Shown here: piece by piece, positions 1-64,000 of the stretch | Position numbering within the stretch: position 1 is the stretch's first letter | Layout of the letters: each line of letters opens with the position of its first letter | Source: a virus | DNA: 64,000 nucleotides | IMG/VR virus record: IMGVR_UViG_3300012929_000018 | Coordinates: 1 to 64,000 of that record | Reading direction: 5' to 3' (one strand) | Notes under the pieces: generated by a model | Databases searched by the model: none | What the model was told of the DNA's origin: nothing | The model's input: only the letters and a program-made list of their open reading frames with translations | Translations under genes and position numbers: made by a program

Positions 1-50
1 AGGACCGAAATTACCAAACTGCAGAGTGCGATTGCGGTTACAGGATTCAC
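1..50 (-). CDS. 5' fragment of a small membrane protein (holin-like?), runs off the window
   Basis: GTG start overlaps the TGA of the upstream gene (GTGA); translates MNPVTAIALCSLVISV, hydrophobic. Confidence 0.45.
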   Translation of the reverse strand, partial: MNPVTAIALCSLVISV

Positions 51-784
51 GGCTTTTTGCCTGTTGCGCTACTTTCGCCTTCCAAACCTTCGAGACCCGC
101 CCCACCTATACCGCCCCCTTGTCCGCCACCCAACCCGCCTTGTCCGCCTTGGCCCCCGCGTCCACCGCGCCCGCCTTCACCGGGCTCTCCGCGTTCACCT
201 TGAATACCTTGAATACCTTGAATACCTTGGATGCCCTGACGCCCCTGCTTAATCTCAATCCCGTGTGCCATTAACAACTCCGAAACTTCCGGCGGGTGTC
301 GACTTTCGAGTAAGGCCACGGTGTAGAGCAACGCCGTCATAACGATGGGCGCCTGATCGACAGCGATGTGAGGCCATGACATTTGAACGCCGTCAGCATA
401 TCGTTGCATCACAGTGCAGTAAATTCCGTTGAAGGCGCTGCACCACAGAACGATTTGCTGCGGGATTAGAAACAACGAAAGCGAACTCATCGAGAGCTTG
501 GTCCGTAACCTAATATCGAGGAAGGCCATAGCCAGGAACGACACGAACAAAAGAACCGCGACGGTGAATGTTCGGTCGTGTTGGCAGAGAACGTAGATGA
601 TTGAAAGTGGTGTGGCGTTTACGCCACGAACGTCGACTAAGATGACAGTCGCCCACACGACATGGAGTAGGCAGGCAAAGGCAATGATGTATTTGCCCAG
701 CGCAGCGCGCGCGATCTTGAGTGTGCCCGACGGCGAATGGGCGAGTAGGGTGCCAAAAAGGGCTCTTAATACATTCATTGGCAT
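47..784 (-). CDS. multi-pass membrane protein with C-terminal collagen-like/Gly-rich tail
   Basis: About four hydrophobic segments, then GRQ-GIQ-GIQ-GIQ-GIQ-GER-GEP and a Gly-rich tract; last full gene of the virion module in this window. Confidence 0.7.
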   Translation of the reverse strand: MPMNVLRALFGTLLAHSPSGTLKIARAALGKYIIAFACLLHVVWATVILVDVRGVNATPLSIIYVLCQHDRTFTVAVLLFVSFLAMAFLDIRLRTKLSMSSLSLFLIPQQIVLWCSAFNGIYCTVMQRYADGVQMSWPHIAVDQAPIVMTALLYTVALLESRHPPEVSELLMAHGIEIKQGRQGIQGIQGIQGIQGERGEPGEGGRGGRGGQGGQGGLGGGQGGGIGGAGLEGLEGESSATGKKP

Positions 785-825
785 GGCTTCACAAGTCTAA
801 CAAATACACGCTAACGAGCTAACAA

Positions 826-1884
826 TCAAGCTGAATACCAGCCGGTGTTGCGGAGCGTCCCAAGTGCCTCAAACCAAGCCTGGTATTTGGGGGCGGTCGC
901 TTCGAGAGAATACTGTGAGCGCGCCCAGCCGCGAACCATCTTTGGGTCTAACGAGGCAACATCTTTGACCGCTTGCACAGCCTCGCGGAGCAGTCGGAAG
1001 CGAAATCCGCCGACGCCGGTCGGCACGGTTTCCGAGAACACGCCTTGATCGGTGGCGATCACAGGTGTTCCGCAGGCCATGGCCTCGATTGCGACGTTGC
1101 CGCCGGGTTCGAGGTAAGTGGTGGGCACGAGGAGCGCCTTAGCCCCGGCAAGGAAACGCGCGCGAGCCGCCACATTGAGCGGCCCAAGATATTGAACGTC
1201 GCCTTCTTCCACAGTCATAGTGCCTGCGCCAGCCACCAACAAAGGAAGTCCTGCTTTCTCCGCGATAATCGCCGCAGTCTTGAGTCCCTTGCGCTCGATG
1301 CGCCGACCGAGGAACGCGAGGTATTCGCTCTTGCCGGTGTTGAGTTTCTTAAAGTCCGCGGGGTCGTAATAAGGTGGGACGACGCGGTCGAAGTATCGAA
1401 CGTCATTCACGTTGGTCTTGGCGTAAACGTGGGCCAGCCAAGAATAGCTCTCGAACGCTGCGAAAATATTGCCGCCGATGACGCCCTCGTAGCCGACCGT
1501 CCACTCGGCATAGATGTTGTCGGTGAGGGTTTGGGCGATGGGCATGTGCGTGCGGCCTGCCGTCAGAAGCACAAGGTCCTCTTTAGCCACGCTGCCCTGC
1601 AACGCTGTAATCACGTTGAGGTTGAACATGGCAGTCTGCGCATCGGTAGGCCAGTCAGGAAGCCGGGCCGGGTCATCCTTGCCGAACGTCGCAATACGCT
1701 CGTCATTAGGGAGGCAGGGTATCAGGGTTGCACCTTCGACCGGCGGCCCCTCGGGGGCGTAGAGAAGAATCTCGTAGCGATCCTTCATCATCTTGCAGAA
1801 CCGGCGGACCTTGCCTGTGTAGGCGCAGCCCTCGAAAGCCTTACTGACCTGCGTGTGAGGCAGAGCCACGAGATGTAATTTCAT
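826..1884 (-). CDS. GT-B glycosyltransferase, family 4-like
   Basis: FLGRRIERKG and EPGGNVAIEAMACGTPVI (EX7E motif); start placed at MKLHLV. Confidence 0.9.
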   Translation of the reverse strand: MKLHLVALPHTQVSKAFEGCAYTGKVRRFCKMMKDRYEILLYAPEGPPVEGATLIPCLPNDERIATFGKDDPARLPDWPTDAQTAMFNLNVITALQGSVAKEDLVLLTAGRTHMPIAQTLTDNIYAEWTVGYEGVIGGNIFAAFESYSWLAHVYAKTNVNDVRYFDRVVPPYYDPADFKKLNTGKSEYLAFLGRRIERKGLKTAAIIAEKAGLPLLVAGAGTMTVEEGDVQYLGPLNVAARARFLAGAKALLVPTTYLEPGGNVAIEAMACGTPVIATDQGVFSETVPTGVGGFRFRLLREAVQAVKDVASLDPKMVRGWARSQYSLEATAPKYQAWFEALGTLRNTGWYSA

Positions 1885-1926
1885 GTGGTTTGATTTCACC
1901 ACAAACGCCGTTCGAGCGCAATATAA

Positions 1927-2802
1927 TTATTCAAACAAGAGTGCGTATTCGCAATCCGAGTTGATTGTGTTCAAGGATTTGGCGCCGGAAGTCGCTGGTC
2001 GCAAGAATAGGTAAGTATGCGCTGCTCCGTAAATTGTAACTAAACTAGTCGTCTCCGGAGTAAAATCCGCTCGCGCGCAAACCAACACGCCCCGCATAGG
2101 ATTGCGCATTGGACCGTATTGAACCCTTACAGGTGCAACACCAACATTTCCGCCGCCGGTTTGGTTCGCAGCAGTGCTAATTAGCGCATACCACGTTGCG
2201 TCATTTGTGCCGACACTTCCCGAAGCTGGAATAAATTGACTTCCCAAAAATTGCACAGAACCTGCTTGAACCCATTGAGTAATTACACACACTCCACTCG
2301 TAGTTTCGGTTCCAGAAGCATCAAGATCACGTTCAATCGCGAACATGAAACCATTTCCACCGCCGTTGGTATCCCAAAATGACATGCGATATGCGCTGGA
2401 CGTTCCTGCACTTCTAACGTTTACTGAGGAAGCGTTAGCTGTATTTCCAGAAAGCGTTTGCTGTGTCCCTAGCTGACCTGTAAGTGCACCTGCTCCGTCT
2501 GTGCCTCCGATTGCGACTTGTAGTTTGAACGCTGGAACATCTGTTTGGGCTCCGGTGCCGAAGTCGAGTCGCATAAAGACCGCTGTCGTCGCCTGCAAAC
2601 TATCATTCATTTTGTAAACGGCATAGCCTTGATAGGTATTAATTGCCGTGGGACGGGTTACCGTCACAAAATTGATTTGCCCAGTGTCCGAAGTTTGGAG
2701 CCAACCGAATCCGGTCAGTCCACTGTGGATTTCATTTATCCACGCTCGAAAACTAGCATCCGATACGTTGGTCTGCGCAAGAGGATTTGTGCGAGTGGCC
2801 AT
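1927..2802 (-). CDS. virion structural/fibre-associated protein, paralog of 4074-4952
   Basis: Gly/Thr/Ser-rich; shares FRAWINEIH..FGWLQT.DTGQINF and TYQGYA.Y.MND.LQ with 4074-4952. Confidence 0.65.
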   Translation of the reverse strand: MATRTNPLAQTNVSDASFRAWINEIHSGLTGFGWLQTSDTGQINFVTVTRPTAINTYQGYAVYKMNDSLQATTAVFMRLDFGTGAQTDVPAFKLQVAIGGTDGAGALTGQLGTQQTLSGNTANASSVNVRSAGTSSAYRMSFWDTNGGGNGFMFAIERDLDASGTETTSGVCVITQWVQAGSVQFLGSQFIPASGSVGTNDATWYALISTAANQTGGGNVGVAPVRVQYGPMRNPMRGVLVCARADFTPETTSLVTIYGAAHTYLFLRPATSGAKSLNTINSDCEYALLFE

Positions 2803-2811
2803 TCAAAATCA

Positions 2812-3552
2812 TTAGTAGGCTGCGACTTCCATCCAATCCACTGAAACCACAACTTGATGCGAGCCGGAAGCAGGTCCCGCTAAAGGTGCCTGAATCGCGA
2901 GCCCTTCGTTTTGAGCTAAGATAATTGGGTATCCATCGATATTATCATCCCAAAGATTAGCTGGATTAGCCCCGAAAAATTGCTGGCCGATTGGAGCCGA
3001 AGCTGAAATCCCACCACCGATTGTAGCAAGAGCGTCTGTATCATTTCCGAGCGTCTGACCAGTCATTCCCGCGGCAGCCGTTCCCAGAATCCACATACCA
3101 CCCAAAAGAGTTGTGCCCATGTTAGTGCGACGTTTGCCATTTCCGCCGGTGAGAGTAGCTGTGGTGCCAATATTCGTGGTAGGGCTTACCGTAAATCCGC
3201 GAGCCAAAAATAGTTGTAAATTGTAAGGAATGCCTGTGGTAACCGCTGCGGTCACTACTGCGTTAACACGAATGCGCTCAATTAAACAAAGCTTTCCAGT
3301 TGAATCTGTCCACCGCATAGCCCAAATCAAAGCATTTGTAGAACCTGTAGGGACGATAATTCCAGAAGTAAGCGATTTCGAATATGCGCCGAGCGCGCCG
3401 AAGGCCGGGGCTCTAACTTGCACTTTCAAACTACCGTCGGAGTCAACTTTGCAGGGCGTCCCTGTTGCGTCGTAAAGCGTTGTTCGCGCGGCTTTGGACG
3501 TGGGGTCAATGGTCAGAAGGTCGACAGTGACGCCGGATTGGATTTGTGCCAT
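2812..3552 (-). CDS. putative virion structural protein
   Basis: Gly/Thr/Ala-rich beta-type sequence ending VDWMEVAAY; lies in the fibre cluster. Confidence 0.55.
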   Translation of the reverse strand: MAQIQSGVTVDLLTIDPTSKAARTTLYDATGTPCKVDSDGSLKVQVRAPAFGALGAYSKSLTSGIIVPTGSTNALIWAMRWTDSTGKLCLIERIRVNAVVTAAVTTGIPYNLQLFLARGFTVSPTTNIGTTATLTGGNGKRRTNMGTTLLGGMWILGTAAAGMTGQTLGNDTDALATIGGGISASAPIGQQFFGANPANLWDDNIDGYPIILAQNEGLAIQAPLAGPASGSHQVVVSVDWMEVAAY

Positions 3553-3590
3553 AGATTAGGGATTATCGCTCATTGTTCGAGGAACGCAAG

Positions 3591-4070
3591 TTACAAGGTT
3601 CCAATGGTGTAGCCAAATTTGTATTTACCGCTGACCGGCATTCGCGAAGAAATGTAAAGCCTAAGAGTGCCATCAGCCGGGACGCCGGGGCAGCCGACGA
3701 TATTGAACATATCCATTTCATTCTCATCGATTGGGCGGCCTGTAGGTGCCACGCCAACCTGCACGCAGATCACGGAAACACCAGATGTTACTTCCGCGTC
3801 GGTAATATCCTGCACCTTAGTATAAGTCGCAGCACCGCCGAAATCGATTTCTACAATTTTTTGTTTCACGTCTGAGGTAAAGGAATACACGCCCTGCGGA
3901 AAGATCTGACCCTCGCCGGGAATTGTGACGCCGCCGCTGATTGGTGTAAAATCATAACCTGTAGACTTGCCCAATTTGGAAGCCGCGATAGAATCATAGT
4001 TCCAAAAAGGAGTCGCCGTGTGATTAACAGGATCATTTTCAGAACTGTTGAAGTTTAAGACAATCGCCAC
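3591..4070 (-). CDS. putative virion structural protein
   Basis: GTG start, tightly packed in the fibre cluster. Confidence 0.5.
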   Translation of the reverse strand: MAIVLNFNSSENDPVNHTATPFWNYDSIAASKLGKSTGYDFTPISGGVTIPGEGQIFPQGVYSFTSDVKQKIVEIDFGGAATYTKVQDITDAEVTSGVSVICVQVGVAPTGRPIDENEMDMFNIVGCPGVPADGTLRLYISSRMPVSGKYKFGYTIGTL

Positions 4071-4073
4071 ACA

Positions 4074-4951
4074 TTACTCCCATAACAGAGCCCAACCAGT
4101 ATCGGCGTTCAAACCATTAAAATTCTGCGCTCCAACTATATCACGCAACATTACATAAGTATGAGTAGAGCCATAAATCGAAACTGGATTAGTCGTTTGA
4201 TCCGCGAAATCGCCCTTTGCATAAATCAAAAGCCCTTTCATAGGATTTCGGAAAGGCCCTAATTGGGTTCGAACCGGCCCCACTCCCACGTTCCCGCCAC
4301 CTGATTGTGTGGCAAGTGAATGCACCATTGCATACAATACGGTCGTGAGTGTGCCTGTGCCCCCGGCGGTTTCCAAAAATTGACTTCCAAATACTGCAGT
4401 TGAGCCGCCCGCGTGATTGATATAAGCCCAGCTAACTCCCGTCGATTGTTCCACTCCTGCGGTATTCAGGTCTCGTTCAATTACTAAACTCCAACCACGC
4501 GCCGCTGATGCAGAGTGTGGCCACATAGACATACGAAAAGAACTGGAAGTTCCAGCAGTTCTGCCGTTAAAGGCCGTGCCTGCCACCACTGTATCGCATC
4601 CCAGAACAAGAACTGCCGATACATTTCCTGTTAAAGTGCCCGCACCATTTGTGCCCCCAATACAAATCTGAAACTTCATTCCAGGAGTATCAGTGTTGGC
4701 GTTCGTTCCAAAATCCAACCGAATGAAAACTGCGCATGCCGATTGCAAGGCGTCATTCATTTGATAAATCGCATAGCCTTGGTAAGTAGATCCGGCAGTA
4801 GGACGGCCGACTGTAGTAAAATTGATTTGTCCTGTATCGGCAGTTTGAAGCCAACCGAAGGCGATTAGAGAATTATGAATCTCGTTAATCCATGCACGAA
4901 ATTGAGCGTCCGTGCTGTTGTTGGGAACTAAAGATGAGACGCGAATTGCCA

Positions 4952-4952
<1 letters not shown>
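4074..4952 (-). CDS. virion structural/fibre-associated protein, paralog of 1927-2802
   Basis: Start re-placed at MAIRVSSL, overlapping the upstream stop (TAATG); colinear similarity to 1927-2802. Confidence 0.7.
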
Positions 4953-8637
<3,685 letters not shown>

Positions 8638-8681
8638 ACGATGAGGACTTTAGCACACGTTTGAAGAATGCACGAATTGTT

Positions 8682-10119
<1,438 letters not shown>

Positions 10120-10120
<1 letters not shown>

Positions 10121-11349
10121 TAGTTCGGAAGCTCGATTGCGCTCACTTGAAGGTCTGTAACAGTCGCGGTGCCGCCAGTGATCGCTGCAAGGCCTAGGTC
10201 GATCCAGTATTGGGTATTCGGTGTCATCGGCACAATAATTGTCGTGATGCTAAAAGGCACTTTGCCCGCAGTGGTAGACGAAATGTATTGAAGAAAAGTT
10301 GAATACCTGCTGCCAGTAAGCGCCGCAGCATTAGCAGGAGCAGCACCCGTCCCAGCGTATATCGCGACTTTTGCTCCATCGCCCACACCGCCAGCATTAA
10401 ATATCGTGCCACAAATAGTAACCAGAACGGCTCCCGTTCCCAAGTTTACCTTAAACCCGACGTTGGCCGGACTAGCCCCCAACCCCATCATTTTACCGGT
10501 CAAATCTGTGGTGCCTGTTGGATTAGCCGGTTGAGTGTTAAGTTCATACGCCGCCCCAGTAGTCGGGTGAAATTGAACGAGCACCGGCATGTTATTCGTA
10601 AAGGTTCCAGCACTAGCTAGCTTACCTTCCCAACCAGTTTGGAAATCGAAGTGAGTAGTGTCGTCAGTTTTCTTATTGACCACAAGCGTCGCAAAAATTG
10701 ACGGATCGCTTTGCGCCGTAATTGTAACAAACGTGCTGCCGCAGTAGGAAAGCACAGAAGAAAGTAGCGTCGCAATACTGTGTCCATCTGCATCGGTTTT
10801 GTTAAATCGAATGTAAGTCGCCGCGTCAGGCGTATCGTCGCCGGAGATGTTTCCAGAACCGGGATCAACGTCAGTCGTCGCAGTGAGCCACCTAAATTTT
10901 AAGCCTGCGGAAGCGCCGCCCGCTCCTGTTCCGCCAGCCGCGCCACTCGCGCCAGTCGTGCCAACGCCCGTCGCGCCCGTAACTCCAATTGGACCAGTGA
11001 CGCCAGTCGCGCCACTCGCTCCGGTGCTTCCCGCGGTGCCTTGGCTTCCAGTCGCGCCCGCAACGCCAGTGGATCCAGTTGGACCCGTGGCTCCTGTGAC
11101 ACCAGTCGTGCCGACACCAGTCGTCCCTGTTGGGCCTGTCGCGCCTGTGACGCCAGTAATGCCAACACCCGTCGGACCCGTCGCGGCAACAGGGCCGGTT
11201 GGGCCAGTTGCGCCAGTTGCGCCGATTGTGCCAGTCTTGTCTAAAATCTGTTGAATGCTCGCGCGCTTGCTTACGCCGCCTTGAACAATCTCGACCAATT
11301 CAGGGCCGGTCAAACCTGCGGATGCCGTTAATTCAGAAATCTTTTTCAT
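10120..11349 (-). CDS. collagen-like fibre protein with KKISEL N-terminal motif
   Basis: [17 protein letters not shown] head, G-X-T/S collagen stretch, beta-rich C terminus. Confidence 0.8.
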
Positions 11350-11501
11350 AGGTCTAACTGTTCAATGATTCCGTCTTCGTAGTCTCGAGTTGAGCCGTCT
11401 TCCGTAACTCGATACGATCCAGAGGGAATACCGTTAGCGGAGACAAGACGTGCAGTGGGGGCACCGGACGTGGGCGGGGTTGCGGTTGGTTCATCGGCCA
11501 T
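11346..11501 (-). CDS. 51-aa structural peptide (not in the ORF track)
   Basis: [51 protein letters not shown]; TEDG..EDG motif of fibre-attachment peptides; ATGA-coupled to the next gene. Confidence 0.7.
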
Positions 11502-11504
11502 AGG

Positions 11505-11855
11505 TTACATCGGCCCATCGTTTAGCGCAAGGAAGGTTCCTTCCTCGGGCGTGAATACTTCGCCGCCCGGCGTGGTGACTCGAAGCTGCCAATAATAAAG
11601 TCGGCCGTAGCGAAGCAGCGCGGTTCGGTCGTTTGAAATGGTGACGGTAATGACGCCCTGCTGCGCCGTATAAGTGAACACGATGCCAAGAATCAGGGTT
11701 CCATGGAACAGGGCTGCATCGTCGGAGTCCTGCCGGGAGCGTTTGACGAGAAATTCGACGGTGTGATCGGCCAGATTGTAGGCGTCGCCGTTTGGTTGGG
11801 TAACCTCGAAGGTCAGCGGGACAGTATCGCCGATTAGGATATTAGTGGGCAGCAC
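11505..11855 (-). CDS. small Ig-like fibre adaptor (BppU-N-like), related to 9779-10120
   Basis: GDTVPLTFEV..YNLADHTVEFLVK..GVITVTI..YYWQLRV..EEGTF; start moved to the GTG downstream of the capsid terminator. Confidence 0.65.
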   Translation of the reverse strand: MLPTNILIGDTVPLTFEVTQPNGDAYNLADHTVEFLVKRSRQDSDDAALFHGTLILGIVFTYTAQQGVITVTISNDRTALLRYGRLYYWQLRVTTPGGEVFTPEEGTFLALNDGPM

Positions 11856-11864
11856 GCGTGATAC

Positions 11865-11899
11865 TAACACAAAGGGCCGAGGAATCAACCTCGGCCCTT
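11865..11899 (-). terminator. hairpin terminator after the major capsid gene
   Basis: AAGGGCCGAGG-6 nt-CCTCGGCCCTT followed by TGTGTT on the minus strand. Confidence 0.7.
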
Positions 11900-11917
11900 C
11901 GGAAACTGAATCAGCTA

Positions 11918-13138
11918 TTAGCTGCAAGCCACGAAATCAGTCGCAGCGGAGCAGCGCAAGTGACGAATCACGAAGCCCAAGTCAGGACGTTCCAACTTGA
12001 TGCCATACGCGAACAGCGCGCGGAAGAACCCGATGTTGCCATCGATGTTACAATCGCGATCTGGGATGTTACGCCACACGAACTCGCCAGCCCAGGAGAA
12101 CTGTTGTTGGTAGCTCATGCCGCCCATCGCCACGCCCGGTTTCGGAATGAGAACTCGGAGCACTTCGTCGTGATAGACGACCGTGTCGATGTAGGCCGCG
12201 TTTTTGTAAACGCTGTCCACTTCCCATTTCTTACCGCGGGTTGCGTTGGAGCTAACATACGGGTAGCGCCGAGTATACACAGGGCCCGCCGTAATGTCGT
12301 ACCGAGGAGCGAACTGGATCGCGGCGAATTTGAAGCCGTGATACACTTTGCCGCCCAGTGTCGGAGCGCCGAGCATAGAACCGGTGACCGGTCCTTGGCC
12401 TTCGAATGCGAACAAGAAGTCATTTCGACCGTTGCTCGATTGGCGCTTTAGCTGGTTGAATTGATAGGTGTCACCAACTGCGGTGTAAACGGCGGTGCCG
12501 TCTTCAACTCGCGCGCTCGGGTTAATCGAGCCACCGTTGAATCCGAGTTGCTGGTGAACCTCTTCGAGAATACCAAACGTCAACTGTGAAGTTGGCGGAA
12601 GGGCCGGGTCAAAGGACGCGGCAATCGTGTTGCGGCCTGCGGCGACGCAGTTACCGGCAGCAGCGATATACTCACTCTGATAGGTGTTTGACCAAACCCA
12701 CTTCGTGTTCTCGCTCATTACGCGGGTCACGTTTTTGATTTGATCCATGACTTGCCACTGGAACTTCAAGTCGTCCAAGCAAATGTCGGGCGAGTTGATG
12801 GCCGCTTTCTTCAAAGCGACTGTGCGAGTCGTGATACCGAACGAATCGATCTTGAACCCAGCAAGCGTACACGCACCGGTGTCGGGCAAGTTATTATCCG
12901 AAAGCGGGGTTGTGTTCAGCGTTGCCATGTTCACGAAGAAGTCCGCGTCGGTGACGGCTTTTGTCACGAGCGACCGCTCGTAGATAGGGTAGCTATACTG
13001 ATAGCCATTCCCGTCGAGCCACGGTTCTTTCGGAAGTTTCTGAATGTAGAAGTCACTCATCTCAATCGACTTCACAACGTCGTTACGAACGAGCATTGCG
13101 TGATCGAGAAACAAGTTCTCCAAGGTTGTACAAGGCAT
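11918..13138 (-). CDS. major capsid protein
   Basis: 406 aa, after portal and scaffold, with its own promoter and terminator; C-terminal GEFVW..NIDGNIGFFRALF...PDLGFVIRHLRC recalled from environmental phage capsids. Confidence 0.8.
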   Translation of the reverse strand: MPCTTLENLFLDHAMLVRNDVVKSIEMSDFYIQKLPKEPWLDGNGYQYSYPIYERSLVTKAVTDADFFVNMATLNTTPLSDNNLPDTGACTLAGFKIDSFGITTRTVALKKAAINSPDICLDDLKFQWQVMDQIKNVTRVMSENTKWVWSNTYQSEYIAAAGNCVAAGRNTIAASFDPALPPTSQLTFGILEEVHQQLGFNGGSINPSARVEDGTAVYTAVGDTYQFNQLKRQSSNGRNDFLFAFEGQGPVTGSMLGAPTLGGKVYHGFKFAAIQFAPRYDITAGPVYTRRYPYVSSNATRGKKWEVDSVYKNAAYIDTVVYHDEVLRVLIPKPGVAMGGMSYQQQFSWAGEFVWRNIPDRDCNIDGNIGFFRALFAYGIKLERPDLGFVIRHLRCSAATDFVACS

Positions 13139-13300
13139 ATGAAATTTCTAACTGATGAGGCAATTAGGATCGCCTCTGTTGACCCTCGGAAGTTCCCATT
13201 CTGCAAATGCAGCGGGCCGAAGATTGGTTTCGCCGGGCAACGAAAATAGACCCGAAAACTAACAGAGGCTTTATTTACGCTCGCGCATCACGAGCGAGCC

Positions 13301-13328
13301 AATATGGCACAGTCGAAGTGGCTGTCAA
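13301..13328 (-). promoter_or_regulatory. sigma70-like promoter for the major capsid gene
   Basis: TTGACA-16 nt-CATATT with a TG extension on the minus strand. Confidence 0.6.
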
Positions 13329-13355
13329 GTGTGTTTACAAAACTACCCTACTTTG

Positions 13356-13393
13356 TAAACAAACGGGCGGCCTCGTTGTTGAGGCCGCCCGTT
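13356..13393 (-). terminator. rho-independent terminator after the scaffold gene
   Basis: AACGGGCGGCCTC-6 nt-GAGGCCGCCCGTT followed by TGTTT. Confidence 0.75.
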
Positions 13394-13414
13394 CTACCGG
13401 TTCTTATGCTGAAA

Positions 13415-14749
13415 TTACGGGGGAAGGACGCCTTGAAGCGCCGTCTTCATCGTTCCTGCGAAGGACGCAGTCTGGTCGACTTTCTTCGGCCCAGTTTCGG
13501 CGACTGTCGGAATCTGACCGTTACCGGCCGGAGCCGCGGACGTGCCGCTGAGCTTCAAAATTCGCGCTTCCTTCTCGCCGATCGTTGCCATAGCCGCACT
13601 CAGTTCTTCGAGCAACAGCGGGAACGCATATGCTTTGTAAAGGGAGTTCGCCAAGTCCTCGTTCGACAGTTTCGCAACGTCCATGTTCTGCACCATCGTT
13701 TGAACTTTCACGATTTCGGCATCACGGGCAGCGTTACCTGTCGGTTTGAAGAATCCGTCAGCGTTCAACTTTCCGGCGGCCGTTTGCAGCGCGCTTTTCC
13801 AGTTGGAATCGAAGGCAGAAGCGGCTTGCGCGGCCTCTGCATCTCGCTGAGCTTGAGTGCTTTTCCACTTCTCGGCGGCGTTTGAAATCTCGGACTGTTT
13901 TCGCTCACTCAACTGATCGATCTTGCCGATAAGTTGGTCAAAACGAACCAAATCCATTCGATTGAAGTTCGCAGACAACTCAGAGAGCTTGTCGGTGCGC
14001 GCAATAGGATCCGGATTAGCCAGAGCCGCAGCAAAATCTGCCGCCGGGACTTGATATTTACCGATGATCGCCTGCAAATCAGTGTTTGCTTTCGCCAAGG
14101 GTTTCGAAATTTCTTTTTGGAAGGCTTCGGTCGCCTCAATGTTGGAAATTGCCAACGCACTTTCGTATCGGGCAATTTTCGCCTTCAACTCGGTTACTTC
14201 GGCAGCGTCAGCGGGAGTGCCCGTCGCGCCTTCCATCGATTTGACCTTGGCAACAAGGGCCGCATTCGCTTTTTGAAGCTCCGCGTTCTGGTCGCGGACG
14301 TGTTTGAACGCCGTTCCAGCCTTAATGTCCATTTTCTTGCCCGCTTCATCAAGCTGAGCATCAGTCGGGCCGCTTTCGGCAGGGCCTGTCGCCGCGCCTG
14401 TGGGCCCCGTGGTCGCATCGGCCGGGCCTGTAGTGGCTGGCGGTGGTCCAGAAGGTCCTGACGCGCTGGGCGCGCCTGTAGCACCTTCCACGCCTGTATA
14501 GGCTTGGCCTGTGACCCCAGTTTGTCCAACTACACCGGGGCCGCCAGTGGCGCCAGTTTGTCCGGCAACCGGACCCGTGGCCGCGGGCGCGCGGTAACGA
14601 GGATCGCCGGGCGCTAGTTCGCCAGAGCGAAGGGCAGTCGCTTCCGGCAAAACGCCGTTAGGAAATAATTCTTGGAGTCGTGCGGCAATCGCTGTCTGGG
14701 CGCTTGAAGGCGCTGAACTGGCGTGCGTGATAGGAGCTTCTTCGGGCAT
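13415..14749 (-). CDS. putative capsid scaffolding protein
   Basis: Directly upstream of the capsid gene; disordered N terminus then long Ala/Lys/Glu coiled coils. Confidence 0.65.
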   Translation of the reverse strand: MPEEAPITHASSAPSSAQTAIAARLQELFPNGVLPEATALRSGELAPGDPRYRAPAATGPVAGQTGATGGPGVVGQTGVTGQAYTGVEGATGAPSASGPSGPPPATTGPADATTGPTGAATGPAESGPTDAQLDEAGKKMDIKAGTAFKHVRDQNAELQKANAALVAKVKSMEGATGTPADAAEVTELKAKIARYESALAISNIEATEAFQKEISKPLAKANTDLQAIIGKYQVPAADFAAALANPDPIARTDKLSELSANFNRMDLVRFDQLIGKIDQLSERKQSEISNAAEKWKSTQAQRDAEAAQAASAFDSNWKSALQTAAGKLNADGFFKPTGNAARDAEIVKVQTMVQNMDVAKLSNEDLANSLYKAYAFPLLLEELSAAMATIGEKEARILKLSGTSAAPAGNGQIPTVAETGPKKVDQTASFAGTMKTALQGVLPP

Positions 14750-14751
14750 AA

Positions 14752-15087
14752 TTAGGTGCTAGCAGGTTGGGCCGGTTTATCCGGCGAGGGAGATTTCCAT
14801 GGCACAAGCGGCGTTTGTGACACCGGTGCCGGTTCGAGTAACGCGAATAGGTTATCGAGTGATTCAAAATAACCGTCTTTGCGCGACCCCATGAGTGCAG
14901 CAACAGCCAAAGGCTCTACTGCGGTAACGGGAGTGAGTTTCATTCCCTTGTCGGAAACGATGGTGAGTGCTTTCTGAAAAACGTCGCTAAGGAGCATCGC
15001 TTTCAAGTCTTCTCGGAAGCTCGGATGAGCGTCCCACTGTTTTTGAGTTATGTGACCGAACATTAGATTTATCGCCTTCCCAGGCAC
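14752..15087 (-). CDS. hypothetical head-module protein
   Basis: Between portal and scaffold, preceded by TTGACA-16 nt-AATAGT. Confidence 0.55.
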   Translation of the reverse strand: MPGKAINLMFGHITQKQWDAHPSFREDLKAMLLSDVFQKALTIVSDKGMKLTPVTAVEPLAVAALMGSRKDGYFESLDNLFALLEPAPVSQTPLVPWKSPSPDKPAQPAST

Positions 15088-15120
15088 GACAACTATTACA
15101 CGATTTTTTCGTGTGTCAAA

Positions 15121-17412
15121 TTATTGTGGCGGCGCGGGAAGAACCGGAGGATTTGGATTTGGAGCTAACGCGGGTTGGACGCCCGGCGGCTGCACGGCGA
15201 TAGGCGCGCCTGTGCCAATCGCACCGTGACGAAGTTTCGCGGCTGCTTCGGCATCTTTGAGCGCCCGATTCTGCTCGGACTCGCGCTGCTTAATTTCGCG
15301 ACGAACCTCAGCGTCCTTCACTAACTCTTGGCGTTTGACTTGGCCGTCCCTCATCATTTCCTGCTCTTTAGGAGTAGGTGGCAGGGGTTGCTGTGATTGC
15401 TGCTGTTGCTGCACTGCGGCATGCCGCATAGCATGTTCTTGCGCTGCGCGGATTCGTTCGGAAGTGTTATTCCATTGCCGGGTCAACTCGCCCACGAGAT
15501 TCTTCTGCAACGAATCCGGTTTGAGCAACTTCATGTGCTCGGCGGTGTGCTGACCCTTCAATTGGATGATTTGTAAAAGTTGGTCGTCGCCGCCGCCGGA
15601 TTCAGTTGTGGTCAAATCTAGGTCCAGATCAGGCAAGTGAGTCTGCAAATGAATGATGTGATTGTCGTTGCCGCGCTCTGTCATCGGCTTTCCCGCGGAC
15701 ATAGCGAAATTCTGCAACTCCGCGATTTCCTGATCGGCTGGCGCGCGAGCGCCCTTATCGAGTCGCGGCACGTATTCGTCCACCTGAGCGTAACCTACCC
15801 GCTGCGCGAACTTGTCGCGAAGAAGGTTGTTCTGACCGACGGGGTCCAGCGAGCCGTAGTATTGCATGAACTCGTCAAAGGCCAGTAATCGGTTGGTCGG
15901 AGAGCCGTAACCAACCGCGCGGAACGGAGTAATAACATCTGCCTGCAAAATTGCTTCTAGTGGAACTTCGCGTTTCAAGCAGCGTTCGCGCATCGCCAAA
16001 ATTTCTTTTCCGCCCGGCTGCTCTGCGGTTACGTCTTTGCGACGCGCGCGGCGCCATACTTCGGAAAGGTGGCGGCCCCATGGCTGATAAAACAAATTCA
16101 AGTTCGCAGTCGGGAGAATAGCTTCCTTCGTCAACTGAGCAGCAATTTCGAGGCGCGTCTTATCGTTCGACGTGTCCGCCTTGCTGCTCTGCAAATCTCC
16201 GGAGTTTTGCCGGAGCGTCAGACTCATTTCCTGAATAATGGGCAGGATACCTTGCGACGGGTTATTGAGTTCCCCATTCTGCACTTTGACATTCGGTGGG
16301 ATATAAGTCGCGCCCGCGTAGAACAGAATCGCCATGTCCTCGGCGGACGTTTCGCTCTGCGGCTGCAGCAATAAGCTGCCGGACAATTTGGCGTTGTCTA
16401 CCGTCTGACAGCGCAGGGAGTTGAGCACCTGCACCGCCGCTAAAATTTCATGACCGAGTCCGCGGACAGAATGCAGCGACCCGTTAGATCCCATCTCGTA
16501 GGCGAAGTAGGTGAAGCACTGGTCGATGCCGTCATAACGGTTCTCGCATTTGAACAGATACTCTGTGTTAGACCCGTCCCGCAAAGTCAGGTAGTAAGAA
16601 ACCGTTCCATCAAATTCTCGTATCCACGCGTGAGCCAGCGAAATGTTAGTCTGGGCCGAAGCGGAGGCGAACAGATCATTGTTCTTCGCCATCTCTTGCC
16701 ATTTCTCCCATACACCCGGAGCAGTTAGTTGCTGGCCCGGAGCGTGTGCGTTAAGAATTGCTTGGCGAACGGCATCTTTGTTCCAGCGTTTATCGGCATC
16801 GTCGGCTTCTTCCATCCACTTATACATTTTGCCGACGGTGATTTCACGGAACACAACCGCCATATCCAAATTGTCCTCAACCATGTCGACCTGACGTGGG
16901 AGTTTGAAATCATCTAAACCGGCGACAGACCAACGCCAGTCAATGTCATCCGAAAAATAAAGGAAACCCAAACCATGCGAAGTAAACTTCTGAACGAGAA
17001 GCTGGAAAGAAGGATCGAACGCCTTCCAGTCTTTGAGCATGCGATGAAACTCTTCGGAGATAATGTTACTCCAATGAGCGCGATCGGTGTCATCACCAAT
17101 CGGGGTAAAGATTCGGGCCAGCAGAGGAACTGAATCGGTCAGATCATAATAACCCGCCTGCTCAGCTTTTACACGCGCCTTACCGTCACCGAAGTTAAGG
17201 TTACAGCGACCCTCTTGGCCGGACTGCTGAATCTGCACCGGATCGAATGGCGGCGCGCCGTCGAGCATTTTTTGCACGTCTATGCGGCCCAAAGCGGAAC
17301 CTTCATCAGCGGTCACCATTGCCTTGATAACGAAATTCAGACTCTGCGCGTCTTTAATTCGGTTCTTTGGCGCGGCCTTAGTTACTGGATCGAGTGTTTC
17401 TAGGTCAGCCAT
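15121..17412 (-). CDS. portal protein
   Basis: 763 aa directly after TerL; helical, with DNHIIHLQTH motif and Q/P-rich tail as in podovirus-type portals. Confidence 0.75.
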   Translation of the reverse strand: MADLETLDPVTKAAPKNRIKDAQSLNFVIKAMVTADEGSALGRIDVQKMLDGAPPFDPVQIQQSGQEGRCNLNFGDGKARVKAEQAGYYDLTDSVPLLARIFTPIGDDTDRAHWSNIISEEFHRMLKDWKAFDPSFQLLVQKFTSHGLGFLYFSDDIDWRWSVAGLDDFKLPRQVDMVEDNLDMAVVFREITVGKMYKWMEEADDADKRWNKDAVRQAILNAHAPGQQLTAPGVWEKWQEMAKNNDLFASASAQTNISLAHAWIREFDGTVSYYLTLRDGSNTEYLFKCENRYDGIDQCFTYFAYEMGSNGSLHSVRGLGHEILAAVQVLNSLRCQTVDNAKLSGSLLLQPQSETSAEDMAILFYAGATYIPPNVKVQNGELNNPSQGILPIIQEMSLTLRQNSGDLQSSKADTSNDKTRLEIAAQLTKEAILPTANLNLFYQPWGRHLSEVWRRARRKDVTAEQPGGKEILAMRERCLKREVPLEAILQADVITPFRAVGYGSPTNRLLAFDEFMQYYGSLDPVGQNNLLRDKFAQRVGYAQVDEYVPRLDKGARAPADQEIAELQNFAMSAGKPMTERGNDNHIIHLQTHLPDLDLDLTTTESGGGDDQLLQIIQLKGQHTAEHMKLLKPDSLQKNLVGELTRQWNNTSERIRAAQEHAMRHAAVQQQQQSQQPLPPTPKEQEMMRDGQVKRQELVKDAEVRREIKQRESEQNRALKDAEAAAKLRHGAIGTGAPIAVQPPGVQPALAPNPNPPVLPAPPQ

Positions 17413-17466
17413 TAGATCTTCTTATCGTGCATAAGAACCGCAAAGTCGCTCGGCAGTGGGCTATTG

Positions 17467-19278
17467 TCAAGGACGTAACCACCTTGGGTTAGGATTAGCT
17501 CGCACAAGTTGGGACGGCATACTGCCCTGCGCTCCCAGCCGACGGCGAAGCATGCCCCAGCCGGTGTTGCCGACAAGAGGTTTATTAGTCGCGCGCATAT
17601 TCTCGGGAATCTTCGGCGCAAAACCAAGCCGCTGGCGCGCCAAGTCTAGAACGATAAAGCCAGAATCTGCGTAGTCAGGGCTGCATTGCATTCGGAGCTT
17701 CATGAATTTCTTCGACTCCGCGTAGATCAGTTTGTCGGCACCTGTGGTGCCATATTTGCGTTGGCACATCTGAGTCGCCATCATGCCGGGAATATTCTTC
17801 AACTGCCCGGCGCGAAGATACTCTTTACCCGAATACCAAATCTCCGTAACCCGGTCGTAGTATCGCTTATCCGCCGGAGTAGGATCGGTGAAACTAACTG
17901 GTCGGTCGCTGGGAGCGCCGCCAAACATGACGCGGAGCATACCTCGGCCCCACACAAGGTCCATCACATCACAGAACGGGGAGCCAGCGCCAGTGGCATC
18001 GCACGCCGTGTTGACGATTTCGATGTTGCGCTTGACGCACTCGTCCATGAACAGCTTGCATATCTGCTGTGAGCGATTTTCTACTTCCAATTTCCGAACA
18101 TCTTCCACCAGTTCGATTTGCTCGCCATAACTGAGCGTCAGGAGCCCAGCGGTCGAGTAACCGATTGTGGCGAGTGTCATAATCGACTTATCGCCGCCAT
18201 TCGTGAAGCCGGGGTCAAGGCCCGCGCACTGCACGATTGGGCGCTCGTCCCAAACCACCGGCCCGTCGCCTTCATTCGCGATAATGTCCGGCTGGGTATA
18301 AATCAGGTCTTCCTCTCCGACAGGCGATGGAAAGCCGCGGATCATACGCCAAAAGCGTAAAGAGTTTTCGCCGCCCTCGGCTTTACGTGCCGCTTCGATT
18401 TGATCGGCCGTCGGTAAAAATGGATATAAAGTCTTGCCGGCAATAATGTTAGGAGATTTCATGGCGTCGAAGTGCATCGACACGCCGTGCTCAGACTCCC
18501 AGCGATAGCTCTCGACGTTGATTTCTCCCCAGCCTTTCTTCGGCTTCCAAAGCTTCGCGAATGGGTCGAAATAGCCGGGCGGGTTGGCAAGGCCGATAAA
18601 TTGGTGCTTCGGGTTGGTGCACAGGTTTCCGCCCGGTAGGGCATATTCCAAGATCGCCTCGGTGAGTTCTGACAACTCATCGCCGACGATGATGACTTCC
18701 TCGTTGTGCATACCGATCAGTTTACCGACGGCCTCTTTCGCCTTCGAGCGTTCCGCCGCAATCAACGCCAAGCTGCTTTTGTCAGACGACACAAACGTCG
18801 GGGAAACGTAGCGAATCACGTTCAACGACGCCATGACTTTGAGAGGCAGCGCCGGGACCGCGTTCACCAAATCCGTCATAGAGCCCCAGATACGACGCTT
18901 GGCCGCCGGGATCGAGGTTGAGAGGACGCCGCCGAGAATCTTGCGCGCGTTCGCGAGATACTTAACTAGCAGCCACAAACCCGCGGTCTCTGATTTAGTC
19001 GTGCCACCACCGCCGCCGAAGGCTGCGTAGGAATAATGGCACAATTCTTCAATCATATCCTCGCTCCATGGGTTGCGGACGAAAATTTTTGTGCGGTTGT
19101 TTACGACGTTCTTTGGGCCCCAAACCATTTCGACGACCTTCCAAAAGTGTTCGGCTTGGCCGAGGCCGCCCTTGTCAACGGGGTGCGCGATCCGAAAGCA
19201 ATAAAGCTCTTGGTCGAGGCGACTCCACTTGGGCGAGAACTTTAGCTCATACCGCTGATTCGTCTGTTCTGTAGGCAT
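17467..19278 (-). CDS. terL: terminase large subunit
   Basis: Walker A-like GGGGTTKS, Walker B IIVGDE, LANP coupling motif, nuclease GLDPGFTNGGD, DATGAG and SPDYAD. Confidence 0.92.
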   Translation of the reverse strand: MPTEQTNQRYELKFSPKWSRLDQELYCFRIAHPVDKGGLGQAEHFWKVVEMVWGPKNVVNNRTKIFVRNPWSEDMIEELCHYSYAAFGGGGGTTKSETAGLWLLVKYLANARKILGGVLSTSIPAAKRRIWGSMTDLVNAVPALPLKVMASLNVIRYVSPTFVSSDKSSLALIAAERSKAKEAVGKLIGMHNEEVIIVGDELSELTEAILEYALPGGNLCTNPKHQFIGLANPPGYFDPFAKLWKPKKGWGEINVESYRWESEHGVSMHFDAMKSPNIIAGKTLYPFLPTADQIEAARKAEGGENSLRFWRMIRGFPSPVGEEDLIYTQPDIIANEGDGPVVWDERPIVQCAGLDPGFTNGGDKSIMTLATIGYSTAGLLTLSYGEQIELVEDVRKLEVENRSQQICKLFMDECVKRNIEIVNTACDATGAGSPFCDVMDLVWGRGMLRVMFGGAPSDRPVSFTDPTPADKRYYDRVTEIWYSGKEYLRAGQLKNIPGMMATQMCQRKYGTTGADKLIYAESKKFMKLRMQCSPDYADSGFIVLDLARQRLGFAPKIPENMRATNKPLVGNTGWGMLRRRLGAQGSMPSQLVRANPNPRWLRP

Positions 19279-19352
19279 CTGCGAGGTTGCAGCTTACTCT
19301 GAAAAATAATTGTTGCAACTGTTCATCGAGTCTGTCATTGTCGGAAACACAA

Positions 19353-19796
19353 ATGATTGCTATCGATCCCGGTGCATCTGGCGGAATGGTTTCAGCAGGA
19401 CTCGCTCTCATCGCGACTTCCATGCCGAAAACCGAACGCGATATTGTCGACTTCATCAAGTCTGACTCTAACGGGATTCATGCTACCGCTTATCTCGAAG
19501 ATCTTGTGAAATACACGGGCAGTAATATGCCTTCGTCGAGCATGGCGGTGTATGCCTCAAATTGGGGCATCATCAAAGGTTGCCTACTTACTCTCAACTA
19601 TCGAATCGTATTGGTGCCGCCAAAGAAGTGGCAAGCTGCCCTCGGTCTCGGCTCCGCAAAAGGATTAACAAAAACACAATGGAAAAACAAACTGAAACAG
19701 AAAGCACAGGAACTCTTCCCCCAGCTACCGGTAACTCTTTCGACGGCGGATGCCCTCTTGATCTACGAAGCCGCCCGCCGCAACTTGTTAGGTTAA
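19353..19796 (+). CDS. RuvC-like Holliday junction resolvase
   Basis: MIAIDPGASGG, YLE, VPPKKWQ, ADALLI motifs. Confidence 0.88.
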   Translation: MIAIDPGASGGMVSAGLALIATSMPKTERDIVDFIKSDSNGIHATAYLEDLVKYTGSNMPSSSMAVYASNWGIIKGCLLTLNYRIVLVPPKKWQAALGLGSAKGLTKTQWKNKLKQKAQELFPQLPVTLSTADALLIYEAARRNLLG

Positions 19797-20101
19797 AAGG
19801 CGATAAGATTTTATTCATCGGCGGGCCGTATGATGGGCAGAGAAAGTGCCTGCCGAGAAACAATTATCCGATGACTCAAATCCACGGCTACGTGCCGCAT
19901 GGCAACAATGCCGCCATTGACTCCGCGTGTGGAATCACCACCATCGACTATAACGTCGAACGGATTCGAGACGGTCACGGTAACTACTACGAAGTTGCAG
20001 TAGACCCGAAAATCAAGAATCTCATCGAAGCCTTAATGAAGGGCTACCATTATCATCGCAGGGATGCAGGGTTGCGGGGCTGCAGGCGCTCACGCTACTA
20101 A
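19679..20101 (+). CDS. hypothetical protein with FIGGPYDG motif (start uncertain)
   Basis: LFIGGPYDGQ, similar to LCIGGPFDGQ in 62968-63207. Confidence 0.5.
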   Translation: MEKQTETESTGTLPPATGNSFDGGCPLDLRSRPPQLVRLKGDKILFIGGPYDGQRKCLPRNNYPMTQIHGYVPHGNNAAIDSACGITTIDYNVERIRDGHGNYYEVAVDPKIKNLIEALMKGYHYHRRDAGLRGCRRSRY

Positions 20102-20103
20102 AA

Positions 20104-20280
20104 ATGAGTGGCGAGGCAGGAAAAGGATTCCGCGGTGGACGGCCGGTGAACCAAAAGGTTTACGGACCCAACTTCGATTTTATTAACTGGCATAAAGGTA
20201 AACAGGTCACACTCCCATGCGGATGCGCCGGAGATAAAGACGGTCCTGTGTTCTTGTGCCCTACCCACAGAAGTAAATGA
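20104..20280 (+). CDS. 58-aa small phage protein (not in the ORF track)
   Basis: MSGEAGKGFRGGRPVNQKVYGPNFDFINW..; fills the gap and is ATGA-coupled to the next gene. Confidence 0.65.
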   Translation: MSGEAGKGFRGGRPVNQKVYGPNFDFINWHKGKQVTLPCGCAGDKDGPVFLCPTHRSK

Positions 20281-20870
20281 ACGAGACTGCAAAAGCAATG
20301 CGCCGTCGATATGTCGAGGACGCGACCGGAATCTTCCCTTGGATGAAGATATTCAGGGGCAAAGGAATTGACGTAGGCTGCGGCCCCGACAAACTCCCAT
20401 TCGCGGATTGCCGCGGGTTTGATCTATCCGACGGCGACGCGAACCTCCTAGCCACCTATTTTGTGGAAGGAGAGTTCGACTACCTTCACGCATCCCAATG
20501 TCTTGAACATATGATCGACCCTAAGCTTGCACTGCAGACTTGGGCACAGGTAGTCAAACCCCGCGGATACATCATCTTCACCGTTCCAGATTGGGTGCTC
20601 TACGAGGGCTGCAAATTTCCTTCCCAATATAATCCCGATCATAAGTCCACGTGGTCGATGCTCTACAAAAAGAGCAACGCCCCTATTCATGTCCATGTGC
20701 CAACTATGATTCGGGAAGCTTTGCCAAAGGCCGAAGTAATGCGGGAGATGTTGATCGACAACAACTATAATTACAATATCGGCACATCAGTAGATCAAAC
20801 CTTTGACGAGTCTGATGGAGTAGAAGCTTTCATCGAAGTCGTTCTTCGACTTCCGCCCAAATCTAAATGA
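20277..20870 (+). CDS. class I SAM-dependent methyltransferase
   Basis: GIDVGCG, FDYLHASQCLEH, VKPRGYIIFTVPD. Confidence 0.88.
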   Translation: MNETAKAMRRRYVEDATGIFPWMKIFRGKGIDVGCGPDKLPFADCRGFDLSDGDANLLATYFVEGEFDYLHASQCLEHMIDPKLALQTWAQVVKPRGYIIFTVPDWVLYEGCKFPSQYNPDHKSTWSMLYKKSNAPIHVHVPTMIREALPKAEVMREMLIDNNYNYNIGTSVDQTFDESDGVEAFIEVVLRLPPKSK

Positions 20871-22264
20871 GTAGATCAACTTACCTTCCCGCCGTAATAG
20901 TTCGCTGTGACGCACAGGCTGTGCAAGTAGACCGTTTGGTTCGACATTGCCGCGAACTTGACGGCACTGAATTAATCGTGATTGAAAATCCCGACAAGAG
21001 TGTGGCCGATAAAGGCTCATTCGAACTCAATCAGATTGCCGCGAACGCCCTGCATCTGGCATTGACCCAAATGAAGGGCCGTCCGTTCATTTGGTTAGAG
21101 GCTGATTCAATTCCGCTTCGCTCAGGGTGGCGAGCAGCTATTTCCGCTGAATACAAGAAGGTTGGAAAACCGTTTCTTCTACCTGACATGACTCGGTGCG
21201 CGAAGGAAGATATGGCTTCCGGCATCGGCGTTTACCCCGGCGATTCTCATTATCTAATTCCCAAAGGATTCCCTACTCACGGTTGGGATGCGTGGGTTGA
21301 AAAACATTTGCAGCCGGTGATTGGGCGATCGCGGCTGATTCAACATCGTTACGGCAAATATTTCATGGGCGACGCCGTTCCGTGGGAGTTCCCACGCGAC
21401 AAATCCATTCTTGACCCCGACGCCGTGATATTTCACAAAGACGGCGCACAGTCTCTAATCGACTGCTTTAGCCCTTCACCGTATGCCCTCGACTTTGCGA
21501 CCGTAACCGGCCGTAAACCCGAAGCGCCTTTGTTCCGGCACGCCGGAGATATTGGCGATGTGATCGCTGCGCTTCCCATCTTTCGTGCAATGGGCGGCGG
21601 AAACTTGCTGCTTTTCCACGACAAGGATGCGAAACCTGGAATGGCGCCGCGCGAGTCGATGGAAGGTAAACGCTTCGAAGCTATCAAGCCCCTACTCGAA
21701 GCTCAGCCATATATTTACAGTGTGGAGTGGGGCACGGGAGTCTCAACCAAAGGATTCCGCGAAGTCCTGCGCCCCCGCTTCGAGAGCCTCACTGAGCGGC
21801 AGGCCAGACATATCGACCAATGGCCGGTTGACCTTTCCCCATGGCTCACTGTGCCCGGCGACGTGCAGCCCACCGATCGGGTAATCTGCTGCCGGTCTCC
21901 GAGATACCACAACCAATATGCGTTCCCATGGAAAGCCGCGGCGGAAGCTTACGGTAACCGACTTCTTTTCATCGGTTTGCCAGACGAACATTCTGCGTTT
22001 GAAGGGATGCTGGGCTGCAGGGTTGAACACGCCAAGACGGAAAACTTTCTTGAAATCGCCCGCATCATGGCCGGAGCAAGACAGGTGATCGCCAATCAAA
22101 GCTCCCCATTATGGGTCGCGATGGGGCTCGGCAAAAAGGTGATCGTCGAAGGATGCTATCATTGCCCCAATACCGAGATTCCGCGTCCCGGTAGTTACTG
22201 GGCTTATTCACCCGAGCAAAACGAAGTCGTTCGCCAAGCGTTCGCGGCCGTGGCGCGCAAATGA
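20867..22264 (+). CDS. two-domain glycosyltransferase (GT-A-like N-terminal, GT9/heptosyltransferase-like C-terminal)
   Basis: FIWLEADS and AVIFHKD in the first half; HAGDIGDVIAALP and VIANQSSPLWVAMGLG in the second. Confidence 0.7.
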   Translation: MSRSTYLPAVIVRCDAQAVQVDRLVRHCRELDGTELIVIENPDKSVADKGSFELNQIAANALHLALTQMKGRPFIWLEADSIPLRSGWRAAISAEYKKVGKPFLLPDMTRCAKEDMASGIGVYPGDSHYLIPKGFPTHGWDAWVEKHLQPVIGRSRLIQHRYGKYFMGDAVPWEFPRDKSILDPDAVIFHKDGAQSLIDCFSPSPYALDFATVTGRKPEAPLFRHAGDIGDVIAALPIFRAMGGGNLLLFHDKDAKPGMAPRESMEGKRFEAIKPLLEAQPYIYSVEWGTGVSTKGFREVLRPRFESLTERQARHIDQWPVDLSPWLTVPGDVQPTDRVICCRSPRYHNQYAFPWKAAAEAYGNRLLFIGLPDEHSAFEGMLGCRVEHAKTENFLEIARIMAGARQVIANQSSPLWVAMGLGKKVIVEGCYHCPNTEIPRPGSYWAYSPEQNEVVRQAFAAVARK

Positions 22265-24861
22265 AGAAACAGCTTTATCCTGAGCAGGTAGCGCACGCGG
22301 GCCTGCTGGCAAAATCCATTGAGCGCAATAACCATGCTCTCGACGGAAGCTCAACCGGCTGCGGCAAGACCTTGATCGCTTGCTCATTGCTCGCGCAATA
22401 CAAACGCCCCGCGCTGGTAGTCGGCATGAAAAGCACCCTGCCTATGTGGGAGCAGGAAGTCAGGCAAACTTTAATCGACGCGAAGGTGAAGCCAAAAGAC
22501 TGGCCCAAAGTTGGCGTCATCAATTATGAGAAGCTTCGCCGCGGCAGCGCGCAGTGGGGCGATTGGATCCGCAAGGGGCAGTGGCAGTGGAACCTGCCGA
22601 AAGATACCATCATCGTGTGGGATGAATTCCAAAACTGTCAGGGAATGAACACCCTCAATTCCAAAATGATGATCGCAGCGAAACCCTACACGAATATCCT
22701 GCTATCCGCCACCGGCGCCGAGGATCCGACAGATATGCGTGCCAGCGGCTACATCCTTGGCCTGCATGGGTTACGCGACTATTGGCAGTGGTGCCGTAAA
22801 AATGGGTGCAACCCGAACCAATGGGGCGGGCTCGAGTTTGAGGGCGGCGACGAGATAATGGACCGCATTCACAAATACATTTTCCCCAACCACGGCAGCC
22901 GCCTCACGCTCGAAGACATGAAGGCGCACTTCACCGAGACCCAAATTGTTACCACTCCGCTGAACTTCGGCGAGGAGATTGAACAGATTTACGAGGAGAT
23001 GGCGAAGGAAATCGCCAAACTCGAAGAGATTATGACCAGCGACTCCGATCACCCGGCGGCGCAAGCCCTGATCGAGAAGCTGCGCGCGCGGCAGCGGGTG
23101 GAGTTTTTGAAGGTCCCGACCATGATCGAAATGGCTGGCGACCTAATCAAAGAGGGGCGCAGCGTGGTGATTTTCGTCAATTTCCAAGAATCTATCAATG
23201 CCATTCGCGAGCGGTTCCCCGGCTCGTTGGAAATCAGTGGCCGCGTGACCGGGCAGCCACGGCAGGACGCGATCGCTGCGTTCCAAGAGAACCGGTGCAA
23301 GTTGCTCGTCTGCAATTCTCAGGCCGGGGGCGTCAGCCTAAGCCTACACGACTTGGATGGTAACCATCCACGCACCGCGATCATATCGCCCGACTGGAAC
23401 TCCAAACGTATTCTACAAGTGCTGGGCCGCGTGCACCGCGCCGGAGGCAAGTCGAACACCCAGCAGCACGTTTTGTTCGCCGCTGGCACCGTCGAGGTTC
23501 AGGTGGAGAAAGCTGTGCGCCGCGGGATGGAGCGCATCGGAATCTTCAATGACGGGTTGAAAAACGATTACGGAGATGGAAATCCTGTTATTATTGCACC
23601 ACCGGCGCCGAAAATTATTATTCCGGTTCCGACCACAACCCCCAACATTGGCTTGTCAGAAAAAGTGATATGTTTTTCCGACAATTCTATTGCATTTAAT
23701 CAGCCTTTACGCGACAATAAACCCACAATGACGGATGAGAAACCAGTGCCCGCGGAGTCTCTCGAAGAGCCAGCACACGCCGAGTTCAGCCCCTCAAGTC
23801 TCTCGATGTTCGAGAAGTGCCCCGGCTGGCGCAACCGAAACGAAACCACTCCCCAATCGGAAGCGGGCACCCGCATCCACAAGGCGTTAGAGAAGAACGA
23901 TATTGAGTCTCTACCGAATGACGAGGAGAAAGCTGTCGCCCAGTCATGCCAAGATTTTATGGATTCCCTCATCGCGGAGCGCGGAGTTCCAGACACAGAC
24001 CATCGCGAAGTTCGCCTCTATATCGACCTTGGCGCTGAGCTAAAAACTTTCGGAACCTGCGATCGACTTATGACGTGGGGCAAACTCGGTATCCTAACGG
24101 ACTACAAATCGGGCTACCGACTAGTCGCCGACGCCGAGGAGAATGCGCAGGGATGGTCTTACATCATCGGCACCTTCCAGCGGCCGGATATGGCTCACTT
24201 GGAAGAAGTCATCATTTACTTTCTTATTCCCAACCGCGACGAGATTTCGAGCGCAGTGTTCAAGCGCAGCCAACTCCCGGCGATGCAGCTTCGGTTGAAC
24301 ACCATCGTTCGCCGCGCCATGGCCGACAACGAATCGCAATACAACCCGCAGCCTGAGTTATGCGAGTATTGCGCCAGACAGGAGACTTGCCCGGCTCTCG
24401 CGTTGAAGGCTCTCATGATTTCCAAGCACATTGCAGCAGGGCTGCCTGTGCCAGCAAACGCCAGTGTGTCGAAAGACCGTCCGGCGGACATTCCGCAGTT
24501 GCTCCGGCTCGCGCCTCTCATGGAAGCGTGGGCGACGGGCGTGCGCAAAGAGGCGCTCAGACTGCAGATGGAAGAAGGCGTAGACGTTCGTGGGTTCAAA
24601 CGTATCGAACGCTCCAACCCTCGTTCCGTCAACTCTGTAATCGGCACATGGAAGGTTATCAAAAACAAAGGCGTCAGCCTTGAAGATTTTTTGGACGCTT
24701 GCGGCAGCGTAAGCATCCCCAGTTTAGAAGAACTTGTCGCGTCACTAGCGGTGCGCGGTCAAAAAGGACCTGCAGCCAAGCAGTTCATCAACGACCTGCG
24801 CACCGCGGATATTCTCAATGAAGGTGGAAAATCGTTCTACCTGAAAGAGCAGAAAAAGTAA
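22261..24861 (+). CDS. SF2 (SNF2-like) helicase fused in frame to a PD-(D/E)XK Cas4/DUF2800-like nuclease
   Basis: TGCGKT, WDEFQ, SAT, QVLGRVHR; then HAEFSPSS..CPG, GTRIH, FGTCD..TDYKSG, CEYC..CP. Confidence 0.88.
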   Translation: MKKQLYPEQVAHAGLLAKSIERNNHALDGSSTGCGKTLIACSLLAQYKRPALVVGMKSTLPMWEQEVRQTLIDAKVKPKDWPKVGVINYEKLRRGSAQWGDWIRKGQWQWNLPKDTIIVWDEFQNCQGMNTLNSKMMIAAKPYTNILLSATGAEDPTDMRASGYILGLHGLRDYWQWCRKNGCNPNQWGGLEFEGGDEIMDRIHKYIFPNHGSRLTLEDMKAHFTETQIVTTPLNFGEEIEQIYEEMAKEIAKLEEIMTSDSDHPAAQALIEKLRARQRVEFLKVPTMIEMAGDLIKEGRSVVIFVNFQESINAIRERFPGSLEISGRVTGQPRQDAIAAFQENRCKLLVCNSQAGGVSLSLHDLDGNHPRTAIISPDWNSKRILQVLGRVHRAGGKSNTQQHVLFAAGTVEVQVEKAVRRGMERIGIFNDGLKNDYGDGNPVIIAPPAPKIIIPVPTTTPNIGLSEKVICFSDNSIAFNQPLRDNKPTMTDEKPVPAESLEEPAHAEFSPSSLSMFEKCPGWRNRNETTPQSEAGTRIHKALEKNDIESLPNDEEKAVAQSCQDFMDSLIAERGVPDTDHREVRLYIDLGAELKTFGTCDRLMTWGKLGILTDYKSGYRLVADAEENAQGWSYIIGTFQRPDMAHLEEVIIYFLIPNRDEISSAVFKRSQLPAMQLRLNTIVRRAMADNESQYNPQPELCEYCARQETCPALALKALMISKHIAAGLPVPANASVSKDRPADIPQLLRLAPLMEAWATGVRKEALRLQMEEGVDVRGFKRIERSNPRSVNSVIGTWKVIKNKGVSLEDFLDACGSVSIPSLEELVASLAVRGQKGPAAKQFINDLRTADILNEGGKSFYLKEQKK

Positions 24862-24902
24862 CCCAAACCAAATAGAGAAAGGTAATGAAAACCAAATAAG
24901 AT

Positions 24903-25709
24903 ATGGCAACCACATCATTCAAACCCAGAGTAGCAAAAGCAGACCCGGCCCCTCAGGCCGAACCCGCGTCCGTGGACAACGGCGGTCTTACCCGCGTGAG
25001 CGAGGAGACCACAGATAGCAAAGCAGTCGCAGTCCGTGAGGACCGCGCACCGGCTTTAGCTAATGGCGATCAAGCTTTCGCCGGAGCATGGGATCGAGAC
25101 GACATTCGCTTGCCACGAATCAACCTCGTCCACAAAACCTCAGATAACGAACTGATCAAAAAGTTCGGCATCGGCGGTTTCTGCTTCAACAAGGAAGTGA
25201 AACTCAGCGACGGTGAAGCGCCAGGCATCACGGTTGTAGCAGTTCGCGCAGCCAAGGATTATGTCCAAAAACTGCCATACGGCTCTCCGGAAATGCCAGC
25301 GGTATTCAAGAACGCTGACGAAGTCGAAGCCAATGGCGGCTCTTTGAACTACAAAGACGCCGACAGCGGTAACTTCTTCGGCCCGCGCGCGCACATCCAA
25401 CTCCTGATCGCGGCTCCGGAAGGCGCCAGCGATGCGGACTTGGCGTTGTTCCCTTACGACTTCAATGGCAAGGCGTATGGCTTCGCGATCTTGACGGTAG
25501 CGTCGAGCGCATTCACGAGCGTCGGCAAAGAACTGGCGACCCTCTGCAACAACAATAAGGTCATGCGTAAAGGGATGCGTTACGGCGCCCTCGCACTGAC
25601 GAGTGAGATTCGCAAGAATGCGAAGAACTCGTGGCACATCCCGGTGATTAAGTTCACTGGCGAGAATGACGCGAAGCTCGTCGAGTTCATCGAAGGCTTA
25701 CTGGCCTAA
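24903..25709 (+). CDS. putative single-stranded DNA-binding protein
   Basis: Follows the nuclease and precedes the polymerase; DIRLPRINLV and NSWHIPVIK segments. Confidence 0.5.
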   Translation: MATTSFKPRVAKADPAPQAEPASVDNGGLTRVSEETTDSKAVAVREDRAPALANGDQAFAGAWDRDDIRLPRINLVHKTSDNELIKKFGIGGFCFNKEVKLSDGEAPGITVVAVRAAKDYVQKLPYGSPEMPAVFKNADEVEANGGSLNYKDADSGNFFGPRAHIQLLIAAPEGASDADLALFPYDFNGKAYGFAILTVASSAFTSVGKELATLCNNNKVMRKGMRYGALALTSEIRKNAKNSWHIPVIKFTGENDAKLVEFIEGLLA

Positions 25710-25749
25710 TTCAAACCCTGCGCCTGCACTGCGGGCGCAGTCTTGAATT

Positions 25750-26001
25750 ATGAACATGTCCAAAAAGATCAATATCACAGGCGACTTCGTCGACTTCAAG
25801 AGAGTGTGGTCTGACGACGGCCAGAACCTTACCGCTGAAATCGGCGGCCAAACCACCAAAGGAACGTTCGTGAAGGTCAACGTCAAACTTAACTTCGATT
25901 GCTTGGCATACATCATGCCCGGCGTCAAAAAAGCATGGGAGACCGAGCGCGAAATCAGACAGGGCGCTATTCAGTCCATCGACAAAGCTCTAGGAATATG
26001 A
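25750..26001 (+). CDS. hypothetical protein
   Basis: ORF ATGA-coupled to the kinase. Confidence 0.55.
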   Translation: MNMSKKINITGDFVDFKRVWSDDGQNLTAEIGGQTTKGTFVKVNVKLNFDCLAYIMPGVKKAWETEREIRQGAIQSIDKALGI

Positions 26002-26537
26002 AACTAATCGGATTGGTAGGACGCAAGAGCGTCGGAAAAGACACGGCAGCCATGGTGCTCACGCAGCAGGGCTACCAGATTGCAAAGTTCGCGGGCGGGC
26101 TGAAAGCCATGATCGCGGGATACCTCGCATACATCGGCGTGCCGGAAGACGCTATTAAGGCGATCATTGAAGACTACCGGGTGAAGGAAACTCCAAGTGG
26201 CTACTTCGGCGGCAAAACTCCGCGCTATGTCATGCAGACCCTCGGCACCGAATGGGGCCGTGACCTAATCGCCCCGCAACTATGGGTGCAATCCTGCCTA
26301 TGGCACTGCGAAAGTCTTGGCAAAGCCGTCATTACAGACGTGAGGTTTCCCAACGAAGTTGCCGCGGTCAAAGAACAAGGCGGCACAGTAATACGCATTG
26401 TGCGTAACGCATCACGCGTAGACAACCACGCCTCAGAAAATTTTATAGATTCCCTTGCAGTTGATCACGAAATCAGCAACAATGGAACCATCGACGAGCT
26501 TCATCAGAAGCTTTTAACCATAGTGAAAGGACAATAA
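25998..26537 (+). CDS. deoxynucleoside monophosphate kinase (T4 gp1-like)
   Basis: LIGLVGRKSVGKDT, PRYVMQTLGTEWGR, ITDVRFPNE, HASE. Confidence 0.92.
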   Translation: MKLIGLVGRKSVGKDTAAMVLTQQGYQIAKFAGGLKAMIAGYLAYIGVPEDAIKAIIEDYRVKETPSGYFGGKTPRYVMQTLGTEWGRDLIAPQLWVQSCLWHCESLGKAVITDVRFPNEVAAVKEQGGTVIRIVRNASRVDNHASENFIDSLAVDHEISNNGTIDELHQKLLTIVKGQ

Positions 26538-26538
26538 C

Positions 26539-27048
26539 ATGGACGGAACAAATAAATATGACGACACAGCCAAAGGCGGATACTCCTACGCGGAGAAGCT
26601 TGAGGCAGTAGCGGCGGGCAATATGGCCCCCGAAGAAATCGGATTGGCAAGCGCCGAGGAAGCCCAGCTTCAAATAGTGCCGGACGAGAAAAAGAAACCG
26701 GTATTCGGAACGACAATGATGTTCCGCGCTGGTGTGGTTCCTCTGGAACTGCGCGCGTTTTGGGCAGAGCAGGAATACAAGCAGGAGCGTAAGATCGTTT
26801 CTGCCGACTCCACCTTCGACAAGGATGCGTGGATGAAAGAGCACGAGAATGAATTTCCAATTCAAGGCGATCTGATCTGCGGACAGGCCGCGGCCAAGTT
26901 TTCTCGAAATTTCAAAGACCCGATTCTCGGAATGTGCCAGATGCTCCGCGTAGCAGCGGACATGTTGGAAATGAAATATACGGAAACCGACGCGCCACAA
27001 ACGCCCGCAACCGAACAGCAAAATGAATCACCGGCTCAAACTCAGTAG
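26539..27048 (+). CDS. hypothetical protein
   Basis: Good RBS (GAAAGGA), operon position. Confidence 0.6.
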   Translation: MDGTNKYDDTAKGGYSYAEKLEAVAAGNMAPEEIGLASAEEAQLQIVPDEKKKPVFGTTMMFRAGVVPLELRAFWAEQEYKQERKIVSADSTFDKDAWMKEHENEFPIQGDLICGQAAAKFSRNFKDPILGMCQMLRVAADMLEMKYTETDAPQTPATEQQNESPAQTQ

Positions 27049-27211
27049 TCGTAAACGCGACCGGACATTCTACACACCGAAGAAAGCCGCCCCAAACTCG
27101 GGGTTGACCGATCGGTATGGCAGAATCTACGTCACTGAGGCATCGGGCGCGATTCGCCTGATTAAAGATATTCTAACTGGCCCCGACGATCCGCGTCGGC
27201 GCAACTAATCT

Positions 27212-27330
27212 GGAATGCGCGCGAATGGTGTGCAGGCCGCAAGGCCCAGCGAGATGCTGCAACGGGTTCCTAGCTACGGTTTGCTGTCCGTGGCTTGTCT
27301 CATAGACCCTGTGAAACACGTGCGCATTCC
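27212..27330 (+). ncRNA. structured RNA of unknown class upstream of the DNA polymerase
   Basis: 12-bp closing stem GGAATGCGCGCG/CGTGCGCATTCC enclosing several hairpins including a GCAA tetraloop. Confidence 0.6.
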
Positions 27331-27339
27331 TTCACTTTT

Positions 27340-29211
27340 ATGAAAAATTATGCAATCGATTACGAAACGTTCTACTCCAAGGAGTATTCCATCAAGGACC
27401 TTGGAAACTGGGCTTACGTCCACCACCCTGAGTTCGACGCTTACATGTTGGCGGTCTCATGTGAAGAAGGAGACTGGGTGGGCAGGCCATCGGATTTCAA
27501 TTGGGAACTTCTCAGAGGCCAACGTGCAATCGCTCATAATGCCGGATTCGAACACGCAGTAACCACCCGGCTCATCGAGCTTGGAATTATCCCTTACGTG
27601 GAGTTCGGCGACTTCGTCGACACCGCGGACCTTGCGGCCTACCTCGGCTTTCCGCGCAGCTTAGCGTCCGCCGCCAAAGGATTGCTAGGCGTGGCCGTCG
27701 ATAAGACCACCCGCGCGACCATGTGCGGCCAAAAGTGGGATGAGATGACGCCCGACTTCCAAGCCGAAGTAACCGCTTACGCTGGGGAAGACTCCCACCT
27801 TGAGCTTCGGCTCTGGAATGAACACGGCCACCGCTGGCCGGAAAACGAACAACTAATTTCAAAACTCACTCGCGAGATGTGTTGGCGCGGGCTACCTATT
27901 AGCATACCGCGTATTGAGGAAGGTATTGGAATACTCAGCGCCGCGTTGAACCGCACCCGCGATCGCATCCCGTGGATGAAACCGACGGGCAATCCGAAGA
28001 TCGACAAGAAAAAGAGGCCAACCTCTCCCAAAGAGTTCAAAGCCGCCTGCCACAATGCAGGAATCGAGGCGCCTTCATCATTGGCGAAAACCAGTGAAGA
28101 ATTTGACGCATGGTTGAAAGAACATGGCGCGAACCTTCCGTGGGCCCGAGCGGTCGGCGAGATGCGCTCGCTCAACATGAAGTTGAAGAAACTCGAGACC
28201 ATGCGGACGCGCGCGAATGGCAGCATATTGCCATACTCGCTCAAATACTGTGGCGCCCATACTCTGCGCGACTCAGGTGACGCCGGTTTCAACCCGCAGA
28301 ACCTGGACCGATTGCCGATGTTCATTACGACCGAGAAGATCGTGACGGACGACACCGAGATTAAAGATTTCATGGTCATGCGCAAAGCAAATCAGATGCC
28401 CGCGGACGTGGGTGTGATCGACATGCGCGGCATGCTCGAAGCGCCAGAAGGAAAGATCTTCGGCGTCGTCGATTTGTCAGCGATTGAACCGTGCGTCATC
28501 GTTACCCTCGCAGGCGACTATGCGATGGTCGCGATGCTCAAGGCCGGAATGGACCCGTATGAGGCGCAGGCGCGCGCAGACGGCGAGTTCGGTGGCGAGG
28601 GCACTCTCAAAGATTTCGACAAGGAAAACGGCACCCAACTTCGCCAATATAACAAGGTCAAAGTCCTTGGTTGCGGATACGGCGCTGGGCCTGAGAAGGT
28701 GCAGTTTATTGCAAAGACAATGGTCGGGCTCGATTTGGAGTTCAACGTCGTTGCGGCACTGGTCTCCAAATTTCGCTCGCGCGAGTTCATCCCGAACTTG
28801 TGGAAGCGGCTCGAATGGGATATGCGCCAATCCACCGGCGGCGATTATCAGATGGTTTTGCCAAGTGGCAGGGCTATGCTCTACCGCGACGTTAAGACGT
28901 GCGGGGGAATCACGGCGGTCATTCCGCGCAACGGCGTATTCATGCGCCTCGGATTCTGGGGCGGAACGCTAGCAGAGAACGCGACGCAGGCGGCAGCACG
29001 CGACGTATTCATGGATCGAGTGATCGCCGTGAATGCCGAGAACTACGACATTCGCCTCCGAGTGCATGACGAAATCGTCACACTACTCGACGAGGAAGTG
29101 GCCGAATCAGATTTGAAAGTCATCACAAACATCATGGGAACCTCCCCGGCTTGGTGGCCTGAGCTACCGGTGCGCGCGGAAGGTCACCTCTGCAAGATTT
29201 ACCACAAATGA
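27340..29211 (+). CDS. family A DNA polymerase with 3'-5' exonuclease domain
   Basis: Exo I AIDYET, AHNAGFE; motif A VDLSAIE, motif B RQYNKVKVLGCGYG, motif C RVHDEI. Confidence 0.93.
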   Translation: MKNYAIDYETFYSKEYSIKDLGNWAYVHHPEFDAYMLAVSCEEGDWVGRPSDFNWELLRGQRAIAHNAGFEHAVTTRLIELGIIPYVEFGDFVDTADLAAYLGFPRSLASAAKGLLGVAVDKTTRATMCGQKWDEMTPDFQAEVTAYAGEDSHLELRLWNEHGHRWPENEQLISKLTREMCWRGLPISIPRIEEGIGILSAALNRTRDRIPWMKPTGNPKIDKKKRPTSPKEFKAACHNAGIEAPSSLAKTSEEFDAWLKEHGANLPWARAVGEMRSLNMKLKKLETMRTRANGSILPYSLKYCGAHTLRDSGDAGFNPQNLDRLPMFITTEKIVTDDTEIKDFMVMRKANQMPADVGVIDMRGMLEAPEGKIFGVVDLSAIEPCVIVTLAGDYAMVAMLKAGMDPYEAQARADGEFGGEGTLKDFDKENGTQLRQYNKVKVLGCGYGAGPEKVQFIAKTMVGLDLEFNVVAALVSKFRSREFIPNLWKRLEWDMRQSTGGDYQMVLPSGRAMLYRDVKTCGGITAVIPRNGVFMRLGFWGGTLAENATQAAARDVFMDRVIAVNAENYDIRLRVHDEIVTLLDEEVAESDLKVITNIMGTSPAWWPELPVRAEGHLCKIYHK

Positions 29212-29465
29212 TCTGTGACGTTATTAATGGCAGCTTCGAATTGGTCGGCGGAATCATGACTTGGTTCAACGTCCGGCGGCTGCTCAGAGACAAGAAGGTC
29301 CGCGGGGTCGACTGGCGCATCGCCGGATTCTGGTCCTCGTGGAGCATCTGGAACATCTTATACTACCCGCTGCTCAATCAGCCTATGTCGTGGTTGGCCG
29401 GGTTAGTGTTAGCAGTTGGAAACTTGGCGTGGCTTGGCCTCGCCTACATTTACAGAAACGCATAA
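29208..29465 (+). CDS. small 3-TM membrane protein, PQ-loop/SemiSWEET-like
   Basis: Three hydrophobic helices with the NVRRLLRDKKVRGV.W loop. Confidence 0.55.
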   Translation: MICDVINGSFELVGGIMTWFNVRRLLRDKKVRGVDWRIAGFWSSWSIWNILYYPLLNQPMSWLAGLVLAVGNLAWLGLAYIYRNA

Positions 29466-29466
29466 T

Positions 29467-30099
29467 ATGATCGAACAACCTGATATTGAAAAACCTCAAG
29501 ACTACTTGAAAGACCGGATTCCGGAGCCGGTTCTCGGCGGGTGGTTCACAACCTATTCCGGCAAGAAGTGGTATATCCTTGAGCCACGTCCGGAAGATGT
29601 AAACATCAAAGACATTGCCCACGCGCTCTCGCTCATCTGCCGGTTTGGTGGGCATTCTCGAAATCACTACTCGGTAGGCGACCACTCAGTAATGTGCCGT
29701 ATTCGGGCAATCGAACTTTGGCCGACGGACTGGATGCTACAACTTCACATCCTTCTCCATGACGCCTCCGAAGCATACATCGGCGATATGGTTCGCCCGA
29801 TGAAGGAAACAATGCCTGCTTTCAACGCTCTCGAAGACAAAACTCAGACCGCGATCTATATCGGGCTTGGGTTGCCAAAACCGACTGACGCTGAATATAC
29901 TAAGATCAAGCGAGTCGACAACGAGCTTCTCATGGCCGAGCGCCGGGATATTATCAACAACGGCGGTCACGAATGGAACATTCCAGCCGAAGCATGGGAT
30001 TTTCCGATTGGGTCTATGACTCCTGAGCAGTCCGAAAGCGCCTTTCTAAAGATGTATGGATTCCTTCGCTGGGCAGTTGGCCAGTCCGCGTCTCGTTAG
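29467..30099 (+). CDS. HD-domain nucleotide phosphohydrolase (YfdR-like)
   Basis: DIAHALSLICRFGGH..YSVGDHS..LLHDASEAYIGDM. Confidence 0.9.
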   Translation: MIEQPDIEKPQDYLKDRIPEPVLGGWFTTYSGKKWYILEPRPEDVNIKDIAHALSLICRFGGHSRNHYSVGDHSVMCRIRAIELWPTDWMLQLHILLHDASEAYIGDMVRPMKETMPAFNALEDKTQTAIYIGLGLPKPTDAEYTKIKRVDNELLMAERRDIINNGGHEWNIPAEAWDFPIGSMTPEQSESAFLKMYGFLRWAVGQSASR

Positions 30100-30129
30100 C
30101 TCTAAGTAGTTAGCTCTGAGTCGTTAGCA

Positions 30130-30702
30130 ATGAGTCATCCACTTGAAGATCTATGGGGAGAGAGCGCGAGCACTATACTCGATGCCATTTACTCATCGGG
30201 TGGTTACACTCAGCGCAGCGTCCGTGGAGTATTAGGCGAGCATTTGTTTAAGCCAATCCTCGTCGCTACCATGCCCGAATGGATAGTTGCTAAGGGTGAC
30301 GGCAAAGGTGCAGTCGATTATAGTCTATCGCGTGGAGACGAAGAGCTTTTTATTCAGTGCAAGGTAATGCGATCCCAGAAGGGCAAGCCGTTGTATAAGG
30401 ATGGCTGCCCTGTCGTCGAATGCCAGAAAACCAACGGCAAGGTTAAAGGCACCCGCACATACAAGCAAGACCAGTTCGATATATTAGCCGTTAGTTTGTG
30501 GCCTATCTCGCAGAAGTGGGATGATTGGGCCTATTGCTGTGCATACCATTTAGAACGCCAACCCCGCCGAGCGCATGAAATTAAACCCATGCAGTCGATT
30601 GACCTGCCACATGGATTATGGTCGAAGGACCTTAGGGTTATAGTTAGCAGGGCTGCAGGGAAGCGGGCTGTCAGACAAACTCAGCGACTTTTCAAAATAT
30701 GA
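30130..30702 (+). CDS. PD-(D/E)XK restriction-endonuclease-like protein
   Basis: RGVLGEH, VDY..FIQCK, YKQDQFDILAV. Confidence 0.65.
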   Translation: MSHPLEDLWGESASTILDAIYSSGGYTQRSVRGVLGEHLFKPILVATMPEWIVAKGDGKGAVDYSLSRGDEELFIQCKVMRSQKGKPLYKDGCPVVECQKTNGKVKGTRTYKQDQFDILAVSLWPISQKWDDWAYCCAYHLERQPRRAHEIKPMQSIDLPHGLWSKDLRVIVSRAAGKRAVRQTQRLFKI

Positions 30703-31004
30703 CCAAAGCAACCGACCCAATCCTCCAAGGCATCCGCGACGAACTGGATTCGCTCGACGAACAAATTGTAAAGCTCCTCGTGAAGCGTCACGCGGTTGCG
30801 GCCAATTGTTTGAAGTGGAAGCACGACAACAACCTCCCGCTTCACGCGCCCGAGCGTGAGTGGAGAATCACTCAGCGTGCGATTAGACTTGCACATGAAC
30901 TGGATTTCCAGGAAGATGACTTCATTAGAGCGATTTACTGGCTGATGCTGGCGAATCCGTTCAAAAAATATTATGCCCACCACTACTGGGTCGAAACAGC
31001 ATGA
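30699..31004 (+). CDS. AroQ chorismate-mutase-like protein
   Basis: LQGIRDELDSLDEQIVKLLVKR..WKHDNNLPLHAPERE follows the AroQ R/D/R/K/RE pattern. Confidence 0.65.
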   Translation: MTKATDPILQGIRDELDSLDEQIVKLLVKRHAVAANCLKWKHDNNLPLHAPEREWRITQRAIRLAHELDFQEDDFIRAIYWLMLANPFKKYYAHHYWVETA

Positions 31005-31843
31005 CCGAGAAGCTATTCCCACATAAGGACTGCCCGACCGCCGGAACTGGATGCCATTCGTGGCTCTATTACATGGCGCACAAGGTGAAAAAGCACGGCG
31101 TCTCAGACGAAGTGGCGATTCCTTATATCACCGAGCGTATGTCGCGCCCGCCTGCGCCGCCGATGGAAGTCGAGCACGCGCTGGATGCGGCCCGCGGTGA
31201 CGCCGGAACCCGAGTTACCCAACGGTGGCCGTCCAAGAGCTTCAAGCTCGTCCAAGAGATTTTCAAGAAACGGATCCCCGACTGGAAGCCCTTGCCGATT
31301 GACTGCGAAGAGGCAATAGACCGTTTGTTTCCCGGCAACCCACTTCTATGCGTCGGGCAAGCCTCATTCAATTTTTGCACCCGGCCCCGCGAAGCCCTGC
31401 GTGGTAAGCTAGGAATGCGCGCGCTCATTGTTCCCTCCCCGATGAGCGAGCGGTTCGGCTACACGCAGGCAGCGCGCCGGGAACTGGAACAGGGCAAGAA
31501 GTTCGTCAGAAAGAGCGAGCACTCGCTTGAAAACACCGGGCCGCGCCACTACCTTATCACCGAGTGGGATTGGGGGACGCCCGACAAACACATGCTCCTA
31601 ATCCGCTACCTCGCACAGTTCTGGCCTCTGGCTTGCGTCGTTCACAGCGGCGGCAAAAGCACGCACGGCTGGTGGGATGTGCGAAACATTGATGAACAGA
31701 AGGTTAAAGATTTTTTCATGTTGGCCGCCGAGTGTGGCGCCGACACACGACTATGGCTGCGAAGCCAGTTCTGCCGGATGCCGGGCGGAACCCGTGACAA
31801 CGGCAAACGGCAGGAGATACTTTACATAAACCCAAAACTATGA
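31001..31843 (+). CDS. primase (AEP/RepB-like)
   Basis: YLITEWD, VHSGGKSTHGW, QFCRMPGGTR; coupled to a helicase. Confidence 0.75.
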   Translation: MTEKLFPHKDCPTAGTGCHSWLYYMAHKVKKHGVSDEVAIPYITERMSRPPAPPMEVEHALDAARGDAGTRVTQRWPSKSFKLVQEIFKKRIPDWKPLPIDCEEAIDRLFPGNPLLCVGQASFNFCTRPREALRGKLGMRALIVPSPMSERFGYTQAARRELEQGKKFVRKSEHSLENTGPRHYLITEWDWGTPDKHMLLIRYLAQFWPLACVVHSGGKSTHGWWDVRNIDEQKVKDFFMLAAECGADTRLWLRSQFCRMPGGTRDNGKRQEILYINPKL

Positions 31844-33267
31844 GCATTCTAGGAGACGACGATTCTCAAGATCAATTCGCGGCTGAGGGCGGATTTGCCC
31901 CCATGACCGACAACCCAAAAGAGGCCAAAGCATCCAAGTCCGCCCAGAAGGAAGCGATGAAAGCGGAGCAGGACCAGCAAGCGCGCGAGGCTTTGCAAAC
32001 GGCGCTTCGCGACCTACATATGCATTTCGACGGCGAGAAGTATTGGTCGAAGCTGGAAGATGGGCGATGGGTCTCCGACACGGCGGCGAATGCGGCCGCG
32101 AATGTGCGGCAGGACTTCAACCTCTACAAACCGGACTACGTCGAGCAGGTGCTTCACCGGGTCCGTAAGAACAGCCGCATCGACGGCGTCTTCCCCTATA
32201 TCCATAACAAGCAGGAGATTATGCGGGAAGAAGGCGGCACCTTCCTCAACATTTCCCGGCGGCAGGTCATTGCTCCCGCACTCGAGCCCGGCGAGTTCAC
32301 GTGGCTGCAAACCTATTTCGACAACATCTTCGATCCAGCCCAGCCGATCCAACGCGATCTGTTTCTGGCCTGGTTCCAGCGGCTGTATAAGTCGTCCCTC
32401 GAAGGCAACCTGTTGGCTGGCCAAGCCGTGATTATCGCGGGGCCGACCGGCACAGGCAAGACGCTGATGAACTACAAGATCATCGGCGCGGCGCTGGGCG
32501 GCCATACAGATGCGGCCGAGTATCTGCTGGGCAAGACTGCGTTCAATAAGGAAGCGGCCGAGACCGCGGTGTGGTGCGTCGACGACAACCGCGGCGGCGC
32601 CACATGGGAGAAGCACGACGAGTTCGCGAACGCCCTCAAACGTTACGTGGCCAACCCCAAGATTCCCTATCACCCGAAGTTCTGCGATGCCACAACCGTC
32701 ACATGGCGGGGCCGAATCGTCGTCACCTGCAACTTGGACGAGAAGTCGCTTTCTATTCTGCCGGAACTGGACGACTCGATCGTCGACAAACTGCTGTGGT
32801 TCAAGACTTCATCATTCCGACCGGACTTCAAAGACGTGGAAGCCGTAATTGAACGTGAGCTTCCTTTCTTCCTGCGCTGGTTGATCGACTGGGCACCACC
32901 CGCCGACGTGATCAAAGGCGATGAGCGGTTCCGGATCCTGCCCTACCAGCACCCCGACTTGGTTGCCGCGGCCCGAACGGCCAGCGCCGACTATCAACTT
33001 TCTGAGATGCTCCGGATCGCGATCCACAAGTCGATCATCAACGACAAGAAAGAAGTCGAACGTTGGATGACGGCGTCGGAGATTCGCGAGTGCCTCGATA
33101 TTGAGGGGCTGCGTGGGTCGCTCGCCAAATTTGCCAACAATCGGCTGGGTATCGCCCTGTCCAAATTGTCGGAAACCGAAGATACCAAGCACCTTGTCCG
33201 CGGCGTCCGCCGGATCAAAGGGTTCAAGCAGTACCTTCTGACCCTCGACAAGACCGCGTGGCTGTAG
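31840..33267 (+). CDS. primase-associated P-loop helicase (SF3/DUF5906-like)
   Basis: Walker A GPTGTGKT, FN..WCVDD, VVTCN. Confidence 0.8.
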   Translation: MSILGDDDSQDQFAAEGGFAPMTDNPKEAKASKSAQKEAMKAEQDQQAREALQTALRDLHMHFDGEKYWSKLEDGRWVSDTAANAAANVRQDFNLYKPDYVEQVLHRVRKNSRIDGVFPYIHNKQEIMREEGGTFLNISRRQVIAPALEPGEFTWLQTYFDNIFDPAQPIQRDLFLAWFQRLYKSSLEGNLLAGQAVIIAGPTGTGKTLMNYKIIGAALGGHTDAAEYLLGKTAFNKEAAETAVWCVDDNRGGATWEKHDEFANALKRYVANPKIPYHPKFCDATTVTWRGRIVVTCNLDEKSLSILPELDDSIVDKLLWFKTSSFRPDFKDVEAVIERELPFFLRWLIDWAPPADVIKGDERFRILPYQHPDLVAAARTASADYQLSEMLRIAIHKSIINDKKEVERWMTASEIRECLDIEGLRGSLAKFANNRLGIALSKLSETEDTKHLVRGVRRIKGFKQYLLTLDKTAWL

Positions 33268-33700
33268 CCACCACCGAAAAGGGTAGTGGCTACCTTAACC
33301 ACCACCAAGCCCACTTTCGTCGCAAGTGCTTTTAACGAATGGCCTTACGTGTATTTTGGGCACAAAACAGTGGTGGTAGCCAAATTCAAACCCTTCCGGC
33401 CGGAAGCTTGATTTTGAGCATAATATGATTATTTTTTTTTTCCAATGGAAGAAATAAGAAATGCCACTACCCACTACCTAAATCGAGAAGCCCTGCAACC
33501 CTGCTACATTCTACGCAATACCTATGATAAACGTTACCAAATTACAGGGCTGCAGGGCTTTAGGGAAGTAGGTGCCTAAGCAGGCAGTTACTCAGGGTGT
33601 CAAAATGGCACACTTCTTATATTTGCTGTTCGCGAATATCGAATATGAGAGGATTTGTAAAGGTTTCCGACGCTTTTCTTGAAACACTGTGGAGTTGGTG
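33268..33700. other. AT-rich non-coding gap, candidate replication origin
   Basis: Directly after primase/helicase; poly-T tract, CCACC/CCACTA repeats in both orientations, inverted pair of CCCTG iteron arrays. Confidence 0.45.
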
Positions 33701-33768
33701 TCCGAATGCGCCAGTTTCTTCCGAATCGCGCCATTAATCCCGCCATTGTGTCGCGATTGGATGACGAG

Positions 33769-33841
33769 AGCCGGAGACAGGCTTCGAACCCGTGACCGTC
33801 GGTTTACAAAACCGCTGCTCTGCCGACTGAGCTACACCGGC
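33769..33841 (-). tRNA. tRNA-Thr (TGT), no encoded CCA
   Basis: GCCGGTG-TA-GCTC..GAGC, anticodon loop TT-TGT-AA, T-loop TTCGAAG. Confidence 0.88.
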
Positions 33842-33852
33842 TCTCGTCGCCC

Positions 33853-33999
33853 TTAGCCGCCCTTCGCGTCTTTGCTCGGGAGGATATATTTGATCACAGC
33901 CGCAATCGCTTGCCCCGCCTTGTGGAGAGGATTTGCTTACGCCGGAACCGCCGCGACCATACTCGCAGCCACTAAACCGATCGTGATAAGTTTCTTCAT
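33853..33999 (-). pseudogene. small secreted peptide gene interrupted by an in-frame TAA
   Basis: MKKLITIGLVAASMVAAVPA*ANPLHKAGQAIAAVIKYILPSKDAKGG; stop at 33937-33939. Confidence 0.5.
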
Positions 34000-34081
34000 G
34001 AGCAGCAGCCTACTCCCCGCCCGGCGCCGCGCAACTACTAATTTCTTGAAAAATAGTAATTGGGGCGTATGCTCCCGGCCT

Positions 34082-34237
34082 ATGGCAGCTATTGTAACCC
34101 GCCCTGTGTGGCAACTGCTTCTGGCGATCTACCTGATCCTCGTTTGCGTCAACGCCTTCGTCGGCCTTGGGTCCGCGGCAATTATTGTCCCGATCCTCGC
34201 CGGTCTCGCTGGCCTCCTGATGCTTGTTGGAAAGTAA
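34082..34237 (+). CDS. 51-aa two-helix membrane protein
   Basis: MAAIVTRPVWQLLLAIYLILV..LAGLAGLLMLVGK. Confidence 0.65.
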   Translation: MAAIVTRPVWQLLLAIYLILVCVNAFVGLGSAAIIVPILAGLAGLLMLVGK

Positions 34238-34240
34238 CCC

Positions 34241-34684
34241 GTGAAGCTCAAACTTATTTCTGAGGCCGGGCTCGGCTTAGCCCTGCTCTGCGCCCTCGTT
34301 GTAGTCCCGATTCTTCAACCGAAGCCCTATCGCCCGACTGGGCCGGACCCTGATGCCGACTCGCCTATTGTCATTTTACAGAGAATTGACGCAGACTCCG
34401 TGCAATGTAAGGCCAAGCCGACCTGTGTTTGGAAACGACACGGCGATGGGCACACTGCAACCTTTCATCTCGAACTTACTACCGTATGCCCGGCCGCTGG
34501 CGCCGACAAAACTTACGTTTCTCGCGAGGCTACCGTTGATGCGGCCAAGGACCAATCCGGTGAGGTTGGCGCGGCCCTTCTCGTGATGATGGCGAATGAA
34601 ATCGTCGCGGCGGCTGGGAAAGACGGATTCGAGATGACTCCTAAAGCCTTGCTGCAGAGTTGCAACATGGAAGAAGTGAAGTAA
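34241..34684 (+). CDS. membrane-anchored hypothetical protein
   Basis: N-terminal hydrophobic helix, several Cys. Confidence 0.6.
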   Translation: MKLKLISEAGLGLALLCALVVVPILQPKPYRPTGPDPDADSPIVILQRIDADSVQCKAKPTCVWKRHGDGHTATFHLELTTVCPAAGADKTYVSREATVDAAKDQSGEVGAALLVMMANEIVAAAGKDGFEMTPKALLQSCNMEEVK

Positions 34685-34692
34685 TATCCCTC

Positions 34693-34839
34693 ATGCCTGC
34701 TGAGAGCCAAGCCCAACGTGGATACCTGAATGCAAGATTCGGTCACGCATGGGTTAAGAAACATCATTTCGATAACAAGGGTGCTCTCCCCGCTCACGTC
34801 AAGCCAAAGCCGCGTAATCAACACGGCATCGGCCATTGA
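34693..34839 (+). CDS. 48-aa basic phage peptide (not in the ORF track)
   Basis: MPAESQAQRGYLNARFGHAWVKKHHFDNKGALPAHVKPKPRNQHGIGH; MPxxSxAQR N terminus recalled from phage micro-proteins. Confidence 0.6.
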   Translation: MPAESQAQRGYLNARFGHAWVKKHHFDNKGALPAHVKPKPRNQHGIGH

Positions 34840-34841
34840 CT

Positions 34842-34914
34842 AGGGCAGTAGCTTAGCGGCTAGAGCATCTGGTTTGGGGCCAGGGTGGCGTGAGTTCGAA
34901 TCTCACTTGCCCTA
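34842..34914 (+). tRNA. tRNA-Pro (TGG), no encoded CCA
   Basis: AGGGCAG/TTGCCCT acceptor, loop TT-TGG-GG, T-arm GTGAG-TTCGAAT-CTCAC. Confidence 0.85.
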
Positions 34915-34923
34915 GTCAGCGGC

Positions 34924-35775
34924 CTAATAATCCATCCCGCACACGAACGCGCGAGCAATTATCTTGAGAATCTTGCGCCGGTTCCTGCGGTGCTTCCGGC
35001 TTTCCTCGCCGAGCAGCCTCATCATCGCGGGCATCCTTGTGGCCCTGTGATACTTCATCGCCAATCGGTCGTTTGCGTTTGCCCAGCCTTGTCCCGCCCA
35101 CTTCATTTCGCGGTAGCTGGCGCCGAGGCGCGGGTGCCACAGGTGAAGGATTTGGTTGCGAGTCGATTTGTGCTTGGCGTAAAGGGTGTCCAGAGACCGG
35201 AGCAGAGCCACATCCTCGCCGCCCCAGCCAACGAAGCGTTCGTCGAACCCGCCGAGAATGTTGTAAGCCTCGCGGGGAAACATCATAATCATCGCGCCAT
35301 ACCGGTGCCCGTAACTGGCTTTGGTCGTGCTCTCAACATCGCATGCGTCCGGCGGTGTCGGAAACTTGTATGGGAACTTCGGCGCAGAGCCTAGCACTTT
35401 CAAAGTAGCGGCCTCAGTCAGCCGATACAGCTTTCGGTAAGGAACGAACCACAGTCGGTTGCCTTCTTTCTGCTCCTCGATGATGCGGTCGGCGCACCTA
35501 TCAATCACGTCAGCGTCGATATAAGCGTCAGCGTCCAAGATCACGAGGACTTTACCGTTGGCCCGGCGAGCGGCTCGGTTCATCGCGCGCGTCTTGCAGA
35601 AAGGATTCCCTGCAGCCCTGCCGATGATAATCTCGCAGTCAGGCAGCGCGTTGCGCATATACTTAATCACCCAGCGTAAGATTTTGCGCCGATACTTGTC
35701 ACGCCCATGGAAGGGAATGAGCAAGCTGATCTTCGGCCGCCGGAGCTTGTGCTTATCTAAAATAGTTTTCCACAT
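34924..35775 (-). CDS. GT-A glycosyltransferase (GT2 with GT7-like C-terminal motif)
   Basis: ISLLIPF, VILDAD (DxD), GGFDERFVGWGGED, HLWHP. Confidence 0.9.
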   Translation of the reverse strand: MWKTILDKHKLRRPKISLLIPFHGRDKYRRKILRWVIKYMRNALPDCEIIIGRAAGNPFCKTRAMNRAARRANGKVLVILDADAYIDADVIDRCADRIIEEQKEGNRLWFVPYRKLYRLTEAATLKVLGSAPKFPYKFPTPPDACDVESTTKASYGHRYGAMIMMFPREAYNILGGFDERFVGWGGEDVALLRSLDTLYAKHKSTRNQILHLWHPRLGASYREMKWAGQGWANANDRLAMKYHRATRMPAMMRLLGEESRKHRRNRRKILKIIARAFVCGMDY

Positions 35776-36490
35776 CTTCAAATACCTCGAACAGTTGGTG
35801 CTGTAGATCGCTGATCTTGTGCGGGTCGGCAGTCATCAAGACACCAGGTTGAAATTTCATCCCTACACTAGCATGATAATCCCTCCACTTAAAGTCTCCA
35901 CCTTCTTGATGGGCGTGGGTGATCATTCGCGGCGCCAACTCGATCCGGCGAGGGATAATGAAAGCGTCGGCAACGATCGCTCCGTGAAGGGAAGAGGTTA
36001 CGATCTTTTTGCACCGGCTGATTTCGCGAAGCACTTCCATCGGGTCTTGGGAAACGTCGATGATCCTCGGGTTGAATTTGGTGAACCGCGGGTCAAGAGC
36101 CAACGTCTTGTCGGTCCAGTGGGGCACGATGCCAAGGTCGTATTCCTTATCGCGGTAGCCTACCAGTTCGTCTGCGAGTAAGCCGGGGTCGGCCATAACC
36201 ACATCCCTCTTCAAACCTTTGGCGGTAAGGGGCCCGCGCACGGCAAGAAAAGTAGCGTGAGGTAGGTCAATCACGGTGCTTTCGTGGAGCTTACCTACCC
36301 CGGCAACTACTCCGGTCCAGTTCTTAGGTAGATGCCCTAGAATGGATCCGATCACAACTAGCTCAGCTTCTTCTGGCTTCGCCCAAACAGACTCGAGATT
36401 TGCGAATCTTCGGAGCAACATGGTCGCCAGCCGGTCGCCGAAGTTTGGTTTGTCTTTCCAAAAATATGCTTTTACGGCGGCGTGGATCAC
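35753..36490 (-). CDS. polysaccharide pyruvyl transferase family protein (ExoV-like)
   Basis: NFGD, IGSIL, AVRGPLT, DPGLL, GIVPH, TSSLHGAIVADAF, FKWRDY. Confidence 0.85.
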   Translation of the reverse strand: MIHAAVKAYFWKDKPNFGDRLATMLLRRFANLESVWAKPEEAELVVIGSILGHLPKNWTGVVAGVGKLHESTVIDLPHATFLAVRGPLTAKGLKRDVVMADPGLLADELVGYRDKEYDLGIVPHWTDKTLALDPRFTKFNPRIIDVSQDPMEVLREISRCKKIVTSSLHGAIVADAFIIPRRIELAPRMITHAHQEGGDFKWRDYHASVGMKFQPGVLMTADPHKISDLQHQLFEVFEDVENYFR

Positions 36491-36637
36491 AACATTTAGT
36501 GTATCACGGCTTCGTCCGCTTGCTGTGAAAAAGAAAAATTCTTGAAAAGTTTTTTGCCGGGGAGTAGATTTTCTCAGCCCGAAGTGGATTAAAGGCTGAA
36601 CAGGTCCCAGCAGAATTGGACCCAACGGAGGTAATGA

Positions 36638-37174
36638 ATGAAGAAAGTAATAATCGGAACTCTGTGCAGCGTGGCCCTAGCACTAGGCGCCTATGCGCAG
36701 ACGAATGAGGTAAGCATCAAGCAAAGTGAACGCGGCCCAGCGATGGGTCAACATGAGCGGGTGCAAACCAAAACGGAAATGCGCGGGTCTCCCCGGCAAA
36801 TCCATCGCATGCAGCGAGACCAAATCCGAGAAACCGCAGGTGAGAACCGGCGTATCGAGGAGCATGGAAACGCTGTAATTGAGCGCGGCCATCCACGGAC
36901 TGAGGTGCGCTCGGAGCAGCGCGTTGAAACCCGCGGTGATCGGTTCTTCTTCTTCGGTGGGCGAGAGCTTCACCGTCGAGGCGACTTCGACCGTAACGAC
37001 GTGCACTTCCGCATCGGATTCCACCCTCGATTCTGGTGGACCCAGCACTACACCAACATCGTATTGATCAACGGGTGTTGGTATTACGAGGACGGCGGGT
37101 TCTTCTATCCGGCATACGGATACGACCCTGATTGCAGTTACCCTGACCAAGTGATCTTCTCATTTGGCGACTAA
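36638..37174 (+). CDS. secreted Arg-rich protein with Trp/Tyr-rich C terminus
   Basis: Signal peptide (..ALGAYA-Q); HPRFWWTQHYTNIVLINGCWYY..YPAYGYDP. Confidence 0.75.
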   Translation: MKKVIIGTLCSVALALGAYAQTNEVSIKQSERGPAMGQHERVQTKTEMRGSPRQIHRMQRDQIRETAGENRRIEEHGNAVIERGHPRTEVRSEQRVETRGDRFFFFGGRELHRRGDFDRNDVHFRIGFHPRFWWTQHYTNIVLINGCWYYEDGGFFYPAYGYDPDCSYPDQVIFSFGD

Positions 37175-37189
37175 GGGCGGCGGTTAGAT

Positions 37190-37229
37190 AAGACGCGTAG
37201 TTGGCAGAATCTGTCAGCTACGCGTTTTT
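37190..37229 (+). terminator. hairpin terminator
   Basis: AAGACGCGTAGTTGGCAG-AAT-CTGTCAGCTACGCGTTTTT. Confidence 0.7.
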
Positions 37230-37269
37230 ACTTCTAGCATAATTTGGCTAATTTGTGTATAATTCGCGC

Positions 37270-37347
37270 ACCGGGATAGAGCAGCCTGGCCAGCTCGTCA
37301 CGCTCATAACGTGAAGGTCGTGGGTTCAAATCCCACTCCCGGAACCA
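37270..37347 (+). tRNA. tRNA-Met (CAT), initiator-like, CCA encoded
   Basis: A1/A72 mismatch, TAGAGCAGCCTGG D-arm, CT-CAT-AA loop, TTCAAAT T-loop, ACCA end; TATAAT just upstream. Confidence 0.9.
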
Positions 37348-37352
37348 ATTGT

Positions 37353-38313
37353 ATGCGCTTTATACTACTGTTCTTATTGCTGGTCTCACGCTTGACTTAC
37401 GCCGGTGATACCTACGACTGCATCAACTCGAAGGGTGACTACATCAATTACGGACCGCCCGCACCGCCGCGGAACACCTCAATCGTTGGCGCGATCGATT
37501 CCCGCCGATACGACCGGTGGCTCCCGATGTTGAGCCAAGAAGATGAACGCCGCCTGCTGTTTATACAGGCTGCTCGACTGCGCGAATACGCCATTCTTTA
37601 TGCCAACCCCTGAACAACGCGATGAAGGCCGCCCCTGTGATTGGGAGCCAGAAGAACACGACCCGATTATGGTGGCCGCAATCAAGCGGCTTACTGATGA
37701 AGTTCAGCGATTGAAGCGTGAGGAACGCGAGAAGGCCATCAATGCCGTCTCGGAACAATGCACCTGCACCGCCCTTTTCACGAACGCCTTATGCCCAATT
37801 CACGGCCCAGCGTTCACTCGCCACCTCGAAAATAGAAAGTAACTATGCCCTCCCTCGTATCCGTATCCGAAGCAACCCGAGCCATTCAAAGCCCGTTGTT
37901 GCGCGCCATTGAAACCGTCGTCTCCGAAGAGATTGAAAAAGTCATCGAAGACGCGAAACGCAAAGTCGAGCAGAGAGTTCGCGGTGAAGTCGGTGCCATA
38001 GCCGCCCGTGTCCTTGAGAAGTTCAGCTTCGAGAGGCTGGGGCAGGAGTTAGTGATTCGTGTTGAATTCCCTGGCGCTAAGAGTAAGCTGCCGGGTGATC
38101 TGTAAACCCGTAACCCCGATCCTCGAATGCCCGGTTTGTCCGGCGACGTGGGATCTGGGAAAGGTAGGAGTTCGCGGGCTCGATTATCAAGTGCCGATGC
38201 ATGTCCGAGTTCAATTTCGGGCACCGGCGATTCTCTGCGCGGGCTCGCACAAGAAGCTTCCGCTAACCTTTTACGACGCCGCGCCGTTGTCTCATGGCGA
38301 GCCACTGGCCTAA
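37353..38313 (+). other. four short overlapping hypothetical ORFs (37353-37613 with signal peptide, 37600-37842, 37845-38105, 38095-38313)
   Basis: Tightly packed or overlapping starts and stops. Confidence 0.55.
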
Positions 38314-38388
38314 CCGCCGGTGCGTGAACTGAGACAAGTTGGCTCCCTACGTTGGAGAGCGACTTTCTGTCTCACTGGCGATTAAGGT

Positions 38389-38460
38389 GTGACCGTAGCT
38401 CAATTGGCAGAGCCCTCGGTTGTGGACCTTGAGGTGCGAGTTCGATCCTCGTCGGTCACC
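38389..38460 (+). tRNA. tRNA-His (GTG), irregular anticodon stem, no G-1, no CCA
   Basis: GTGACCG/CGGTCAC acceptor, C73, loop TT-GTG-GA, T-loop TTCGATC. Confidence 0.75.
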
Positions 38461-38630
38461 CCTTAGTCGCTCACCTTCGGGTTTTTATAGGAAAAAATTT
38501 TTTAACCTCCCCTCATCACCTACACACCTGCACGTGCGGGGGCCCGCGGGGGTAGGGGTGGGTCTGCTTCTGGGAGCAGGCATAAGCGCGCTCGCGTGAT
38601 GCCTGCGCATAATGCGCGGGAGATGGTCGA

Positions 38631-39173
38631 ATGAAAATCACACGAACAAGTCCATCGCTCAAACAATCGAACATCAATCACGTGTGCGAGAGCGCACGTA
38701 TGCACGGTCGAACACGCTCGCCTCATTGGAGTTGGAACGCCGAAGCAGAAGTCAATTCCCTACGGGAAAACCGGCACGATTTCAGAATGCCGAAGGCATT
38801 AGACCGGAAAGCCCAAGGCAAATGGGTGAACGAATACACGCCTAAGGTGCAGCCCTGCGACGGTGTAACCGTGACGCCTGTAAAGGGAAACAGGGTTGCA
38901 TGGCTGAGTGAGGAACAAACTAAACGTTTCAAAATCACAATCACGAATGACGCAGGCGTTGAAGAACAGGCACGCATGAGCATGAAATTCACCACCTTAG
39001 CAATTCTTACTTACGGAAAAGTAGTAGAATTTGTTCGCTGCCACCGCGGCGTAAACGTGCGTGACATGCGCACAGACACGCTCAGATCACCCGCGTATGT
39101 CACCGCTGAAATTCGCCGCTTAATTCCGGTTAATGCGGAACAAGCGATTGAGCAGCTATTCGCGACTGAATAG
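38631..39173 (+). CDS. hypothetical protein, first gene of the early-like region
   Basis: GGGAG RBS following palindrome copy 1. Confidence 0.6.
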   Translation: MKITRTSPSLKQSNINHVCESARMHGRTRSPHWSWNAEAEVNSLRENRHDFRMPKALDRKAQGKWVNEYTPKVQPCDGVTVTPVKGNRVAWLSEEQTKRFKITITNDAGVEEQARMSMKFTTLAILTYGKVVEFVRCHRGVNVRDMRTDTLRSPAYVTAEIRRLIPVNAEQAIEQLFATE

Positions 39174-39217
39174 CACGCACATCACGCTTGCGCATAATGC
39201 GTGTGAAGAAAGTAACC

Positions 39218-39352
39218 ATGAAAAACAAATTATCTGAAATCCTGTTCGATCTGAGTGAGCGCCTGCCTAAATGCCTGAACGCATTAGCGTGGACGCTCGA
39301 CCGTGTGAGCCGCGCTATGGTAGCGAATAGCGTTGACTCAATCGGACTTTGA
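39218..39352 (+). CDS. 44-aa hypothetical protein (not in the ORF track)
   Basis: Between palindrome copies 2 and 3; GAAAG then ATG. Confidence 0.5.
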   Translation: MKNKLSEILFDLSERLPKCLNALAWTLDRVSRAMVANSVDSIGL

Positions 39353-39404
39353 CTGTCACACGCCTTCGAGCGCAGCGCGCTATGTGTGCGCATAATGCGC
39401 TCGA

Positions 39405-39880
39405 AGGAAGTGACCGCCAGTCGGTTGCTCGGAAATGAGCGAAGCAGAGTAGCGAGTGAATGAAAGCGGGTAGTCGCATGAGTCGCCACAGCGTCAATCT
39501 CATGTGTAAGCTGCGAATAGCTCGTGAGGGTAGCTACAAGCGTGTTCTAGTCCGGAAAATTAACCATCCGGTTTCGTAAGGGTGTTCAATGATGCTACAC
39601 CCACGGTGAGGCCCGAACAAACGGGTGCGTAGAAGCGAGTTGGCTCTCGTGGAACGCATCACGCAAAAGCCTGATCGTCGGATATTAAAAACCAAATTCA
39701 ACACGCATACGAGTGACGCGACGTTATTCGTAGATGGCTGCGCGACGCAGCTATCAGCGTGCAGCCCTGTGGCCCTGCTACAATGTTCCAGAATACGCGT
39801 GATGCGTAGGACGGCAGCATTTCAGGGACACTAGCCAGTGCATCTCACACGTGACGTGTGACGTGTTACAGGGTTGCAAT
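39405..39880 (+). ncRNA. large structured RNA candidate 1
   Basis: No credible ORF; nested helices with G-U pairs and repeated C-GYGAY-G loops. Confidence 0.6.
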
Positions 39881-39888
39881 CTGATACC

Positions 39889-40317
39889 ATGAGTGATTTA
39901 ACCATTCAAGCGAACGGTCAGGCTCTAACGCTCGGAAACTTCGGCGGGGTCACTAAACCCGACTTCCGAACGAAAAACGCGAAGGAGTATCTGTCCGCGC
40001 ATTTCGGTGTCACTGTAGTCAAAGGCATGAAAATGCCTGACGTGAAAGCGGCTGTCCTCGCGACGGGCGTTACGGAAGCGAATTTCAAACTCGCCCGTAA
40101 AACCTACGACGGGAACAAGCAACAGTATCACGTCGAGTGCCGCAAAGTGACGGCGCTTCTCGCGGCTGACCCGAATTATCGGCAGTCCATTCGCAAGATG
40201 AAAACGGGTGCGGTTGTGACGTTCCGTAAAATCGGGGCCGTTGCTGCCAAGCAATCTGCCGCCGCCCGTATCGCGCAGTTGGAAGCGAAGCTCGCAGCGG
40301 CGGGCATCGCGGCCTAA
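39889..40317 (+). CDS. basic 142-aa hypothetical protein between two structured RNAs
   Basis: Lys/Arg/Ala-rich, C-terminal coiled coil ARIAQLEAKLAAAG. Confidence 0.75.
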   Translation: MSDLTIQANGQALTLGNFGGVTKPDFRTKNAKEYLSAHFGVTVVKGMKMPDVKAAVLATGVTEANFKLARKTYDGNKQQYHVECRKVTALLAADPNYRQSIRKMKTGAVVTFRKIGAVAAKQSAAARIAQLEAKLAAAGIAA

Positions 40318-40822
40318 TCGCGTCGGCGCGACTTCGGAGTGTGAATGTCTGTGGGTGCGCAAGCGCCCACAGCAATTCGCTCTCACCTAAGGTGAACAGC
40401 TAGGCATACGCTATGAAAACAGTGCGGCTTTAGGGAACGATAGCGAAGAAAAGTGGCGAAGCGTAAATCGGGTTGGCCCGTAAAGCCTAACGATCAGGCG
40501 CGCGCAAGTCGCACCCCGCGACTAGGCCCCAAACGGCGAAAGCACGTTGCAACGTGCCCGCTGCGTTGGTCAGCGGCGGGTGTGCGGCGCATGTTGAGTG
40601 CTCAGTCAGGCTGGGTGGAAGTAGGCGCGTGAACATGACGCGCGCTGAGAAGCGGCGGGCCAAAAGCTCGCAAAATAGGCCCATGCTGCCGCGCGGTGGC
40701 ATGTGACGCACCCGGCCTGACTGCGCACAAGCGTAGTAGATGTGATTTCGGTTACAGCTAGTTCTTTGAATTACAACTAAGATTACGTTCTCACTGGCAC
40801 GCTGGCTCTGCCTAAACCAGCA
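40318..40822 (+). ncRNA. large structured RNA candidate 2
   Basis: No credible ORF; 15-bp long-range helix, GCAA, GAGA and TTCG tetraloop hairpins. Confidence 0.6.
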
Positions 40823-40828
40823 CAATTT

Positions 40829-41449
40829 ATGAACCATGCAATGACACCACGCGAAAACTATCGCCCTTATACGCCTGCGGAAATCCAGGCTATTCGTGCG
40901 GCCGGGCGCATCACGCGCGCCGCGCGATGGGACTGCGCCAACCTCGAACAAAGGATGGAAATGCACCCTGAATTGAACCCGAACAAGCGGTGGTTTGAGC
41001 AGAAGGCGTGGAAACTACTATGACCATCGAAGTAAAACGAGACGGAAAGACGGTCTGCACGATCATCAAAGGCTCGGGCAGAATTAGCAGCGACAAGCTG
41101 AAATTGCTCGCGATCAGATATAACGCGGGCCATTTAAGCACTTTCAACGATATGCGCGAGGTAGTTCGACAGGCGAAAGTCATTCGCTTGGAGAAAGCTC
41201 TCGCGGTAATGTGCGCATAATGCGCGCGAAGCAGATAACCAACAACGAAAGGAAACCATGAAACACACCATCACACTGACAAAGGACAAAGAGACGAAGA
41301 ACAAAATTCGTTTCTCGAACGAACCCACCGACGCGATTAGCGGAAGCTTATACATCGCGAAGGAACTCGTCGGCAACGTGAATGCGATTCAGTTCGCAAT
41401 CGAGTTGCCCGAGGTTGCGGTGACTGCTCCGACTCCGGTCGAAGCGTAG
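40829..41449 (+). other. three short hypothetical ORFs (40829-41023, 41020-41220, 41258-41449)
   Basis: ATGA overlap; GAAAGGA RBS before 41258. Confidence 0.6.
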
Positions 41450-41499
41450 TTGATACGCAGCGCCCCGTGTGATAACGTGGGCGTTGCAATCAGTTACGT

Positions 41500-41575
41500 T
41501 GTAAGGTAGCTCAGTTGGTAGAGCAGGCGCCTGTTAAGCGCCGCGTCGTAGGTTCGACTCCTACCCTTACAGCCA
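41500..41575 (+). tRNA. tRNA-Asn (GTT), CCA encoded
   Basis: Canonical cloverleaf: TGTAAGG/CCTTACA, GGCGC-CTGTTAA-GCGCC, G73-CCA. Confidence 0.95.
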
Positions 41576-41579
41576 ACAC

Positions 41580-41650
41580 ACAGGGGGCGAAGGCAGTAGC
41601 GCGAACTCCAAATCCGCGTGTGATGAGTTCGATTCTCATACCCTGTGCCA
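41580..41650 (+). tRNA. tRNA-Trp (CCA) with truncated D-arm
   Basis: Loop CT-CCA-AA, T-arm ATGAG-TTCGATT-CTCAT, G73-CCA; only about 14 nt in the D region. Confidence 0.65.
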
Positions 41651-41655
41651 CTTTT

Positions 41656-41770
41656 TGACTAGGTTGGTTGCGCAACAATGACCTGCACCTTGCATCGCGG
41701 TAGCCGTTGCAGCGGTGGAACGAAGTAAGAGCGTTGTTGTCGATGGTCCGATTCCATCGCTGGTCACCCA
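41656..41770 (+). ncRNA. tRNA/tmRNA-like small RNA
   Basis: TGACTAG/CTGGTCA acceptor plus C-CCA, T-arm CGATGG-TCCGATT-CCATCG, 9-bp helix in place of an anticodon arm. Confidence 0.6.
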
Positions 41771-41774
41771 CTTT

Positions 41775-42934
41775 ATGAACGAGACAGACGAACGCCTGCA
41801 AAGGCAATGGGCGCAGATTGAGAGCAATCGACGCGCCGACAAGATCGTGCGCCGTCGTAAGATCGCGCAAGTCACGGGCGGCTGTGACCGCTGCCCGCCT
41901 CACGCGAAGGAGAACGCGCGCCTCAAAGGGCGTAAGCCGCGCGAGGATAAGCACAAGAATCACCGCACGGTTAAGTGGAGTAGCCACCATTCCGTGCCTA
42001 TTTACTAATTTATGAACAGAGGAAACAGACAGGCGGACATACAGTTCCGCGATATGCTGTGGCGTTACGACCCACGGTCAATCGAAAGCGATACACCCAC
42101 GGCCGAGTGGACGTGTGCGCCCGAACCTAAGTGCGTTGTCGCACGTAGTTTGGGTGAAAGTAGAGTTGTGAACGCACGGGGCGTTCGCAGAGCAGCATGA
42201 GTTGGGAAACAATCGGGTGGCTATTGACGATACCGGGATGGTGCGTTATAGGCATCACAGCAATCATCAAACTATGCAAACCACAATAGAAACGCTCCCT
42301 AAGCGCCGCGGCGTTGTCGCGCGAGCTAACGGGATTACGGATAGCTACGGCAAGCAATATATTCGCATGAGCGATGGTAGCTTGCGCAAATTAAACGCAG
42401 TTACTGAGCCGCAACAGCCGCTCGTTCTCGGTGGGTTCGAGGTATGAGTGAGATTCACACAGATGAGTGGAAGCATCGCCGTGACACGTTGGTCGGATTC
42501 GTGATTATGTGCAATAACAACAATTGCTCTAATCGCCCATTCGATGACGCGCGCAGCGTGCGACCTGTGATCACCTGTGAAAACGTGCTCGAAGCAATGC
42601 GCGAGCGCATGCCGGACATTACGGCAGCGCAGCGTGTGGATTTCGTGCATGTCGCGAAGGGATTCATACCAATCAAGTAGGAGACAAAACTATGGCAAAT
42701 CGACAGACAAGGTGGTTGCTCGCCCACGGGCGCGGCACCAAAAACGTGGTGGGCAGCAGCCCAGCGCGTGCAGAGCATATTGACCGCCCGCTATTTCATG
42801 GCGTGACGTGCAATACTGCGAACAAGAAAACCAAGCCGCGTGACTCACTCGGCAAGTTGCGGACGTTGAGCAGCAAGCGAGTGCTCGACAAGCGCATCAC
42901 GGCTTACGCGGTCAATCCAATTTACGCATCATGA
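41775..42934 (+). other. five short hypothetical ORFs (41775-42008, 42012-42200, ~42274-42447, 42444-42680, 42692-42934)
   Basis: Packed head to tail. Confidence 0.5.
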
Positions 42935-42961
42935 AGCCGCCGTTCTGGATTTTCTACCAAG

Positions 42962-43540
42962 TTATGATGGTAGTGATACTGGCGCTGTCGGCGCTGGTAG
43001 CTGTGCCGTTGTGGGCGGCGTTTGAGTTTGCGATGCTTCCTTGGCATCTTCACCGGATGCATCGGAGACAATCTCGCCCTCGATCACGACGGGAGTAGGT
43101 TCATCGTCGGCGCTCATCGCCTCATTGATGTTGATGAGTGTCTGTGATACCACATCCTGAGTGTCGAGACCTGCGGCGCGCCGAGCAATTTTGTCAGCGA
43201 GTTCAGCTTCGCGGAAATTGCTCGGCGCCTTGGCCTTCATCAATTTCAGCGAATCATGGGCTAAGTTGAAAGCTACCTTGCGGTGGTTTTCACCTTTCTC
43301 CAACCATTCATCGGCTTTCTTGGCAATGGCATTCTCAGCGGCCTTTTCAGCGGCTCGCGTTTGGATAGCCCCGATCATGCGTGATACGAGCGTCAATCGC
43401 TTGCGGTTCACCCGCCTGCGAATGGTGTTCGCCGATACGCCAAATCGGGCCGAAAGCTCCTGAATGTTAAGGCATTCGGCGGTGGCTGCATCTTGAATGG
43501 CGACCCAAGGGATACCTTTGGTGGGCGGTCTCTTCTCCAT
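42962..43540 (-). CDS. putative terminase small subunit (N-terminal HTH)
   Basis: IPWVAIQ..IQELSARFGVSANTIRRRVNR HTH, helical middle, ININ..VIEGEIV tail; lone minus-strand gene in this region. Confidence 0.6.
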   Translation of the reverse strand: MEKRPPTKGIPWVAIQDAATAECLNIQELSARFGVSANTIRRRVNRKRLTLVSRMIGAIQTRAAEKAAENAIAKKADEWLEKGENHRKVAFNLAHDSLKLMKAKAPSNFREAELADKIARRAAGLDTQDVVSQTLININEAMSADDEPTPVVIEGEIVSDASGEDAKEASQTQTPPTTAQLPAPTAPVSLPS

Positions 43541-44030
43541 GTGTGACCGCAACCTTACGACAAACTTTATGGATAAGCAAGACGAAACGGTAGATCGTTG
43601 CACCCGCATACGCGCGCCATGGACAAAGTGGCGTTTGTGTGTCGGCGTGGAGACGAAATACATGCCGATCGTTATGGCCGGGCTCTCTAACGAGGGCGCG
43701 CTCAAGGTCGGCATGATTACAGCTTGCCAGAGCAAGCTTGAGGGCGGGATTATTGTTCTACGCCCTTTACACGGAGCAAATTGATGGACATAAATCAAAC
43801 GCACGACGCCATCCAGAAGGCGATGAGCGACGCTAGGGAAACTCCCGAATACAAGCAAGAAGGCGAGGAACTGAAAAAGTTTAACCCGCGGAAGCGCGGT
43901 GGCGCTGCGTATCCTAAACGCAGCGGCATGTCACGGCGCAAGCTACGAGCAAAACAACTCGCGCCGCCGATCACACAGGAGCGCACGAATGCGTTGCTCG
44001 ACGCTGCGCTGAAAGTTTGGAGTTTGAAGC

Positions 44031-44780
44031 ATGGATACACAGACTAACGACAGACCCAAGATGCGGATAGACTTCCCATCGCAATACGCGTGGGAACAAT
44101 ACCTTCGCGACCAGCCTGTGCCAGCATTACTCGGCTATCGTTCGATGCTAGAAGTGGCACTCGACGCGCCAACCCCGCCCACGCAGCTACGCCTGGATAT
44201 GCGCACGCGCACAGGTAATGTGCCGCATCATGCCAGTGCTGATGTGGTGAAGTCGGATTACTTGTCGAATGTTATGTCACCCATCGGGTTACAGAAGGTC
44301 GTGCGTAAGGTGTGCTCGGTCATTAAGAAAAGCGGCGTCGAGTTCGATTCGATTGCATTCCGTGGATTCAGTGGAGCGTTGGTTGCGCCGCTGGTCGCCT
44401 GTCGATTGAAGAAAGGATTCCTCGCGGTGCGCAAGCACAAGGATAACGAGGATTGTCATTCGAGCTATCCTGTCGAGGGCGCAGTCAAAGCGCATTGCCA
44501 TTACATAATCATTGACGACATTATCAGCAGCGGCGCAACCGTCTGGAACATCGTTACCGAACTCAACACTTTCAAATATATTGATGTTTCCACTAACGGG
44601 AACACCGACTACCAGATCTTCAAACGCAAGTGCGTGGGTGTGTTCCTTTACAACTCATGGGTGAGCGATAAGGGTAAGGGACACGGCTTCGACTTCGAGA
44701 CGCGCGAGATTCATGCTGCCTACGGTGCTGACACCGAGGATTCATTTCATCTGCCTGTTTGGTCGTTCTCGGCAAAATAG
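44031..44780 (+). CDS. type I phosphoribosyltransferase-like protein
   Basis: PRPP-binding YIIIDDIISSGAT, IAFRGFSG, AVRK. Confidence 0.8.
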   Translation: MDTQTNDRPKMRIDFPSQYAWEQYLRDQPVPALLGYRSMLEVALDAPTPPTQLRLDMRTRTGNVPHHASADVVKSDYLSNVMSPIGLQKVVRKVCSVIKKSGVEFDSIAFRGFSGALVAPLVACRLKKGFLAVRKHKDNEDCHSSYPVEGAVKAHCHYIIIDDIISSGATVWNIVTELNTFKYIDVSTNGNTDYQIFKRKCVGVFLYNSWVSDKGKGHGFDFETREIHAAYGADTEDSFHLPVWSFSAK

Positions 44781-44955
44781 GCTTGACAACAACTAACGAA
44801 AAGGAGTAGAACGAATTTATGACCAGATTAAAACAATGGATTGCGTGGCGCTATCGCCACCACTTCGTGTTCAAGTGCATTCATCCACGCGGCTGTGAGT
44901 TCTGCTCGTGGTGTGGGTTTGGGCACTACCGAAGCAAGTATTGGGCGGGACACAG

Positions 44956-46908
44956 ATGAACGGACGAAACAAAAGCACTGCAACCCTGCCACCCTGCAAC
45001 CCTGAACGGGGTAATCCGAACTTCGTGAGCATCATTGCTCAGTCACTGTGGTTCGTGGAAATGATGCCGCAGGGCTACAGGCACGGAGAGGAACGGCGCA
45101 ATGAGGTGTTCATGATGAACGTGACACCCGCTGAGTTCCAATGCCTGCAATACAAGAAGATGCGCGACTTCAAGCGAGTTCGCTTAGGTGAACAGGCGCT
45201 CGCGAATCATCGCAAGATCGACAATTTCAGGCCGATGTTCGGCACTCTGAGTCGGAGTCAACGACTCGCAAAACGGGAAAGGAAGAATGAAAGACGTAAA
45301 GATAAAGCTAACGTTCCAACGTGTGCATAACATAGGCCGCGGCGGAACGGTCAACCAAAAGTATCAACTCAATCAAATTGAGAACGCGGTGACCGCGCGA
45401 GTTGCTAGCCCAGAGGCGGGCGCGTGGACGATCTATCGCGTGGGTGACATAGTGTCAGAGGCCCACGTGCAAGAGTTCGTCGCCGACAAACACTTCTACG
45501 AAGTGAAGGTGAAGTCATGACAGTTCAAGAATTCTACACCGACGAGAGTAAGTGGTGCAAGGACACGCTGTCAGACGGCAAAGGGGCGACGTGCCTACTC
45601 GGCGCGCTGTCCTCGTGTCATCAAACGAAGGGCGCCTACACGCAGGCATTGGGACAGCTTGTAGCTGCAATCCAAGCCTACGTGGGCTACACTTCGGTTG
45701 CTCGATTCAACGACGCCGAGACAACCACCTTCGCGGACATTGTGAAGGTAGTGAGAATGGCGGGTGTATAATGGAATCAATCAAAATGATTAAGCGTGAC
45801 GTGGTGGGCGCGGGCACCGGGCCTAAGTTGTGCCCGGTCGCACGCGCGTTGAAGCGCCACTTCGGAGCGGAGCAATCAAGCTGTGGCTTCACAACATGCA
45901 ATATCGAGATACGGAGCGGCCCTCGAACAGTCGAGCGGCGCTACTTCGATTTGGATAATAAAACTGCGGTGAAGATTCACAAATTCGAGGATATGCCGGG
46001 AACTGAGGTTGGGCCTTGGCGCCTGCCTCACACAATCAAACTAACGGAGACCACATGAGCGTGGATACCAATCAAGATGAAACCAACCTGCGCTATGCGC
46101 TCACACAACCAGACCGCACCGTGTATGAGAAACTACGCGCGCACCTGATTGAGCAGCATGGCTATGATGGGTTTCGTGAGATTCAAAGGAGTGCATTTCG
46201 CGTGCTCGCGAGTTTGTGCTCAGGATAATTTATGTTACTAAGCGAATGCTGTAGCGCCCCACCTTGGGGCACCGAAGAATACGGAATCTGTGGTGACTGC
46301 AAAGAGCATTGCGGATTCTATGACGACGAGGAACCTGTGCGCGAGCGCATGGAGTTCTCACCCGAACAACAGGCAATCATCGACAAGTTGATGCTGCCGG
46401 TATGCGTGGAGTGCGATCAGCCAGTGGCTGTATTCAGCGACGGCGGCACACTCCACCACAACAACAGCGGACAGATCGACGCCGAGAGCGACGCCGATCA
46501 TGCGCCGCGCATCAAGGAAGGTTGAATGAGCACATGGGCCAAGACTTTTGCGGCGGACCAGCACGCTAGGCGTGTATCTGGAATGCGAACATGGTCAGTG
46601 CGGTGCGATCAATGCGCCGTGCTGGTTATCAACAATGTGGTATGCCATGAGCACGGCTGCCCAACACAACGAAAGAAACGATGAACACAGAACAACGCAG
46701 AGATGTGCGCGGGGCGCTGATTAAGGTCGGCTTCAACCGCGGATATAGCATCGGCGACGATCAGATCGAACGAGTAGTCCATGCCGTCGCCGGTGTGGAA
46801 GGTGAGCGCCGCAAAGGGTGTTACACCGAGCTATTCAAACACCCAGACGGGACGCTCGTGTCGGTAACGTGGGCTGAGAAAAGCCACCTTCCGTCGAGGA
46901 ACTGCTAA
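44956..46908 (+). other. run of short hypothetical ORFs
   Basis: Overlapping start/stop chain including 45287-45520, 45771-46058, 46232-46525 (Cys-rich) and 46681-46908. Confidence 0.5.
45517..45771 (+). CDS. small phage protein (DUF6197-like)
   Basis: W.....CLLGAL..FNDA.TTTF.DIV pattern. Confidence 0.55.
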   Translation: MTVQEFYTDESKWCKDTLSDGKGATCLLGALSSCHQTKGAYTQALGQLVAAIQAYVGYTSVARFNDAETTTFADIVKVVRMAGV

Positions 46909-46914
46909 CAATTT

Positions 46915-47613
46915 ATGGCAAGGGAAACCAAACAACAAAGAAAAGAATCCAAGCTACAACGCGACCGCTTGCGGATTCTGCTAGACGTAGTGTCGCAACT
47001 AGACGAGCACAAGCTCATAGCTGAGCAGGGCGTCTATGTTAAATTCAGCCCGAAGGTGTCCAGTCGTGCTATCAACAAGCGCGGCGACATGCAATCGAAC
47101 CTCAATAACCTCGTGAGCAAGCGTAAGCCGTGCCGAGTGTGCGCGCTTGGCGCATGCTTCATCAGCGCGGTGACGTTGTTCGACAAGGTGCAGACTCAGG
47201 ACATTCTGGCTGAGGAATTGCTTCTCAAGACGAACACTCGTGACGGGATTCGGCACGACGTTGAAGAAGCCAACATGCGCGAGAAGTTGCTGCCTTACTT
47301 CAACTCGTTGGAGTTGGGCGTAATCGAAGCCTTGTTCGAGGACAAAGCGAACTTCATCGGCGGTGAGACGCAAGACTTCCCCGATCAAGATTTCGAGGAT
47401 GAACGTCAAGCATACGACGACGCGGCGATACTTCAACAATTGTTGAATGCGACCGACTCGACGGCTGACCGGCTGCGTTGGATTATGAACGCGGCGGCGA
47501 ACCTCGTCCACACTGGCAAAGCGATCAACGTGCGTGGTTTCAGAGACCAAGTGCTCGTATCGCTTGGCAGCGATGATTGGTTCAATTCAGTTCGAGACAG
47601 CAACGACCTGTAA
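46915..47613 (+). CDS. hypothetical protein with CRVCALGA motif
   Basis: 232-aa ORF in the operon chain. Confidence 0.65.
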   Translation: MARETKQQRKESKLQRDRLRILLDVVSQLDEHKLIAEQGVYVKFSPKVSSRAINKRGDMQSNLNNLVSKRKPCRVCALGACFISAVTLFDKVQTQDILAEELLLKTNTRDGIRHDVEEANMREKLLPYFNSLELGVIEALFEDKANFIGGETQDFPDQDFEDERQAYDDAAILQQLLNATDSTADRLRWIMNAAANLVHTGKAINVRGFRDQVLVSLGSDDWFNSVRDSNDL

Positions 47614-47645
47614 TCATGTCAGCGCCTCGGTGACGGGGCGCTGCA

Positions 47646-48158
47646 ATGATTATGAGCAAAATACAACTAAAACCAGAAGCTGTGCGCCTATTGCGCGCAG
47701 TCCAAAAACAAATCCGTAAGGCGCCCACATCTTTCGATATGAGCGTCATCGCGGAGAAAGCCAAGTATAAGGAAATCACGGCAAGCGTGATTCTAAACAA
47801 CGAGCTACTTCCGCCTTGCGGCACGACGGCGTGCATTGCAGGCTGGGTGCTGATCAAAAGCAATCAACCGTTCGAGGGTAATTCCCCGTTGAGTCGTGCT
47901 GCTGATATACTCGGCCTCAACAACGAAAGCGACGGAAGCGACTACGGACAGTTGTTCCTGTCGAGCAAGTGGCCCAAGTATAGTAAGCGCGACAATCAGC
48001 TTATGCATAAGCTGTTTCGGTTGGACAAGATTCGCGACGACAAGCTCATCAACGGGCGGTCCACGCGTATCATCAACAGTCGCATCAAGCGGGTGATTAA
48101 GGAGCGCGGTCAGTTAGCGATCAAGCGCATCGACCTGCTGATCGACAAAGGAATATGA
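47646..48158 (+). CDS. hypothetical phage protein with CGTTACIAGW motif
   Basis: FDMS..CGTTACIAGW..AADILGL..LF pattern recalled from phage early genes. Confidence 0.65.
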   Translation: MIMSKIQLKPEAVRLLRAVQKQIRKAPTSFDMSVIAEKAKYKEITASVILNNELLPPCGTTACIAGWVLIKSNQPFEGNSPLSRAADILGLNNESDGSDYGQLFLSSKWPKYSKRDNQLMHKLFRLDKIRDDKLINGRSTRIINSRIKRVIKERGQLAIKRIDLLIDKGI

Positions 48159-49060
48159 TTACAAAGCCGATGCTGGCGGGCAAGTGCTCGTCAGCAGCGC
48201 GCCTCACCTACCCGGTGCTGGCGACGCCCAAGTTAGATGGTATCCGCTGCCTTATCATCAACGGCAAGGCGGTGAGTCGGGCATTCAAAGCAATCCCGAA
48301 CGATTATATCCGATACACGATAGAAGCGTGTATAAATAGCTATCAATTCGATGGTGAAATCATCATCCCGAATCGAAGCTTCAACGACCTAAGCGGCGAC
48401 GTGCGCCGTAAGGACGGGCGACCAACCAATTTCGAGTATCATGTATTCGATTACGTGCAGGAGTCCACGGCCTCATGCAACGGGTTGAAGGTCGTTTACA
48501 GTCAACGCATGCGCAACCTTGCAGCCCTGCAGAACCTAGCCCCGTTCGTGGTGAAGGTGCTGCCGGTTACAATCGCGAACGAAGCGGAGCTTCTCGCGTA
48601 TGAGGAAGCCCAACTCGCTCTCGGTTACGAAGGCGTGATGGTGCGCGGGCCGAACAGCCCATACAAGTGCGGCCGTTCGTCGGAGAACGAAGGCTACTTG
48701 CTCAAGGTCAAACGATTCGAGGACAGTGAGGCCGTCGTCGTAGGGTATGAGGAACTCATGCACAACGATAACGTGGCTACGCGCGACGCCTTCGGGCGCA
48801 CCGAGCGCAGCACGAACCAGGAAAACCTACGCCCCGCGGGCGTATTGGGCAAGCTGGTGTGCCAGTATCGCAACGCAGCCGGTAACATGGTTGAGTTCGG
48901 TATCGGCACAGGGTATGACGCCAAGACCCGCGCGGAGTTGTGGGTTAAGCGCGACAAACTCAAGAACAAGATCGTGAAGTTCAAGCACCAGCCAAGCGGC
49001 GCCGACGAGCGCCCGCGGTTCCCGGTGTTCCTTGGATTCCGCGACAAGTGGGATATGTAA
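48155..49060 (+). CDS. ATP-dependent DNA ligase
   Basis: TPKLDGIR (KxDG), FDGEI, VFD, EGVMVR, LLKVK, PRFPVF. Confidence 0.95.
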   Translation: MITKPMLAGKCSSAARLTYPVLATPKLDGIRCLIINGKAVSRAFKAIPNDYIRYTIEACINSYQFDGEIIIPNRSFNDLSGDVRRKDGRPTNFEYHVFDYVQESTASCNGLKVVYSQRMRNLAALQNLAPFVVKVLPVTIANEAELLAYEEAQLALGYEGVMVRGPNSPYKCGRSSENEGYLLKVKRFEDSEAVVVGYEELMHNDNVATRDAFGRTERSTNQENLRPAGVLGKLVCQYRNAAGNMVEFGIGTGYDAKTRAELWVKRDKLKNKIVKFKHQPSGADERPRFPVFLGFRDKWDM

Positions 49061-50003
49061 TTATGAACACAGGACAAATCATAGTGAGGGAAACTACCGC
49101 CAAACACAACGGACGTAGAATCGTCATGGTGTTCGGCGTGCTCGCGTTGGATGAGAACTCCAACCTGAAAGGCGAGCATCAATACACGGTGGTCGGCGGT
49201 GGCGGAAGCCTTCGCTTCGACGACCGTGATGGAAAGGACATGACCGCGCGGTCAATAGGCAACACGCCTGACGGCTTGCTGCGGGAACCAATATGGAAAG
49301 TATGAAGATGACATTTGAAAGTGAAAATCGAAAATCGATCACCAAACCTAGATCATTGATCTGGCAGTATGGGGTTGTTGATAATGCCGACCGGGTGCGA
49401 TACCCTGCTCGGCGCAGCAAGATCACAGGACGGGTGCAGGTTAAGCTGCGCCTGTGTAATTGGGTAACCATTAACGAGAGATGGATGTTCAATCCAGCCC
49501 TTTGGGTTGACTTCCGATTATTTCTATGAAACTAACACTCGAACTGACAGAGGACCCCGAAGGCGGGTTCACAACCCGACGTGAGTGGTCGGGCACGAAG
49601 GACGCGCCGCCGCTATTCATCAAAATAGCCCAGCGCCTCGAACTCGCGGTGCTGTCAACGCTAGACATGTTCAGCCATTCGCTCGGCACCGGCGAAGGCA
49701 AGACCGAAGAAGAAGCGCGAATCAAATTAGACATTGACCGCTCCATTCGTAAGGCAGGGGAGCCCGAATAATGTTTACGTGGCATCCGATAAGCGAAGAC
49801 CCGCCGCGCACCGGCTACTACGTGTTGGCGCACTACGGGACAATGACAGCGCACAACTTCTGGCGCGGGCACGACAAGCCGTGGATTAACCCCGAGGGGA
49901 TAAAATACGGATGGGTGTCTGACCAATTCGGCAGAGACCCGTTGGCGTTCCGCCCTACCCACTGGATGTTCGTGCCATTTCCACCTTGCGAGGTTCCGCC
50001 ATC

Positions 50004-50504
50004 ATGGGAAGCAAGACCAACAGGTTAGGAATTAAGACGGCGGTTAGCGATCGTGAAGCACGAACGCTCCGCTCGCTCGCGACCGGCCAGAGGGTGATCG
50101 AGGTAGGCTCGTTGCTCGGCTATTCAACTATCACGTTGGCTAGCCGGGCGACGCACGTTGACGCGATTGACCCGCACAACGGCTACCCATATTACAACCC
50201 TGTTCCCACGCTGCCCTGCTTCCTTGCAAACCTGCAACGGTGGGGCGTGGACGCAAAGGTGACGGCGCGGGTAGGGTTGGCGCAGGAGTGGCTGGATAAG
50301 TTGAAGGCCGACATGGCATTCATCGACTGCACCGGCTTCTATGAGGACACTAAGTTTTGCCTCAACCATGCGCAGGCAGCTGTAATAGCGGTGCATGATT
50401 TCGGGCGGCGGGGCTGCGATGGCGTGGCACGCGCCGTAATTGAATTTGTTAGAGAAAGAAACCGAGAGTTGTCGATGATCGACACTCTTGCAATCATCAC
50501 ATGA
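50004..50504 (+). CDS. class I SAM-dependent methyltransferase (Methyltransf_24-like)
   Basis: VIEVGSLLGYST, AIDPH, AFID, IAVHD. Confidence 0.8.
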   Translation: MGSKTNRLGIKTAVSDREARTLRSLATGQRVIEVGSLLGYSTITLASRATHVDAIDPHNGYPYYNPVPTLPCFLANLQRWGVDAKVTARVGLAQEWLDKLKADMAFIDCTGFYEDTKFCLNHAQAAVIAVHDFGRRGCDGVARAVIEFVRERNRELSMIDTLAIIT

Positions 50505-51998
50505 GCGCGCATAATGCGCACTAGAAAGGGAAAATGAGATACAACATAATCGACAAGAAAAAGCCAACGTCGGTTGAGCCGACCGTCAACCTCTCGTTTG
50601 AGCGTGAGGAAGATGGTAGTGTAAACGTAATGGCGGATAGATGGTATATCCTTACGTTTGAAACCAATGGCAAAATCCAACGCTGCGCGTCTGTGCCCTC
50701 GGGCATCGGCTTCAAGGTGGATGAAAAAGGCCACGTGCTCACGACCAAGGAACTATGAAACCGCTAACAAGAAAGGTAACATGAAACAAATCAGAGAGTT
50801 TCCGTCGAGCTTAATGACGGGATACCAAACCTACACGCCCGGCAAGCTGCTCGACATTGCCGCGGAAATGACCCGCTCGGGTATCGAATCCATCGACTTC
50901 GAAATCGAAGAAGTATGGGAAAATTCCCACAGCATTCAATGTCGCGAGCGCAGGCTCGAGACCGATCAGGAATACATCGAACGCATCGAGAAAGATCGCA
51001 AGTTCGACGAACAGCGCGAGCAGTATGAGCACGCGACGTATCTCCGTCTTCAACGCAAGTTTGGAAAGCAATAAACTATGAAATGGAAAATAAACATACT
51101 GTTCCCGTTCCTGATCGCATTCACGATCTGGGCGGGAGTAACCGGACACGTATCGTGGTGGACAATCGCCCTGATCGTGGCTAGCCATGCCGAAGTGAAC
51201 GTTCACTTCACGATATGAGCGAAACCAACAATCAAGTAGCGGCGCGGGCAGTCCGTGATCTGCGCAGGCAAAAGCAACATCGACCCCAAGTATGGCGGAC
51301 TGTGCGCGGCGAGCGCCGCGTCTACGTCTCCGACGGCGGCGGGTGTGTTGAGAGGGTAGAGTAACCTCGGTTTTTTGAGGGAAAAAATTTTTAGCGAAAT
51401 AACTAGCAAAAGTTTAATGAACCTGCCAAAATCGAAATCACTAATGAATGCGTTACTCTACTCACCAACGGGCGTGGCAGAGTATGACCCATCACGGGGC
51501 ATATCCTACCCGCTTCCATTTGAACCTAGTCCCGAGGACTTTGCCTCTGGCCTCGTCGAGGAAAACCCGACGTTGCCTGACGAGGACACCGGCTCTGACT
51601 ATGCTACCTCTGATTATATGCAGCCCGAGTGGCGATCACTCCGCTCTGTGCTCGACCGTAACTTCGGCCCCGGCGGCGGTCGCTTCGTGTGGTATACCCA
51701 CACCGGCGAGGCGATGGACCCGGCAGACATGGCGACACCGCACGTATTCTATGCTCTGCGCATGGTCTGGAATCACAGCGTGCCGCGGGTAATGAAGGTC
51801 GGCGACGGCCCGAACTACCCTGACGTGCGCCTTTGGTGCGACGCCTACAAACAGGCAGCGATCACCACACTCGCGAATGAACTCGCGCAGCGAGACGACG
51901 AACTGAATGAAGATTTGCGGATGGAGTTGTTCGAGATGGTTCAAAAGACCCTCGTCATTCTCCAACTCGGCCTGTAATTTCTCCCGTTGGTAACCCGC

Positions 51999-52035
51999 GT
52001 GGCGACGCTCGCAAGGGCGTCGCCACTTTTCTTTT
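51999..52035 (+). terminator. rho-independent terminator
   Basis: GTGGCGACGCTC-GCAA-GGGCGTCGCCAC-TTTTCTTTT. Confidence 0.85.
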
Positions 52036-52292
52036 AACGATACAGGAGTATCATATCTGCGCGCATAATGCGCGCGAAAGGATCGAAATGAAATGACTAT
52101 GCTCAAACTGCGGCTGATGTTGTGGTTCGCCAAACAATTATTTAACTTGATCGTGACGTGGGAAGGCCCCAACGGTCGGGCTGTGATGTTCTTGGCAGCC
52201 AATATACGCGACTTGAACTGCGGAGTGCGCAGCTACGTGGAAGCGTTAGACCAATCTTATATCGACAACGATAACAAACAGAAGGAGTAAAC

Positions 52293-54464
52293 ATGAAAGT
52301 AGTGAGTGAGGGAACAGCATCCCTACTCGGCGGGACGGATGCGCCTATCAATATGGGCATATCCACAGACCCCGAGGACCAGCTTATGATCTTGAACGTG
52401 TTGAGCAATTCGCTCTACACCGACAAGGTCGCAGCCGTGTTAAGGGAATACGGATGCAATGGGTTCGACGCCAACGTCGAAGCAGGCCGAGGGCATCAGC
52501 CCATCGAAATTCGCCTGCCCAATAGGTTAGACCCGACGCTAGCAATTCGGGACTTCGGCTACGGCATGAGTGAGGCTCAGATTCTCAACGTGTTCTGCCG
52601 ACTTGGGCGCTCGACCAAGCGCCAGTCCAATACCTTCACCGGCATGTTAGGTATCGGCTCGAAGGCGGGCTTCGCTTATGGCGACAGCTTCGTCGTGACG
52701 AGCTTTAACGGCGGCAGCAAGACAGTGTATAATTGCTTCCGCGATCAGGGCGCACCACGCCTTGCCAAGATGCACGAAGAACCGAGCGACTCGCCGGATG
52801 GAATCGAAGTGAAGGTGCCGATTAGGGTCGGTGACTTCCAAGAGTTCATCACCAAAGCCGAGCGTATCTATCGTTACTTCAAGGTGCGGCCAATCATCCA
52901 CGGCGTAAGCGGGTGGACGTGGGCCGAGCGCGGCGTCGCTGAGTTCTCCGGCACAGGCTGGCGATACACCGGCGTCGGCAGTTCCGTGGCAATCATGGGC
53001 AACGTGGGCTACACGCTCACCGAAGCAGCCCTGCCACAGTCGGTCGATGCTCGCCTGCGAACGTTGATTAACCTCGGGGTCGAGTTGGACTTCGAGATTG
53101 GTGACCTTGAGATTGCTGCCAACCGAGAAGGTTTGCAGTATAAGGAGCACACAATCAAGTCGATTGTAGCGCGGCTCACCATTGTAGCCGACGAGGTTAC
53201 CAAGGTGTTCACCGATCGCATTGCAACGGCGCCGTCCCTCTGGGATGCGCACCGTATGTATGGCGACAACTTCGAGAAGATGGGCCAGTCCCAATACGGG
53301 ATGCGCACGTTGAAAGAAGTAGTGAACAAGGGCATCACGTGGCAGGGTAAGAAGATCACGACGGGCCGGTTTGCATTGCTGCCGAGCCAGTGGGTCGGGG
53401 TTACAATGCCGGGTGTGCACATCGTTGAGTATCACAAGGACAGATACTACGCGAGCCGCACGCAGAAGCGTGACAATCCTGGTGACACCTACGCGTCGGA
53501 GAAAACGCAGCTTTGCTTCAATGATCTGGCGTCGCAGACCAACAGTCCGTCGAGGGTGAAGGGGTTCTTTGAAACCAAGACCACGTTCGAGCGGTTGGTG
53601 ACGTTCACATTCGAGAACGATACCGCGAAGAAGAAATACATCAGGCTGGTTCAACTCGACGGAGCGCCGACGATAAACCTGTCGTCAGTTCCGCCGTCGA
53701 TCATCGTGAGCACGAGCAGCGGCAGCAGCGGGCCGAGTGAGCATCGCGCTAAACACAGCGCCAAGGTGTTCGAGTTGGCAGCAGCGCGCCCGGTGCAGGG
53801 CTCGTCGGTCAGGAGCAAGTGGTGGGAAAAGACGGAAGTCGATCTTGAGAATGACTCGGGAATTTACGTGAAGATTCACAAGTTCTCCGCGTTGCTCGCC
53901 GACGGCCCGATTGAACCGACTCAGTTCTGGAATGACTCGCGGGCCTTAATCAAGGCAGGCATCATCACCGGCAAGATCGTGGGTCTCAAGCAGGCAATGG
54001 TGGATAAGATCGGCAAGGGATGGGTGTCCCTCGAAGATCACATCAAAGCGAATCTCGATCAATGGGTGACCGCCAACAAGCAGACGGTAGCGGATGCTGA
54101 CGGGGCGCTTGCGCATAAGGAATGGATTCCGAAGAAGTGGGCGCGGCATTTCAGTCCGAAGTCCGCGATGCATCGGTATCTGCGAGCGTTCGAGTTGATG
54201 GTTGAGAACGGCAAGAAAACCTCGGACATGGTTGATTCCATTCGTCGCGGGTATAACTGCCTGCTCAAGAAGTCAGTGCTCGACAAGCTGCCGAGCCCGA
54301 CGCATGATTTGGATAAGCTCAGCAAGGAAGCGTTGAACACGTATACGTTGCTGGCTATCCTGAACAAGCAGTCGCCCTACGTGTGGGATGAACGCCATCA
54401 CGTCGGGGGCAATGCTTCACTCTTGCAATCGTGCAAGGAATATGTTCAACTAGTAAACCAATAA
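52293..54464 (+). CDS. rIIA: RIIA-like protein (N-terminal GHKL/HSP90-like ATPase)
   Basis: LYTDKVAAVLRE..NGFDA, IRDFGYGMS, STKRQSN..GMLGIGSK, VAIMGNVGY, NREGLQY. Confidence 0.88.
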   Translation: MKVVSEGTASLLGGTDAPINMGISTDPEDQLMILNVLSNSLYTDKVAAVLREYGCNGFDANVEAGRGHQPIEIRLPNRLDPTLAIRDFGYGMSEAQILNVFCRLGRSTKRQSNTFTGMLGIGSKAGFAYGDSFVVTSFNGGSKTVYNCFRDQGAPRLAKMHEEPSDSPDGIEVKVPIRVGDFQEFITKAERIYRYFKVRPIIHGVSGWTWAERGVAEFSGTGWRYTGVGSSVAIMGNVGYTLTEAALPQSVDARLRTLINLGVELDFEIGDLEIAANREGLQYKEHTIKSIVARLTIVADEVTKVFTDRIATAPSLWDAHRMYGDNFEKMGQSQYGMRTLKEVVNKGITWQGKKITTGRFALLPSQWVGVTMPGVHIVEYHKDRYYASRTQKRDNPGDTYASEKTQLCFNDLASQTNSPSRVKGFFETKTTFERLVTFTFENDTAKKKYIRLVQLDGAPTINLSSVPPSIIVSTSSGSSGPSEHRAKHSAKVFELAAARPVQGSSVRSKWWEKTEVDLENDSGIYVKIHKFSALLADGPIEPTQFWNDSRALIKAGIITGKIVGLKQAMVDKIGKGWVSLEDHIKANLDQWVTANKQTVADADGALAHKEWIPKKWARHFSPKSAMHRYLRAFELMVENGKKTSDMVDSIRRGYNCLLKKSVLDKLPSPTHDLDKLSKEALNTYTLLAILNKQSPYVWDERHHVGGNASLLQSCKEYVQLVNQ

Positions 54465-54494
54465 CAAAACAACAAGAAAGGGAAAGCAAAGAGA

Positions 54495-55247
54495 ATGAGT
54501 AAGTTAAGTTACATTATCACCGGCCAAGGCATTACTGCCGTGGTTGACGGTGAGACCATGACCATCACTTCGGACAATCCAAGTTACGGTCAGGTGTTAG
54601 ACGCGATCAAGGACGGTGAGGAACCGTATCGCATCGCAGAGTTGTTCCGCGCGGCCAACGCCGTGAAGCGGTATCTGCAAGGCGTTGTCGAAGTCGACGA
54701 ACTGATGGGCGAAGTCACCTACAATGGTGAGCCTGTTGCGAACGTCATTGTCGACCGCATCCTGCAGTTCATGTCGGATGGATTGCCAGTCAATCCGCTC
54801 ATCAAGTTCCTTGAGAACCTGATGTTGAACCCGAGTCGCCGGTCGATTCAGGAACTGTATAAGTTCCTCGAACACAAGTCGTTGCCCATCACGGACGACG
54901 GCTGCTTTCTCGCCTACAAAGGCGTGGACGACAACTTCAAGGATTACCACACTGGTAAATACTCGAACACCGTCGGGTCGATCAACAAGATGCCTCGCGG
55001 CACTGTTGATGATGACTTCCGTGTATCCTGCGGCACCGGCTTCCATGTCGGCTCGCTCGAATACGCGACCACATTCGGCAACGGTAACACCGTCGTCGTG
55101 TGTAAGGTCAACCCGAAGGACGTGGTTGCAGTTCCGGAAGATTCGTCTTGCCAGAAATGCCGCACCGCGGAGTATGAGGTAGTTGACCTGTTCCAAGGTG
55201 CGATCAATCGCCCACTGGTTAATTCGGCCTCGCCGTATAGCTACTAG
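54495..55247 (+). CDS. rIIB: RIIB-like protein
   Basis: FLENLMLNPS, ELYKFL, ITDDGCFLAYK, CGTGFHVG, KVNPKDVVAVP; follows rIIA. Confidence 0.9.
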   Translation: MSKLSYIITGQGITAVVDGETMTITSDNPSYGQVLDAIKDGEEPYRIAELFRAANAVKRYLQGVVEVDELMGEVTYNGEPVANVIVDRILQFMSDGLPVNPLIKFLENLMLNPSRRSIQELYKFLEHKSLPITDDGCFLAYKGVDDNFKDYHTGKYSNTVGSINKMPRGTVDDDFRVSCGTGFHVGSLEYATTFGNGNTVVVCKVNPKDVVAVPEDSSCQKCRTAEYEVVDLFQGAINRPLVNSASPYSY

Positions 55248-55261
55248 TCGTTAGCGGAAAC

Positions 55262-55294
55262 AAGACACGCGCTGTTCTATCCGGTGCGTGTCTT
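55262..55294 (+). terminator. hairpin after rIIB
   Basis: AAGACACGCGCTG-7 nt-CGGTGCGTGTCTT. Confidence 0.55.
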
Positions 55295-55600
55295 AACCTC
55301 GGGTTTTTTGGGAGCAAAAAATTTCTGAAATTTTGCGCCCTTTAGTTTAACACGAACCTGCGCGCATAATGCGCGTGAAAGGATTGAAATGAAGATTGAG
55401 ATTTACAAGACAGCACTGTGTCGTGGATGCTTTAGCCGAGCGGCCATACTTCAAGTGCTGTATGAACCACATGATGTGCCATCTACAGGCATGTCCTTTT
55501 GGTTCTCGACCGTGCCTCGCGATCAAGGGGATGTGCTTGCCATCAACAAGCAGGCAGAGACCATCGCAGATCGGGTGAACGCGGAACGAGATGGAACAAT

Positions 55601-56305
55601 ATGAACTACCTAAGCGTTGGCGTAGACGCCAAGACAAAGAAAGGTGAGAAGCAAGGATACCTCACAGGTATTCTTTACATGGCCCCGGCACAGGTGGCAG
55701 GCGGACGTAACATGTGTCCGTTCTCCACGGCGGGGTGTCGAGCGGTGTGCCTTTACACGGCAGGCCGCGGCGGTTTCAACAGCGTGCAAGAGGCGCGCAT
55801 CAGGAAGACGTTGGAGTTCCAGACGAACCCCGACGAGTTCTGCAAGCTCATCATCGAGGACATTGTGTCGCTCGTGAAGAAGGCAGCGAAGCAGGATATG
55901 ATTCCGGCGGTGCGGCTCAACGGCACGACTGACATTGAGTGGGAGAAGTATGGTATCATGGAACAGTTCCCTGACCTACAGTTTTACGACTACACGAAGT
56001 GGCCGTGCGGTAGGCGAATGGGTATTCCATCGAACTACCATCTGACCTATTCGTTTAGCGAAAGTCCGAAGGCGGAACTCAATGCGATCGGTTGGAAGAT
56101 ACGTGGGTTCAACACAGCGGCGGTGTTCGCTGGTGGGTTGCCGACTCACTTCAAGATAGGCGAGACGGGCGTGCCCGTGATCGACGGTGACCTTAGTGAT
56201 CTTAGGTTCCTCGACCCGAAGGGTGTCGTCGTAGGTCTCAAGACCAAGGGCAAAGCCCGCGGTGTAGTAGATGCTGGCACGGGCTTCGTGCAGAAAGGAA
56301 TATAA
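55601..56305 (+). CDS. gp88-like protein (Cys cluster, radical-SAM-like)
   Basis: CPFSTAGCRAVCL, VRLNGTTDI, FYDYTK, NYHLTYS, DGDLSDLRFLD. Confidence 0.8.
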   Translation: MNYLSVGVDAKTKKGEKQGYLTGILYMAPAQVAGGRNMCPFSTAGCRAVCLYTAGRGGFNSVQEARIRKTLEFQTNPDEFCKLIIEDIVSLVKKAAKQDMIPAVRLNGTTDIEWEKYGIMEQFPDLQFYDYTKWPCGRRMGIPSNYHLTYSFSESPKAELNAIGWKIRGFNTAAVFAGGLPTHFKIGETGVPVIDGDLSDLRFLDPKGVVVGLKTKGKARGVVDAGTGFVQKGI

Positions 56306-59300
56306 TGAACAGAGAAGCAGCGGTCATCAAAGCCGCAAATGTATTAGGAAAAGCAAGCGAGCACCTGCGCAACAAAGGTTATGCAGGACTCGCATCGGAA
56401 TGCGACGGTGCGATCAAAGACTTGCAGGCAAGTGTGGCGGAAAGCCGCGCGCTTGATGAAGCGTCGGTCAGCGAACTGGTGCGCGCGGCAACGCTGTGCG
56501 TGAAGCGGTTCACAGCCATAAGACTATGAGCTTCCCGTATCATAAATCACACGTGTCGCCGCTCGCGCTCCACATAGCTATCCACTATGCCACGCGATGT
56601 AACGACTTCGAGAACATGTGGTCGCCAGCACAGATCACCATCTTCAAGCAGTTCGTGTTGCAGGGAATCCTGCGAACACCAACGGACGCGGAGCGCGAGG
56701 CTGGTTGGGATAACAAGTATATCGCTACGGATAAGTGTCGCGCATGGGTTGAACTCCTGTGCAAGACACCGTTCCCAATCCAGATGTGGGTTGACCCACG
56801 CACCGAGGAAATGGTATGAAGTGGATACTCATAGCGATTGCTGTGACGGCCTTCGCCGTTGCACTCCGCGACTACTCTCGAACGCCCACTCCTACTCGGG
56901 AGTATGAGGAGTTCGACACGCCGCGCTTGGAACCAACTCCATCACAGGAAGAAATCAATGAGCGCGTGACGAAGGCGTTGCGCCTGAATCCACCACTATG
57001 AAGATACACCTGCGAGGCGATTGGGGTATGACGAGGTGCGGCCTTGAGGGTTGGCGCCGTTTGTGGGGTGGATGGGATAGCAAGTGGGCGCTGCCCAACA
57101 CCGACGACAGAAGAAAGGTTACGTGTCGCAAGTGCAAGCGAACCAAGAAAACAAAATTCACACTATGAACGAATGGAAACAACTAGGCGCTGACCAGTGG
57201 GAGTTCACCGGCGAGACGACAACTCACAAGGATGGACTGGAATCTACCTTCACCGCGACGGTGCAGTGGATTGAACGGCGTTACCGAGAGTCCAAGAACT
57301 TTAGGTTCGAGGCAATCATCGGCGACAAGAGTTATTACTTCCGAACGCTCGCAGGAGCGAAGCGATTCGTGGAGAACTACGCAATACAGAAAGGCAAACT
57401 TGAAAGATAACAACGGAATAGTAATTGAGGTAGGCGATCTAGTCGCCTACAATCGGAGCGGTGACGTGGTCAAAGGCGTCGTCGAGAAGTTTGGTCGGGT
57501 GCTGCCGATGGGTTGGCAGACACGCTCGCGTGACTTACTCAAGTATACTTACGTGCGCAATCAACGCGATAAGAAACTGTCGAAGGTAAAGCGTCCGCAA
57601 TCGTTGATGGTGATTGGGAAGATGGCTACGACTAACCAAATCGGCGAGCCCATCTGGCGACCCATGTGGTATCTATGAACTGGATGCTTACTTGCTTCAA
57701 GATACTCCGATGCTTCGGAGAAAACGAAGGCACGTGGTATAGTATAGATTGGGAATATTACGGCATCACACCCGCCGAACAAGAACACATCAGAAAGGAG
57801 TATCAGCTATGGGTAGACAACTTAACGTCCTCATCGCCTGCGAAGAATCAGGCGCCGTCAGAGACGCCTTCCGAGAGCTAGGGCACAACGCGTGGAGTTG
57901 CGACCTGCAGCCCTGCGACCCTGCATCCAAGTTCTCGGGCTACCATTTGCTGGGCAACGCGATCACGGCTGCATGCCAGCCTTGGACGTTCCCATCGCTG
58001 CCGACCGTAGTGATGGGGCCGTGGTGGGATCTGTTGATCGCGCACCCACCTTGCACCTACCTATGCAACAGTGGGGTGCGGTGGTTGTTCCGCGATACTC
58101 AGCCATTCGTCAGTTCTTTGACCCGCTCGTGCAATACACGCATCGCAACAACGATGGGTATGGTTACTCGCAAGGGGAAGTTCACACGCCCAGCCAACCG
58201 CACGCGGGTAGCATTGATGCATGACGCAGGGACGCTGTTCCGCATACTCTACAATCAAAGCTACATCGCACACATCGCAGTCGAGAATCCGATCATGCAC
58301 AGCTACGGCAAGCATGCGTGCGGCGTCGGCAAACCGTCACAGGTAATCCAGCCGTGGATGTTCGGGCACTCGGAGAACAAGGCGACCTGCTTGTGGTTGA
58401 AGAACCTGCCGAAGTTGACTTACGACAAACAGAATGCGGAGTTCACTAAGAACATGATGGTTTACTTGCCGAAGAAGATGACCAATCGCATCCACTATAC
58501 GAGCCCCGGCCCCGAGCGGGCGAAGCTGCGGTCCAAGACTTACCCCGGAATTGCGCTTGCAATGGCGACGCAGTGGTCCGACTATATTCAAAGCTTATGA
58601 ACCTCACCGACAAAGACCCACTTCGAATGTTCGAGGACGAAGTCGAAGCCGAGATAGATGAGAACGAGCGCATCATCCTTGACGCGTGGAAGGATGCTGA
58701 GGAGAAATACTACCGACAAATTTATGAAGACGAACACTACAACTCACCCGAATGTAACCAGTAAACTATTTGCGTCATGGTCAGACCCCGTGTGGGATGG
58801 GCCGCCCAAGGCTGCCTCGAAAGAGGGAAGGGCGGCCCGCCCACACGAACCGGGCTATGCGCAATTCATCGGCTTGTGCCGACTCAACACAGAAGGAGAC
58901 GAATGATAATAATTGAACCAGAAAATCTCGTGCTAGAAGGGCTCGATGAACCCGCGAACTTCATCGTGCGTAAAGCACTTGCCGCGGCGTTGACGGCCGA
59001 CCCATTGTTTCAAGCCGCCTATGAAACCGTATATCAAGCTACCATCGCCGAGATACTCCACGGAGTGACGCTGTGAAGTATCCAGACCAATGCGCATGCG
59101 GCGGCTTCTTCGCGCACAGTAGTAAGTGCCCGAAGTATCAGACGCCTGCCGAAGCCCACAAGCAATGGCTCGCAGAGCAGAAAGCGAAAGCGCCCAAGGA
59201 TAACTATACTTATACCGATGTGGTGAATCCCGCGGTCGCCGTAAGGATATGACGACCATCGAGTGCGCGGCTGTGCAGCTACGCGACGGGCGCATCATCC

Positions 59301-61385
59301 GAGAGCGGACACATCGCGCGTGCTGGCAGATGATACTCGCGGGCGTGGGCCACGACCCCGACATGCTCCCGAAGGGACGCGAGGGATTCGTGACCAGCGG
59401 GGGAGACTTCGTCAACCCGTGGGCGGCTGCAACGTTGGCGCGAGCCGCGGGCACGTTCATATCTGACCCGAAGAAAGGGCTGCAAGACCACGATTTAGAT
59501 TGCTATTAAACACAAAAAGTAGGAGAATCAAACCAATGAAAATCATGACCACGGCGATCCTCGCCATCACCTTAATCGCGAGCGAGTTTGCCTTTGTGCA
59601 GCACGAGCGCGCGCAAGCCGAAGCCCTCGAAGGCGCCTTCAAATTGATGGTGTTTTCCCAAGCCCTGCGTTCTGCCCTGCCCCCGGCTGCGCAACCGCAC
59701 AAGCCTGTATTTCCAGGTGGAGCGCAACAGGAAACGCTGTAATGATCGGCCCGACAAGCGAGCCGAATCAATGCATGGGGTGTCAAAGCAAGTGGCCCAT
59801 ACTACGCGGAACTTACGACAGGCATATAGTTCCCGGCGGCTACCCCGGCGAAATGATTTGGTGCTCCAAAAATACTTATGACTTACCCACACCGGGACAC
59901 TGCTCCTTGGGAGCGTGTCGTCCGAGAACCGATGATCGGACAACTGATGCCACTTCAATACCGGCGGGTATTGCTTGCGCGGATTTTGCTGCGCCCGGCA
60001 CGAAAGACCAGACTGTCCTCTTTACGCACGTCACTGAGGAAGATTTTACTTTGATGCTCGAAGTCGACGTGGCCTTTATCGACTGGCTTCGGAGACGTTG
60101 TATAATTTTATGAGCGACAACACACCAGCAGAACCATTGTTCAAAGCCCCGCCGTCTTTATTGGAGACGTTGCTGGGTTTGATGAAACGCGGTAGATCAA
60201 TGCGCCAAGTGGTGCAGATCTTACGCACGCAGCGTAAACGCCAACCCCTCGGGTATGGAGCGAAGCTCCGCATGCGCCGGATGGATTGGATTCGCGAGTC
60301 GCAGACCCAAGGTATCGCTGTCGCCCTCGACCGCAAAGTTTGCAGATCAGAAGGGCGGCTCTCCGCGCATCTAACGGCGTATTACCCGATGCATCGCCAC
60401 ACTAAAGCGGACCTGTGGGATGTTCGACGAGCCTAAGGTCGACGACATATACCGGCACAAGGTGACCGGCCTGACGTATCGCGTACTCGAAGTCACGTTC
60501 TACAAGGTGAGCGCGGTGCAGGAATGTCCCGTCCCTAACTGGTCGTGGCGTGGAGACCGTGCAGATTTCTTGATCGACTTTGTGCTCATCAATCACCACG
60601 GCTATTCGCATCAACGCATATGAGTTGGCGCCCCGAACCAACTGATTGGCGTGGGTCGACGCGTAAGCGTCACATGGTGAAGTGGGACCCGCGGCCGGGA
60701 TGGAAGCGCGCGTGCGAATGGCCGCTGCGAAAGTTCTATCTTGTGGTTTACGACCCGTTTATCTGGGTTCCAGAAGAAGAACTGGTGTGGGACGATCAGC
60801 CGCATGACGCGGCGCGCGAAGGGCGTGCAGCTTTAGCATTGCTCTTTGCCTTCTTTGCTGCGATACTGGCAGCGATTTGGATTATGAGTTTCATTTTCAG
60901 ATGATAACACTAGACGAAACCGATCGCGCCGCCTTGACGTTGTTCGCATGCATCATAGTATTCGTCGGCAATATTTGGATGGCATTCTTTCGAAAACAAT
61001 GAACACACAACAAACATCCGCCAGTAAAATTGAGGACCTGCCCCCGGCCAAATCACAACGACACGAACTTCATCTACGCATCTGTATGGATGATTTTCGT
61101 GGAGACTTCGCGGGAAGGCGTGCGCTCGAAACCACATTCGAACTCATTGAGAAGGTGAAGGCAGCGGTCTTTTCCAAGGGCGGCAAGATCATGTCATTCA
61201 AATTCGACAATACTCCGACGCGCGATGCCAATCCAGGCGGCGACATTGCCACACTAAGCTTCGATATTCGCACGCCGTATCATTGCGTGGCTACGCTTGA
61301 GTATTTATTCTACAGTTGGGTTGAGCCACTGAGTCCACAGGGGCATCAGTCCACGGTGGCTATCAACTTCAAGGTTCAGCTATGA
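56305..61385 (+). other. runs of short hypothetical ORFs on both sides of the methyltransferase
   Basis: Chains of 55-130 aa ORFs with ATGA/TAATG coupling. Confidence 0.5.
57809..58600 (+). CDS. DNA cytosine-C5 methyltransferase-like protein
   Basis: VLIACEESGAVRDAF, LIAHPPC (catalytic PC), VENP, QPWMFG, KATCLWL, RSKTYPGIA. Confidence 0.82.
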   Translation: MGRQLNVLIACEESGAVRDAFRELGHNAWSCDLQPCDPASKFSGYHLLGNAITAACQPWTFPSLPTVVMGPWWDLLIAHPPCTYLCNSGVRWLFRDTQPFVSSLTRSCNTRIATTMGMVTRKGKFTRPANRTRVALMHDAGTLFRILYNQSYIAHIAVENPIMHSYGKHACGVGKPSQVIQPWMFGHSENKATCLWLKNLPKLTYDKQNAEFTKNMMVYLPKKMTNRIHYTSPGPERAKLRSKTYPGIALAMATQWSDYIQSL

Positions 61386-62236
61386 GGAAATTCTTTTTGA
61401 TTTGCTTGCTCGCTGTAAGTCTGTGCGGTGCTGTCGCCGCACAGACGCCTGCGTTGAGCGGATTCGTTTACGACGGCGGCGTGTTCACCGATGGAACGAC
61501 TTTGATCCTTGGCCAGACCTACACGGTGTGGGGAATGGCGAACGCCGACGCGCACAGCGTTGTGTTCAGCAAAGACGGCGTCACCATGAAGGTCGATCAG
61601 ACAGACCCTTACTCTTTCACGTGGGCACCCAACGCACTAGGCGCTCACATCATTGCCGCAAGGCCGTGGAGTTCAACAACTGGCACGGGAATCTTCGGCT
61701 CAGTAATCCTAGTGCACTACAATGTAATCAATGCTACCCAAACACCTACCCCAACACCGACGCCTACCCCTACAGGAACTCCGACACCATCTCCAATTCC
61801 GACTCAGTCGCCAACGCCAACAGCGACGCCGACTCCTACAGGAACTCCAACACCAACCATTTCTCCAACAGGAACTCCAACTCCGACGCCAACAGGAAGT
61901 CCGACGCCGTCTCCGACTCCTACTGGGACCCCAAGCAGTACTCCGATACCTACCCCCACACCTATCGGTGGAACCAAAGTCGTCACTTTCGCATGGTCCG
62001 GCACCGCTGACACCTTATGGTATGGAGCTAAGAGCGAGGCAGTGGTTCAGAACTATACCGGTGTCATCTGCGCACCTGCCACAACGTGCACAGGCACAGC
62101 CTTCCCACTCTCCCATAGCCTCGTGCTACCCGTAGGAGTGCAGACGGTTAAGGTCAGCATGGCTACGGGGCAACATTACTTCGTTGTCGTTAGCAACGCT
62201 GGCGGCAACAGCAACCTGATTGAATTTGATTTATGA
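61382..62236 (+). CDS. secreted protein: Ig-like domain, long Pro-Thr linker, second beta domain
   Basis: Signal peptide; [22 protein letters not shown]; about 75 aa of (PT)n. Confidence 0.8.
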
Positions 62237-62572
62237 TTAAAACATTAAAAGCAATCCAAACATCGGTTTGGGTTCTAGGTATTTTCATCCTCGTCGCCAT
62301 CACAGGAGTTGCGATTCAAGTCGACAACATCGAACGAAACCTGACCCGAACCGACAAGGCACTTACCGCAATCGAAAAGAAATTAGGTATTGAGCTATGA
62401 GCGAAGGAAAGCCGCAGGCCCATGTGGTTCTTGGTCGGGGTGGATATAACCAATCCATTCTGCCTGCGGCGTTCCTTCGCTCACGCCCCAATGGGCCACC
62501 TCAATCTCCTGTGCCGGGCCTTAGCCGCCATGAATGTCGGGATGGTTGTTGCGTCATCTACTTTCGATAATT

Positions 62573-63207
62573 ATGAAAGAGTTAAAAAACTACGAGGTAA
62601 AGATTCGTCAGTTCAACGGTCACTATGATGTGACCATCACTGATGTTTCATCTAACGAGGCTTTGATCGCCTCACAGAAGATGCGGCTGAACTCCCCAGA
62701 CGTGGACTTGAAAGACGACGAGTCACGGCGCCGGGCGCTGGACGCGTTCTTCTCGAACATTTCCTACATCTTGCGGCAGCGCACATTCCCCAATGACACG
62801 TTGGTCTACGACACGGTCGAGAGTGTCCACGGTAAGAAGCTCATCAACCCGCGCTACCCTGCGTTGTGTGGTTGTCCGTCTGGAAAGCCTGGTGAAAAAG
62901 GCCCAGAGGGGCTGCCTCTGCATCTCAAGAAAGACTTCGGCTGCTACGTGCCGGGATCGGATGACTAATGAGAATCATCAAAGAGACTGACAAATACGTG
63001 ATCGTGCGCTGGCACGAGGATTATGACTCGCTCAACGATAGCAAAGAGCAGAAACTACTCTGCATCGGCGGGCCGTTCGACGGCCAGATGAAAGCTGGTT
63101 GTCAGATTGAAGAGGCTTATTGCCAGTATAACCGCGGCGAGTATCGTCGCAAAGGCACACCGCATAAGGCTGTCTACATTCACGCCGCGGCGTTGGTATC
63201 AGAATGA
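62573..63207 (+). other. two hypothetical ORFs (62573-62968, 62968-63207)
   Basis: TAATG coupling; the second has a CIGGPFDG motif. Confidence 0.55.
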
Positions 63208-63575
63208 TTATCGCGATCGACTTCGACGGGACGTGCGTCACGCATGAGTATCCTCAGATCGGCCGTAGCATCGGCGCTGAGGATGTGCTGCAAAAACTGG
63301 TAGCGGCGGGGCACAAGCTTGTTCTTTGGACAATGCGCTCGGGTCCATATCTCGAAGACGCTAAGCTGTGGTTCGAGGCGCGAGAGATTCCCTTGTTCGG
63401 TGTGAATGAGAACCCTAATCAACACGTGTGGACAGATAGCCCGAAGGCTTACGCGCAACTCTACATCGACGACGCGGCGCTTGGCGCACCGTTGATTGAG
63501 CCACCCGGCGAACGATTTTATCTTGATTGGGGTGTCACTAAGATGTGGCTTTACCGGGACGGGGTGTTATTTTGA
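63204..63575 (+). CDS. HAD-superfamily phosphatase-like protein
   Basis: IAIDFDGT, LWTMR, K..AQLYIDD. Confidence 0.88.
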   Translation: MIIAIDFDGTCVTHEYPQIGRSIGAEDVLQKLVAAGHKLVLWTMRSGPYLEDAKLWFEAREIPLFGVNENPNQHVWTDSPKAYAQLYIDDAALGAPLIEPPGERFYLDWGVTKMWLYRDGVLF

Positions 63576-64000
63576 ATCGAGTGCTCGTCGGCAACTACGT
63601 GCTCGGTGCGGAGCGCGTCGAACTCTACGTGGACTACGAGCAGCAAGGCGCCAACCTATGCCTGTGTCCCGAGACTGGCTTTCCATGGATTAGTCTTGGC
63701 TTCGACTTCGCGGACGTTGAGGAGCTAGTCGACTGGCAGCACATCTATGCCAGCCTTATGCATGAGGTATTCGAGGCTGCAGCTATGCGCATGGGGCTGC
63801 GCCTGTCGGACACGCAGCAGGTATCAATGTCCACCAGCCGGTTCATCTTCCTGATGACACATGAGCAGTTCGAGGAATGCTCGACGCGCACAGCTTATTA
63901 CATGGCCGAGTGCGAGCCCGCGCTCAAACGACTTTTCATTCAGTGCAAAAAGAAACCAGTAAAAAGAAAGGCAATAATTGAAGCTCTTAAAATTAAGACA
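63572..64000 (+). CDS. hypothetical protein with HExxE motif, runs off the window
   Basis: TTG overlaps the upstream TGA; open frame to the window end containing LMHEVFEAA. Confidence 0.55.
   Translation, partial: MNRVLVGNYVLGAERVELYVDYEQQGANLCLCPETGFPWISLGFDFADVEELVDWQHIYASLMHEVFEAAAMRMGLRLSDTQQVSMSTSRFIFLMTHEQFEECSTRTAYYMAECEPALKRLFIQCKKKPVKRKAIIEALKIKT

Follow-up and report, generated by a model that had tools for sequence, protein, structure and literature searches.

Bacterial tRNAs are matured from precursors whose single-stranded flanks are accessible to RNase P and to RNase Z or exonucleases. How would a tRNA be processed if its two flanks paired with each other? This question is raised by an uncultured soil phage (IMG/VR record IMGVR_UViG_3300012929_000018; the window analysed here is the 64,000-nucleotide stretch from position 1 to 64,000 of that record), in which three of the five tRNA genes, those for Thr, Pro and His, are flanked by arms that form an extra 11-bp helix closing the tRNA ends. 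A sequence-only reading had already placed these three CCA-less tRNAs within extensions of about 11 bp at 33759-38471, and the arms and coordinates that it quoted proved exact. No description of such clamps was found in the literature searched. We therefore asked what the helices are, whether their pairing is selected, and what they might do.

Results

The tRNA genes were called with ARAGORN and with the Rfam model RF00005 at its gathering cut-off of 29 bits, which all three flanked tRNAs exceed (Table 1). For pairing, the leader was set against the discriminator base plus trailer, with position -1 opposite discriminator 73. In this register the Thr arms pair at 10 of 11 positions, including one G.U, with a single C.A mismatch, and the Pro arms also at 10 of 11, including one U.G, with a single A.C mismatch. 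The His arms form 11 pairs in a row, two of them G.U, after a U.C mismatch at -1:73, where the U at 38388 remains unpaired opposite C73. These counts agree with those of the sequence-only reading. Over the first 12 in-register positions, Thr, Pro and His have 10, 10 and 11 pairs versus 5 for Met and 3 for Asn, and the leader/trailer duplexes have energies of -15.1, -15.7 and -16.8 kcal/mol versus -7.9 and -1.8 kcal/mol. In minimum-free-energy folds with 25-nt flanks, all three extensions continue the acceptor stem, and an inverted-repeat search of the three loci recovers the same arms. Each clamp is a regular double helix of 11 bp that shares its register with the acceptor stem of 7 bp, a form expected of an RNase III processing stalk, in which leader and trailer make up about one to two helical turns.

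Table 1. Positions of the tRNA genes, the clamp arms and an adjoining reading frame in the window
Feature	Position	Strand	Evidence and remarks
tRNA-Thr(tgt/UGU)	33769-33841	minus	ARAGORN; Rfam 58.2 bits; no CCA; mismatches U6.U67 and G27.A43
Thr clamp 5' arm (leader -11 to -1)	33842-33852	minus	in register with 33759-33769, 10/11; inverted repeat I2
Thr clamp 3' arm (discriminator 73 and trailer 74-83)	33759-33769	minus	in-register pairing
tRNA-Pro(tgg/UGG)	34842-34914	plus	ARAGORN; Rfam 58.4 bits; no CCA; A1-U72
Pro clamp 5' arm	34831-34841	plus	10/11 pairs with 34914-34924; inverted-repeat search agrees
Pro clamp 3' arm (73-83)	34914-34924	plus	in-register pairing
tRNA-His(gtg/GUG)	38389-38460	plus	ARAGORN; Rfam 50.8 bits; no CCA; no encoded G-1; two anticodon-stem mismatches
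His clamp 5' arm (-12 to -2)	38377-38387	plus	11 uninterrupted pairs with 38461-38471, two of them G.U
His clamp 3' arm (74-84)	38461-38471	plus	in-register pairing; inverted-repeat search agrees
tRNA-Met(CAU), unclamped control	37270-37347	plus	encoded CCA; 5/12 in-register pairs
tRNA-Asn(GUU), unclamped control	41500-41575	plus	encoded CCA; 3/12 in-register pairs
48-codon ORF	34693-34839	plus	TGA stop at 34837-34839, within Pro clamp 5' arm

The two CCA-encoding tRNAs, Met and Asn, lack the extension, as had been noted from the sequence; a third such control, a tRNA-Trp placed at about 41577-41651, was not found as a tRNA, with no ARAGORN call even at a relaxed threshold and no Rfam match at E<=5. 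The flanks of tRNA-Met do pair weakly, but past the CCA and not in the register of its acceptor stem. An imperfect anticodon stem had been ascribed to each clamped tRNA, which holds for His (two mismatches) and Thr (G27.A43) but not for Pro, where the only irregularity is a U.G wobble. Three other structures were considered and rejected. An archaeal bulge-helix-bulge motif, that is, a 4-bp helix flanked by two 3-nt bulges, does not match these folds, which are continuous helices with single mismatches only. For an intrinsic terminator, the three helices lack a terminator-like site and the trailers have no U run after the arms. For a tRNA nested in broken older copies, no flank-tRNA direct repeat was found at any of the three loci.

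The observed pairing is far above chance. Sliding the same 12-position test along both strands of the 82.5-kb genome gave per-site probabilities of 0.0018 for at least 10 pairs of 12 and 0.00024 for at least 11. At least 10 of 12 pairs were seen in 1 of 102 tRNAs of other phages and in none of 93 bacterial tRNAs (maximum 8). The bacterial set comprised 22 tRNAs from loci with look-alike tRNA-Thr genes and all tRNAs that ARAGORN called in two genomes, one Acidimicrobiia and one Phycisphaerales; most lack CCA, and the source genomes serve as proxies for the host. To the question left by the sequence-only reading, whether CCA-less bacterial tRNAs routinely show the extension, these proxy genomes answer no (0/93). 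Chance complementarity in this genome of 54% G+C does yield 10 of 12 pairs at 0.18% of single positions; however, three of five tRNAs at the per-site rate come to ~6e-8, and pairing is retained in unrelated sequence in the relative L015 described below. Chance is effectively refuted as an explanation.

L015, the single close relative found (primase 84% identical), carries the same tRNA-Thr. Its Thr flanks are unalignable with those of the phage past 5 bp and still pair, at 9+3+3 positions. Within the extension, an A-U pair is replaced by C-G at -6:78 and the C.A mismatch by G-C at -8:80. In L015 the Thr helix runs on for up to 17 positions, which rules out a strict 11-bp ruler counted from the helix base. 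At the Pro locus the 5' arm is identical, the G-C pair at -11:83 becomes G.U with pairing preserved, and a T-stem pair of the tRNA changes from U-A to C-G. The adjoining 48-codon ORF has 25 base differences, with 16 synonymous and 3 non-synonymous codon differences. In a three-row alignment, the extension is paired in 90.9% of cells versus 90.5% for the acceptor stem; the whole structure, slid by 1-3 columns, is paired in 34-45% of cells. Given that L015 pairs despite its changed sequence, one relative and essentially one tRNA (Thr) support the conclusion that the helices are probably RNA structures under selection for pairing.

The inverted repeats might instead matter only in DNA, whether as scars left by a mobile tRNA cassette or as its recognition sites, or the tRNA may sit in an older hairpin such as a terminator, with no role in RNA. 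The Thr neighbourhood is hypervariable versus a Pro locus 93% identical between the two relatives, which could mean cassette turnover. However, no direct repeats or tRNA fragments lie beside the three genes, no terminator-like site is listed at the helices, and all three keep an exact register with the acceptor stem that a scar need not show. The two G.U pairs of His would be A.C on the opposite strand, an asymmetry that favours RNA with the sense of the tRNA, in which alone they can pair. Together with the pairing preserved through sequence change in L015, these observations make an origin purely at the DNA level very unlikely.

Fold predictions, which omit modifications and tertiary contacts, pointed to a weakness in the clamped tRNAs themselves. 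In the minimum-free-energy fold of the tRNA body alone, Thr and His form 0/7 acceptor pairs and Pro 7/7; the bodies of Met and Asn fold as cloverleaves. By the same in silico approach, an acceptor stem of at least 6 of 7 pairs forms alone in 78/78 bacterial and 74/85 other phage class-I tRNAs. The effect of the clamp was estimated as the mean acceptor pair probability within a context of +-80 nt, with the native versus a shuffled 3' arm: 0.77 versus 0.16 for Thr, 0.37 versus 0.00 for Pro and 0.98 versus 0.21 for His. For Asn, shuffling the trailer made little difference (0.94 versus 0.86). tRNA-Met folds poorly in context, yet is unclamped. As computed, the clamps sit on tRNAs with a thermodynamically weak acceptor stem and are predicted to be what lets that stem form within an mRNA-like transcript. 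This link to intrinsically weak acceptor stems adds to the sequence-only reading a probable role as folding clamp.

Such a clamp could be the whole function: the helix would shield the tRNA from mRNA and then be opened by breathing, a helicase or the ribosome, after which RNase P, RNase Z or exonucleases and the CCA-adding enzyme would finish the molecule. The predicted reliance of acceptor-stem formation on the 3' arm fits this possibility, as do stretches of upstream mRNA whose sequence complements tRNA-Pro in its D arm and T stem (inverted repeats I2 and I3). So does the stop of the conserved 48-codon ORF, located where a terminating ribosome would open the Pro helix; however, an ORF reaches the arm at Pro alone, and the listed ORFs near His stop ~50 nt upstream of the arm. 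Moreover, two paired leader bases are described as costing RNase P ~10-fold (PMC10731613), and 11 pairs of about -15 kcal/mol are unlikely to breathe. Hence we regard a clamp that is opened without a double-strand cut as unlikely.

Discussion

We tentatively propose, with somewhat less than even confidence, that the helices serve at the RNA level as both folding clamp and processing stalk, which is removed by a double-strand cut, likely by host RNase III. In this putative model, the helix of 11 leader bases with the discriminator and trailer would be stacked on the acceptor stem of 7 bp, yielding an 18-bp rod (23 bp including the T stem). The helix would act as a folding clamp for the scattered, co-transcribed phage tRNAs and at the same time bury the sites of RNase P and RNase Z. 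Leader pairing of just two bases with the 3' RCC is described as slowing bacterial RNase P about 10-fold, the extended stem requiring unwinding (PMC10731613), so a helix of 11 bp and about -15 kcal/mol should close the ordinary route. Because the clamp would block both enzymes, a double-strand-specific cut would be needed first, after which host enzymes would trim the ends and add CCA. The candidate cutter is host RNase III (Mini-III in some lineages), presumably the sole general bacterial enzyme for such a cut. RNase III is described as freeing a stable RNA, the scRNA of B. subtilis, by cutting both sides of its stem (PMC1935012), and the 34-nt minimal hairpin muR1.1 indicates that short helices can serve as its substrates (PMC1540722). 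The phage genome (CheckV 100% complete) gave no profile match for RNase III, CCA-adding enzyme, Thg1 or Lactamase_B_2, and thus the enzymes would have to come from the host. No RNA run containing this stretch turned up.

An RNase III cut that makes the 5' end at +1 with the usual 2-nt 3' overhang would leave position 74 as the last base of the 3' strand. A CCA in the gene would be useless after such a cut, and this would account for its absence from the clamped genes: all three clamped genes of this genome lack CCA, and neither of the two CCA-encoding genes is clamped. This link fails elsewhere. In the cultured Caulobacter phage CcrSC, two single tRNAs, tRNA-Thr(cgt) and tRNA-Leu(caa), are surrounded by leader-trailer helices of 13/15 pairs and 9 bp. 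Unlike in the phage here, an encoded CCA lies inside or ahead of both helices. Conversely, 27 Myrna tRNAs lack CCA and are unclamped. The CcrSC tRNA-Thr(cgt), the only other in-register clamp found, likewise forms 0/7 acceptor pairs in silico from its body alone. Across three Bertelyvirus genomes the CcrSC helices persist through sequence identity; compensatory changes are absent.

Alternatively, the helices would never be removed, and the RNAs would be unchargeable tRNA look-alikes on a stalk, decoys or sponges that occupy tRNA-attacking or tRNA-binding host factors, e.g. anticodon nucleases. None of the three tRNAs encodes CCA, no phage CCA-adding enzyme was matched, and the Thr and His acceptor stems fail in silico without the stalk. 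The anticodon loops retain U33, the anticodon and a purine at 37, as suits a decoy. The main acceptor-end identity marks are absent right at the stalk junction. G-1 opposite C73 is an identity element of tRNA-His, and C1-G72 with A73 of tRNA-Pro. In G001 and G002, G-1 and C73 occur in 2/2 tRNA-His and C1-G72 in 4/4 tRNA-Pro, whereas the phage has U-1 opposite C73 and A1-U72 with A73, respectively. However, tRNA-Thr retains G1-C72 and C2-G71, presumably marks for ThrRS, and the elbow and T-loop elements are canonical, with 50-58 bits as in ordinary tRNAs. With two anticodon-stem mismatches, tRNA-His would imitate the usual nuclease target poorly. The three loci showed no link to a defence or counter-defence gene, and the phage freely uses the matching codons (ACA, 19% of Thr codons; CCA, 20% of Pro codons), which fits ordinary supplementation. 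On balance a permanent stalk seems rather unlikely, if less so than a clamp alone. A weak tRNA body would stay weak after removal of the clamp, which fits a permanent stalk as well. The sequence-only reading had offered a distinct, possibly gated maturation route or decoys: its premise, that leader pairing hinders RNase P, stands in light of PMC10731613 and is compatible with both.

The proposed clamp and processing stalk resembles several known systems in part. Phage T4 has CCA-less tRNAs whose maturation falls to host RNase BN/Z and CCA-adding enzyme; the phage tRNA genes here likewise lack CCA and would rely on host 3' processing and CCA addition. T4 tRNAs are not known to have a leader-trailer helix. 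Bacterial 16S and 23S rRNAs carry leader-trailer stalks that are cut by RNase III. As in these rRNAs and in B. subtilis scRNA (PMC1935012), the flanks of a stable RNA pair into a helix; in those systems RNase III cuts both sides of the stalk and exonucleases finish the ends. Unlike those stalks, the putative one here carries a tRNA, is just 11 bp long and forms an unbroken stack on the acceptor stem that would hide the RNase P and RNase Z sites. The 'extended acceptor stem' of E. coli pre-tRNAs, an RNase P anti-determinant in which the leader pairs past position 72, is similar in kind, but in the precursors described it involves 2-3 pairs with an encoded CCA and merely slows RNase P, versus 11 pairs with a non-CCA trailer in the phage (PMC10731613, PMC5499578). 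T7 R1.1 and muR1.1 are short phage helices of similar size within a long transcript, R1.1 being a host RNase III site, but are described as plain hairpins whose proximal and distal boxes are defined for the enzyme of E. coli (PMC1540722). Finally, the HDV-like theta ribozymes adjoining phage tRNAs (PMC10879173) are another phage-specific RNA device that alters the maturation of tRNA genes; they self-cleave, whereas the clamps are plain helices, and an Rfam scan of the phage sequence found no ribozyme.

In summary, an 11-bp seal on both ends would mean either that the making of tRNA, like that of rRNA, involves a double-strand nuclease or that these RNAs are not working tRNAs. If the stalk is permanent, CCA-less clamped tRNAs would constitute a separate class of tRNA mimics in phages and giant viruses rather than precursors. 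The clamp is easily scored from sequence and, being present in a cultured Caulobacter phage too, is bench-testable. Its link to weak stems suggests a general rule, in which a flanking helix keeps drifting or deliberately altered viral tRNAs foldable in long messages. Either consequence of the seal would alter how phage 'tRNA genes' are counted and read in studies of codon usage, host range and defence.

Results

Five tRNA genes in the window were called by both ARAGORN and Rfam; they lie scattered between protein genes, not in an array, and are thus probably parts of longer transcripts. A sixth gene, a tRNA-Trp proposed at 41577–41651 by the sequence-only reading, was called by neither program even at loose thresholds; the segment, situated a few bases after tRNA-Asn, shows an acceptor stem, T arm and CCA but lacks a regular D arm. 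We then paired the leader of each tRNA, read backwards from position −1, with the discriminator at position 73 and the trailer that follows. The same reading had described helices of about 11 bp between leader and trailer on all three tRNAs without an encoded CCA, and this in-register count, RNA folds and a repeat search all bore it out. In these helices, hereafter termed clamps, tRNA-Thr and tRNA-Pro each pair at 10 of 11 positions, and tRNA-His has a U·C mismatch at −1:73 followed by 11 consecutive pairs. In folds that took in 25-nt flanks, the extension is drawn as a straight prolongation of the acceptor stem, and the repeat search recovered the same arms at the three loci. Over the first 12 positions, tRNA-Thr, -Pro and -His have 10, 10 and 11 in-register pairs, respectively, against five in tRNA-Met and three in tRNA-Asn. 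The leader–trailer duplexes of the clamped tRNAs have energies of −15 to −17 kcal/mol, compared with −7.9 for tRNA-Met and −1.8 for tRNA-Asn, and the absence of an extension from CCA-encoding tRNAs holds for both.

Features of the window discussed in the text
Feature	Position	Strand	Encoded CCA	Evidence or remark
tRNA-Thr(UGU)	33769–33841	minus	no	ARAGORN and Rfam
48-codon ORF	34693–34839			TGA within the Pro clamp's 5' arm, two bases ahead of tRNA position 1
tRNA-Pro(UGG)	34842–34914	plus	no	ARAGORN and Rfam
tRNA-Met(CAU)	37270–37344	plus	yes	ARAGORN and Rfam
tRNA-His(GUG)	38389–38460	plus	no	ARAGORN and Rfam
tRNA-Asn(GUU)	41500–41572	plus	yes	ARAGORN and Rfam

Several further features were observed around these genes. 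Upstream of tRNA-His, an 11-nt segment (38354–38364) shows 91% complementarity to 38465–38475, which runs from the His 3' arm into the bases that follow; the upstream segment may offer an alternative pairing that frees the His 5' arm, or it may have arisen by chance. Two short tandem repeats flank tRNA-Thr, one with a 10-nt unit overlapping the leader arm (33848–33867) and the other with a 12-nt unit beyond the trailer (33724–33747). tRNA-Met has an A1·A72 mismatch, and its flank pairing is situated beyond the CCA. A TATAAT hexamer ends 7 bases ahead of its position 1 (37258–37270), such that transcription of tRNA-Met might begin at +1 or an adjacent base and yield no leader; no good −35 hexamer accompanies this TATAAT, and the site is absent from the output of the scan used for terminator-like sites. 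The same scan found no terminator-like site at the helices, a bulge-helix-bulge motif was ruled out by the folds, and a ribozyme by the Rfam search.

That the flanks are complementary by chance is extremely improbable. Sliding the same test along both strands of the phage genome gave at least 10 pairs at 0.18% of sites and at least 11 pairs at 0.024%; at this genome-wide rate, the probability of finding such pairing at three of five tRNAs is about 6e-8 by our own arithmetic. For bacterial baselines, we collected 24 genome-contig loci sharing a 33-base core of the phage tRNA-Thr, a whole tRNA-Thr being readable in 23 of them (L028 is cut off), together with all ARAGORN tRNAs of one Acidimicrobiia genome (n = 41) and one Phycisphaerales genome (n = 30). 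ARAGORN found 103 tRNA genes in total, including those of the window and its relatives' loci, and two without flanks were dropped. No helix surrounds the look-alike tRNA-Thr in any of the 23 readable loci, and none of the 93 bacterial tRNAs reaches 10 of 12 in-register pairs, the maximum being 8. The extension is thus not routine in these proxy bacteria, a check that the sequence-only reading had itself proposed. One tRNA-Val of the Acidimicrobiia genome has a perfect 8-bp leader–trailer helix, but four unpaired leader bases put it out of register; it is the sole offset helix of this kind among the 93. The closest bacterial tRNA-Thr also comes from Acidimicrobiia, and with 64 of 73 positions identical to the phage gene it is too distant for naming a host.

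The phage baseline comprised 102 distinct tRNAs, 41 from Tunturi_5, 29 each from CcrSC and Myrna, and three from three distant relatives. Only one has at least 10 of 12 pairs, namely tRNA-Thr(cgt) of the Caulobacter phage CcrSC, in which a leader–trailer helix of 13 out of 15 pairs encloses the encoded CCA. With none of 93 bacterial and one of 102 other-phage tRNAs at this level, in baselines covering two bacterial genomes plus the look-alike loci and three phages, the leader–trailer clamp is rare, and CcrSC shows that it also occurs outside this phage. The tRNA-Leu(caa) of CcrSC has a 9-bp helix directly after ACCA; the CcrSC helices, in the regions L114:281–394 and L114:677–800, belong to a cultured phage. 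In the Bertelyvirus phages CcrBL9 and RB23, the CcrSC Thr helix is kept by identity without covariation and hence does not strengthen the case for selection.

The window spans the opening 64 kb of one 82.5-kb virus record, which is 100% complete according to CheckV and has a G+C content of about 54%. Its gene content includes a family A DNA polymerase, an RIIA-like protein, collagen-like tail fibres and a DUF5906 primase-like protein. The stretch is present in one soil DNA sequencing run, and no RNA sequencing run is listed with it. Searches of cultured phages by blastn and tblastn yielded no close relative; scans of viral contigs gave no match to the primase-like protein or the DNA polymerase as single proteins, nor to the Thr and His tRNA bodies as exact patterns. 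From the viral contigs, profile A1 retrieved no relatives other than ones at 32%–35% identity; from metagenome contigs it retrieved 16 loci, among which only L015, a 2.1-kb soil contig with a primase fragment 84% identical to that of the phage, carries the tRNAs. A primase homologue of 87% identity lies on a 20-kb contig. As whole records, three of five distant relatives searched have one tRNA each, CCA-ended and unclamped, and one further distant-relative record has no tRNA.

Comparison with L015 showed that its tRNA-Thr differs from that of the window by one T-loop base, and that the Thr flanks are unalignable past the first five base pairs. The L015 Thr flanks pair at 9 + 3 + 3 positions; at −6:78 the A-U pair of the window is replaced by C-G, and at −8:80 a C·A mismatch is replaced by G-C. 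At the Pro locus the 5' arm is the same, the 3' arm differs at one position only, where G·U takes the place of G-C, and in the T stem a U-A pair is replaced by C-G. We further built a gap-free structure alignment of three rows, namely the two Thr loci and the Pro locus; MAFFT places the His variable-loop gap wrongly and leaves the His trailer off by a column. In this alignment, 90.9% of the cells are paired in the extension and 90.5% in the acceptor stem, against 34%–45% upon shifting the whole structure by 1–3 columns. These comparisons suggest that selection keeps the pairing, a signal that is real but thin, coming from one relative and mainly from one tRNA. The surroundings of tRNA-Thr (33640–34000 against L015:1020–1380) are unalignable, in contrast to 93% identity at the adjacent Pro locus, and form a local hypervariable patch around a tRNA encoded on the minus strand of an otherwise plus-strand region. 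A scar left at the DNA level is a very unlikely origin of the helices, given their exact register with the tRNA and the G·U pairs in the His helix. Moreover, the repeat search detected no flanking repeats or tRNA fragments at the three loci, which also rules out a tRNA nested in older copies.

When the tRNA bodies were folded alone, tRNA-Met and tRNA-Asn adopted the cloverleaf, tRNA-Pro formed the right acceptor stem with a wrong interior, and tRNA-Thr and tRNA-His formed 0 of 7 acceptor pairs each. Taking at least 6 of 7 pairs as formation of the acceptor stem in body-alone folds of class-I tRNAs, the stem forms in 78 of 78 tRNAs of the bacterial baseline and in 74 of 85 from other phages. 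Zero acceptor pairs are predicted for three of the four independent in-register clamps (three here and that of CcrSC, whose clamped tRNA-Thr is one of five other-phage tRNAs with 0 of 7) against 4 of 86 unclamped phage tRNAs, an association with p of about 0.001 by our own post hoc hypergeometric arithmetic. With 80 nt of native flank on each side, shuffling the 11-nt 3' arm lowered the mean acceptor pair probability from 0.77 to 0.16 in tRNA-Thr, from 0.37 to 0.00 in tRNA-Pro and from 0.98 to 0.21 in tRNA-His; the corresponding values for tRNA-Asn are 0.94 and 0.86. The clamped tRNAs are thus weak folders in thermodynamic predictions computed without modifications or tertiary contacts, and this link is new. 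According to the repeat search, mRNA segments upstream of tRNA-Pro are complementary to its D arm and T stem.

Lack of a CCA, together with acceptor stems predicted to hold only through the stalk, would also suit RNAs that are never charged and act as permanently stalked tRNA mimics or decoys. In line with this, tRNA-His has U (38388) rather than G at −1 opposite C73 (38460), right at the junction of acceptor stem and 11-bp extension, and the tRNA-His genes of both reference bacteria encode G−1 with C73; likewise, tRNA-Pro carries A1-U72 (34842, 34913) against C1-G72 in all four tRNA-Pro genes of the two reference bacteria. However, the elbows and anticodon loops are canonical with ordinary Rfam scores, tRNA-Thr retains G1-C72 and C2-G71, and ACA and CCA each make up about 20% of the phage's Thr and Pro codons, respectively. 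On balance, we consider it doubtful that these RNAs are never charged.

The Pro clamp is also joined to a coding sequence. The 48-codon ORF differs from its L015 counterpart by 16 synonymous and 3 non-synonymous codons, and is thus clearly real and under clear purifying selection. As its TGA lies inside the Pro 5' arm, translation of the ORF and formation of the clamp should be mutually exclusive on one RNA molecule.

Discussion

As stated in PMC10731613, RNase P of E. coli loses about 10-fold in kcat/Km when two leader bases pair with the 3' RCC, extended stems need unwinding for access to the RNase P active site, and a −1 mismatch is a determinant for eukaryotic RNase P; PMC5499578 ties aberrant cleavage to extended stems. 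Given that two paired bases already slow RNase P, an 11-bp extension of −15 kcal/mol should close the ordinary route. RNase Z, for its part, requires an accessible trailer. If the tRNAs mature, the helix would first have to be cut or opened. Opening of the clamp without a cut is unlikely in our estimate, and for a first cut the general bacterial candidate would be RNase III. This enzyme frees the B. subtilis scRNA from a leader–trailer stem, as described in PMC1935012, and takes hairpins down to the 34-nt muR1.1 (PMC1540722). Profiles of RNase III, CCA-adding enzyme, Thg1 and RNase Z type had no match in the phage, and host enzymes would therefore have to carry out any such maturation. A 1981 paper reportedly dealt with RNase III and T4 tRNA processing.

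From the geometry of such a cut, if it left the 5' end at +1 and the customary 3' overhang of 2 nt, the 3' strand would end after position 74. As a result, any encoded CCA would be lost and one base would be left to trim ahead of CCA addition; the base at position 74 is C in tRNA-Thr and tRNA-His and G in tRNA-Pro. The longer helix in L015 counts against a fixed measure of 11 bp taken from the helix base.

The literature searched, with most subscription journals outside its coverage, yielded no description of long leader–trailer helices on phage or viral tRNAs. The short leader–RCCA pairing of E. coli shares the geometry, whereas the phage helices are much longer and are found on CCA-less phage tRNAs. 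By analogy, the putative processing of these clamps would be reminiscent of the stalks in rRNA and scRNA processing. To this the window adds a compensatory change, the predicted link between clamps and weak acceptor stems, and an ORF stop inside a clamp arm.

What the first reader, a model, noticed from the sequence alone, without database searches (positions are those of the whole stretch)
39388..40822. Two ~500-nt densely folded RNAs flanking one small basic protein: candidate novel phage ribonucleoprotein module
Seen: in an otherwise tightly packed genome, 39405-39880 and 40318-40822 have no credible ORF but are almost wholly base-paired. RNA1 has long-range helices GCGTGTT/AACACGC (39540/39700) and TGCAGCCCTGTGGC/GTTACAGGGTTGCA (39760/39865, with G-U pairs) enclosing multi-branch domains. 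RNA2 has CAGTCAGGCTGGGTG/CACCCGGCCTGACTG (40603/40709) enclosing four hairpins, plus GCAA, GAGA and TTCG tetraloops. The wobble pairs read as G-U only on the plus strand, which favours RNA over DNA cruciforms. A GCGCATAATGCGC element sits right before RNA1. Known: phages carry large ncRNAs near tRNA clusters (GOLLD, ROOL) and cis-acting antiterminator RNAs (HK022 put). Inference: a new large-ncRNA class with the 142-aa Lys/Arg-rich protein as partner, or an early antitermination device.
Basis: partly seen in the sequence, partly recalled or inferred. Interest (0 to 1): 0.85.

Follow-up and report, generated by a model that had tools for sequence, protein, structure and literature searches.

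The report
Conserved large phage RNA before small protein
One of the two proposed RNAs is a real, conserved, about 480-base folded RNA that always sits directly in front of a small basic protein gene in a group of uncultured soil phages and matches no known RNA family, while the other is a variable, dispensable spacer.

Summary
RNA1 (39412-39885, + strand) is real. In three distinct relatives it is better conserved than the protein gene behind it (91%/79% against 83%/73% identity). Its substitutions show no codon periodicity. They keep 140 consensus pairs in 20 helices, with 18 G-U and no A-C pairs in the window. In the wider alignment, 23 pairs carry compensatory changes, against 7.8 in shuffles. 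It matches no Rfam 15 family.

RNA1 follows one of seven plus-oriented GCGCATAATGCGC motifs; the other six each sit 12-35 bases before a start codon. Its last helix ends 3 bases before the ATG of the 142-aa protein (pI 10.1), which has no Shine-Dalgarno sequence. The translated 3' strand of RNA1 also appears in four over-extended gene calls of relatives, down to 34% protein identity. The RNA-protein linkage is therefore old.

RNA2 is not a unit. It has a conserved 3' hairpin (40337-40384), a variable centre that is replaced or absent in relatives, and a conserved stretch before the next gene.

Folding energy alone is not special in this region.

The scan had already noted this same stretch on this genome, but on no other DNA.

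Best reading: a new class of large structured leader RNA, coupled in cis to its protein. The function is inferred, not shown.

The parts
39388..39400 (+). Promoter-like palindrome GCGCA-TAA-TGCGC containing a -10-like CATAAT. It is one of seven plus-oriented copies in the 82.5-kb genome.
   Evidence: 17 matches at up to 2 mismatches on both strands, against 3.52 expected; seven plus-oriented copies. Six lie 12-35 bases before an ATG; this one precedes RNA1. The motif is also present before RNA1 in L002 and L003. Its role as a promoter is inferred. No -35 element is conserved, and the sigma-70 scan finds nothing here.
39363..39407 (+). Hairpin that encloses the palindrome (12 + 6 pairs).
   Evidence: Consensus fold, (helices 2 and 3). 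L003 has a 15-base deletion in the left arm, but the changed right half (GCAC) can still pair with a changed left arm (read from alignment A2). Function unknown.
39412..39535 (+). RNA1 5' part: two short hairpins (39412-26 and 39427-40, the second with a GAAA loop) and a long three-segment arm (39443-39535).
   Evidence: Helix 39475-82/39499-506 has 2 compensatory pairs: CATGAG/CTCATG becomes CATACG/CGTATG in L002.
39540..39706 (+). RNA1 central multibranch domain, closed by GCGTGTT/AACACGC and holding three arms. It includes a stretch of about 54 bases (39531-39585) that is almost invariant in all three lineages.
   Evidence: Helices 39622-30/39654-63 and 39635-39/39646-50 carry 3 and 4 compensatory pairs. 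A contig of run X4 adds G39581A together with C39601T, a kept pair in helix 39580-85/39597-602.
39708..39752 (+). Two hairpins with C-GCGAC-G loops (stems of 11 and 7 pairs).
   Evidence: 4 and 3 compensatory pairs.
39753..39885 (+). RNA1 3' three-way domain, closed by a 17-pair helix whose 3' strand ends 3 bases before the ATG. It holds two more C-GTGAY-G hairpins.
   Evidence: The translated 3' strand (RVTGLQSDT) recurs in the over-extended gene calls P0004, P0010, P0011 and P0016.
39889..40317 (+). Gene for a 142-aa basic protein (pI 10.1) of an unannotated family. No Shine-Dalgarno sequence lies before its ATG.
   Evidence: Substitutions concentrate at codon position 3: 13/10/49 (L002) and 23/22/67 (L003). 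There are 9 close homologues and 55 family representatives. No Pfam, PHROG or PDB match.
40337..40384 (+). Conserved hairpin just after the stop codon (19 pairs, GCAA loop, no U tract).
   Evidence: 22 predicted pairs in the 73-column alignment, 5 of them compensatory, in 3 sequences. The terminator scan does not call it. A role as 3' end or stabiliser is inferred.
40385..40717 (+). Variable centre of 'RNA2'. A module of about 90 bases (40504-40595) is shared with L002 only. The rest is specific to the window, including the 15-bp helix 40603/40709.
   Evidence: 50% (L002) and 36% (L003) identity. L003 lacks most of it. X4 contigs join 40385 to 40738 with 12 other letters between, and 40385 to 40711 with 150 other letters between; 6 compensatory pairs in the shared module (2 sequences only).
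40718..40828 (+). Conserved stretch before the next gene (ATG 40829), with the hairpin GTGATTTCGGTTAC.
   Evidence: 85.5% and 70.7% identity. Alignment A3 shows the stem changing in a paired way: GTGAC..GTCAC in L002 and GTGGC..GCCAC in L003.

Best explanation
RNA1 is a genuine, evolutionarily conserved structured RNA of about 475 bases, read from the plus strand. It belongs to no described family. It forms the 5' part of an early phage transcript that continues into the 142-aa basic protein gene and ends near the conserved hairpin at 40337-40384.

Shown:
- The fold has 20 helices, two multibranch domains and four hairpins with the same C-GYGAY-G loop.
- Compensatory changes maintain the fold.
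- RNA1 is more conserved than the protein gene.
- It sits between a promoter-like motif and the ATG.
- There is no Shine-Dalgarno sequence, and the ATG lies 3 bases after the last helix.
- The RNA and the gene stay together down to 34% protein identity.

Inferred:
- The motif is an early promoter.
- The 3' domain hides the ribosome-binding region, so translation is low or conditional.
- The protein binds the repeated hairpin loops of its own leader. Its family has a basic core and an alanine-rich C-terminal helix that may let it oligomerise. Binding would give either a stable RNA-protein particle or feedback control of its own synthesis. This resembles lambda N acting on nutL in the structured leader of its own mRNA.

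RNA2 is not part of this unit beyond the 3' hairpin.

The confidence given is for the cis-coupled RNA-protein reading as a whole. I put the reality of RNA1 as a conserved structured RNA at about 0.95.
For: Conservation and lack of coding signal:
- RNA1 is 91.4% (L002) and 79.1% (L003) identical, against 83.2% and 72.7% for the ORF.
- RNA1 mismatches by phase are 13/17/12 and 32/34/34. The ORF gives 13/10/49 and 23/22/67.

Covariation:
- The alignment A2 has 163 predicted pairs, and 98.3% of 635 cells are paired.
- 23 pairs changed on both sides, against 7.8 +/- 2.1 in shuffles (0 of 500 reach it) and 0-5 with slid partners.
- The same procedure on the ORF gives 12 compensatory cells but 38 unpaired cells. 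RNA1 gives 25 and 11.
- A contig of an independent soil run adds one more kept pair, 39581/39601.

Strand: 18 G-U and 0 A-C pairs. Plus-strand z-scores are lower than minus-strand ones.

No known family: at gathering score only 5 tRNAs are found in the 64 kb. At E up to 10 there are only three weak hits far below their cut-offs, none of them on RNA1 proper on the plus strand.

Position:
- Seven plus-oriented motif copies exist, and six lie directly before genes.
- The last helix ends at 39885 and the ATG is at 39889.

Linkage:
- RNA1 precedes the gene in the window, L002 and L003. L004 is near-identical to the window and is not counted as independent.
- The peptide [TA]GLQSD, which is the translated 3' strand of RNA1, stands directly before the true start in 4 of the 62 family proteins in hand. 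These are P0004, P0010, P0011 and P0016, at 77, 47, 42 and 34% identity. Most of the other 58 are called from their own Met and carry no information; P0019 reads LLASDM there, an uncertain variant.

Repeated loops:
- 4 of the 5 plus-strand C-GYGAY-G hairpins in the 82.5-kb genome lie within 39708-39866.
- The loop keeps this form in all 12 instances (4 hairpins x 3 lineages, read from A2), while the stems covary.

Precedent: nutL lies about 200 bp upstream of lambda N, N and the Nus factors repress N translation, and the intervening leader is highly structured (passage in the Discussion of PMC5725501).
Against: - There is no expression evidence. No listed sequencing run that holds the stretch is on record as RNA, so the transcript ends, any processing and the promoter are unproven.
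- Only three independent DNA sequences of RNA1 were available. With so few sequences the covariation test also 'passes' on the coding control (11 compensatory pairs against 4.8). The case therefore rests on the ratio of kept to broken pairs and on the missing codon periodicity.
- Folding energy is not distinctive here.
- Nothing shows that the protein binds RNA. It has no Pfam, PHROG or PDB relative and no arginine-rich N-terminus. The Atlas model is poor (pLDDT 0.57).
- A 54-base invariant core and two multibranch domains are more elaborate than known autoregulatory leaders. That fits a trans-acting or catalytic RNA at least as well.
- In P0010 about 27 bases separate the RNA1 end from the start codon. 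Occlusion of the start by the last helix is therefore not universal.
- An alternative 10-pair form of hairpin 39733-39755 would free CUGAU.
Confidence: 0.45

Rival explanations
1. RNA1 is an independent, trans-acting large non-coding RNA of the GOLLD/ROOL kind. It would be cut from, or terminated within, the early transcript. The protein next to it would merely be co-expressed.
For: - Its size, multistem junctions and invariant core fit this kind.
- It is phage-borne, with tRNA genes within 1-1.6 kb on either side (38389 and 41500).
- GOLLD and ROOL are described as large RNAs often near tRNAs and in prophages (PMC5737381, ROOL section).
- RNA1 is more conserved than the protein gene.
Against: - No match to any Rfam model, even at E up to 10.
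- The RNA abuts the same gene family in seven lineages: three seen as DNA and four inferred from over-extended gene calls. That adjacency is not described for GOLLD or ROOL.
- No terminator-like site separates RNA1 from the ATG.
Confidence: 0.2
2. The module is an N/nut-like processive antitermination device. The four GNRA-like pentaloop hairpins would be boxB-type sites on the nascent early transcript. The small basic protein would bind them and modify RNA polymerase so that it reads through downstream signals.
For: - Four hairpins carry C-GYGAY-G loops (GNRA plus one base). They are clustered and their loops do not vary.
- They lie just downstream of an early-promoter-like motif and upstream of a small basic protein gene, as nutL and N do in lambda (for the lambda layout).
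- Conserved hairpins without U tracts follow the gene.
Against: - The protein has no arginine-rich N-terminal motif (sequence).
- I did not find a conserved boxA-like element. A CGCTCTC stretch after the 3' hairpin is not kept in L003.
- Only about 160 of the 475 bases would be explained.
- Energy models prefer a YGA triloop closed by G-Y over a pentaloop.
- The boxB loop rule is recalled, not tested here.
Confidence: 0.15
3. RNA1 is a self-splicing intron, or another ribozyme, lodged between a Shine-Dalgarno-like GAAGGAAG (39403-39410) and the ATG. Its removal would create a working ribosome-binding site.
For: - The bases after the motif (GAAGGAAGTGACC) resemble the short leaders of two other motif-driven genes: GAAGAAAGTAACC-ATG at 39190 and GAAGCAGATAACC at 41213.
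- U39411 could form a U-G wobble with G39427 inside a P1-like hairpin, and a G (39883) lies 5 bases before the ATG (read).
- Joining at these points would give GGAAGU-AUACC-AUG.
Against: - No hit to the group I or group II models of Rfam, even at E up to 10.
- By hand I found no P3/P7 pseudoknot, no guanosine pocket and no domain V-like hairpin. A search for extra conserved pairings gave no covarying long-range helix.
- The P1-like pairing competes with the GAAA hairpin at 39427-40.
- The distance from the RNA1 end to the start differs among relatives: 0, 3 and about 27 bases.
- ACC-ATG is a common start context in this phage.
Confidence: 0.05
4. The conservation reflects something other than an RNA. 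It could be a hidden protein-coding gene, or a DNA-level element such as an origin, iterons or protein-binding palindromes.
For: - A minus-strand frame stays open over 39340-39547 in the window, L004 and L002.
- Two CCCTG repeats lie at 39765-39777.
- In L002 the RNA2 counterpart folds equally well on both strands (z -5.71 and -5.57).
Against: - There is no codon periodicity.
- Indels shift every longer frame among relatives.
- No database protein matches a translated RNA1 frame.
- The 18 G-U pairs would be A-C mismatches on the other strand.
- Paired double substitutions keep helices rather than words.
Confidence: 0.03

Closest known systems
Lambda pL-nutL-N arrangement (the structured N leader, with N autoregulation)
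   Same: - An early promoter is followed by a long, highly structured leader carrying hairpin sites, then the gene of a small basic protein.
- In lambda, the protein acts on its own leader and represses its own translation (PMC5725501, Discussion passage).
   Different: - RNA1 is more than twice as long.
- It has two multibranch domains and a 54-base invariant core.
- It carries four hairpins rather than one.
- The protein lacks an arginine-rich N-terminus and shows no sequence relation to N.
- No boxA was found. Antitermination is untested.
GOLLD and ROOL large ornate RNAs
   Same: - Large RNAs with several junctions.
- Found in phages and prophages, often near tRNA genes, with function unknown (PMC5737381; abstract of PMC12286853 in the listings).
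   Different: - No match to any Rfam model.
- RNA1 is shorter than ROOL's 581-nt average.
- RNA1 is fixed directly in front of one protein family.
- It is known so far only from soil metagenomes.
IscB omega-RNA (HEARO) layout
   Same: A large structured RNA lies immediately 5' of the ORF of the protein it works with. This layout is recalled from the literature and was not checked in a paper here.
   Different: - The protein has 142 aa and no nuclease domain (no Pfam hit).
- There is no guide segment and no transposon context.
Candidate structured RNAs of viruses and phages (PMC10690425)
   Same: That survey used comparative prediction of structured RNAs in IMG/VR genomes, including cis-regulatory candidates directly upstream of genes.
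   Different: - Those candidates are 30-151 bases long (passage in section 2.1).
- RNA1 as a whole is about 475 bases, and I found no relative of it in IMG/VR.
- I could not see the paper's supplementary motif lists. A sub-hairpin of RNA1 could be listed there.

Membership tests
Any Rfam 15 family (including GOLLD, ROOL, group I and II introns, tmRNA, RNase P, riboswitches) | Match to the family's covariance model at or near its gathering score | tested here: not met
   the 64-kb window gives only 5 tRNAs at gathering score. (39300-40900, E up to 10) gives three weak hits:
- Clostridiales-1, 19.6 bits against a cut-off of 48, minus strand, 40242-40401.
- mir-6526, 16.9 bits against 57, minus strand, 39350-39420.
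- sR9, 16.4 bits against 36, inside the ORF.
None lies on RNA1 proper on the plus strand.
GOLLD/ROOL-like large phage RNAs (as a kind) | More than 400 nt, several multistem junctions, phage or prophage context near tRNA genes | tested here: met
   RNA1 has 140 pairs in 20 helices and two multibranch domains. tRNA genes lie at 38389 and 41500. The phage genome is 82.5 kb. This is a resemblance of kind only; family membership fails (row above).
Group I intron | P1 with a U-G wobble at the 5' splice site | tested here: inconclusive
   A U39411-G39427 pair is possible within hairpin 39409-39429 (read). It competes with the GAAA hairpin at 39427-40. No sequence varies there.
Group I intron | Conserved P3-P7 pseudoknot core with a guanosine-binding P7 | tested here: not met
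   No Rfam hit. A search for extra pairings kept in all sequences found no covarying long-range helix. Manual inspection found no P7.
Group II intron | 5' GUGYG, a domain V hairpin with AGC triad and bulge, and a domain VI bulged A | tested here: not met
   No Rfam hit. The candidate hairpins at 39708-32 and 39736-52 have no bulge and no AGC triad. The consensus features are recalled.
Lambda N / nut antitermination | boxB: a short hairpin with a GNRA-like pentaloop on the nascent early transcript | tested here: inconclusive
   Four hairpins can be drawn with C-GYGAY-G loops. Energy models draw a YGA triloop instead. The boxB rule is recalled.
Lambda N / nut antitermination | An arginine-rich motif at the N-terminus of the protein, and a boxA element | tested here: not met
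   The first 30 residues hold 1 R and 2 K (sequence). No conserved boxA-like word was found: CGCTCTC at 40378 is lost in L003.
Type III toxin-antitoxin (ToxIN-like) | An antitoxin RNA made of tandem direct repeats upstream of the toxin gene | tested here: not met
   there are no tandem or multi-copy direct repeats in 39340-40830, only 2-copy chance-like matches of 12-32 bases.
IscB/TnpB omega-RNA systems | A partner protein with RuvC (and HNH) nuclease domains | tested here: not met
   No Pfam family passes for the protein or for 46 family members.
tRNA-like or tmRNA | Detection by ARAGORN or by the Rfam tRNA/tmRNA models | tested here: not met
   none within 39388-40828. At a lowered threshold ARAGORN prints low-score calls, such as a 94-base 'tRNA-Asn' at 40558-40651. 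I treat these as noise.

The most novel reading that the evidence does not exclude
RNA1 and the 142-aa protein form a previously unknown early-expressed phage ribonucleoprotein. The roughly 475-base RNA would be the working part: a scaffold, a decoy for a host factor or defence sensor, or a ribozyme or large ligand sensor. The four identical hairpin loops would dock an oligomer of the protein. On this reading the pair has co-evolved across a family of at least 55 protein clusters in uncultured phages.
Probability: 0.3. Interest if true: 0.85.

Novelty: new variant of a known kind. Interest (0 to 1): 0.62.

Why it matters
Large, intricately folded bacterial and phage RNAs are rare, and several of them (GOLLD, ROOL, OLE) have turned out to have unexpected architectures. 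RNA1 is a new candidate of that size class. Unlike those RNAs, it has a fixed protein partner gene and a defined place in an early phage transcript. That gives an experimental handle: binding assays, reporter fusions and structure work can start from one 1-kb fragment. It also shows that a protein family seen only as 'hypothetical' in soil metagenomes travels with a conserved RNA that gene callers sometimes translate by mistake.

Tried and rejected
More relatives of RNA1:
- The search for related loci found nothing in viral contigs with the protein, with A1 or with A5. It also found nothing in genome contigs.
- Exact DNA probes from the invariant parts found nothing in viral contigs or in genome contigs.
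- The 17-base 3'-strand probe gave 21 IMG/VR loci. None has the gene or an RNA1-like context, and several look like the reverse strand of tRNA genes. A local hmmsearch hit only L002 and L003 out of 2,112 translated frames.
- L005, is not a family member.
- Cultured phages gave no DNA match and no protein match.
- No longer, fused forms of the protein were found.

Expression: no RNA holder is listed. Depth gaps over 40434-40703 in runs X2-X4 are not used as evidence. Only the contigs that join across the region are used.

Protein function:
- Pfam, PHROGs and PDB gave nothing.
- The Atlas gave only TM below 0.4 on a poor model.
- Weak sub-threshold Pfam hits (HTH_MCM7 in 7 of 46 members, best E 0.013, and coiled-coil families in single members) are hints only.

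Promoter type:
- I considered an N4-like hairpin promoter read by a virion RNA polymerase, because the motif has a 5-bp stem and a 3-base loop and the genome holds a 2,663-aa ORF.
- That ORF has no match in PHROGs, Pfam, PDB or cultured phages, so the idea is left open.

Other checks:
- Folding energy as evidence is rejected as non-specific.
- A small upstream ORF coupled to the ATG (GTG 39863 ... TGA 39890) is rejected, because L003 has a stop at its second codon (read from A2).
- A pseudo-ORF search of RNA1 found nothing.
- I did not use complex prediction, because it cannot test protein-RNA binding.
- No covariance model was built.
- The supplementary lists of PMC10690425 were not seen.
Full report
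**Setting.** The window is the first 64 kb of an 82,502-base IMG/VR virus record rated 100% complete. PHROG matches mark tail fibres, a helicase-exonuclease, a family A DNA polymerase and an rIIA-like protein. The finding lies in a plus-strand region of small unannotated genes with five tRNA genes. None of nine small proteins around it, the 142-aa protein included, matches Pfam or PHROGs.

**Observation.**
- Both stretches fold better than dinucleotide shuffles, and more so on the plus strand. RNA1 gives z -3.36 against -1.64, and RNA2 gives -3.80 against -1.94.
- A sliding scan of 480-base windows from 34 to 46 kb (12 shuffles each, so noisy) gave z between -3.6 and -4.8 for several other windows, coding ones included. 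Thermodynamics alone does not single these stretches out.
- Rfam finds only the five tRNAs at gathering score. Within 39300-40900 at E up to 10 it finds nothing credible.

**Relatives.**
- The protein has nine close homologues in metagenome protein sets.
L004 is 99.5% identical to the window in DNA and is not counted as independent.
- No relative was found in IMG/VR, in GTDB genomes or in cultured phages, either by protein or by exact DNA probes.

**RNA1 is a conserved structured RNA.**
- Conservation: RNA1 is 91.4% (L002) and 79.1% (L003) identical to the window, and so more conserved than the ORF at 83.2% and 72.7%.
- No coding signal: its mismatches are spread evenly over the three phases (13/17/12 and 32/34/34). 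Those of the ORF pile up at the third codon position (13/10/49 and 23/22/67).
- Open frames in RNA1 are short and are shifted by indels among relatives. A 74-codon frame has no database counterpart.
- Consensus fold: the fold of alignment A2 has 163 pairs, of which 140 in 20 helices lie in RNA1 proper, 39412-39885.
- Covariation: 98.3% of 635 cells are paired. 23 pairs changed on both sides, against 7.8 +/- 2.1 in shuffles (0 of 500 reach it) and 0-5 when partners are slid by 1-3 columns.
- Control: I ran the same procedure on the ORF. It gave 91.5% paired and 11 compensatory pairs against 4.8, so the shuffle test is permissive with so few sequences. However, the ORF has 38 unpaired cells for 12 compensatory ones, while RNA1 has 11 for 25.
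- Examples, read: CATGAG/CTCATG becomes CATACG/CGTATG; GCGAG/CTCGT becomes ATAGG/CCTAT; CTGCG..CGCAG becomes GCACG..CGTGC.
- Independent support: a contig of another soil run (X4) adds G39581A together with C39601T, a kept pair in a helix that never varies in A2.
- Strand: the window's RNA1 has 18 G-U and no A-C pairs, which fixes the plus strand.
- Extent of pairing: 280 of 474 bases are paired, so 'almost wholly base-paired' is too strong.

**Anatomy of RNA1** (window coordinates):
- Two short 5' hairpins, 39412-26 and 39427-40.
- A long arm, 39443-39535.
- A multibranch domain closed by 39540-46/39700-06, with three arms. Around its 5' side lies a stretch of about 54 bases that is almost invariant in all lineages.
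- Two hairpins, 39708-32 and 39736-52.
- A three-way domain closed by a 17-pair helix, 39753-71/39867-85.
- Four hairpins in the last 160 bases share the loop C-GYGAY-G. They are 4 of only 5 such plus-strand hairpins in the whole 82.5-kb genome. The loop keeps this form in all 12 instances (4 hairpins in 3 lineages), while the stems covary.
- There are no tandem repeats.

**Context.**
- GCGCATAATGCGC occurs seven times in the genome, always with TAA on the plus strand. Six copies lie 12-35 bases before an ATG, usually with a GGA-type Shine-Dalgarno sequence. The seventh is followed by RNA1.
- The motif also precedes RNA1 in L002 and L003.
- No -35 element is shared, and the sigma-70 scan is silent. 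'Early promoter' is therefore an inference.
- The last RNA1 helix ends at 39885 and the ATG is at 39889. No Shine-Dalgarno sequence lies between them.
- After the stop codon, a hairpin at 40337-40384 is conserved with 5 compensatory pairs in three sequences.

**The RNA-protein linkage is old.**
- A profile search of 1.84 billion representatives found 55 family members of about 140-190 aa. None has a Pfam, PHROG or PDB relation.
- In the window, L002 and L003, the bases before the ATG translate in frame to RVTGLQSDT.
- The same peptide stands before the true start Met in four gene calls that were extended too far upstream: P0004, P0010, P0011 and P0016, at 77, 47, 42 and 34% identity to the window protein.
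- This stretch is non-coding, so identity at the peptide level means near identity of the RNA 3' strand.
- Most of the other 58 of the 62 proteins in hand are called from their own Met and say nothing either way; P0019, P0046 and P0049 also carry upstream extensions, and P0019 reads LLASDM there, an uncertain variant.
- In P0010 about 27 bases separate this strand from the start.

**RNA2.**
- The 5' hairpin(s) and the last 110 bases are conserved, but the centre (40385-40717) is not. It is 50% and 36% identical, and L003 lacks most of it.
- One X4 contig joins 40385 to 40738 with 12 other letters between. Another joins 40385 to 40711 with 150 other letters between.
- A module of about 90 bases (40504-40595) is shared with L002 and shows 6 compensatory pairs, in two sequences only.
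- The counterparts in L002 and L003 are also rich in hairpins. In L002 this holds equally on both strands (z -5.71 and -5.57; L003 -2.75 and -1.98).
- I read RNA2 as a conserved 3' hairpin of the RNA1-ORF transcript, followed by a variable hairpin-rich spacer, followed by the upstream region of the next gene. It is not a second partner RNA.

**Mechanism.**
- Shown: the fold, its conservation, its strand, its place between motif and ATG, the missing Shine-Dalgarno sequence, the repeated loops and the linkage.
- Inferred: transcription starts near 39403. The 3' domain masks the ribosome-binding region. The basic protein (pI 10.1) binds the repeated loops of its own leader. The result would be either a stable particle or feedback control.
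- The nearest worked example is lambda. There nutL lies about 200 bp before N in a highly structured leader, and N with the Nus factors represses N translation (PMC5725501, Discussion passage).
- Rivals: a trans-acting GOLLD/ROOL-like RNA; a true N/nut-type antiterminator; a self-splicing intron between a Shine-Dalgarno-like GAAGGAAG and the ATG; and a non-RNA explanation. They are weighed in their own sections.
- The intron idea has a tempting P1-like U-G pair but fails the Rfam models and a search for a core pseudoknot.

**Known or new.**
- No Rfam 15 family matches.
- A 2023 survey of structured RNAs in IMG/VR reports candidates of only 30-151 bases (PMC10690425, passage in section 2.1). 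I could not see its supplementary lists.
- My literature searches turned up no description of such an RNA. They cover only the held open-access library.
- Earlier notes of this scan on the same genome had already listed the seven motif copies and the four like-looped hairpins. I checked both here. No look-alike stretch was noted in other genomes.

**Limits.**
- Only three independent DNA sequences were available.
- There are no RNA reads.
- The host is unknown.

Noticed in passing
Own genome 65833-73821, minus strand (outside the window; L034:1833-9821): An ORF of 2,663 aa has no match in PHROGs, Pfam, PDB sequences or cultured phages. Given the hairpin-shaped motif GCGCA-TAA-TGCGC, I wondered about an N4-like virion RNA polymerase. 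Nothing supports or excludes that.
   Followed up: partly
window 38605, 39190, 39388, 41213, 50507, 52061, 55362: There are seven plus-oriented copies of GCGCATAATGCGC, and the consensus extends to TGYGCGCATAATGCGCGNGAA. In L002, two extra small genes between the counterparts of 39173 and 39348 each bring their own copy (L002 3122 and 3321). They look like promoter-gene cassettes.
   Followed up: partly
window 39351-39359: The palindrome TGAC-N-GTCA lies right after the stop codon of the upstream 44-aa ORF. It is kept in L002 and L003 (as TGACAGTCA) although the flanks differ. It could be a protein-binding site.
   Followed up: no
window 36400-37360, 43120-44080, 45040-46000: Other 480-base windows have folding z-scores of -3.6 to -4.8, some on both strands (12 shuffles only). 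The whole early region seems rich in structure.
   Followed up: no
window 46059-46914: This stretch of about 850 bases has no ORF of 100 aa or more on either strand. I did not examine it.
   Followed up: no
ARAGORN at default and at a lowered threshold, and Rfam, report no tRNA between 41576 and 41892.
   Followed up: partly
They pair with CAGGG at 39870-74 and 39823-27. I did not look at the other listed sites.
   Followed up: partly
window 39733-39755: Hairpin 39736-52 can extend to 10 pairs by using GAU/AUC. That competes with the AUCAG/CUGAU pairing next to the start codon, and both forms are compatible with all sequences. This could be a switch.
   Followed up: no
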